Source of the DNA: Archangiaceae bacterium
Lineage (GTDB): Bacteria; Myxococcota; Myxococcia; Myxococcales; Myxococcaceae
NCBI GenBank assembly: GCA_043750125.1
Contig: JAYVCD010000029.1
Span: 1 to 33,955, forward strand
Direction of reading: 5' to 3'
DNA: 33,955 nucleotides
Part shown: positions 1 to 33,955 of the stretch, in pieces
Position numbering within the stretch: the first letter of the stretch is position 1
Layout: each line of letters starts with the position of its first letter
Notes under the pieces: generated by a model
The model's database searches: none
Told to the model about the DNA's origin: nothing
Seen by the model: the letters and a program-made list of their open reading frames with translations, nothing else
Made by a program: the position numbers and the translations under genes

Positions 1-399
1 CACGACGCAGCGATGTTCAAGTTTCTGGGCAAACACGTCCCCGAACACTTCGAAGAAAGCTTCCTCCGAAATCTCGAGAACGCAGGCAGGGTGGCCAAGG
101 AGCAGGGCGCCGGCGGGCTGACGCAGCTTGCCGAATTCGCTGGAGCCGCTGGTGTGCTCGGCGAGTACGAAAAGTTTCAGGGAACCCTGAGCATCCCTTG
201 TCACGGTACGGCGAACTCCGCGATCCATTCGAACCTACCATCGAGCCTCGAATCAATCAGAGCGGCGGTGGACCTGTGCGTTCACTGCGCCGGGCAGTTG
301 CTCGATGTCTGCGCCCAATTGCTCGATGACGAACTCGCGCGCTCAGATGCCAAGGGTGCGTTCGAGCAGCTTGCCGCGTTCCCGCAGTTGGCGGAGTAG
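1..399 (+). CDS. Hypothetical helical protein, 5'-partial; possible mobile-element cargo
   Basis: The frame is open from base 1 to TAG at 397-399. It contains YEKFQGTLSIPCHG, loosely like DUF5677/HEPN-type S-x-x-x-H motifs (weak). It is convergent on the terS-like genes. Confidence 0.45.
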   Translation, partial: HDAAMFKFLGKHVPEHFEESFLRNLENAGRVAKEQGAGGLTQLAEFAGAAGVLGEYEKFQGTLSIPCHGTANSAIHSNLPSSLESIRAAVDLCVHCAGQLLDVCAQLLDDELARSDAKGAFEQLAAFPQLAE

Positions 400-524
400 C
401 GGCTTGACGACGGGTCGCGTGCCTCGCGCTCGTCCTTCGTGAGGCCACCTGGGTTGCGGTTCTCGCCTGCCTTTAATTGAGTGCTGGCGCGGCCCTTGGC
501 CACAGCGACCGTCTTTGTGGTCAT
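282..524 (-). pseudogene. Truncated paralogue of the adjacent terminase-small-subunit/DUF5681-like gene
   Basis: It starts MTTKTVA like 543-1022, has GAGGGG upstream and carries ...LKAGENRNPGGLTK. Similarity appears to stop near ~410, and the tail overlaps the + strand gene. Confidence 0.5.
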
Positions 525-1022
525 TCCATACACCCCTCGTCGTCAGAGTTTACCGTCGTGAGCAAGCGCCTCTTCGACGAGCATCTGCGCCCGCAGGTCC
601 CCAAGGCGCTCGCTTTCCGTCGGCGACAACGCCGCCGCCTCCTTCTTGAGCAGCAGGGTCGCCAACTCCTTTAGCCGCTCGATGGGCCAGCCGGTGCCAG
701 CACGGCGTGGTTGAGCCATTGGGGTCACCTCTAGCGACTGCGAGGGCTTGCCGTAGGCGTAAGCGGCCAAAAGCTCGGACGCCTTGAGCCAATCGGGGCC
801 ATCCCGCTCCACCTCGTCGATCCACTTCTGGGCGACGAACTCGTCGACCGCCTTGCGAGCGCGCGCGCGGAAGGCGATGTCTTCTTTTGGGCGTCCCCCC
901 GGATTTAGCTTTGCACCTGGAAGCAGCCGACCAGCCTCATCCCGCCCAGTTGCTGGCTTGTTCTGTGGGATCTCGTTTGGCGTCCTGTCGTTCCCGCCTT
1001 TCGCGACCGTCTTTGTGGTCAT
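505..1022. repeat. 20-bp exact direct repeat GCGACCGTCTTTGTGGTCAT at 505-524 and 1003-1022
   Basis: Read directly from the sequence. It encodes the shared N-terminus of the two paralogues. Confidence 0.9.
543..1022 (-). CDS. Phage terminase small subunit-like / DUF5681-like protein
   Basis: It has RDEAGRLLPGAKLNPGGRPK (GxFxxGxSGNPGGRPK-like) and AYAYGKPSQ (DRGWGKPxQ-like) motifs. Its ATG overlaps the integrase-frame TGA (ATGA, 1019-1022). Confidence 0.65.
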   Translation of the reverse strand: MTTKTVAKGGNDRTPNEIPQNKPATGRDEAGRLLPGAKLNPGGRPKEDIAFRARARKAVDEFVAQKWIDEVERDGPDWLKASELLAAYAYGKPSQSLEVTPMAQPRRAGTGWPIERLKELATLLLKKEAAALSPTESERLGDLRAQMLVEEALAHDGKL

Positions 1023-1297
1023 CCCCTACTCCCGTAGGCAACGAGCAAAGCCCGCGCTCTGGCACCCATCACCTCCGAAGGAACGGCTCGAGCGAACCTC
1101 GCGAAAAGCTCTTGGGCGCGTCCGCCCATCTCAGCCGGCTCGACAGCGCGCCGCGCCCCGCCGGCGCCCCGCGCATCGGTCACAGTCGGTGCGTTTGATA
1201 CGGCCAGTGCGATTGAGGCCGGACGCAACACCGCGGAATCAACCAGCCCGTGCGACAGGTGCCGACGGTGCGGCTCGTGAGAAATGGCTGGAAAGCC

Positions 1298-1341
1298 TTC
1301 GGGACCAAGGGGTCGCAGGTTCGAATCCTGTCTTCCCGACA
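1298..1341 (+). mobile_element. Attachment-site core: 3' half of tRNA-Pro(CGG), not an intact tRNA
   Basis: TTCGGGA anticodon loop, CCAAG, GGGTC, T-arm GCAGG-TTCGAAT-CCTGT and acceptor strand CTTCCCG-A. The expected 5' half (CGGGAAG...CTTGG) is absent upstream. Confidence 0.9.
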
Positions 1342-1348
1342 GTTTGAG

Positions 1349-1395
1349 GGCCCCGGTTTCGTTGGAGAAATCCACGAGGCCGGGGCTTTCGTTTT
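1349..1395 (+). terminator. Rho-independent terminator following the tRNA fragment
   Basis: GGCCCCGGTTTCGT pairs with ACGAGGCCGGGGCT (with G-U pairs) around an inner TGGA-GAAA-TCCA hairpin, followed by TTCGTTTT. Confidence 0.8.
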
Positions 1396-2087
1396 GGTCA
1401 CCTTCCCCGTTCCGCACCACCGGCGCACTGCGCGGGGCATTTGCCGCCAGCTTGAGCACTTCAGCGACTGGCTCGTTGGTCGGCTGGAAGTCGAGACGGT
1501 GAAGCGCGTCGCGCATGTCGTCGAGGTCGAGGTGGCCGTAGATCTCGGTCGTGATCGTCGGTGACCAGTGCCGGAGGATGCGCTGGACGACCGCCAGCGG
1601 AGCGCCGGCCTTGAGGAGCAACGTGGCCGTCGTGTGCCGCAGATCGTGGAACCGGATGCGTCGGGCCTGGGGGGCGGGCCAGAGCTTGAAGCCACATGTG
1701 CAGTGCCGAGCGTCGGAGGTGTGCGCTTTCTCGTGGTGACCGCAGCGGCGGCACTTGTGGGTCCAGCCGTCCACCAGGCCGGCGCGGTTGAGGGCTGAGC
1801 GAAGCAGCCGCGGGAGGTCGACGTTCTCCGACTGCATCGATCCGTCAGCGCGAGGGAAGACGAGCGCTGAGGGCGACTGGCGAAGCGCTTCGGCGAGGAA
1901 GGGCTTCAGGTCGCGGTGAATGGGCAGCACCGCAGCAGAGCCGACCTTGATGGTGTCGGCCTTCCAGCTCCGCCCAATCTCTTGAGCTTCCGACTTGGTC
2001 GCCGAGTTGGTGCGCTGCTGGCGCCAGCGTCCTGCGCCGTCCTTCCACTTGATGACTCAGCCGCCGTCACGCTTGAATACGCTCACG

Positions 2088-2483
2088 TCAACGCTCCTGC
2101 GCGAGCTGCTGGATGCGCTGGAAGGAGTAGCCAGTCAGGACAGCGGCGTCGCGTCGGCTCAATTTCATCCGCTCGGTGAGCTCACGAACGGCCCGCCCGG
2201 CCGCCTTACGCGCGGCGGTGCTCGCCGCCTCCTCCTTCGCTCTCGCCTTGGCCAGCTTGGCGAGCAGCCGCTTCGTCGCGGCGGGCACTTTGATGGCCTC
2301 GTGAATCTCGAGCGCTGCTTCGTCCTTCGCCGACAGATCGAGGCACGCGGCAATCGCTTCACGAATGTGGCGGCGTGCCTCGTCGATCGAGCGGCCCTGG
2401 GTGTGGCATCCCTTCAACCCGGTGGCCGACGCCACCCACCAGCCATCGCTGTCGCGCTCATACTTCACTTTGTAGGGCTTCAT
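2088..2483 (-). CDS. hicB: HicB-family antitoxin with C-terminal HTH
   Basis: YKVKYERDSDGWWVAS...LKGCHTQGRSIDEARRHIREAI is the HicB signature, with HTH LSRRDAAVLTGYSFQRIQQL. ATG at 2483 overlaps the hicA stop; an alternative start is at 2492. Confidence 0.85.
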   Translation of the reverse strand: MKPYKVKYERDSDGWWVASATGLKGCHTQGRSIDEARRHIREAIAACLDLSAKDEAALEIHEAIKVPAATKRLLAKLAKARAKEEAASTAARKAAGRAVRELTERMKLSRRDAAVLTGYSFQRIQQLAQER

Positions 2484-2683
2484 TTCTTCCACCAGTCCTT
2501 CCCGAGGCAGTCCTCGAGATCACGCCGAATGGCGTGGAGCAAGCCCGTGCCGAGATCGATGCCCGCGGGCACGGGGACAACGGTGGTGCACTTTCCGCAG
2601 CAAATGACCACGTGGGATCCTCTCGTTCTGACTTCGACGCACCCAAGCGCCATCAATGTCCGCAGCAAGTCCTTGGCTTTCAT
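2480..2683 (-). CDS. hicA: HicA-family mRNA interferase toxin
   Basis: 67 aa with LG...VRTRGSH...TTVVPV...DLGTGLLHAIRRDL, directly upstream of hicB. Confidence 0.85.
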   Translation of the reverse strand: MKAKDLLRTLMALGCVEVRTRGSHVVICCGKCTTVVPVPAGIDLGTGLLHAIRRDLEDCLGKDWWKK

Positions 2684-3060
2684 CGGAATGATAACTTCTT
2701 TCCGTCTACCTGGCTAGACGACCTTGTGGCAGACGGGGGTGATCGGCGCACCGCCTCCGCCGGGTCTGACGCGTTTTGTGGGAGCTTGGCTCAGCCGTTC
2801 TTGGACCCACCGAAGCAGGCCGGGCATCAGGGGCCGCGCTCGCAACAACGGCCTGCTGGGTCGAATTGCCCCACTTCGACAAAACGTGCCATGCCGCGAT
2901 GCATGTTGCGCCACGCAAAACCGCATACCGCCTTTGAACAAGTCGGGGGCTCGGGACTCGGCCTGCTTTTGGCACGTCGAGCCTCGGCAACACGACGGCA
3001 GTACCTGTTCACCGAGGCAGCCCACGCGAGTGGCGGCGCTTTTTGCGTAGCGGAGATCGA

Positions 3061-4452
3061 ATGAGTGCAGATAACAACCGAACGGCGATCCGGATCCTGG
3101 TGGTGGACGACGAGCAAAATGCTCGGGAAGCACTTCGAACCATTCTCAGCGAGGAAGGATTTGAAGTTGCGGAAGCCGCAGACGGCGAAGATGCCCTGGC
3201 GCAAATTCAGCAGTTCCACCCAGCCGTGGTCCGCTGCGACGTTCGGATGCCCAAGCTCGACGGCATCTCATTGCTGCGCAAGGCGCGTGAGACGGGTTCC
3301 GATTGCAGCTTCATCATGATGACCGCCTTCGCGAGCATCGAAGAAGCGGTCGAAGCGATGCGCTTGAGCGCCGAGAGCTACCTCGTCAAGCCGCTGGAAA
3401 TCAGCGCCGTGCTGGTGGCAGTGGAAAAAGCGATCGAGAGGCGCAGCCTTCGCCAGGACGTGGCGCTCTTGAGTGATCGGCTTCAACAAAAGCAGCCGTA
3501 CACCAACATCATCGGCGAGAGCCCCGAGCTCCACGCGGTGTTCGACATCATCAAGCGCGCCGCCCCCACCCGGGCGACGGTCCTGGTGCTCGGAGAATCG
3601 GGCACAGGCAAAGAGCTGATCGCGCAGGTCATTCACGAAGAATCGACCCGGCGCGACAAGCCGTTCGTGAAGGTCAACTGCGCAGCGCTCTCTGAAAGTC
3701 TGCTCGAGAGCGAGCTCTTCGGTCACGAGAAGGGCAGCTTCACCGGAGCGGTGGGTCGCCGCGAGGGTCGGTTCGAGCTGGCCAATGGAGGCACGCTCTT
3801 TCTCGACGAGATTGGAGACATCTCTTCCGGGATGCAGGTGAAGCTGTTGCGCGTGCTGCAGCAGCACGAGTTCGAACGGGTCGGAGGCACCCAGACCGTC
3901 AAGACCGACGTCCGACTGGTGGCTGCCACCAACAAGGACCTCGAGGCGCAGGTCCGGGCCGGCAAGTTCCGTGAGGACCTCTTCTATCGGCTCAATGTCG
4001 TGTCCGTCACGCTGCCTCCCCTGCGCCAGCGAAAAGCCGACATTCCGCTGCTGTGCACCTACTTCATCCAGAAGTACGCAATGGAGCACGACAAGAAAAT
4101 CACCGGGCTCGCCCCCGGCACGCTCAACGCGCTGCTGTCACACAACTGGCCCGGCAACGTTCGCGAGCTGAGCAATGTGGTCGAGCGGGGGGTGGTCCTC
4201 TCTCACGGAAACATTCTGACGTCCGATGACCTGGCGCCCTCGAACGGCCAGTCTAAAAAAGAGAGCAAGGTCGGTGGCCTGCTGCCGGGCGCTCCTCTGA
4301 ACGTGATCGAGCGGGAAGCGATCCTCAAGACGCTCGAGCTGGTCGGGGGCTCGACTTCCCAGGCCGCAGAGGTGCTGGGAATCAGCGTGCGCAAAATCCA
4401 ATACAAGTTGAAAGAGTACGCGGCTCTCGCGGCATCGACCTTGCCGCAATAG
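3061..4452 (+). CDS. Sigma-54-dependent response regulator (NtrC/AtoC family: REC-AAA+-Fis HTH)
   Basis: ILVVDDE...DVRMP receiver, GESGTGKE Walker [31 protein letters not shown] and [24 protein letters not shown] at 3061 follows GGAG. Confidence 0.95.
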
Positions 4453-4534
4453 TCGGCAGCTCCCGCCCGGCGCATCATTCGCGCACCGGGCGCAAACTTT
4501 GAAGGGTGGGGAAACCCGCGACCAAACAGGTGGG

Positions 4535-4795
4535 CTATCGGGCCGAGCGCACGACTCTGGCCCAGGCCGGACCCAGGAACTTGACCGGCCCGGTGCGCTT
4601 GGCCAACTCGAATGCGAGCTGGCGCAGCTGTTCGGAGGCCGAGATCTCGGCGCGCGAGAGGTCGATGAGCACCGGCGCGTTCTCGGAGGTGAGCGACAGC
4701 GCTTGAAGGAGCGCATCGACCGAGGCCTCGTCCAGCGGGCCGTGGCTCGTCAAGACGATCTGCCCGCTGCCCTTCACGCTGGTGACTGAAAGCAT
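4535..4795 (-). CDS. Small STAS-like protein
   Basis: IVLTSHGPLD...PVLIDLSRAEI resembles the STAS pattern. GAGGTGG RBS precedes ATG 4795. Confidence 0.5.
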   Translation of the reverse strand: MLSVTSVKGSGQIVLTSHGPLDEASVDALLQALSLTSENAPVLIDLSRAEISASEQLRQLAFELAKRTGPVKFLGPAWARVVRSAR

Positions 4796-4911
4796 GGGCC
4801 ACCTCGAACCTGCCGGACACATCGAGCAACAAGCACGCCACGGCTCGGAAGCCGAAAATCGACACCCTCGAACGGTGCTGAATACCTACGGCCGCGAAAT
4901 TGCTGCCCGCC

Positions 4912-5382
4912 GGAAGAACCCCTGCGGGTTAGCGCAATCGGTCCCACCCCGTTTTCAACGGCTTTCCCGCCAGTCACCCGCGGATTTCGAACGTGGTGGC
5001 CGTGGCGATTCCCCATGAAGGAATGACCTCGGGCACCCTGTTCGTCGCGAACAAGCTGGGGTCCGACGAGTTCTCGGTGCAGGACGAGCTGAGCCTGGGG
5101 ATGTTTGCCCGACGCATCAGCTACGCGCTGCAGATTGTTCGCCTCAACGAGGCCCGGGCGCGAGAACGGGAACGGCTCGAGCTGCTCGCCGACACCGGCC
5201 GCGCCCTGCCCACCTCACTGGACCTGTTGGTCACGCTCGAGCGGGTGGCTCGACTGGCAATTCCCCGGCTGGCTGACGGCTGCGTCATTTACCTCTGTGC
5301 AGAAAACCGCCTGCGTTTCGGCAGCGTGGCCCACCGGAATCCGGCGGCCGAGCAGCAGCTGACAGCGCACCACCCAGGTTGA
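4912..5382 (+). pseudogene. Fragment of a tandem-GAF sensor protein
   Basis: GFPASHPRISNVVAVAIP...GTLFVANK...EFSVQDE is the end of one GAF domain. ERLELLADTGRAL..SLDLLVTLERVARLAIPRLADGCVI starts a second GAF that is cut off at 5382. There is an apparent frameshift near 4939. Confidence 0.7.
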
Positions 5383-5598
5383 CCGCCACAACCGCGAGGG
5401 CACTCGGCTGGCAATGGTGACTCCGGCCGCGCTGAGCCGTTCGTCGACGGTGGCAAGCGTCTCTCGCAATCGGCGCAGGCCGTCACCCAGCTTGTGAATG
5501 TCTTCGGGCTCGAGCGACCTCAGCCGGCTTCGCAGCTGAAGAATTTCAGCAGACAGGTCGGTTGAAGTGGGCTCGCTTGCTTCGGCATGTGTGGCCAT
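5215..5598 (-). CDS. Small hypothetical helical protein; 3' end uncertain
   Basis: AGGAG RBS before ATG 5598 and an amphipathic sequence LSAEILQLRSRLRSL. The tail overlaps the GAF fragment and may be read-through. Confidence 0.3.
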   Translation of the reverse strand: MATHAEASEPTSTDLSAEILQLRSRLRSLEPEDIHKLGDGLRRLRETLATVDERLSAAGVTIASRVPSRLWRSTWVVRCQLLLGRRIPVGHAAETQAVFCTEVNDAAVSQPGNCQSSHPLERDQQVQ

Positions 5599-5749
5599 CC
5601 GTAACTCCTGCATCACGTTGAGAAGTCGACCGAGGACAGCGGTCAGTGCAGGAATAAGGCCGCGAGTGCAGCGCGCTGCCAATCTGGCAGGGCCCAGTCG
5701 CAACAGGTTGGTTTTGCGGCTTCGCCGATTTTGCGCGGGCTACGTCGAT

Positions 5750-8161
5750 TCACGCATCGCGCGTTCGCTGCGCGATTTTCAAGACGTCGGCGAGGACACC
5801 CGCGGCAGTGACCGCACCGCCTGCGCCGGCGCCCTGCACGATCAGCGGGTATTCCTGGTAGCGCGCCGTGGTGAACGCGACGAAAGCTTCCGAGCCACGA
5901 AGGCGGGTGGCGGGGTGGGCGGCCTCGAGGGCCATCGGGCCGACCTTCACCGTTCGGGTCGAGGGCTCGATTCGCGCCAGGTAACGCAGCACCTTGCCCT
6001 CTTTGCGGCAGGTCTCGATGGTCTGCGCGACGACGCGGTCCTGAGCGAGCGCCTCGAGGAAACGTTCCAGCGACGGCTCGGCCATCAGCTCGCGCGGCAC
6101 GAAAGGTTCGATGGTGACCTCTTCGAGCGACAGCGGCAACCCGAGCTCTCGCGCGAGGATCAGTGCCTTGCGCGCCACGTCCAGCCCGGACAGGTCGTCC
6201 TGGGGGTTGGGTTCGGTGTACCCCAGCCGCCTGGCCTCGAGGACCGCACGCGCGAGAGGCACGCCCTTCATCAGCTCGTTGGCCAGGTAGCCTAGCGTTC
6301 CTGAGAAGCACCCTTCGATCGACAGCACTTCATCGCCGGTGCGAATCAAATCTTTGAGCGTGCCGATGACGGGCAGGCTCGCTCCGACCGTCGTCTCGTA
6401 GTTGAAGGCCCGGTGGTGTTGGCGGGCCGCAGCGATCAGCGCCTGCCGCGCGTCCCACGGCAGGGTCAGCGGCTTCTTGTTGGCAGTGACGACGTGAATT
6501 CCCCGCTCGAACGCTTCGGCGTACAGCGCTTCCATTCCTGACGCGGCGGTGCAGTCGACAAGAACGGGCAAGGGCAGACGCCGCAACTTTTCGAGCAACG
6601 CCCTTCGGGCCGAAGGCGACCCGTCGAACGGCTCGGCGATTCCGTCCCACGCCACCTTCTTGCTGTCGCACACGGCGACCACCCGAATCGCGATGCCGTG
6701 TTCCTCGGCGAGCTTGTGCTGTTGCGCTTGAATCTGGGCCAGCAGTTGGCTGCCGACCGTGCCGGTGCCGAGGACCAGCACGCTGACTTCTTCCTTCGCG
6801 AAGTGGAACGTGGCGTGAACGGTGCGCACCGCGACTGCAGTATCGGCCGCCTCGATGACACAAGAGACCGAGCGCGCGCTGGCGCCTTGCGCGATCGCAT
6901 GGACGTTGATTCCGACCGAGCCCAGGGCGTGGAGAAAACGTCCGGCCACGTCCGGCCTTTGCCCCATCGTCTCGGCGACCAGGGTGAGCAGCGTCACCGG
7001 CTGACGCACCCGCGGAGGCTCGACTTCGCCGCGGGTCATTTCGAGCTCGAGCTCATCGGCGATCGCCCGCTGTGCGGCGGCGACTGCCGCCTGAGGAACG
7101 ACCACCGCGACCGCCTGGCCATGCGCCGATTGGGTCGCCATCCAGACGGTGACGCCGGCGGCCTCGAGCGCGTGCAGCACCCGACCTCCCAACCGCACGC
7201 CCTGAGACAGCTGCCGGCATTCGACGCCGATCACTGCCAGGTGCTCGAGCGAAGTGACCGAGGTGGCCTTGTTGCTGTCGGCGGCTCCGGCGGCGTCGAT
7301 GACCGTGCCTGCGGCCTGCGGCTGCATCGTGTTGCGAATGCGCAGCCGAATGCCGGACTCGATCAACGGAATCATCGTGCGCGGGTGGAACATTCGGGCG
7401 CCGAAGCTCGCGAGCTCGAGGGCTTCCATGTAGGACAGTCGCTCGAGCGAATAGGCGTCGGGGACGATCGCAGGGTCCGCGGTCATCACCCCCGGCACGT
7501 CCGTCCAGACGTGAACCTCGGCGGCCTTCAGCCCGCGCGCGAGCAACGTCGCGGTGTAGTCCGACCCGTTGCGGCCCAGCGTGGTGGTTCGGCCGTCCAC
7601 GGTCTGCCCGAGAAAGCCGGTGGTGACGACGAGGTGGTTTTGAAAGGTCGTCGCCAAAGCTGTGAGCTTCAGATGCGTGGCGGCCACGTCGACGCGCGCA
7701 GCGCCGAACTGATCGTCGGTCACCGTCCACTGGCGAGAATCGAGGACCAGCGCGGGCAACCCTTTCGCCTTCAGCAGATCCACGAGCACCACCGCGCTCA
7801 GCCGTTCGCCGAACGACATCACGGTATCGAGCATCTGCGCCGTCTGCTCTCGAACGGTGGCGATGCCTTCGAGCAGTTGGCGCAAGGAAGCAATCAACGC
7901 GTCGATCGCGCTTCCCGCCACGCCCGCTGCATTGGCCCGCACCAACAGGGCGATGCGGTCGACCTCGGCGTGCGCGCTGGGCAGCTCTCCTCGCGACGCC
8001 GCGCCCGCCGCTTCGATCAACCCGTCGGTGGTGTCGCCCATTGCCGAGACGACGACCGCGATGGGTCCTTTGGCGTGCTCGGAGGCAATCAGGTCCACCA
8101 CCTGGGGCAGTCGTCGGCCGACCGAAGAGCCCCCGAACTTCATCACCGTCAGCGGGCTCAT
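5750..8161 (-). CDS. thrA: Bifunctional aspartate kinase/homoserine dehydrogenase
   Basis: VMKFGGSSV, TTTLGRNGSDYTA, WTDVPGVMTADP, two ACT-like segments, GTGTVG, TANKKP, YETTVGASLP, GYTEPNPQDDLSG and GAGAGGAVTA. Confidence 0.95.
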   Translation of the reverse strand: MSPLTVMKFGGSSVGRRLPQVVDLIASEHAKGPIAVVVSAMGDTTDGLIEAAGAASRGELPSAHAEVDRIALLVRANAAGVAGSAIDALIASLRQLLEGIATVREQTAQMLDTVMSFGERLSAVVLVDLLKAKGLPALVLDSRQWTVTDDQFGAARVDVAATHLKLTALATTFQNHLVVTTGFLGQTVDGRTTTLGRNGSDYTATLLARGLKAAEVHVWTDVPGVMTADPAIVPDAYSLERLSYMEALELASFGARMFHPRTMIPLIESGIRLRIRNTMQPQAAGTVIDAAGAADSNKATSVTSLEHLAVIGVECRQLSQGVRLGGRVLHALEAAGVTVWMATQSAHGQAVAVVVPQAAVAAAQRAIADELELEMTRGEVEPPRVRQPVTLLTLVAETMGQRPDVAGRFLHALGSVGINVHAIAQGASARSVSCVIEAADTAVAVRTVHATFHFAKEEVSVLVLGTGTVGSQLLAQIQAQQHKLAEEHGIAIRVVAVCDSKKVAWDGIAEPFDGSPSARRALLEKLRRLPLPVLVDCTAASGMEALYAEAFERGIHVVTANKKPLTLPWDARQALIAAARQHHRAFNYETTVGASLPVIGTLKDLIRTGDEVLSIEGCFSGTLGYLANELMKGVPLARAVLEARRLGYTEPNPQDDLSGLDVARKALILARELGLPLSLEEVTIEPFVPRELMAEPSLERFLEALAQDRVVAQTIETCRKEGKVLRYLARIEPSTRTVKVGPMALEAAHPATRLRGSEAFVAFTTARYQEYPLIVQGAGAGGAVTAAGVLADVLKIAQRTRDA

Positions 8162-9354
8162 GCGGCCCCGGCTTCGAGGGCTTGACCGAGATCGGCGAGC
8201 AAATCAGCCACGTCTTCGATTCCCACCGCCAGGCGAATCAGGTTGTCGCGAATGCCAATCTGCAGCCGCTGCTCGGTCGTCATTTCATAGAACGACATCA
8301 GCGCCGGCTGTTCGATCAAGGTCTCGACTCCACCGAGCGAGGGGGCGAGCGTGGCCACCTTGCAGGCGTCGATCACCTTCGAGGCCGCGTCGAGCCCGCC
8401 GCGGACGAGGAAGCTGACCACTCCACCGCCGCCGCGCAGTTGCTCGCGGGCGATCGCGTGGTCCGGGTGGCTGGGAAGAAAGGGGTAATAGACCTGCTCG
8501 ACCCGGCGGTGGCCCTCGAGGAACCGGGCGATGGCCAACGCGCTTTGGTTTTGCCGGTCGACCCGCAGCGCGAGGGTCTTGATTCCGCGGACGAGCAGGT
8601 AGGCGCTCTGGGGGTCGAGGACGCCGCCCATCACTCCGCGAAAATCTCTCAGCGCCGAGAGCAAGGCGGGGTTGCCGCAAACGGCGCCGGCGAGCAGATC
8701 GTTGTGGCCTCCGAAATACTTGGTGCACGAATGGAGGACGAGGTCGGCACCCAGCTCGAGTGGCCGCTGGTTGATCGGGGTGGCGAAGGTCGAGTCGATC
8801 AGGATCTTCACCCCGCTGTGGCGATCTCGAATCTTCGCCAGGCGGGGCAAATCGACGACGCGCAGGTAGGGGTTGGTCGGCGATTCCGAAATGAGCAGCC
8901 GCGTCTTCCCGGGGACGATCGCCGCCTCGAGCCCTTGATAGTCGCCGGGCTCGACCAAGGTGGCGGTCACTCCAAACCGACCGAGCACGGTTCCGACGAA
9001 CTGCCGCGTTCGGCGATAGCAGTCCGAGGTCATCACCACGTGATCGCCGGTCTTCAGCAGCAGCAGCAAAGTGGTGGTGACGGCCGACATTCCGCTGGGG
9101 AAGAGGACGCAGTCGCCCGCGCCCTCGAGGTGCGCGAGCTTCAATTCCGCCGCGCGCACGGTCGGGTTGCCGTAGCGGCCGTACTCTTCGCGGTCGATGT
9201 CCCCATCGAAGTAGGAACGCAGCTCAGCGGTCGATTCGAAGACGAAGGTCGACGCGTTGATGATCGGAGTGGTGATCGCGTCGTGCGCTTTCTTGCGAGG
9301 TTCACCCCCGTGCACCGAGAGGGTGCTGAACGAGACAGGCTTTTCGGTCGACAT
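8158..9354 (-). CDS. metB: Cystathionine gamma-synthase (PLP-dependent transsulfuration enzyme)
   Basis: YGRYGNPT, SGMSA, ESPTNP, DSTFATP, HSCTKYFGGHND (PLP Lys) and SLGGVETL. Real start is ATG 9354 or 9369. The stop overlaps the thrA start. Confidence 0.88.
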   Translation of the reverse strand: MSTEKPVSFSTLSVHGGEPRKKAHDAITTPIINASTFVFESTAELRSYFDGDIDREEYGRYGNPTVRAAELKLAHLEGAGDCVLFPSGMSAVTTTLLLLLKTGDHVVMTSDCYRRTRQFVGTVLGRFGVTATLVEPGDYQGLEAAIVPGKTRLLISESPTNPYLRVVDLPRLAKIRDRHSGVKILIDSTFATPINQRPLELGADLVLHSCTKYFGGHNDLLAGAVCGNPALLSALRDFRGVMGGVLDPQSAYLLVRGIKTLALRVDRQNQSALAIARFLEGHRRVEQVYYPFLPSHPDHAIAREQLRGGGGVVSFLVRGGLDAASKVIDACKVATLAPSLGGVETLIEQPALMSFYEMTTEQRLQIGIRDNLIRLAVGIEDVADLLADLGQALEAGAA

Positions 9355-9631
9355 GTCGGGGTGCGGCATACTGCATCTGTAGAATGTTGCAGTCGGCCAG
9401 TGATCGTCCGCGCGCAGTTCCAGGCCAAATGCGATGAGGGCCTCGCGCTGTGTGCCGTTGCTGGAGCCGACGCGGAAGCGTGCGCCCGGCTGACCGCGCG
9501 CTGCACCGAAGGTGTGGACGGAATCCCCCCCGGTCTCGACGGCGGCAGCTGCCAGTAGCCTGCGCCGGGTCCACCGTCCCGGGGGCCGCGTGCTCCCGGG
9601 TCGTTGGGCAACTGCAGGCCTGCGCGTCTCT

Positions 9632-11233
9632 TCAGAAGGGCGCCGGCGCTTCGAGCGCAATCCGTTCGAGGGTGCGCGGGTGAGTGAAGGTCAAGGCCTC
9701 GGCGTGCAGCAGCAACCGGGTGTCATTCGTTCCGTAAAGGCGATCGCCGACGATGGGCGCGTTGAGGCCCAGCGGGTGGGCGGCGTGAACCCGAAGTTGA
9801 TGGGTCCGGCCGGTGCGTGGAAACAGCGCGACGCGCGTTCGGTTCGAGGTTCGCTCGAGCACGCGCCATTCGGTCAGCGCCGATTTTCCATGCTCGGGGT
9901 CGTAGATCTGTCGCGGGCGATCGGTTGGGTCGAGCCGAAGCGGAAGCTCAACCTGGCCTTGATCCCTCGCCACCGTGCCCTCGAGCCAGGCGATGTAGCG
10001 CTTCTCGATTTCGCGCAGCGCGAACTGCCGCTGAATCGCCGCGTGTGTCGCGGGATCTTTCGCCACGAGCATCAACCCAGAGGTGTCCAAATCGAGCCGA
10101 TGCACGACCAGGGGCTCGGCGAGGCGTTGCCCCAACCTCACCCACACCGAGTCGCGAAGCTTCGCGTGGCGCCCGGGCACCGAGAGCAGGCCTGCCGGCT
10201 TGTCGATGACCACCACCCAGTCATCTTCGAAGACCACGCGGGGCTCGGCGAGCGCAGCCGAATCAGATCCCAACAGCGAAGGCGCTTCGACCCCTGAGCC
10301 CTCGAGCATGAAGGGAAGGACGATTCCGCACTTCCCGCGACACGCAGGGTAATACGCGCCGGCGCGACGCGCTCCGGAAGCCGGCGGAGCTCCCCACCAG
10401 AACTCGGCGAGCGCGAGCGGACGAAGGTGCCGTCGGTACGCTTCGCCGAAGAGTCGGGGAGCCGCGCAGTCCCCAGCTCCTCCGGGTGGAGGGTTGTCTG
10501 AACCGAAGATTTCCCGCAGCGTTCGGTGCTCGCCGTGGGCGTTCGTCACTGTGTAGAGGTCCTGCATCTGGATCAGAAGTTGGTTTGAACGTTCGGCGCG
10601 GCGCGTCTCGACCGTGATCCGCTGCGCGTCGACGGGGCGAAGTTGTGACTCGAGAGCTTCGCGCTCGAGGTCGAACGCGGCATCGAAGCGGCGGCGCTCG
10701 GCGGTATCGGCGCGGCTTTGCTGATCGAGCACCTGGCTGTCACCGCCGGCGTCGCGCGCCTGATGCCGAATTTTTCGGCTTTCGCGGTGGCGCAACTGAA
10801 GCTGGATCAGGCTTTCCTGGTGATGCTCGAGCAGCAGCGCGAGGGCCGATCGAACCCCGGGTGGCCCGTCGACGAGCGCGCGATGCTCGAGCTCGAGGGC
10901 GCGCAGCTCGTCCTGTCCACCGGGCCAGAACGCTTCGAACGCGCGCAGATCAAACAGCGGAGGCGCAAACCCTTCGGCGTGCCAGCGACCGTCGAGCATT
11001 CCCGAAAATGCGCGCAACGTTCCGATGCGACCCTCGGGCGTCGCGACGACCAGCACTCCAAACATCTTTCCGGCTTCCGGTGCTTCGAGCGCTGTGAAGC
11101 CCGGGCTGCGCAGGTGGGCTTGAAGCTCTTCGGCCGCACGAAGCGCCAATGGCTGGGGCGCAATGGGATCGAACGGGCTCGGAAATCGCGTTGGCAGCGC
11201 ACTCGGGTGAGGTTGAGGGTCGAAGAGGATCAC
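9632..11233 (-). CDS. RluA-family pseudouridine synthase with long N-terminal extension
   Basis: KPAGLLSVPG, HRLDLDTSG (catalytic Asp), GRTHQLRVH, PIVGDRLYG and LHAE. The N-terminal part has GKMFGVLV and GDCAAPRL...AEFWWG...PACRGKC. Confidence 0.92.
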   Translation of the reverse strand: MILFDPQPHPSALPTRFPSPFDPIAPQPLALRAAEELQAHLRSPGFTALEAPEAGKMFGVLVVATPEGRIGTLRAFSGMLDGRWHAEGFAPPLFDLRAFEAFWPGGQDELRALELEHRALVDGPPGVRSALALLLEHHQESLIQLQLRHRESRKIRHQARDAGGDSQVLDQQSRADTAERRRFDAAFDLEREALESQLRPVDAQRITVETRRAERSNQLLIQMQDLYTVTNAHGEHRTLREIFGSDNPPPGGAGDCAAPRLFGEAYRRHLRPLALAEFWWGAPPASGARRAGAYYPACRGKCGIVLPFMLEGSGVEAPSLLGSDSAALAEPRVVFEDDWVVVIDKPAGLLSVPGRHAKLRDSVWVRLGQRLAEPLVVHRLDLDTSGLMLVAKDPATHAAIQRQFALREIEKRYIAWLEGTVARDQGQVELPLRLDPTDRPRQIYDPEHGKSALTEWRVLERTSNRTRVALFPRTGRTHQLRVHAAHPLGLNAPIVGDRLYGTNDTRLLLHAEALTFTHPRTLERIALEAPAPF

Positions 11234-11240
11234 GGCCTTT

Positions 11241-11648
11241 TCACAAACTGTCTGCGTGCAGCTCGAGGGGAGGCAACGTTCCGCCCGTGCAGTTGCACGC
11301 CACGAAGGCCGGTGAGTTTCGACGGGCCATGTTCTGTTCCATCGACGGTCCGATCGTCCCCCGCGGGTAACCGGCTGCGACGCAGCGGGCCTGGCAAAGG
11401 TTCTCGCGCGCTACGTCATTCGCCGCGACTCCGGCGAACTGCACCAGCGCCCCGAACACGATGCCGAGGAAACTTCCGATCATCAACCACCGGCTGAAAG
11501 TTCCGTGCTCTCCGCGGAAGAGAGCCACGATCACGCCGAATTGCTTCGATCTCTTCCAGCCCCCTTTGGCGAACAGGATCCCCAGGAAAGCCACCGCCGA
11601 GAGGAAGAAGATCGCGACTCCGACGATGAACACCGGGTGCGGGCGCAT
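11241..11648 (-). CDS. Hypothetical membrane protein, two TM segments plus a small Cys-containing domain
   Basis: Two hydrophobic stretches, then CQARC...ACNC. Confidence 0.6.
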   Translation of the reverse strand: MRPHPVFIVGVAIFFLSAVAFLGILFAKGGWKRSKQFGVIVALFRGEHGTFSRWLMIGSFLGIVFGALVQFAGVAANDVARENLCQARCVAAGYPRGTIGPSMEQNMARRNSPAFVACNCTGGTLPPLELHADSL

Positions 11649-11716
11649 TGCCGCATCGCAGCACGCTCAGGCGCAGCAACCAAGCAGACAGACGTGTCAC
11701 TCGGCCCCCCCCCCAG

Positions 11717-11776
11717 GCACGGGGTGCTGGGAGCACGGGGTGCTGGGCGCACGGGGTGCTGGGCGCACGGGGTGCT
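11717..11776. repeat. Tandem 16-bp repeat GCACGGGGTGCTGGG(A/C), about 3.75 copies, preceded by a C10 run (11705-11714)
   Basis: Units start at 11717, 11733, 11749 and 11765. Confidence 0.92.
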
Positions 11777-11799
11777 TCGGGGTCGGTGGTACGAAGGGG

Positions 11800-13263
11800 T
11801 CAGGGGCGCAAGAGCCACGGAAGCGAACTGGCCGCCATCACGCTGGGAAACTGATTGAGCGTCGCCGCCGGCACGCCGACTCCGGCCATGATCGTCCGCC
11901 ACAGGTGGGCCGCGGGAACGCGCCGATCATTGACGAGGGTTCCCTGAGCATCCGGAACCCCGGTCACGAGGTCGGGCATTCGGTAGCGGTAGTGATGCCC
12001 ATCGCCATCGGCTGAGTCCGCCACGATGTCGCCGTAGTAGCCGCCGCGGATCATTCCACCGGCCAGGATGACTCCGTTCTTTCCTTCGTCGCCCGAGCTT
12101 CCCGACGCCGGAGCCCGCCCGCCATCGGACGTAGACACCACGATCAACGTGCGGTCGTAGATCCCCGCGAGCTTCAACTTTTCAATCAAGCGCACCAGCG
12201 GCAACACGGTGATCTCGGTCTGCGCTTTCATCTGGGGCGCGGTGCGCTCACCGTGGACATCGCCGATGTCGATCTCGATCGCCACTGACCGGGTCAGGCC
12301 CGAGCTCACCAACTTGAACGCGTAGGCCGCCTGTTCCCACGCTTCGATCGTCGTCCGACCGTACTTCCCCGGAACGCCCGCGGACCAGTACGCCCTCTCC
12401 TCGACGGTCAGCGGCAGTGAAAAGGAAGCGGTGGTCACCTTGCCCAACACCCCACTGGCCTCAGCCAGTTGCGCGGTGTGGTTGGTCATCGACTGGGTCG
12501 ACAGCTTGCGGCGCGCCGCGAGGGCCCGATCGAAGCGGCCCAGTCCTTTCTCGACGAAGCGCGCATCGGCGGGAGGCAAGATGCTGATCGCCGAGCTCGT
12601 CGACGGGAACGCACGCAGCAACGCGTCTACGTCTTGATATCGGTCGGGCTCCGAGCCCGAGAGCCCGGCTCCGAAGTGGTAGATCGCCCCCGCGCGCTGG
12701 GTCCCCTTGATGATCACCCCATTGTGAAGTCCGGGCGTGAGTTGTTTCTGAATCCGGTTGTGAAGCGCGATCGGCGTGGGTGTCGAGGAGTAGTTCGCCC
12801 CTTCCCCGTTGTTCTGCCCCGGCTCGCCTTCCCACATCGGCAGCCGCGTTCCTGCGCCCTGCTGGGCTCCCCGCCCCGGCGAACGAATCGGATTGCTCGC
12901 CTCATGACCGTGCACCGGCCCGTAGGTGAGCTCGCACAACTCGACCATCGCCACGGTGTCGAGGTGCGGCTGAAGGACCAGCGACTGCGGGGTGAGAAAC
13001 ACATTGTTCGCAAACGACGACAACTCGCTTTGCGAAAAGAACAGCGCGGCCTTCCTCCCGAATTCACCCCGTCGAAGGTTCGCGTCCTTGGCAAGGCCGG
13101 GAGCGACCATCACGTGGCCGAAGTCGAGCTGATCGCGCAGGCAGATTTCGATCAAATACGACGGGCCGACCACCTCGCCCCAGGCAGAGCTCGCGCGCAG
13201 CAGCGAAGGCGCGGCGGCGGCGGCGCAGGCCCCTTGAAGCAACGAGCGTCGACTGAGCTTCAT
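11800..13263 (-). CDS. Tat-exported DUF1501-like protein
   Basis: MKLSRRSLL twin-arginine signal. C-terminal GDVHG...YDRTLIVVSTSDGGRAP...ILAGGMIRGGYYG matches the DUF1501 pattern. Confidence 0.75.
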   Translation of the reverse strand: MKLSRRSLLQGACAAAAAPSLLRASSAWGEVVGPSYLIEICLRDQLDFGHVMVAPGLAKDANLRRGEFGRKAALFFSQSELSSFANNVFLTPQSLVLQPHLDTVAMVELCELTYGPVHGHEASNPIRSPGRGAQQGAGTRLPMWEGEPGQNNGEGANYSSTPTPIALHNRIQKQLTPGLHNGVIIKGTQRAGAIYHFGAGLSGSEPDRYQDVDALLRAFPSTSSAISILPPADARFVEKGLGRFDRALAARRKLSTQSMTNHTAQLAEASGVLGKVTTASFSLPLTVEERAYWSAGVPGKYGRTTIEAWEQAAYAFKLVSSGLTRSVAIEIDIGDVHGERTAPQMKAQTEITVLPLVRLIEKLKLAGIYDRTLIVVSTSDGGRAPASGSSGDEGKNGVILAGGMIRGGYYGDIVADSADGDGHHYRYRMPDLVTGVPDAQGTLVNDRRVPAAHLWRTIMAGVGVPAATLNQFPSVMAASSLPWLLRP

Positions 13264-14450
13264 GGCGACTGCCTGGGACCTTCGAATGAGCGCACCACCG
13301 CGGGGTGGGAAAAGGCTTCGATCGCGAGCAGCGCCAACGACGGCCGCGGCTGCTTCGCCTTTGCAGCCATCACCACGTCTTCGAGCACGTCGGGAGGCAA
13401 CGTGAACACCGTCGACTCGGGAAGCCCGAAGGCAAACCCGAGCAGGCCCCCGACGCTGCAGGTCCAGAACGCCGACGAGGTCGCGAACGCCTCGGCGACC
13501 CCCGCCAGGTTCTGCACCGGCTTTCCGAAGACCTGGGAGGCCTCACTGCTGGAAACCATCGGGTCGATCATGTGAGACGTAAACAGCCCGTCCACGCTTC
13601 GGCCCTGCTCGCCGCCTTCCACCTGTCGGCCCGTCGCCGCCGCGATCCACCGCCCGTCCTGGTTGAACTTCACGAACGGCTGCGCGTGGGCGCCGAATTG
13701 GCTGTGGCAGGTGTAGCAGGCAAAGCCATTGCCGAAGGTTCCCGACGCGCTGCCTTCCACCTTGTCTTGCTGAAACAGGGGAATCAGCACCGCGCGTTCC
13801 AGCGGAGGCTGCTCGGTGAGGGGCAGCGGGTAGTCCTTGCAGGCAAACGTTCGCAGCATCGTGCGCGCACGCTTGAGATTGAACCGCGAGGCGTTGTTGG
13901 AAAGAAACGCCCGGGTGGTGAGAACGCCGGCGGCATAGGGCGCTCCGGTGTCACAGGGCGCCTTCCGCCCCGCATCGTCAATGCAGTAATCGGCGGTGAG
14001 CAATTCAGAGTGCGGCAAGCCATTGCGCGCGAGGTACGCGGCGAGATTTCCGGGCAGCTCGAGGTTCAAATCTCCGCGCTTGCCACTGGCCTTCAGACGG
14101 GTCGAGATCCACTCGCGCGCCATCAGCACGAAGCCTTCTTCCCGCGTCCAGCCTTCGATGATCGCCGGCAACGCCGCCCCACCCTGCCGGGCAATCTGCT
14201 CGATTTCTTCGGCCCGCAGCGATCGCCCCGCCACCATCGGAGCCAGCCGCCGCAAGTACGACTCGACCTGGCTCGCCGTCAGCTTCGCGCGCAGCTCGTT
14301 CAACGAAGGCTCGTAGGGCGGGTCCAGCGGGACGTACACCGTTCCCACCACCGGCAAGGGCCACTTCACGACGGGAACCGGCTCTCCTACCTCGGCCACG
14401 CAGGCGCCCAACACCAGCGCGAATGCCGCGGCACCGAACCCGCGTTTCAT
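13260..14450 (-). CDS. Lipoprotein with a single CxxCH c-type heme motif (DUF1588/DUF1585-like cluster partner)
   Basis: MKRGFGAAAFALVLGAC lipobox, AGVLTTRAFL and ACYTCHSQF. ATGA overlaps at both ends. Confidence 0.7.
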   Translation of the reverse strand: MKRGFGAAAFALVLGACVAEVGEPVPVVKWPLPVVGTVYVPLDPPYEPSLNELRAKLTASQVESYLRRLAPMVAGRSLRAEEIEQIARQGGAALPAIIEGWTREEGFVLMAREWISTRLKASGKRGDLNLELPGNLAAYLARNGLPHSELLTADYCIDDAGRKAPCDTGAPYAAGVLTTRAFLSNNASRFNLKRARTMLRTFACKDYPLPLTEQPPLERAVLIPLFQQDKVEGSASGTFGNGFACYTCHSQFGAHAQPFVKFNQDGRWIAAATGRQVEGGEQGRSVDGLFTSHMIDPMVSSSEASQVFGKPVQNLAGVAEAFATSSAFWTCSVGGLLGFAFGLPESTVFTLPPDVLEDVVMAAKAKQPRPSLALLAIEAFSHPAVVRSFEGPRQSP

Positions 14451-15052
14451 TGGGACACCAGCTCGAGCGAGGACAGCAGGCTCAGACAGCTCGCCCGCCA
14501 ACGCGCCGCCGTCGGCTCTTCGGCAATGACCTCATCTAAGAGCTGCAGGTCTTCGGCGGTGGAAGCGCGGCCCCAGGCGGCGCGGGAAAAGGGATCCAGG
14601 CCCGTGCGCCAATCGGGGTACCGGGTTTTCATCCGCGGGTCATCGCAGACCGGAAACAGTGCCTGCACCCAGGTCGCCATCCGCTGGGCGCTCCACGTCA
14701 AATCGGGAGCGACGTTCGCTCCAAAATCATGCGCGCCCAGATCCAACCGCCGCGCCTCCAGCTGCGCAAACATCGGGTCCGAGGTCGGCACGCCCGCCAC
14801 CGCGGCCACCCGATTGAGCCGGACTTGAAAAGGAAGCAGCGCCACGCGATCGACCGAGGGAACGAAAGCCCGCTCGGTGCGGACCCGCGCAACCGGAACG
14901 ACGGGCACGGGACCTGCGCTGACCGGAATCACCCCTTCGACCGGCTTCTTCAGCGGGGTATCAATCAGTGCGTCGCAGCCACTGAGCGCCACCAGTGCCA
15001 CCCATATTTTTGCGGTTGCACTGCAAACCTGAAGGGTTGGGCGGCCGGGCAT
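14447..15052 (-). CDS. Hypothetical lipoprotein, first gene of the DUF1501-like operon; start uncertain (15052 or 15082)
   Basis: KIWVALVALSGC lipobox. It ends WRASCLSLLSSLELVSQ, and its stop overlaps the next ATG. Confidence 0.65.
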   Translation of the reverse strand: MPGRPTLQVCSATAKIWVALVALSGCDALIDTPLKKPVEGVIPVSAGPVPVVPVARVRTERAFVPSVDRVALLPFQVRLNRVAAVAGVPTSDPMFAQLEARRLDLGAHDFGANVAPDLTWSAQRMATWVQALFPVCDDPRMKTRYPDWRTGLDPFSRAAWGRASTAEDLQLLDEVIAEEPTAARWRASCLSLLSSLELVSQ

Positions 15053-15208
15053 CGAAGGGCGACAAGGCAAGGCCGAGGCCACATTGAGATAAATGCCCGG
15101 TTCAGTCGTTCTCGCGAGTTGGGGGTGGATCCACCCTCGGCAATCGGAGTGTTTCCCCCTCGCGTGTAGTCGAACCGGTCAGAAGAAAAGAAAGCTGCGC
15201 TTGAAGCT

Positions 15209-16114
15209 TCAGTACCCTTCGGCGCCGAGCAACGCCGCGCCCACTGCGCCGCTGTCGTCCCCGTGTGCGGCGAGCGCGACTTTGAGGCCCGACCGACTGA
15301 CGGCCAGAGTCCGCTCACCGATGGTGTCGATGACGCGCTGAACCAACCGCGGGGAGCGGGTCATCACCCCGCCGCCCAACACCACGAAGCCAGGGTTGAG
15401 CACCGTCACCACGTTCGCGATCGCAAGAGCGAGGGCAGACGACGAAAACTCCCACAGCTTTTTTGCTTCCGCGTTGCCCGAGTGCGCCTGCTCTTCGAGG
15501 TTCGAGGCCGAGCCCTTGAGTCCGACTTCCTTCATCAGCAGCTCGATGTTCGAGCCGCCCGCGTACGCCTCGAGGCAGCCCTTCTCGCCGCAGCCGCACG
15601 CGCGACCGCCCTCGGCGAGAACCTTGATGTGACCCAGCTCACCGGCCACCCCGCCTGCGCCTGCGATCAGCTTTCCGTCCGAGATGATCGCGCTGCCGAT
15701 CCCCGCTCCGACGAGGACGGTATAGGTGTGTGACTCGCCTCGTGCGGCTCCGACTTTGAGCTCGCCCCACGCGGCGGCCTTGGTGTCGTTGACGACCTTC
15801 ACCGGCCGGCCGAGCTCGCGACCGAGCAGGTCTCCCAACGGAACGTTGCGCCAGCCGAGCGTGGGGGAAACAACGATGTCATTTCCATGCATCTGGCCCG
15901 CGGCGCCGACTGCGCACGGCAGCGGCGTTTCGGCGCCGGCCTGCTTCGAGACCTTGTTCATCAACTGCGCGAGGGCCTTGACCACCGCCTGGGGCGACTT
16001 GTCGTCGTGTGCCTGGTTCACCGAGGCGACGACGCGTCCGACGCTGCGGTCGATGACCACCGCGCGCATGTACAAGCCGCCAAGATCCACTCCGAGTGCG
16101 AGCGCGCTAGCCAT
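15209..16114 (-). CDS. ROK-family sugar kinase (glucokinase-like)
   Basis: LGVDLGG, VVND, GAGIG, AGELGHI and CGCGEKGCLEAY. ATG 16114 follows a GGAG RBS. Confidence 0.9.
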   Translation of the reverse strand: MASALALGVDLGGLYMRAVVIDRSVGRVVASVNQAHDDKSPQAVVKALAQLMNKVSKQAGAETPLPCAVGAAGQMHGNDIVVSPTLGWRNVPLGDLLGRELGRPVKVVNDTKAAAWGELKVGAARGESHTYTVLVGAGIGSAIISDGKLIAGAGGVAGELGHIKVLAEGGRACGCGEKGCLEAYAGGSNIELLMKEVGLKGSASNLEEQAHSGNAEAKKLWEFSSSALALAIANVVTVLNPGFVVLGGGVMTRSPRLVQRVIDTIGERTLAVSRSGLKVALAAHGDDSGAVGAALLGAEGY

Positions 16115-16273
16115 GTTCTCAAGCTCCGTTGTTGAACGACTGCTGAAGGCCATGCGCAATAGCTCCGGCCATGGCCAGCCGCAACACGTCTTATCGGGTG
16201 TGGCCAGACAGCGACCCGGCCGACTTTGTGTGCCATCACTGCCTCCCAAAACAGATCAAGGAGCTTCAACCCC

Positions 16274-16645
16274 ATGGACCCGAAGGCCGCCGTCGTCGAA
16301 CCCGTCAAGGAAAAGCAGACCGTCAAGCAGATCGCCGAAAAGGACTACGACGCGGAAGTCCTCAAGGCCACTGAGCCGGTGGTGCTCGATTTCTACTCGG
16401 CAGACAGCGCTCCGTGCGCGGCGCTGGCTCCGCGGTTCGGAGCGGTCGCAGAAAAGTTCGAGGGCAAGATCCGCTTCTTCAAGATTTTGCGCGGAGAGAA
16501 TGACGCGCTCGCGAAGAAGCTGAACGTCACGGCCAGCCCGACGCTGATTTTCTACAAGAGCGGCAAAGAGATGGGCGAGCGGCTGAGCGGCGACGACATC
16601 AAGCGCACGTCGTTGAAGGCATCGGTCGAAGCGCTGCTCAAGTAG
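16274..16645 (+). CDS. Thioredoxin-fold protein with SxxC active site
   Basis: DYDAEVLKATEPVVLDFYSADSAPCAALAP...VTASPTLIFYKSG. AGGAG RBS. Confidence 0.85.
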   Translation: MDPKAAVVEPVKEKQTVKQIAEKDYDAEVLKATEPVVLDFYSADSAPCAALAPRFGAVAEKFEGKIRFFKILRGENDALAKKLNVTASPTLIFYKSGKEMGERLSGDDIKRTSLKASVEALLK

Positions 16646-16674
16646 TGAAGTCCGAACAGGGCCGGGGTGGCTCG

Positions 16675-17565
16675 ATGACCGTTCGCGCTCTGGCTTTCTG
16701 GCTGTTGGTGGCCTTGAGCGGCTGCGGTCCCAAGTCGCTCGCGGCGAAGATGAGGGACGCGGACAAGTACTCGGACAAAATCGGTGGGCTGCTCGAGCAG
16801 GCAGAGAAGGCGCTCAACGAGGCCGAGCCGAAGAAGGCCGAGGAAGCCCTGGCCGAGGCCAACAAGCTGCTCGCCGAGCCGGACATGCAGTTCTCACCCG
16901 AGCGCGACATGTACCTCAGCCGGTACGGCGAGCTCGAGCCCCGGCTCACCGAAGCGCGCGAGGCCCGCCAGCAAAAGGACATCGAAGAGGCGGTGCGCAA
17001 CGAGCGGGCAGAGATCGGCCCCACCCTTCAGGCGATGAAGGACGCGGCAGAGACGATCGGCGGCGCGAAGATCGACGAGAAGTCGATCGAGGCGGCGCTC
17101 GACTCGGTGAGCGCGCTCGAAAAAGCGGTGGGTTCCAGCAACGAACGGCGGCTGCTGGCGCTGAAGGACCCGTCGTTCCTGGCGTACTTGAAGCGCGCCA
17201 AGGCCGAGAGCCAGAAGGCGCGCACCGAGGTCACCCGCGCCGAGAAGAAGCTCAAATTTCTCAAAGGCCCGGTGGTGCTCAAGCAGAAGGCCGCCGATGA
17301 GCTGAAGCAGTCGAAGACCGAGAAGGACGCAGAGAAAAAGCGGGACCTGATCGCCTCGGCGGCTTCCGGCTATGGGCGCTGCGTCAGCACCGGTTCCGAG
17401 TTCACCAAAAGCGGCTTCGCGACCGAGAAGATCGTCATCGGCGCTTCGACCACCACCATCGAGTCATTCCTCGAGACGTGCAAAGCCTCGCAGCAGTCGA
17501 CCGAGCAGGCGCTGGCGAAGCTTCCCAAGACGAAAACGAAAACGGCCACCCGAAAAAAGAAGTGA
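16675..17565 (+). CDS. Hypothetical helical lipoprotein
   Basis: MTVRALAFWLLVALSGC lipobox, E/K/A-rich, GC-rich third codon positions. Confidence 0.75.
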   Translation: MTVRALAFWLLVALSGCGPKSLAAKMRDADKYSDKIGGLLEQAEKALNEAEPKKAEEALAEANKLLAEPDMQFSPERDMYLSRYGELEPRLTEAREARQQKDIEEAVRNERAEIGPTLQAMKDAAETIGGAKIDEKSIEAALDSVSALEKAVGSSNERRLLALKDPSFLAYLKRAKAESQKARTEVTRAEKKLKFLKGPVVLKQKAADELKQSKTEKDAEKKRDLIASAASGYGRCVSTGSEFTKSGFATEKIVIGASTTTIESFLETCKASQQSTEQALAKLPKTKTKTATRKKK

Positions 17566-17569
17566 GCGC

Positions 17570-17872
17570 TCAGGTCCCCGCGTCGAGAACACCGTTCGGA
17601 TCTCGCGCCAGCCCGCAGCGAATCTTGCCTTCCGCGGTCGAGATCAGGTGGCAGTCGCACTGAGTGGGGCCGGGCTGGAGTCGCTCTTTGCAAATGACCT
17701 CTTGCGCCAGGGTCGAGGGATTTGCACCTTCGGCGTTCGCCGCCCGACTCTTGCAGGCGCTGAGCTCATTGCTGTTGAGCGAGCACTCACACAACTTCTC
17801 AGAGAGCTGACGGCACTGGCTCGAACACCCGAGGAGGCCCAAGCAAACGACGAGCAGGAGGTAGAGGCGCAT
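17570..17872 (-). CDS. Small Cys-rich lipoprotein
   Basis: MRLYLLLVVCLGLLGC lipobox, eight further Cys and a DAG tail. Confidence 0.75.
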   Translation of the reverse strand: MRLYLLLVVCLGLLGCSSQCRQLSEKLCECSLNSNELSACKSRAANAEGANPSTLAQEVICKERLQPGPTQCDCHLISTAEGKIRCGLARDPNGVLDAGT

Positions 17873-17893
17873 GAGCGGCGCTTCTTGCCATGT

Positions 17894-19012
17894 TCATCGG
17901 GTGCTGCCCAGCGCCGCATTGATCGTCTGGGTCAGATACTGCGCCGCGAGGCCCACGGTTCGCTCAGCGCTCTGCGGGGTCCGGGTGAGTGAAGGGGCGA
18001 CTTCCATGATGTCGCCTCCCAACAGACCGACCTCTGTGCCCAGTCGCGCAATCAGCGCCGAGACCCAGTCGGGCGTCAGGCCCTCGGGTTCGGGAGTCCC
18101 GGTGGCATCGGCCCAGCGGCTGTCGGTGCCATCGATGTCGTTGCTGAAATAAACGCCGCTGACCCCGGTGGACTTCACGTGGGCAATCACCGCATCGAGA
18201 GCCGCGGCGGGATCCGCGAGGATGTCTTTGGCCCAGAACTGGCGCACGCCACAGGTCGATTCCCAGTGGGCTTGATCTCTTCCCGAGGCGCGGACCCCGA
18301 CCTGGGTCAGGCGGCCCTGGCGGCCGAGCGCCTCGTTGGCGTGCCAGCTCCAGGTGGCGAAGCAGTATTTGACCCCCAGCCGTTCGGGCAACAGGTCGGT
18401 GTGCGCGTCAGGCTGGACGATGCCCCACGGCTTTTTCTGCACCTTCGCCAGCGCGAGCGTCACCGGCAAAGCGGTCGAGTGATCGCCCCCAATCACGAAC
18501 GGTTTCGCGTGCGGGTTGAGTTGAAAAATCAGGTCCCAGGCGCGCTCGGCAATCGAAAGTGGCGAGACGGGCAGGCGCCCAGCGGTCTGCGCATCGAGCT
18601 TCGGGTACAGCGCCTTGCGCGAGGCTTCGAGCTGCGAGTCGCTGAGCATCTGGTCGTGCAGCAGCTGCGGCACCACGAAGACATCGCCCAGGTCCACCAG
18701 ACCCAGCGCGTCCATCTGGTGGGACCACTGGGGGTGATTTTCCAGCAGGCGGGTGCGAATCGCCTGGGGCCCCAGGTTGGCGCCCCGACCGAAACCGGCT
18801 CCTACGTCGCTGGGCACGCCGAGCATCACGCCCTTCGCGCTGACAATCTTCTCGAGAGCGGCGAGAAACTTTTCTTCCACCTGGGCTTCGCTCTTCACTC
18901 CGTACAGCTTCTGTTGCAGCGCCAGTTGCGCGGCCTTCCCCGTCGACACCAGGTACAGCCCCCCGCCGGCGGGCCGAAGCAGTGCGGCAAGCTCTTGCAG
19001 CGGGGTCATCAT
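17894..19012 (-). CDS. Arginase/agmatinase-family ureohydrolase
   Basis: GANLGPQAIR, GGDHS, DAHTD and SNDIDGTD...ATGTPEPEG metal-binding motifs. Confidence 0.9.
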   Translation of the reverse strand: MMTPLQELAALLRPAGGGLYLVSTGKAAQLALQQKLYGVKSEAQVEEKFLAALEKIVSAKGVMLGVPSDVGAGFGRGANLGPQAIRTRLLENHPQWSHQMDALGLVDLGDVFVVPQLLHDQMLSDSQLEASRKALYPKLDAQTAGRLPVSPLSIAERAWDLIFQLNPHAKPFVIGGDHSTALPVTLALAKVQKKPWGIVQPDAHTDLLPERLGVKYCFATWSWHANEALGRQGRLTQVGVRASGRDQAHWESTCGVRQFWAKDILADPAAALDAVIAHVKSTGVSGVYFSNDIDGTDSRWADATGTPEPEGLTPDWVSALIARLGTEVGLLGGDIMEVAPSLTRTPQSAERTVGLAAQYLTQTINAALGSTR

Positions 19013-19036
19013 GGCAAGGCGTATAACGCGACCCGT

Positions 19037-19933
19037 TTGAACAGTCCCCCCTTACGCAAGCGGGTCAAGCGCGCGGTGCGCTACGCGTTGCTGCGCGTGG
19101 GCGTGGCTGTGCTGGGGGCGCTTCCCCTGGCGTGGGCCTCGGCGCTGGGAAGACTCTTGGGTTCCCTCGCGTATGCGCTGGCGGGCGGCGAGCGGACAAA
19201 AGCACTCGAGTCGCTGCAGCGCGCGTATCCGGAAAAATCAGCGCCCGAACGCGCCGCGCTCGCCCGAGACTGTTTTCGACACCTCGGCCGGTGCGTGTTC
19301 GAGCTCGTCTGCATCGAGCAACTCGATCGAGAGGTCGACGCCTGGGTGCGCTGGAGCCCGAACGATCGCGCGGTGCTCGACGGGGCGCTGGCCCGCAGAA
19401 AAGGAGTCGTCTTCGTCAGCGGCCACCTCGGCAGCTGGGAATTGCTCGCGCGGCGGGTTTCCCTCGCTGGCTACCCCTGTCAGACGATTGCGAAAGAGAC
19501 GACCGACGCCCGAACCACGGCGCTGATTGAAAAGTTTCGCGCGTCTTCCAACCTCAGGTCGATCTGGCGGGGAAGATCCGGCGCGGCGAAAGCGATGCTG
19601 CGGGCGCTCAAAGAAGGACAGATCCTCGGGCTGTTGATCGACCAGGATACCGACGTGCAGTCGGTCTGGGTCCCATTCTTCGGGCACCTGGCAAAGACCC
19701 CCCGCGCGGCCGCCGATCTCGCGCTGCGCACCGGGGCCGCGGTGGTGATGGGCTTTTGCCGCCGTGAAGCCGATGGGCGCTACCAGCTGTCGATGCGTGA
19801 GCTTCCGACCCAGGGCCTCGAGGCCGAGGCGTTGACAGCCCGAATGACTGCCGAGATCGAGGCGGCGGTGCGCGCGGCACCCGAGCAATGGGTGTGGATG
19901 CACCGACGGTGGAAGTCACCCCCACCGGTCTGA
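19037..19933 (+). CDS. Lipid A late acyltransferase (LpxL/HtrB family)
   Basis: [21 protein letters not shown] and [12 protein letters not shown]. Probable TTG start at 19037; the ORF extension to 18179 is antisense to the arginase gene. Confidence 0.88.
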
Positions 19934-19958
19934 ACGTCGCGCCGCGGCGCGCTCGACC

Positions 19959-20108
19959 TCGACGCTGAAGACCGACGCGAACGTGCTCATCTTCCCGAAC
20001 CTGGACTCAGCCAACATCGCCTACAAGTTGCTGTGGCGCTTCGGCGGAGCGGAAGTCATCGGCCCGCTGCTGCTCGGAATGAACAAGCCGGTCAGCGTCC
20101 TGCAGCAA
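19959..20108 (+). pseudogene. Relic of the phosphotransacetylase-like C-terminal domain of MaeB (or Pta)
   Basis: Translates as [50 protein letters not shown]. It is not in the ORF track and is missing both the N- and C-terminal parts of the gene. Confidence 0.8.
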
Positions 20109-20230
20109 ATCATCGTGTCCCGGGTCTTCATCTTCTGACCCATCATCATCGAGTCGCCCGACCAGGTCATCGCCTCGCCCGAGAGCTTGTGTATCCGTGC
20201 AACCGATGCGCGCAAACCCGGGGAAGGCCG

Positions 20231-20974
20231 CTATCTGCGCGGAGCGACGCGAAGCCGTTCGACGATGGCTTCTGATTCGTGCAGGCAGGCAGCCACGCGC
20301 GCGTGACATTCTTCGGTCAGCTCGTCCCGATCGTCCAGGGTGAGGCCGGTGGTCAACAAGGGCAATCCAATCACCAACGCGGCGGGCCGGGCCTGAATCG
20401 CGATCCTCCCGCTGGGGAGAATCTCGTGGGTCCCGGCGAGCGCCGCGGGAACGAGCGGAACTCCGGCCTCGAGAGCAAGGACCGCTGCTCCCTTCTTGAA
20501 TGGAGCGAGCTTCCCGTCCTTCGACCGGGTGCCTTCGGCGAAAAAAACAATGCTCACCCGTTCCTGAACCGCGCGCACCGACGCTTTGAGCTTCGTCTTG
20601 TCGGACGCGCTGCCGGTGCGATCGACGAAGACATTGCCTGCGCGCGCGAGGGCGTAGCCGAACACCGGAATCTTCCGAAGTTGTTGCTTGGCGATGAACC
20701 GCATGTGCCGGCGAATGTGCGCGAAGAGAACCAGCGCGTCGAAGTGCGACTGGTGATTGACCGCAAGAACGAAGTTTCCGGAAGGAAGGTTTTCGAGGCC
20801 GCTGGCTTCATGGCGCACTCCCGAAGCGGCCAGAATGCTGCGCGCCCAGAGGTTGAGCACCGGGTCCATCGCCTCTTCGCCCACCAACGAGAGCGCGGTG
20901 ACGACGGGCGACAGCGTTCCAGTGATCCCCACCGCGGCCGAGCCGGCGAACAGCGTACGCAGCAATTGCTTCAC
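20231..20974 (-). CDS. plsC: 1-acyl-sn-glycerol-3-phosphate acyltransferase
   Basis: NHQSHFD, FIAK, VFVDR, FAEGTRS and FKKGA. GTG 20974 overlaps the epmA stop. Confidence 0.9.
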   Translation of the reverse strand: MKQLLRTLFAGSAAVGITGTLSPVVTALSLVGEEAMDPVLNLWARSILAASGVRHEASGLENLPSGNFVLAVNHQSHFDALVLFAHIRRHMRFIAKQQLRKIPVFGYALARAGNVFVDRTGSASDKTKLKASVRAVQERVSIVFFAEGTRSKDGKLAPFKKGAAVLALEAGVPLVPAALAGTHEILPSGRIAIQARPAALVIGLPLLTTGLTLDDRDELTEECHARVAACLHESEAIVERLRVAPRR

Positions 20975-21963
20975 AGGAATTCTCCGGCCGGGAAAAGAAG
21001 CACATCTGACAATTGCTCGGCTTGCAGCAGCAGCATTAACACCCGGTCGAGGCCGACGGCGATTCCACCGCTCGCCGGCATTCGCCCCACCGCCTCGAGG
21101 AAGCGCTCGTCGAGCTCGAACACCGGCCGCCCCTGCGTGCGTCGCAGCGCCTGTTCCCCAGTGAGACGCGCGCGTTGCTCGGCTGCGTCGGTGAGCTCCG
21201 AGAAGCCGTTGCCCAACTCGAGCCCGCGGGCGTAGAGCTCGACCCGTTCGGCGACCCTCGCATCGTCCGGCTTGAGCCGCGCCAGCGACGCCATCGCGGC
21301 CGGGTACTCGAATAGAAACGTCGGCCGCTCTTGACCGAGCTTCGGCTCGACCCGTTGCAGAAAAAGATGAAAGAAGACGTCGTCCCAACCCTCTGCGCCG
21401 CCGACCCGAACGCCCGCTGCGGTGGCCGCCGCGGCCAGCCCGTCAGCCGTCGGGTGCGCGCGCCAGTCGATTCCGGTTTCGCGCTCGAGCGCTTCGCGCA
21501 CGCTGACCCGTTCCCAGGGAGTCTTTGCAAAGTGCATTGCGGAGCCCGTCACCGCCCGTTCGACGTGCGCGAGCGCGGCTTCGAGGTCATTCATGATCGC
21601 GTGGTAGTCGGCGTGCGGCCGGTAGAACTCGAGCAGCGAGAACTCGGGGTTGTGGTGAGTCGAGACCTCGCCGTTGCGGAACACCTTGCACAGCTGGAAC
21701 AGGGGCGGACACGCAGGGTCGGCCAGCAGCCGCTTCATCGCGTATTCGGGGCTGGTGTGGAGGTAGAGCGGGCGCCGGGTGCCCACGTCGGTCTGCGGAA
21801 TGAACTGCAGCTCGAAGGGGTCGATGTGCGGCTCGAGCCCCGGAGTGGGCACCAGCAGCGGCGTCTCGACCTCCAGGTAGCCCTGGCCTTCGAAAAATTC
21901 CCTCAGCGCCGCATTCATCTTCGAGCGGGCTCGGGCCGCCGCCCACTGCTTCTGAGTTGGCAT
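20971..21963 (-). CDS. epmA: EF-P beta-lysylation protein (LysRS-like, GenX/PoxA)
   Basis: YLEVETP, LHTSPEYAMKRLLA, FRNGE...HNPEF, ELGNGFSELTD and GIAVGLDR, with no anticodon-binding domain. Confidence 0.93.
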   Translation of the reverse strand: MPTQKQWAAARARSKMNAALREFFEGQGYLEVETPLLVPTPGLEPHIDPFELQFIPQTDVGTRRPLYLHTSPEYAMKRLLADPACPPLFQLCKVFRNGEVSTHHNPEFSLLEFYRPHADYHAIMNDLEAALAHVERAVTGSAMHFAKTPWERVSVREALERETGIDWRAHPTADGLAAAATAAGVRVGGAEGWDDVFFHLFLQRVEPKLGQERPTFLFEYPAAMASLARLKPDDARVAERVELYARGLELGNGFSELTDAAEQRARLTGEQALRRTQGRPVFELDERFLEAVGRMPASGGIAVGLDRVLMLLLQAEQLSDVLLFPAGEFL

Positions 21964-21993
21964 CGCAGCGACTGACGTTACATTCGCCCCCCG

Positions 21994-23577
21994 ATGAGCC
22001 CAAGGACGACCGCCATTGCATTGTTGATCGTCCTTTCGGGGTGTCCGAAATCGGTCCCTCCGAGCGCGGGCGGTTCGGCGTTGTCTGCCGCCGACTCACA
22101 GCTGACCCGGGAAGTGGCTGCGTTGGGGATTGAGGCGCTCGCACTGGTCCGAGAGCAGGACGAGCAGCTGTGGGCCCATTGGACCCAGGGGGCCCGGCTG
22201 GATCTCGACAAGCCGGCGCTCAGTCACTCAGTGCTCTTCGATGAACCCACGCTCGGAAAGATCCGCATCGCGCGGAGCAAGGGTCTGGGCGATTCGGTGG
22301 GGTTGCTGCGGCTCGAGAGCTGGTTGGTGGGCGAGCGACTGGCCCGCGCGACGGCCGAAGCCAATGCCAGCCTCGCCGGCCTGGAAGCAGCGGCAACCTT
22401 CAATCTCGACGGCAAGCCGATTGCCTGGCGCGACCTGACACGCCTGCTGGCGCACGAAAAGAGTGCGCTGAAGCGACGCGCGCTCTGGGCCGCTTCGCGC
22501 GAGGTGGTGCCGGCGTTGGCTGCGGCCACCCAACAGCGAGACCAGGCGGTGGAGCTCGCGCTTCGGGCGTTGGGCACCACGGCCGCCGCGTACGCCGGGA
22601 TCTCCTCAGACGAGAGCGCGGCCCTGGGGAAGAAGTTCCTCGATGACACCGAGGTGCAGTGGAAGCAGACGCTCGAGTTGCTGTCGAAAACCGAGCTTGG
22701 GTTGCCGGCCGACAAGCTGACCCGCGCAGGGCTGCCTCGGCTGTTGCGACCCTCGACCGCGGCCGACGCGAGCTTCTTGAAGGCAGATCAGGCGGCGAAG
22801 GCCACCGCGCTGCTTGGTGCGCTGGGCCTCTACGGCCTATCGGGGTTGACGCTGGATCTGGCCGATTCGGCGAAGAAAAACCCGCTTCCGCTGACGGTGG
22901 CTCCGACCGGGGCCGAGGATGTCCGAGTCAGCTTTCGACCTGCCGGAGGAGCGCGGGATGCGAGCGCGCTGCTCGCCGAGCTGGGACGGGCGCTCGCCAT
23001 TCACGAAACGGTCGAGCCGCCCCAGGCCCTCGCACGCCTTACGGGCCCGCGGATGCCCGACGCTTCGGCTCGGCTGTTCAGCGACCTCGCGTCGAATCTG
23101 GGCTGGCTCAAGTCTCAAGGGGCCTCGAACGACGCCGCGGCGAGCACCATCCTTTCGGCGCAAGCGCTCAGGCTTTTCACCTTGCGGCGCGCCGCGGGGA
23201 ACCTCGTCGCCCAGCACGAAGCACGGGGAATGAGCGATGAGGCGGCTGCGCAGAGCTGGCAGACGTGGTCAGTGCGTGCGTTGTCCGTCGAGGCATCGCC
23301 GGAGGACGCGACGCGCTGGCCGCTCGAGCGAGATCCTCTTTTCCGGGGAGTCGAGCTGCTGCGGGCAATGCTGGGGGCCCAGCAACTTCGGCAAAAGCTC
23401 AGCGAGCAGTGGTGGGCGACTTCCGCCAGCACGGTGATCCTGCGCGCCGCGTGGAATGAACCCGAGAAAAAGGCTCCCACGAATTCGGGGCGGGCCTTTC
23501 CTTCGGACGCGGGGCGGACATTGACCCCGGACGCGGGGCGATCTCTGACACGACCTTCACCCGACGCCGGCGGCTGA
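21994..23577 (+). CDS. Lipoprotein, M3/M32 peptidase-like fold with degenerate HExxH
   Basis: IALLIVLSGC lipobox and KKNPLPLTV...DVRVSFRPAGG...LLAELGRALAIH. PDAG repeats at the C-terminus. Confidence 0.65.
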   Translation: MSPRTTAIALLIVLSGCPKSVPPSAGGSALSAADSQLTREVAALGIEALALVREQDEQLWAHWTQGARLDLDKPALSHSVLFDEPTLGKIRIARSKGLGDSVGLLRLESWLVGERLARATAEANASLAGLEAAATFNLDGKPIAWRDLTRLLAHEKSALKRRALWAASREVVPALAAATQQRDQAVELALRALGTTAAAYAGISSDESAALGKKFLDDTEVQWKQTLELLSKTELGLPADKLTRAGLPRLLRPSTAADASFLKADQAAKATALLGALGLYGLSGLTLDLADSAKKNPLPLTVAPTGAEDVRVSFRPAGGARDASALLAELGRALAIHETVEPPQALARLTGPRMPDASARLFSDLASNLGWLKSQGASNDAAASTILSAQALRLFTLRRAAGNLVAQHEARGMSDEAAAQSWQTWSVRALSVEASPEDATRWPLERDPLFRGVELLRAMLGAQQLRQKLSEQWWATSASTVILRAAWNEPEKKAPTNSGRAFPSDAGRTLTPDAGRSLTRPSPDAGG

Positions 23578-23606
23578 GCGGCGGCGTCGCGCGAAGAAAC
23601 GAGCGC

Positions 23607-24659
23607 CTACAGGAGCTTCATCAACTCGGCTTTCTTCGCATTGAACTCATCGTCATTGAGCAGACCAGCGTTCTTCAGCTCGGTCAGTTGCTTCAAGCGA
23701 TCCATCACCGACGGACCTGCGGCGGGAGCACCCGGAGCCGCCAGCGGAGGCTGTTGTCCCCCACCACCGGACGCGTTGCCCTGCTGGTTCATGAAGTTCT
23801 GAGCCATGCCAAAGCCCATCCCCATGCCCATTCCGCCTAGAGCGTTGCCCGAACCTTCGCCGCCCTTGGCCATCCCTTCAGCCGCGCCGAGCATCGCCTG
23901 CCCCTGCGCGTACTGATTGAAGCCACCCGCGAGCCGCGAGTAGGCCACGTCCTTCGACAACTTCTTCAGCGTCGCCTCGTCTTCCGGCTTGATGCTGATC
24001 GTGAAGTTACCAAACCGAACCACGGTGACGCCGTACGGCTCGACGTGCTGCTTGGTCCCGGCAATGACTTCCTGCTCGATCTCTTCGGTGTACGCGCCCG
24101 ACGTGACGTCGAGCAGCGGCCACTTTTTCTTCACGATCAGCTCGGCAATCCGGTCGCGGGTCACCTTCAGCACCTGGTTCTTGAACCAGCCGATGAAGTC
24201 GTCGTTTTCGACCTTCCGCATCCCGACCAGCCCGATGATCAACTTCTCGGGGTCATTCACCTTCAGCGAGTAGTCGCCGTAGACCATCGTCCCGATGCCC
24301 AGCCCGGTCTCGGGGTCGCGGGTGTCACCAATCGGCCCTCCGAACTTCAGGCCTGCAAACTCACGCAGGGACACGAAGTAGACCTCGGCGATGAACAGGT
24401 TCCCGCCCGTCAACTTCTCGAGCAGCTTTGAGACGAACGGCACGTTGTTCGTGTCCAGAGTGTGCCGACCGGGACCCAACTTGCCCGCGACCACTCCGTC
24501 TTTGACGAACAGCGCCATCTCGTCCGAGGCCACCGTCAGCTGAGTCATCAGCCGAATGTTGCTCTCGGGGTACTTGTAGATGATGTGGTCCTTGGCCTCG
24601 TCCGCGCGTGCGATGAAGTTGCGCTGCGCCTCGGCCTTGATGCCGTCGAAGAATCCCAT
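23607..24659 (-). CDS. SPFH/band-7 (YdjI-like) protein with C-terminal SHOCT domain
   Basis: TQLTVASDEMALFVKDG...LGPGRHTLDTNNVPF, a GMGMGMGFGMAQ linker and DRLKQLTELKNAGLLNDDEFNAKKAELM. Confidence 0.88.
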   Translation of the reverse strand: MGFFDGIKAEAQRNFIARADEAKDHIIYKYPESNIRLMTQLTVASDEMALFVKDGVVAGKLGPGRHTLDTNNVPFVSKLLEKLTGGNLFIAEVYFVSLREFAGLKFGGPIGDTRDPETGLGIGTMVYGDYSLKVNDPEKLIIGLVGMRKVENDDFIGWFKNQVLKVTRDRIAELIVKKKWPLLDVTSGAYTEEIEQEVIAGTKQHVEPYGVTVVRFGNFTISIKPEDEATLKKLSKDVAYSRLAGGFNQYAQGQAMLGAAEGMAKGGEGSGNALGGMGMGMGFGMAQNFMNQQGNASGGGGQQPPLAAPGAPAAGPSVMDRLKQLTELKNAGLLNDDEFNAKKAELMKLL

Positions 24660-24778
24660 CGTTCCTCCAGAAGGTATTGTAACGCCGGCGGAAGTTCCCA
24701 CTTCTCACCTGCGAACGCCAACGTCATCTGGCCAGACGAACACCGGCAATCCCCATTGCATGCCCACATCGCCGCTCT

Positions 24779-25570
24779 TCACCGGCTCATCATTCTTTCC
24801 CGATCGAACAGCCGCCGCGCCGCGACCACCAGACCCAGGTCGAGCAGCAACACGAACAGACCGAGCGCCGCGTAATACCCCACGCCCCCCTTGAGCCACC
24901 CGGCGAATTGGCCACCCGCCAGCCCCACCAGGGGCAGCACGAACAGCCCGGACAGCTGCTGCGCGAGCCGGGCGTCACCCACCCGAGCCGAGATCACCAC
25001 CGAGACCCCGTTGCCGAAAAACGCAAACAGCGGAGCGATCACGAACACCCCGAACATCCACATTGCATTGGGCAACAGGGGCCCCTTCACCCCTTCCCAG
25101 GCCACGACATCGACGCTGAGGCACAGCCCGAAGAACGCCAGCACGCAGATCGCAAATGACGGCACCAGCGAGGCGAGGCTCTTGCCAATCAAAAGCTCGA
25201 GCGGCGTGACGGGCGAGGCCAGCAGCGGCTCGAGCGTGCGGCTCTCTTTTTCTCCTGCCACCGAGTGGGACGAGATCAGAATCGGAACGAACACCGGCAT
25301 GATCAAGTAGACGGCGAACCAATCGATCAGCACCTTCTGAACCAGGAACCGCGCCGCGTCTTCGGCATTGACGGTGATGTCGTAGTACTGCGCCATCACC
25401 CGCAGGTTCGGATCATCAGGGCGATGCACGTAGGCCAGAACCACCAGCGTGGGCGCTACGACCAGAATCACCGGCAGCGCCAGCATCGACCACAACAGCG
25501 CCTTGTTCTTGCGCAGGTCGAGGAAGTCTTTTTGAAACACGGCCCGGGCCCGTGGCCACGCGAAGCTCAT
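24779..25570 (-). CDS. ABC-2 type transporter permease
   Basis: AVFQKDFLDLRKN, SVAGEKESRTLEPLLASPV...LLIGK and multiple TM segments. ATG 25570 overlaps the ATPase stop. Confidence 0.9.
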   Translation of the reverse strand: MSFAWPRARAVFQKDFLDLRKNKALLWSMLALPVILVVAPTLVVLAYVHRPDDPNLRVMAQYYDITVNAEDAARFLVQKVLIDWFAVYLIMPVFVPILISSHSVAGEKESRTLEPLLASPVTPLELLIGKSLASLVPSFAICVLAFFGLCLSVDVVAWEGVKGPLLPNAMWMFGVFVIAPLFAFFGNGVSVVISARVGDARLAQQLSGLFVLPLVGLAGGQFAGWLKGGVGYYAALGLFVLLLDLGLVVAARRLFDRERMMSR

Positions 25571-26493
25571 GCCGCCTCTTCCCGCACCAGCTCGAGGTAC
25601 GCCTCTTCCAGCGGCCGCGCGGCGGTGGTCACCTGGTAGACCCGCGCTCCCGCCCGCACCAGGCACTCGACCACCGCGGGCGCCTGCTCTTCGTCGTCGA
25701 GCAACACCTTGAGCAGGCTGCCTTCGTGCATCGAGCCGGGGCTGAACGACAGACTTTTCAGGGCCGCGCCAAAACGCCCCGCGTCCCCGTCCAACCGCAG
25801 CTCGAGCGCGGTTCCCTTCCGACGCAAATCCTTGAGCGAAGCCACCGTGCGCAACCGGTTCTTGATCACCGCCACCCGCGTGCACAGCCGCTCGACTTCA
25901 CCCAGGTTGTGGCTGCAGAGCACCAGGGCTTTTCCTTCCGCAGCGAGCTCGGCGATGACGTCGCGTACGACCCGTGCCGACTCGGGGTCGAGGCCCGAGG
26001 TGGGTTCGTCCAGAAACAGGACTTTGGGGTCGTGGACCAGCGCGCGAATGATCGACAGCTTTTGCCGCATGCCCTTGCTGAAGGTCCCCACCGGCTCATC
26101 TTCCCGACCGGTGAGGCCGAAGCGCGCCAGGTACCGCTCGCACCGCGCCCACGCCTGCGTCTCGTTCAGCTCGTTGAGGCGAATGAAGAAGGTCAGATTC
26201 TCTCGCGCGGTCAACCGCTCGTAGAGGCCCGGCTGTTCGGTGAGCAAGCCGACTTTGCGCCGCAGCGCGCTGCCGTCGTCGTGAAGTGGAATCCGCTCAT
26301 CGCAGACCACCGCCTGGCCCCCACTGGGGATCAGCAGGCCGGTGAGCATGCGCACGGTGGTCGTCTTCCCCGCTCCGTTGGGGCCCAACAACCCGAAAAT
26401 TTCGCCCGGCGAAACCTCAAAGGTCAGACCCTCGACCGCAGTTCGATCATTGAACTTGCGGTAGAGGCCGGTGACGCTGATGCCGTCGCTCAA
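25567..26493 (-). CDS. ABC transporter ATP-binding protein
   Basis: GPNGAGKTT, FSKGMRQK, FLDEPTSGLDP and SH switch. Probable TTG start at 26493 overlaps the upstream stop. Confidence 0.93.
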   Translation of the reverse strand: MSDGISVTGLYRKFNDRTAVEGLTFEVSPGEIFGLLGPNGAGKTTTVRMLTGLLIPSGGQAVVCDERIPLHDDGSALRRKVGLLTEQPGLYERLTARENLTFFIRLNELNETQAWARCERYLARFGLTGREDEPVGTFSKGMRQKLSIIRALVHDPKVLFLDEPTSGLDPESARVVRDVIAELAAEGKALVLCSHNLGEVERLCTRVAVIKNRLRTVASLKDLRRKGTALELRLDGDAGRFGAALKSLSFSPGSMHEGSLLKVLLDDEEQAPAVVECLVRAGARVYQVTTAARPLEEAYLELVREEAA

Positions 26494-29096
26494 TCGATCG
26501 TGACCAGCACGAACTTGTTGTTCAGGTCCTTTTTGATCAGCGTGACGGTCTTGTCCGGCCCGACCGCGCCTTTGAGAATTCCGATGCGCGCGTGCTCGAC
26601 CAGCGCCCACTCGCGGCCCGGCTGCGCCGCGTATTGAAAGAGCAGGTTGTTGTCTTTGATCTGCTTGACCGTGTTGCGCGAGTAGAAGGTCTCGCCGCGC
26701 CAGTTCATCAAGAACGAGGCGATCGGCTCGTCAGGCTTGCGGCCCTGGTAGTACGCCCAGAACTGATCCCGTTGCGTCCACTGATGCGACAGGTCCACCC
26801 AGTGGCTCCAACTGAACCAGAACGCCCAGAGGCAGGCGGCGGCAAGGCCGGTGGCGAACATCGCCGTCTTCGCGCGCGCCAGCGCCTGGAAGGCGAGCAG
26901 AATTCCGAACACCGTAAACCCAAAGCCCATCACCTCTTTGGCATTGGCGACTTCGGCCAGCGCGCCCCACAGCGGGTCGGGCTGCGCGCTGCTCTGAAGC
27001 CCGATTCCCGCGCCGGCCGTGGCCAGCCCCGCCGCGGCGATGACCAGCCCCAGCAGCCACAGCGAAGCGCGGCTCTCGTTGTTCGGGCGCAGCGCCTCGA
27101 AGACCACGAAGCCGGCGGTGGCGAGCATCCCCACCCCGACCATCAACAGCGCCGAGGTGGATCCTCCGGACATCACCGCCACCAGCACTCCGCCCCCGAT
27201 CAACGCCAACAGCAGCGCGAGGGCGCGGAAGAACGGCGAACGTTTGGCTCCAAACGCCTCGAAGCACAGGTAGCCGCCGATGCCGAGCAGCGCGATCACC
27301 ACCAGGTCTCCGGTAGACAAAGGCCGGTTGCTCCAGAAGCGCACCGGGTCCTGGGTCAAGAACGTGGGGTACGGGCGGTCGTAGTTGTAGACGAACAGGT
27401 CGGTGAAGTTCTTCGGGTTCCCCGCGAGATCCTTGCCGACCAGCAGCAGCAGCGGCAGCCCGAACATCAGCGAGAGCGCATGCTTCTGCACCCCTTGGGT
27501 CCATACCTTGTCGAGGTAGATCCCAATCAGGATCGCCATCGGGGGCAGCATCGGAAACACGTAGTGATGGAACTTGGTCGCCGAGGCGCCGATCAACGCG
27601 AAGCTGAAGACCAGCCAGACGGTCGCCAGAACGCCGACGTGATCCACGCCGCGGCCCGAGCGCAGCTTCAGGCTTGCGACGACCGCCAACCCACCGGGGA
27701 CCAGCAGCACCCAGGGGTAGATCGCAAAGCCACCCTGCTCGATGAAATAGATGAAGGTGCCGCCTGGAGTGGTGGTGTGAACTCCCGCTCCCAACCGCGC
27801 CAGATGGTCGTGAATGAGGAAGCGGTACCAGAACAACTTCCCTTCATCGTCGACGCTCTCGAACGCGAACATCGTGTGGTACCAGGGCAGAGCGAGCGCG
27901 AGGAAGAGGAACACCCCCGTTCCAAAGCGCATTTCGTAGAACTTGCCCCACAGCACCGGCATCTTCTCTTCGTCTCTCACCCACTGCGCGAGCGTGAACA
28001 ACACTGCGCCCACCGCGAGCAGGCCCACTGCAATGCCCACGTTTCGGATCTGCTGGGTCGCCGAAAGTGCTCCTGCCAACACCGAAAGGACACTGCCGGC
28101 GATCATCTGGGGCACCAGCGGCTGCGCCTTGTCGACGACCCGGTGCAACAAGAACGTGCTGACCCCGAAGAAGGCAAATGCGGCCGGAGTAATCCCGTAG
28201 AAGCGGTTGCCGAACAGGACGTAGGTCAACGCCCACGCGAAGGCAGCCGCAGCGGCGCCGACGAACAGCGGCATCGCGGCGCGCTTCAAGAGCCAGCGGG
28301 CGTGGGCTTCCAGCGACTTCTCGTCCCACGGAATCACCGACAACACCGCGTAGAGGACGAGCACCACCCCGGGGATCCCGAAGCCGAGCAGCCCTTTGGC
28401 CAGCGTCCCCGTCGCGCAGAAGAAATAGAAGCCGTACCACCACGCGGTGCGGTGGCGGGTCCCCTTGTCCAGCAAGCCGACCATCGCGCACGCCATCGCG
28501 CAGACCATCGAGCAGACGACCGGGTTGTCGGTCACTGCCTGGCGTGAGAGCAAGAACCACATCGGCATCGTCGCGAGGACCACCGCGGTCGCCAGCGCGG
28601 CGCGGGCACTGACGACGCGGGCCATCGCCCAGGTCAACAGCCCGATCGCCAGAACCGAGAACAGCGCGAAGGGCATCCGGAAGCCCCACTCGGTGTAGAT
28701 GCCCAGGTGGGTGGTGCCCTGCGCGATGTTTGCGCCGGTGAGCTGCATTCCCAACGCCTGCATCCACATCGTGAAGGCCGGCTTGCTGAAGAACCACGCA
28801 TTTTCCCAGTAGGGGTGGACGTAGTCCCGGCGCTGAATCATCTCGCGCGCCACCTCGCCGTAGTGCGTTTCCCACGGGTCCCACAGCCCGACCGCCCCGA
28901 GGTAGGGAATGAAGAGCAACGAGGCGAACGCGACGGCAACGGCCGTCACCCGCCAATGCAGCGGGTAGGCTAAGAACTTCTTCACCGACTCGTTTTCGAG
29001 GAAGGCCTTGCCCAGAACAATCTCGGCCAACCCACGGGTGTCTTCCGGCTGCTTTCCGGTCTCTTCGGCTTCGCTCGCCACGGGCTGTTGCTCCAC
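26490..29096 (-). CDS. ArnT/PMT-like GT-C membrane glycosyltransferase
   Basis: LWDPWETHYGEVAREM, FFSKP, RMPFAL, TLAKG, ALPWY and TKFHHYVFP, with many TM helices. Confidence 0.88.
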   Translation of the reverse strand: MEQQPVASEAEETGKQPEDTRGLAEIVLGKAFLENESVKKFLAYPLHWRVTAVAVAFASLLFIPYLGAVGLWDPWETHYGEVAREMIQRRDYVHPYWENAWFFSKPAFTMWMQALGMQLTGANIAQGTTHLGIYTEWGFRMPFALFSVLAIGLLTWAMARVVSARAALATAVVLATMPMWFLLSRQAVTDNPVVCSMVCAMACAMVGLLDKGTRHRTAWWYGFYFFCATGTLAKGLLGFGIPGVVLVLYAVLSVIPWDEKSLEAHARWLLKRAAMPLFVGAAAAAFAWALTYVLFGNRFYGITPAAFAFFGVSTFLLHRVVDKAQPLVPQMIAGSVLSVLAGALSATQQIRNVGIAVGLLAVGAVLFTLAQWVRDEEKMPVLWGKFYEMRFGTGVFLFLALALPWYHTMFAFESVDDEGKLFWYRFLIHDHLARLGAGVHTTTPGGTFIYFIEQGGFAIYPWVLLVPGGLAVVASLKLRSGRGVDHVGVLATVWLVFSFALIGASATKFHHYVFPMLPPMAILIGIYLDKVWTQGVQKHALSLMFGLPLLLLVGKDLAGNPKNFTDLFVYNYDRPYPTFLTQDPVRFWSNRPLSTGDLVVIALLGIGGYLCFEAFGAKRSPFFRALALLLALIGGGVLVAVMSGGSTSALLMVGVGMLATAGFVVFEALRPNNESRASLWLLGLVIAAAGLATAGAGIGLQSSAQPDPLWGALAEVANAKEVMGFGFTVFGILLAFQALARAKTAMFATGLAAACLWAFWFSWSHWVDLSHQWTQRDQFWAYYQGRKPDEPIASFLMNWRGETFYSRNTVKQIKDNNLLFQYAAQPGREWALVEHARIGILKGAVGPDKTVTLIKKDLNNKFVLVTID

Positions 29097-29199
29097 GAAA
29101 AAGGAAAAATTCCGCCGGGTTCTTCCCAGTTGCGAGGCGAGTCGTCCAGCAGTCTTGCGCCCGCGGCTCGACGACGCGGCGGTGGTTGCAAGCCTTCCC

Positions 29200-29460
29200 A
29201 GCCGGCCCAGGTAGCCCGAAATGAGCGCGTGAAGCTCGGCGAGCTCGCCCGCCGAAACCGGCCAGGTCTACGTCCGAGATGATCAGCTGCGGGGCCGGCA
29301 CCCTGCCTTTGGTAGTCAGCGCAAGCTCGAGGTAGTCGCACAGCTCGAGCCCGTCTTCGAGGGTCACCACCCGATGGCCGTCGTCGCGCAGCGCGCGCGC
29401 AAGTTCTTCGCGCAACGCATCGTCTTCTTCGACGATCAGGACCACCTTCGCTGCAGACAT
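29200..29460 (-). pseudogene. Receiver-domain protein with apparent internal deletion and frameshift; 3' end approximate
   Basis: VLIVEEDDALRE...PQLIISDVDLAGFGG, after which the frame degenerates. An alpha5-like ELAELHALISGYLG follows in another frame. Confidence 0.6.
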
Positions 29461-29547
29461 CGAGTTCCCCTCTGGCCGTCTGAGGCAGCTATCAACTTGC
29501 GGGCCATTGCTTGACCGCTTCCTGACGCGCTGCTACCCGCGCACCCA

Positions 29548-31959
29548 ATGGACACACGGCGATTTTGCTTGGGCGTGGGAGTCACCAGCGGCGCTTCACT
29601 GGCGCTCTCGCTGCTCTTCACGCGCATTTTCAGCGTCACGATGTACTACCACTTCGCGTTCCTGCTGGTGTCGCTTGCCCTGCTGGGAATCGCCGTCGCA
29701 GGGGTCGCCATTTCCCTGCTTCCCAAAGTGTTTCGCGAGGAACGGCTGCCGTGGCTGGCCGGGCTGTTCGCAGTCTCGATCGCTCCGCTGGCGCTGATCG
29801 CGCTCAAGGCGGCCACCCACAATCCGCTCAGCGTCGACCTGTCGTCCGAGAACACCTCGAAGCTGATCGGGCTCTACTTTTCGACCGCGATGCCCTTCCT
29901 CGCGTCGGGTTTCGCCATCTCGCTCGCCATCGCCGGGGCGAAAGAGAAAATCGGCACCGTCTACGCCTTCGACATGGGCGGAGCGGCGCTCGGCTGCATC
30001 GTGATCGTCCCGCTGGTTCCCGCCTTTGGAGGGCAAGGCGCGGTGGTGGTGATGTCGGCGCTGGCGGCCGTCGGCGGAGCGCTGCTCGCCTCGTCTGCGC
30101 TGGCCTCCCACCCGATGAAGAAGTTCGTCACCTACGCCGGGCTCGCCGTGGCGGTGGGGCTGTTGTTCCTCGCGGTCGGGCCGATGAAGGACGGCGGGTG
30201 GTTCAAGATTGCGCAGGGCACGAAGTTCCTGAACGAAAGCGCGGTCGAGTTCGAGCGCTGGAATTCGTTCTCGCGGGTGACCGTGTCGACGGGCGAAGCC
30301 GATCACAAGTGGCTGCACATCGACGCCGACGCCGCGACCCGCATGTACTCGGGCGAGATCGCCGCCGGAGGCTTCGAGGCGCCGCGGCGGTTCTCCGAGT
30401 CGCGGGTGGCGTCCATCGTCTACTCGCTTCGCAACGAAGGGCCGGCGCTGATCATCGGGCCCGGCGGCGGGCCGGACGTCATTTCGGCAGTGCGCGCCAA
30501 AGTTCCACGGGTGATTGGGGTCGAGGTCAACCCGATCATCGCCGACGTGATCATGAAGGGGCAGTACGTCTCGTGGAATGGAGACCTCTATCGCCGTCCG
30601 GGCGTCGAGGTGCACGTCGACGACGGGCGCAGCTTCATTCGAAGGTCCGAGGAAAGGTACTCGTCGATTCAAGCCACGCTGGTCGACACCTGGGCCGCCA
30701 GCGCCGCGGGGGCTTTCACGCTCTCAGAGAACAACCTCTACACCGCCGACGCCTTCGTCGATTACCTGGACCACCTCAAGCCAGACGGGGTGCTGTCGAT
30801 GACCCGCTGGTATGGCAGCCCCCCGATCGAGTTCTTCCGGCTCGCGGGCCTGGGTCGCGAAGCGCTCACCCGCCGGGGAATTTCCGAAGCGCAGCAGCCC
30901 CAGCACTTCTTCGTCGTGGCCGACAATCGAATGGCGACGATGCTGCTCAAGCCCTCGCCGTTCACCGCCGAAGACGTGGCCCGGCTCGATGCCGAGGCGC
31001 AGGCCTCTGGGCTGACCGTCCTGTATCGGCCGGTGGGCGAGCCGGGAGTGGATCCCAACCTGGCGCATTTTTTCACCACTCCGACGGCGGTGCTCTACCC
31101 GCAGCTAAAATTCGACATCAGCCCGGTCACCGACAACCGCCCGTTCTTTTTCTACACGGTGCGCGGAGAGGACTTCATCGGCCTGCTCGGCAAGCTGGGC
31201 GGAATGGAAAAGAACAACCTCGGGCTGGCGATCCTCCAGTTGGTGTTGATCGTGTCCACGGTGCTGACGGTCGTGCTGGTGCTGCTGCCGCTGCTCGTCT
31301 TCCGCCGCCGCGCGCTGACCGAAGATCGCGGGCCGAAGCTGCGCACCCTGGGTTACTTCCTGTGCCTGGGCTTCGGCTTCATCCTCGTCGAGCTCGGGCT
31401 GATGCAGCGGTTCATCTTGTTCCTCGGCCACCCGATCTACGCGCTCGCCGTGGTGCTGGCGACGCTGTTGGGAGCCTCAGGGCTCGGCAGCGCACTGTCC
31501 GGCCGGCTGGTCGAGAGGTACGGAGTGCCCGGGTCAATCACCCGCGTGGTCCGCGCATTGGCCGTCGTCCTGGTCGCCTACGCCGTGGGCCTGGGAACGC
31601 TGTTCAACGCCCTGCTCGGCTTGCCGCTGCAGGCGCGGGTGGTGATCTGCGTCATCCTCGTCGCGCTGCTGGGGGTGTTGATGGGCGTGATGCTCCCGCT
31701 GGGGGTGCGAACCGCCAACGTCTACGGCCAGGACATGGTCGCGTGGGCGTGGGGGCTCAACGGCGCTGCGAGCGTGGTGGGCTCGACGCTGTCGCTGATC
31801 GTCTCGATGCACTTCGGGTTCACCGCGACCCTGATGCTGGGCCTGGCCGCCTACCTGGTGGGAGCGAAAGTCATTCCCACCCTCGCCGCCTCGAGACCGG
31901 CGGGCGCAGCGCCGGTTGAAGTGCTGCCCGCGCCCAAGGTCGCTCAGACCGCGGTCTGA
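29548..31959 (+). CDS. Polytopic membrane protein with central spermidine-synthase-like SAM-binding domain
   Basis: N- and C-terminal TM blocks flank ALIIGPGGGPDV...GVEVNP...DDGRSFI...ENNLYT...HLKPDG and PVTDNRPFF. C-terminal WAWGLNGAASV. Confidence 0.85.
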   Translation: MDTRRFCLGVGVTSGASLALSLLFTRIFSVTMYYHFAFLLVSLALLGIAVAGVAISLLPKVFREERLPWLAGLFAVSIAPLALIALKAATHNPLSVDLSSENTSKLIGLYFSTAMPFLASGFAISLAIAGAKEKIGTVYAFDMGGAALGCIVIVPLVPAFGGQGAVVVMSALAAVGGALLASSALASHPMKKFVTYAGLAVAVGLLFLAVGPMKDGGWFKIAQGTKFLNESAVEFERWNSFSRVTVSTGEADHKWLHIDADAATRMYSGEIAAGGFEAPRRFSESRVASIVYSLRNEGPALIIGPGGGPDVISAVRAKVPRVIGVEVNPIIADVIMKGQYVSWNGDLYRRPGVEVHVDDGRSFIRRSEERYSSIQATLVDTWAASAAGAFTLSENNLYTADAFVDYLDHLKPDGVLSMTRWYGSPPIEFFRLAGLGREALTRRGISEAQQPQHFFVVADNRMATMLLKPSPFTAEDVARLDAEAQASGLTVLYRPVGEPGVDPNLAHFFTTPTAVLYPQLKFDISPVTDNRPFFFYTVRGEDFIGLLGKLGGMEKNNLGLAILQLVLIVSTVLTVVLVLLPLLVFRRRALTEDRGPKLRTLGYFLCLGFGFILVELGLMQRFILFLGHPIYALAVVLATLLGASGLGSALSGRLVERYGVPGSITRVVRALAVVLVAYAVGLGTLFNALLGLPLQARVVICVILVALLGVLMGVMLPLGVRTANVYGQDMVAWAWGLNGAASVVGSTLSLIVSMHFGFTATLMLGLAAYLVGAKVIPTLAASRPAGAAPVEVLPAPKVAQTAV

Positions 31960-31967
31960 ACGTTTCG

Positions 31968-33955
31968 ATGAAGCGACTTCGACTGGTCCAGCTTCCGGTG
32001 CCTCCTCCCGCAGCGCTGGCGGCGACGGGGAACGTTCCTCTGGCCGCCGGCTGCCTGGGCGTCGCAGCGCGGGTTCACGGCCTGGACCAGCGGCTGAAAA
32101 TCGAAGTCCTCGCCCCGTCGATCACCGACGCCTATGGGGACACCCGGCTGGCAGAGCTGATCGCGAAAGACGAGCCAGAATTTCTGGGGCTCTCTTTGTA
32201 CCTGTGGAACTCAGAGCGAAGCCTGCACCTGGCCCGTGAGGTCAAGCGGCGCTCGCCTCGCACCACGGTGTTGATCGGCGGCCCGGAAGTCGGCGCCGAC
32301 AACCCCTTCATCATGAACCAGGAAGGCTTCGACATCGCCGTCACCGGAGAAGCCGAAGACACGTTTTCTTCGGTGATGGATCGGTTGATCGAAGGGCGCG
32401 ACCCGACCGGGATGCCGAACGTCGCGGTGCGCACCGCCGCCGGGCTGTCGGCCTTCGGGCCGGCCTCGAACGCCAACTTCGCCCTCACCCAGTACCCCTC
32501 GCCCTACCTCGAAGGCCTGGTCCCGGTGGACCCGGACCGTTCGACCTACGTCGAGACGGTGCGCGGCTGCCGGTCGCACTGCACCTTTTGTTTCTACCCC
32601 CGCAGCAGCAGCGTGCTTCGGGTGCTCGATGTCGAGCGCAGCGCGCAGCTGGTCGCGACGCTGCGGGAGAAAGGGGCGCGAGAGGTGGTGTTCCTCGACC
32701 CCACGTTCAACCACCGGCCCGACTTCGAGCCGCTGCTCGAGGCGCTGGCGCGGGCCAACCCCGACCGGGCGCTCTCGTTCTTCGCCGAGGTGCGCGCCGA
32801 AGGGTTGACGCCTGCCCACGCAGCGATGATGGCGAAGGCCGGGTTCACCAAGCTCGAGATCGGGCTTCAATCGGTCAACCGGCTGACGCTCAAGCGGGTG
32901 AAGCGCGGCGGCAACCCGGCGATGGTGGCGGCGGCCGCGAAGATGATGCGCGCCGAAGGCATCGACCTGCTGGTCGACCTCATCGTCGGGCTCCCCGGTG
33001 ACACGCCAGACGACGTCGCGCGCGGCGTGGACTTCCTCGAGAAGCACGAGCTGGGCGACTGCGCGCAGGTGTTCGCGCTGTACGTGCTGCCGGGCACCGC
33101 GATGCGCGACACCGCCCTCGAAGACGGCCTGGTGTTCGAGCCCGAGCCGCCGTACCGCATCATTCGCACCGCGACGATGAGCGAGCAGGTGATTCAAGAT
33201 ACCCTGCGCGAAGCCGAAGAGCGCCTGGGCCGCCGCCTCGACGAGAAGCCGCGCCCGCACCTGGTGACCGGCGCGGAAGGGTCGATCGACGTCTTTCACC
33301 TGCACCTCGACCGCGCCACCTCCGCCGACCGCGACGCCGCCGCCCGCCCCGGCTCGCAGCACTGCGCGTTGTGGTTCGAGGGCGAGGATCTCTTCACCCG
33401 CCGCGCCGAGCTGCTGCGCGCCATCGAAGCCAGGCAGTCGGTAGACCCCTACGCCACGCTCGACGTGGTGCTGGTGCCCTCGCAGCCGTTCCCGCTCGAT
33501 CTCATCGCGCTCGTGCAAGGGCGGCTCGACGCAGCCCGCCCCTCGTACGCCACGCGCAACCTCAAGCACCGCGGCGAAGCCCACTCGCAGCGGGTCAGCG
33601 TGGTGCTGCGCGCCGACTTCCCGCTCGACTGGGTGGAAGCGGTGAGGACCCAGGCGCAGGTGTTCCGCGAGCAGTCGCTGCAGCAGGCGGTGCGCGACGC
33701 CGCGCGCCTCGGCACCGACCTGCCCGGCGCGCGCATCGTGGGCTCCGCGGGGCACGGCCCGGAGTTCGCCCAGCTCGAAGACAGCGTGGACCCTGAGTGC
33801 GTGGTCTTCGCCGATCGCCGCCTCGAGGCCGATTGGCAGCGGCGCGTGCTCGGCTACGGCGACGCGGAGCCCACGATGCGCGCGCCGGGCAGGTCGGTGC
33901 CGAGGCGCGCGGCGTCGCGCACCGCCTGCTGCAGCGACTGCTCGCGGAACACCTG
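31968..33955 (+). CDS. B12-binding-domain radical SAM protein, 3'-incomplete
   Basis: ATG 31968 gives MKRLRLVQLP...LGLSLYLWN...LIGGPEV...TGEAE, then ETVRGCRSHCTFC (CxxxCxxC), FLDPTFN, EIGLQS and DLIVGLPGD. There is no stop in the window, and sequence after ~33863 is a fold-back. Confidence 0.9.
   Translation, partial: MKRLRLVQLPVPPPAALAATGNVPLAAGCLGVAARVHGLDQRLKIEVLAPSITDAYGDTRLAELIAKDEPEFLGLSLYLWNSERSLHLAREVKRRSPRTTVLIGGPEVGADNPFIMNQEGFDIAVTGEAEDTFSSVMDRLIEGRDPTGMPNVAVRTAAGLSAFGPASNANFALTQYPSPYLEGLVPVDPDRSTYVETVRGCRSHCTFCFYPRSSSVLRVLDVERSAQLVATLREKGAREVVFLDPTFNHRPDFEPLLEALARANPDRALSFFAEVRAEGLTPAHAAMMAKAGFTKLEIGLQSVNRLTLKRVKRGGNPAMVAAAAKMMRAEGIDLLVDLIVGLPGDTPDDVARGVDFLEKHELGDCAQVFALYVLPGTAMRDTALEDGLVFEPEPPYRIIRTATMSEQVIQDTLREAEERLGRRLDEKPRPHLVTGAEGSIDVFHLHLDRATSADRDAAARPGSQHCALWFEGEDLFTRRAELLRAIEARQSVDPYATLDVVLVPSQPFPLDLIALVQGRLDAARPSYATRNLKHRGEAHSQRVSVVLRADFPLDWVEAVRTQAQVFREQSLQQAVRDAARLGTDLPGARIVGSAGHGPEFAQLEDSVDPECVVFADRRLEADWQRRVLGYGDAEPTMRAPGRSVPRRAASRTACCSDCSRNT
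33657..33955. repeat. 93-bp perfect inverted duplication (33863-33955 = reverse complement of 33657-33749)
   Basis: Base-by-base match running to the last base of the window. Confidence 0.93.

Follow-up and report, generated by a model that had tools for sequence, protein, structure and literature searches.

A DUF5681-family gene beside an integrase pseudogene at a tRNA-derived att core, and its relation to small islands with Mx9-type integrases

Satellites of the SaPI type encode their own small terminase (TerS) without a large terminase (TerL). For PICIs, the sections of PMC10085698 on their core genes describe an integrase, an AlpA/MerR-type regulator, a primase-replicase and, as the sole structural gene, a small terminase; the median length is 9.5 kb. 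The PICMI set, as given in the main text of PMC10803314, consists of int, AlpA, for which PF12728 is accepted, and a DUF3987 primase. In that main text, where the word 'terminase' does not occur, PICMIs are described as requiring the Fis regulator and integrating into fis. In the case of Mx8 IntP, passages in PMC6070905 and PMC4383910 place attP inside the int coding sequence, and integration alters its 3' end. The window analysed here is a stretch of 33,955 nucleotides from an Archangiaceae bacterium. The original prediction was that a terS-like gene in it is translationally coupled to the tail of an integrase (Int) encoded beyond att, and that excision of a phage satellite would switch this gene on. 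The explanation that we favour, and consider fairly probable, is that the DUF5681-family gene lies at the outer end of a small element that abuts the stump of an older element, and that the overlap of the two reading frames is accidental.

Small islands carrying relatives of this gene were compared with the described systems. In the same genus, island L025 carries int, HTH_17, DUF3987 and DUF5681, with perfect 47-nt tRNA-Met repeats 7,349 bp apart. Its gene order is tRNA / int - HTH_17 - DUF3987 primase - small ORFs - DUF5681 - post-att tail / att. L022 carries int, DUF3987 and DUF5681, and L020 carries tmRNA, int, helicase, Prim-Pol and DUF5681. The islands in which DUF5681 relatives occur are 6-7.5 kb long and have an integrase, HTH_17 and a primase (DUF3987 or Prim-Pol); terL and capsid genes were absent from L025, L022 and L020. 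L025 showed the PICI-like combination of int, HTH_17, DUF3987 primase and a gene at the TerS position within 7.35 kb. However, the putative TerS of the L025-type islands is a DUF5681 protein, which matched no scanned terminase family, and the islands have no capsid-morphogenesis gene, which sets them apart from PICI and SaPI elements. L025 and L022 also share the PICMI/P4-like trio of int, AlpA and DUF3987 primase, but the myxobacterial islands differ from PICMIs in their tRNA gene sites and in having DUF5681. Judged by gene content, L025-type islands, with int, HTH_17, primase and DUF5681 at the small-terminase position, look like phage satellites. A literature search, the supplements of the satellite survey aside, gave no description of such DUF5681 islands for the myxobacterial order. 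The satellite part of the original prediction agrees in gene content with the related islands without terL or capsid genes. The window shows only the DUF5681 end, and the adjacent integrase is the stump of another element.

The gene at 543..1022 (minus strand, stop at 543-545) encodes 159 aa, probably a small-terminase-type protein, and was assigned to the DUF5681 family from its relatives, motifs and HMM match. Its product had 24 relatives besides itself at E<=0.001, and 15 of the 21 aligned relatives matched Pfam DUF5681 (PF18932; best E 6.8e-9). The protein itself gave no Pfam match at E<=1, and the family HMM matched it with E 3e-47. In the family alignment it keeps the conserved motifs NPxGRPK and SELLAAYGYGKPSQ, and the family motifs G-N-P-x-G-R-P-K, F-R-x-R-A-R-K-A-V-D and S-E-L-L-A-A-Y-G-Y-G-K-P were all present. 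The MTTK start was common to the product and a relative at 64% identity, and the GC content by codon position was.69/.48/.75. Among the Atlas clusters nearest to the protein, 21 of 30 were DUF5681, and a profile search with the DUF5681-type family found 14,883 cluster representatives at E<=0.001. The family was sporadic, occurring in 10 of 363 genomes of the order; a scan with one genome per species gave a single locus, L007. A tblastn search with the protein against 50,697 phage records gave no match, and a shorter relative matched one record, PBR31. The window protein shares motifs with the phage DUF5681 proteins (PF18932), which are a class of about 100-130 aa encoded upstream of terL. At 159 aa it is longer than these, has an additional helical part at the C-terminus and falls below the Pfam threshold. 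Taken as sequence, the ORF is evidently a real, intact DUF5681-family gene, which upheld the DUF5681 half of the predicted 'terS/DUF5681-like' assignment.

The other half, the small-terminase role, was examined by gene position and by structure. The terL gene was directly downstream of the family gene, or one small ORF away, in two of the nine genome loci examined (L026, L027) and in five of six IMG/VR loci (L050-L053, L055). In Xanthomonas phage PBR31, the family gene orf018 is followed by terL orf019, and with three TerL queries terL was found beside the family gene in three of 18 metagenome loci (L094, L103, L104). Because family members sit immediately upstream of terL, a small-terminase role is put forward for DUF5681, and from gene position the 543..1022 protein is most likely a packaging-specificity factor of the small-terminase type. 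Neither this protein nor its relatives matched a TerS family in Pfam, PHROGs or NCBIfam, and a profile search against PDB chains matched no solved structure to the protein. The AlphaFold model (pLDDT 73, pTM 0.30) had four helices. With this model, Foldseek gave nothing in the PDB at E<=0.001, and the BFVD search gave weak matches only (best E 0.018), some of them to DUF5681 phage proteins. The best match in VIA-align (Z 5.1) was a designed helical repeat, and the matches were generic helical hairpins. No terminase family appeared in the Foldseek, BFVD or VIA-align lists. The fold searches with the predicted model neither confirmed nor refuted a TerS fold. A literature search on DUF5681 gave one mention, a protein in a virion proteome table, and no recorded function.

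Because DUF5681 is mostly phage-borne, the left part of the window might also be the end of a full prophage, in which DUF5681 would be the ordinary small terminase and terL would lie elsewhere. In G258, two copies of the family stand beside large proteins, one of them tape-measure-like, which is consistent with a prophage. However, known terL genes follow the family gene at once or after one small ORF, and in the window it is followed by an 83-aa ORF and a convergent ORF. The first of these, ORF2 (282..533, minus strand), has a start region (505-535) that is a 31-nt copy of the DUF5681 start region (1003-1033), and its N-terminus is weakly DUF5681-like (E 0.001, 10.7 bits, HMM positions 11-40); it had no relatives in the word search or the fetched loci. 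The second, an orphan ORF of 128 aa (13..399, plus strand), ends the minus-strand gene run; it had no Pfam or PHROG match and no relatives by word search or in the fetched loci. No TerL-like sequence was present in 1-1100, in agreement with the prediction that no large terminase follows, although this says little since the window begins at base 1 of its contig, just 542 bp downstream of the DUF5681 gene. The position of DUF5681 beside att is the arrangement of the small islands, and we consider a full prophage very unlikely.

The integrase on the other side of att was a pseudogene (1341..2083, minus strand), as indicated by Pfam, tblastn and alignment. Its start region is of the GTG type. At 2056-2054 an in-frame TGA replaces the Trp of relatives, and about 180-215 internal codons, among them the one for the first catalytic (box-I) Arg, are deleted. 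The Pfam match covered only profile positions 125-169 of 172, and tblastn matched only residues 4-37 and 216-433. The pseudogene was 58% identical to the L025 integrase, without the columns of the SAM-like domain and the box-I Arg. Only HxxR and Tyr remain of the catalytic set R...K...HxxR...Y, and the N-terminal core-binding domain is missing. These features indicated that the integrase of the window is dead and a remnant of a different, older element. Its ORF runs into the tRNA-derived core, reading ...SGRQDSNLRPLGP through 1340-1298. The genes hicB (2088-2492) and hicA (2480-2683), identified by Pfam in 2088..2683 on the minus strand, are conserved together with the stump. To the right of this block, NtrC-type and aspartokinase-homoserine dehydrogenase genes give a chromosomal setting.

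The att core (1298..1340, plus strand) was a 43-nt 3' fragment of tRNA-Pro(CGG), from the anticodon loop to the acceptor end, and its alignment gave 95% identity to tRNA-Pro(CGG) positions 33-75. ARAGORN found no whole tRNA gene in the window. The fragment had been taken for tRNA-Pro(GGG), from an 83% match to contig C121 of the window's own assembly; alignment with tRNA-Pro(CGG) genes overturned this assignment, and the 'empty' tRNA-Pro(GGG) site in G249 C4, which had been a puzzle, was dropped with it. Next to the core, 1341..1399 (plus strand) contains a hairpin and then a T-run, and is about 80% similar to the native 3' flank of same-genus tRNA-Pro genes. The segment 1298-2742, with the stump and hicBA, was 87% identical to 1344-2741 of contig C26 in the same-genus genome G249. 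The homology begins exactly at the att core, the outer sides differ on both ends, and the same truncated integrase stump is present. Left of att, G249 carries the end of another element, in which an HTH_17 tail and DUF7713 are present. Integrase remnants also adjoin the distal end of an intact element in L058 and L061, from complete genomes of the order.

These results bear on the reading of the locus as it stands, in which a working Int would be translationally coupled to terS and gated by recombination. The ATGA overlap and an uninterrupted ORF of 303 codons (1019..1930, minus strand) agree with it. However, the loss of the N-terminal domain and the box-I Arg, the in-frame TGA, the same stump beside a different left neighbour in G249, the chromosomal arrangement to the right and a tail without relatives all stand against it, and we regard this reading as scarcely credible. 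The original prediction had also held that only attP formation would rejoin int and the DUF5681 gene; both are already adjacent in the chromosome. Recombination gating of a working Int was not supported for this locus, where the integrase is evidently dead and left over from another, older element.

The join at 1297/1298 was also considered as an assembly artefact, in which two unrelated pieces would have been merged at a shared tRNA-derived 43-mer. In the runs holding the window, the summed word depth was 1,100-1,860 over 1301-1400 and 3-10 on the flanks. The breaks of the Logan contigs fall at 1014, 1303/1327 and 1312, none of these contigs extends 31 letters to each side of the att boundary, and the window starts a contig. 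These observations speak for such a merger. However, a Logan contig of 314 nt spans 1014-1327 and includes 30 letters of the core. A junction of this kind, with element end, core and the same stump, was independently assembled in G249 C26, and the remnant-beside-element junctions of L058 and L061 come from complete genomes. An artefact is improbable, with a slim chance at best. In runs X3 and X4, Logan contigs lay on 1317-3000 and none on 201-1200, where missing cover is not evidence. Among the sequencing runs listed as holding the window, none was an RNA run. In the assembly that contains the window (89% complete), the L025 DUF3987 protein had no match, and neither a second integrase of this family nor an intact tRNA-Pro(CGG) was found; the left part of the window could itself be a remnant.

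The predicted overlap of the Int-frame stop with the ATG of the DUF5681-like gene was confirmed. On the minus strand, the stop of ORF 1019..1930 (TGA, 1021-1019) and the start of the gene (ATG, 1022-1020) form an ATGA at 1019..1022. A Shine-Dalgarno-like purine run, GGGAG (1029..1033, minus strand), was read from the sequence 6 nt 5' of the ATG, within the 31-nt repeat at 1003-1033. The stretch 1023..1297 (minus strand), which separates att from the gene, is open for 92 codons in the stump frame only, with 0/2/3 stops per frame. Such a stretch was open by chance in 13% of mononucleotide shuffles and 26% of Markov-1 sequences; across the six frames of the whole window, 34% of all 92-codon segments were open. 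The openness of this frame was no more frequent than chance allows. The GC content by codon position was.75/.61/.67, compared with about.73/.61/.79 in real tails; an assessment of the stretch as not coding-like was dropped, as real tails show nearly the same pattern.

The 92-codon frame was also compared with related sequences. Against 362 other genomes of the order it gave no credible match (best E 0.0017), and tblastn of the tail gave matches only across the core. No HTH_17 domain was present in the frame. A likeness of its last residues to the ends of real tails, seen by eye, was not borne out by the tail HMM, which gave 2.7 bits, a score reached by 45 of 500 shuffles. At four other tRNA-Pro junctions (L021, L045, L069, L072), a stop ends the stump-type frame 19-33 codons beyond the core in every case. 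The canonical tail at these four junctions is in another frame, with HTH_17 in three of them. At the window junction, the canonical GFEP frame is without its ATG and runs for about 22 codons beyond the core before a stop. From these alignments, the 92-codon frame is not the conserved post-att tail frame of tRNA-Pro elements. A promoter of the gene's own within 1022-1297 had been named in the original prediction as evidence that would count against it. In the sigma-70 scan, 1023-1297 contained no promoter-like site, and the only one in 1-3100 was upstream of hicA.

Tails beyond att were then considered for the integrase family as a whole. An Mx9-type integrase was found in 141 of the 363 genomes of the order, and 20 further loci were fetched from these carriers for an integrase phase test, whose results rest on the in-frame L025 HTH query plus translations. 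In 10 of 21 loci, intact integrase relatives share 55-62 nt with their own tRNA gene. In seven of the eight elements with both att copies (L025, L058-L062, L067), no stop interrupts the integrase phase over the 109-113 codons that follow the core, and this open stretch encodes a conserved HTH_17 tail. Myxococcus phage Mx9 Int (AY247757.2) was the closest phage relative of the L025 integrase among the matches listed (10 of 14), with 35.5% identity against L025 residues 89-388 (E 8e-38). A tail of the same HTH_17 type lies at residues 479-538 of Mx9 Int (548 aa; E 2.7e-16), and the int stop forms an overlapping ATGA with the start of Orf2. However, Mx9 is a full phage whose Orf2 is not DUF5681, unlike the island L025, and compared with Mx9 the window has an integrase stump and a tail without HTH_17. 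The Mx8 integrase ORF crosses the att core, as in the window and the islands. The Mx8 Int tail has about 112 residues; neither Pfam nor the tail HMM found an HTH_17 tail in Mx8 Int, and Mx8 Int was absent among the listed 10 of 14 phage matches to the island integrase. Judged by these translations, the post-att integrase tail of the original prediction is a valid notion for the Mx9-like integrase family. It did not carry over to the window, where the frame has no relatives and the integrase is dead.

These tails also allow a reading in which the coupling was inherited and has decayed. The attP form of Int would read through the core into a tail overlapping DUF5681, and excision would raise expression; the window would have kept the ATGA and lost the HTH_17 part of the tail. 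The in-phase HTH_17 tails, the Mx9 overlap with Orf2 and the islands themselves are consistent with this. In L025 the tail stop overlaps the DUF5681 start as ATGA, and in L067 the tail ends in ATGA on another ORF, not DUF5681. On the same strand as the tail, DUF5681 follows it at 0-1.3 kb in L025, L021, L022 and L091/L092, and tail HMM positions 45-69 align residues 44-68 of the window tail at the matching distance from the core, although with only 2.7 bits. Given the same arrangement in the intact L025, the ATGA overlap of the window may be inherited rather than accidental. However, the overlap was missing in three of the four other elements with both a tail and DUF5681 (L021, L022, L091/L092), where the gap is 216 nt or more in L021 and about 1 kb in L022 and L091/L092, and conservation of the overlap in homologous elements, the check named in the original prediction, held in L025 and failed in these three. 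The window frame is non-canonical for tRNA-Pro elements and its likeness to the tails is not significant. Both in the window and in L025, a purine-rich ribosome-binding site of its own precedes the DUF5681 gene. Integration leaves the tail ORF of the tRNA-Pro elements uncut, as this ORF starts at an ATG of its own and lies complete at attR. We consider inherited but decayed coupling rather unlikely. A further proposal is that, in Mx9-type islands, excision would rebuild Int from halves at opposite element ends, with the stop of the rebuilt HTH_17 tail overlapping the first cargo gene. In a PICI-like satellite, where this cargo gene would be DUF5681, efficient production of the TerS-like protein would then require the circle, and the window would be a decayed copy at a tandem junction. 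This appears quite unlikely.

In the favoured explanation, a small integrative element whose integration module is of the Mx9 type would end here, and the ORF at 543-1022 would be its outermost gene on the att-distal side. The 7.35-kb L025 would be the best model for this element, and its remainder would lie beyond the contig start. A newer element would have inserted at a tRNA already holding an older one, leaving the end of the new element, the core and the old stump with its integrase and hicBA. The order of element end, core and stump would be accounted for, because insertion into an occupied tRNA gives exactly such an order. Across the junction, the stump frame would by chance have met no stop for 92 codons, giving a long 'Int' ORF that ends in ATGA, and the ATGA coupling is most likely an accident of the junction rather than a switch. 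Since the stump integrase provides neither a working integrase nor a conserved tail, the DUF5681 gene would have to be translated from its own ribosome-binding site, GGGAG. We assume a promoter of its own for this gene; transcription might start from a promoter in 1023-1297 or come from read-through.

According to the favoured explanation, repeated insertion at a single tRNA gene would have left an ordinary scar at this locus, and the overlap is not to be taken for a switch. The comparison also points to satellite-like small islands in the order of the window, including one Myxococcaceae genome. If the gated reading were true, a satellite packaging-specificity protein would be made efficiently only from the excised circle. 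In the Mx9-type integrase family, a conserved DNA-binding tail is regularly encoded on the far side of att, so that an intact integrase of this type would exist only in the excised form or at tandem junctions. The widespread Mx9-type tails make the old Mx8 observation testable across many elements.

The ATGA overlap proposed between the stop of the Int frame and the start of the DUF5681-like gene was confirmed at 1019-1022. The DUF5681-family ORF was located at 543..1022 on the minus strand (159 aa), and the ORF in the frame of the integrase stump at 1019..1930 on the same strand (303 codons). The overlap was real, since three bases were common to the TGA of the latter and the ATG of the former. 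hicB (2088-2492) and hicA (2480-2683) were identified with Pfam, both on the minus strand. The genes to the right of hicBA were chromosomal and encoded an NtrC-type regulator, an aspartokinase-homoserine dehydrogenase, a PLP enzyme, and a pseudouridine synthase. No relatives were found for the window ORFs left of the DUF5681 gene, and a scan upstream of this gene found no promoter-like site. A 31-nt direct repeat (505-535 and 1003-1033, 90% identity) placed a copy of the DUF5681 gene's ribosome-binding region, together with its first six codons (MTTKTV), on ORF 282-533, whose N-terminal likeness to the DUF5681 family was weak (E 0.001). The source genome consisted of 460 contigs and was 89% complete, and the window started at base 1 of contig C29 and covered 33,955 bases of it. 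A 1,014-nt Logan contig, present in two runs, started exactly at window base 1 and ended at 1014. This meant that the assembly graph branched at the contig start and at the 31-nt repeat.

The gene had been called terS/DUF5681-like, and its DUF5681 membership was borne out. At E<=0.001, the 159-aa protein had 24 relatives, itself excluded, and shared with them the motifs NPxGRPK, FRxRARKAVD, and SELLAAYGYGKPSQ. At E<=1 in Pfam, it gave no match itself, and DUF5681 (PF18932) was matched by 15 of the 21 aligned relatives. Its nearest Atlas clusters carried DUF5681 in 21/30 cases, many of them viral, and when 1.84 billion representatives were searched with a profile, 14,883 matched at E<=0.001. 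No function was recorded for DUF5681: the PHROGs families matched were of unknown function, NCBIfam held no model, and in the one paper containing the term, such a protein was an entry in a virion proteome table. For the small terminase (TerS) part of the label, structure gave no guidance, and no terminase sequence family was matched. The AlphaFold model showed four long helices (pLDDT 73, pTM 0.30), and no terminase was matched by Foldseek, VIA-align (best Z 5.1), or PDB profile search. A TerS-like position was seen in relatives. The large terminase gene (terL) followed DUF5681 directly or one small ORF on in 2 of 9 genome loci (L026 and L027), 5 of 6 IMG/VR loci, and 3 of 18 metagenome loci with three TerL queries. 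In L027, Mu-type portal, protease, and capsid genes came after terL, and the cultured Xanthomonas phage PBR31 had the order orf018 (DUF5681), orf019 (terL), portal. Since the evidence came from position and structure searches were unhelpful, we infer from gene position that the window gene belongs to a TerS-position family that is probably small-terminase-like, and the label is kept as putative.

The DUF5681 family was present in 10 of the 363 genomes of the order, with small islands lacking head genes at three loci (L025, L022, and L020/L007). L025, from the same genus as the window, carried a perfect 47-nt tRNA-Met repeat at both ends, 7,349 bp apart, and its order was tRNA-Met, int, HTH_17, DUF3987 primase, small ORFs, DUF5681, HTH_17 ORF, attR. 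L022 contained int, DUF3987, and DUF5681, and L020/L007 contained tmRNA, int, helicase, Prim-Pol, a collagen-like gene, DUF5681, and HTH_17. The tmRNA island (L020 8945-16653) had a collagen-repeat protein with tail-fibre-like PHROG matches, a divergent HTH_17 gene, and an integrase of another family that ended 2 nt short of the tmRNA. The gene set of the small islands matched the core gene list of PICI satellites (PMC10085698), and the PICMI satellite model (PMC10803314) overlapped it. The literature searches found no published description of such satellite-like islands in myxobacteria. In the window's own assembly, a search for the L025 DUF3987 protein gave nothing, and a further integrase of the L025 family was likewise not found. 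Genome G258 held two DUF5681 copies (L023 7136-10414 and L024 7054-10407) adjoining 944-aa and 953-aa proteins without Pfam or PHROG matches; a tape-measure-like protein was next in L023, and terL was not seen near either copy.

The L025-type integrase was found in 141/363 genomes of the order, and its end was surveyed in 21 loci, L025 and 20 further fetched loci. The integrase ORF overlapped its own tRNA by 55-62 nt in 10 of them. In eight of these elements, the two att copies could both be seen. When the integrase phase was carried over to the far copy, it stayed open for 109-113 codons in seven (L025, L058-L062, and L067) and for 4 codons in L066. The seven translated tails were clearly related proteins with an HTH_17 domain at the end. 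The conserved tails spanned about 110 codons and were located at 10313-10685 in L025 and at the att-distal ends in the others. Since the tail lies beyond att in phase with int, the full-length integrase can exist only in excised elements or where a tandem junction is present. In two complete genomes (L074 in G183, L075 in G216), integrase ORFs ran antisense through the entire tRNA-Pro(GGG) gene and, while integrated, remained open over 490-580 nt; the 20 kb fetched showed no far att copy. Among the best 10 of 14 phage matches, the nearest integrase was Int of Myxococcus phage Mx9 (35.5%). In its deposited form of 548 aa (AY247757.2 607-2253), this protein carries a tail of the same type (E 2.7e-16), and its stop forms an ATGA overlap with Orf2. 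In phage Mx8, att is inside int according to a review (PMC6070905) and the Islander paper (PMC4383910). In Mx8 Int itself, no HTH_17 tail was seen.

The original prediction coupled terS to the tail of Int, and the window Int turned out to be a stump. The Pfam integrase model matched its ORF over the last quarter only. It was 58% identical to the 449-aa L025 integrase, the columns of the N-terminal domain and the box-I arginine were missing, and tblastn with the L025 integrase recovered residues 4-37 and 216-433 only. The frame contained a TGA at 2056-2054, where relatives have Trp. The same stump, with an internal loss of the same kind, was present on a same-genus contig (G249 C26). Window 1298-2742, comprising the att fragment, stump, and hicBA, was 87% identical to 1344-2741 of that contig. 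The left edge of the tRNA fragment was the exact start of the homology, which stopped at 2742. To the left of att, that contig carried the end of a different element, which had an HTH_17 ORF and DUF7713 and lacked DUF5681. hicBA (window 2088-2742, L045 2087-2741, L047 2446-2990) accompanied the stump; the pair was 87% identical in G249 C26 and was matched in G248 C1250 as well. The single right flank compared, that of G249 C26, was unlike the window.

ARAGORN detected no tRNA gene in the window. The att core at 1298-1340 aligned with the 3' part of tRNA-Pro(CGG), from anticodon loop to acceptor end, at 95% over tRNA positions 33-75. No intact tRNA-Pro(CGG) was found in the own assembly at its 89% completeness. 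An origin from tRNA-Pro(GGG), based on 83% identity to the end of own contig C121, was overruled by this alignment. In L058 (10880-11321) and L061 (10758-11054; both in fetched-locus coordinates), C-terminal remnants of integrases directly adjoined intact elements at their far end, a pattern suggesting that elements of the order often insert one after another at the same tRNA. A chimeric assembly is a minor alternative for the window junction, which runs through a tRNA-derived 43-mer that was very abundant in the source metagenomes; by the bridging rule no Logan contig spanned the att boundary, and the best reached 30 letters on one of the sides. The simplest reading is that elements inserted repeatedly at one tRNA. 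A newer element would have inserted at the occupied tRNA, and its far end (window 1-1297) would have ended up next to the core and to the integrase of the older element.

The post-att frame of the window gave no support to an Int tail running into terS as a functional coupling. Its 92-codon product was compared with 362 other genomes, none of which gave a credible match (best E 0.0017). It scored 2.7 bits against the tail HMM, a value reached by 45/500 shuffles, and its match to real tails was limited to the stretch across the core. Among shuffles, 13-26% had a frame that was open for this long; among all stretches of 92 codons in the window, the share was 34%. It was also not the canonical frame. 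At four other tRNA-Pro junctions (L021, L045, L069, and L072), the canonical tail frame read the T-loop as G-F-E-P and contained HTH_17 in three, its ATG came from the CCA end read in antisense in L021, L069, and L072, and the stump-type frame (D-S/L-N) closed 19-33 codons past the core in all four. In the window, the canonical ATG was gone, this frame closed about 22 codons past the core, and the open frame was the stump's only. Across the tRNA-Pro elements (att-distal copies of L072 and L069; L021 2503-2877; L045 1030-1340), the tail ORF read the tRNA antisense as ...TGFEPAT..., and in L021, L069, and L072 its starting ATG arose where an A is joined to the antisense CCA end. The integrase stop of L072 lay directly before the tail ATG, and therefore int and tail are two cistrons there, not a fusion.

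Conservation of the overlap was found in part. In L025, the tail TGA overlapped the DUF5681 ATG, so the coupled arrangement exists in an intact relative. It was absent from L021 (gap of at least 216 nt) and from L022 and L091/L092 (about 1 kb), and the overlap is not a trait of the family. The constant order was att, tail, 0-1.3 kb, and DUF5681 on one strand. At the window locus, the coupling is most likely accidental. The bolder reading, in which an integrase restored by excision has its tail coupled to the packaging gene, draws on one intact island (L025) and the Mx9 gene order, and we consider it improbable. The window gene is most likely a gene of the TerS position, and it lies at one end of what is probably a satellite-like island whose integration module is of the Mx9 type.
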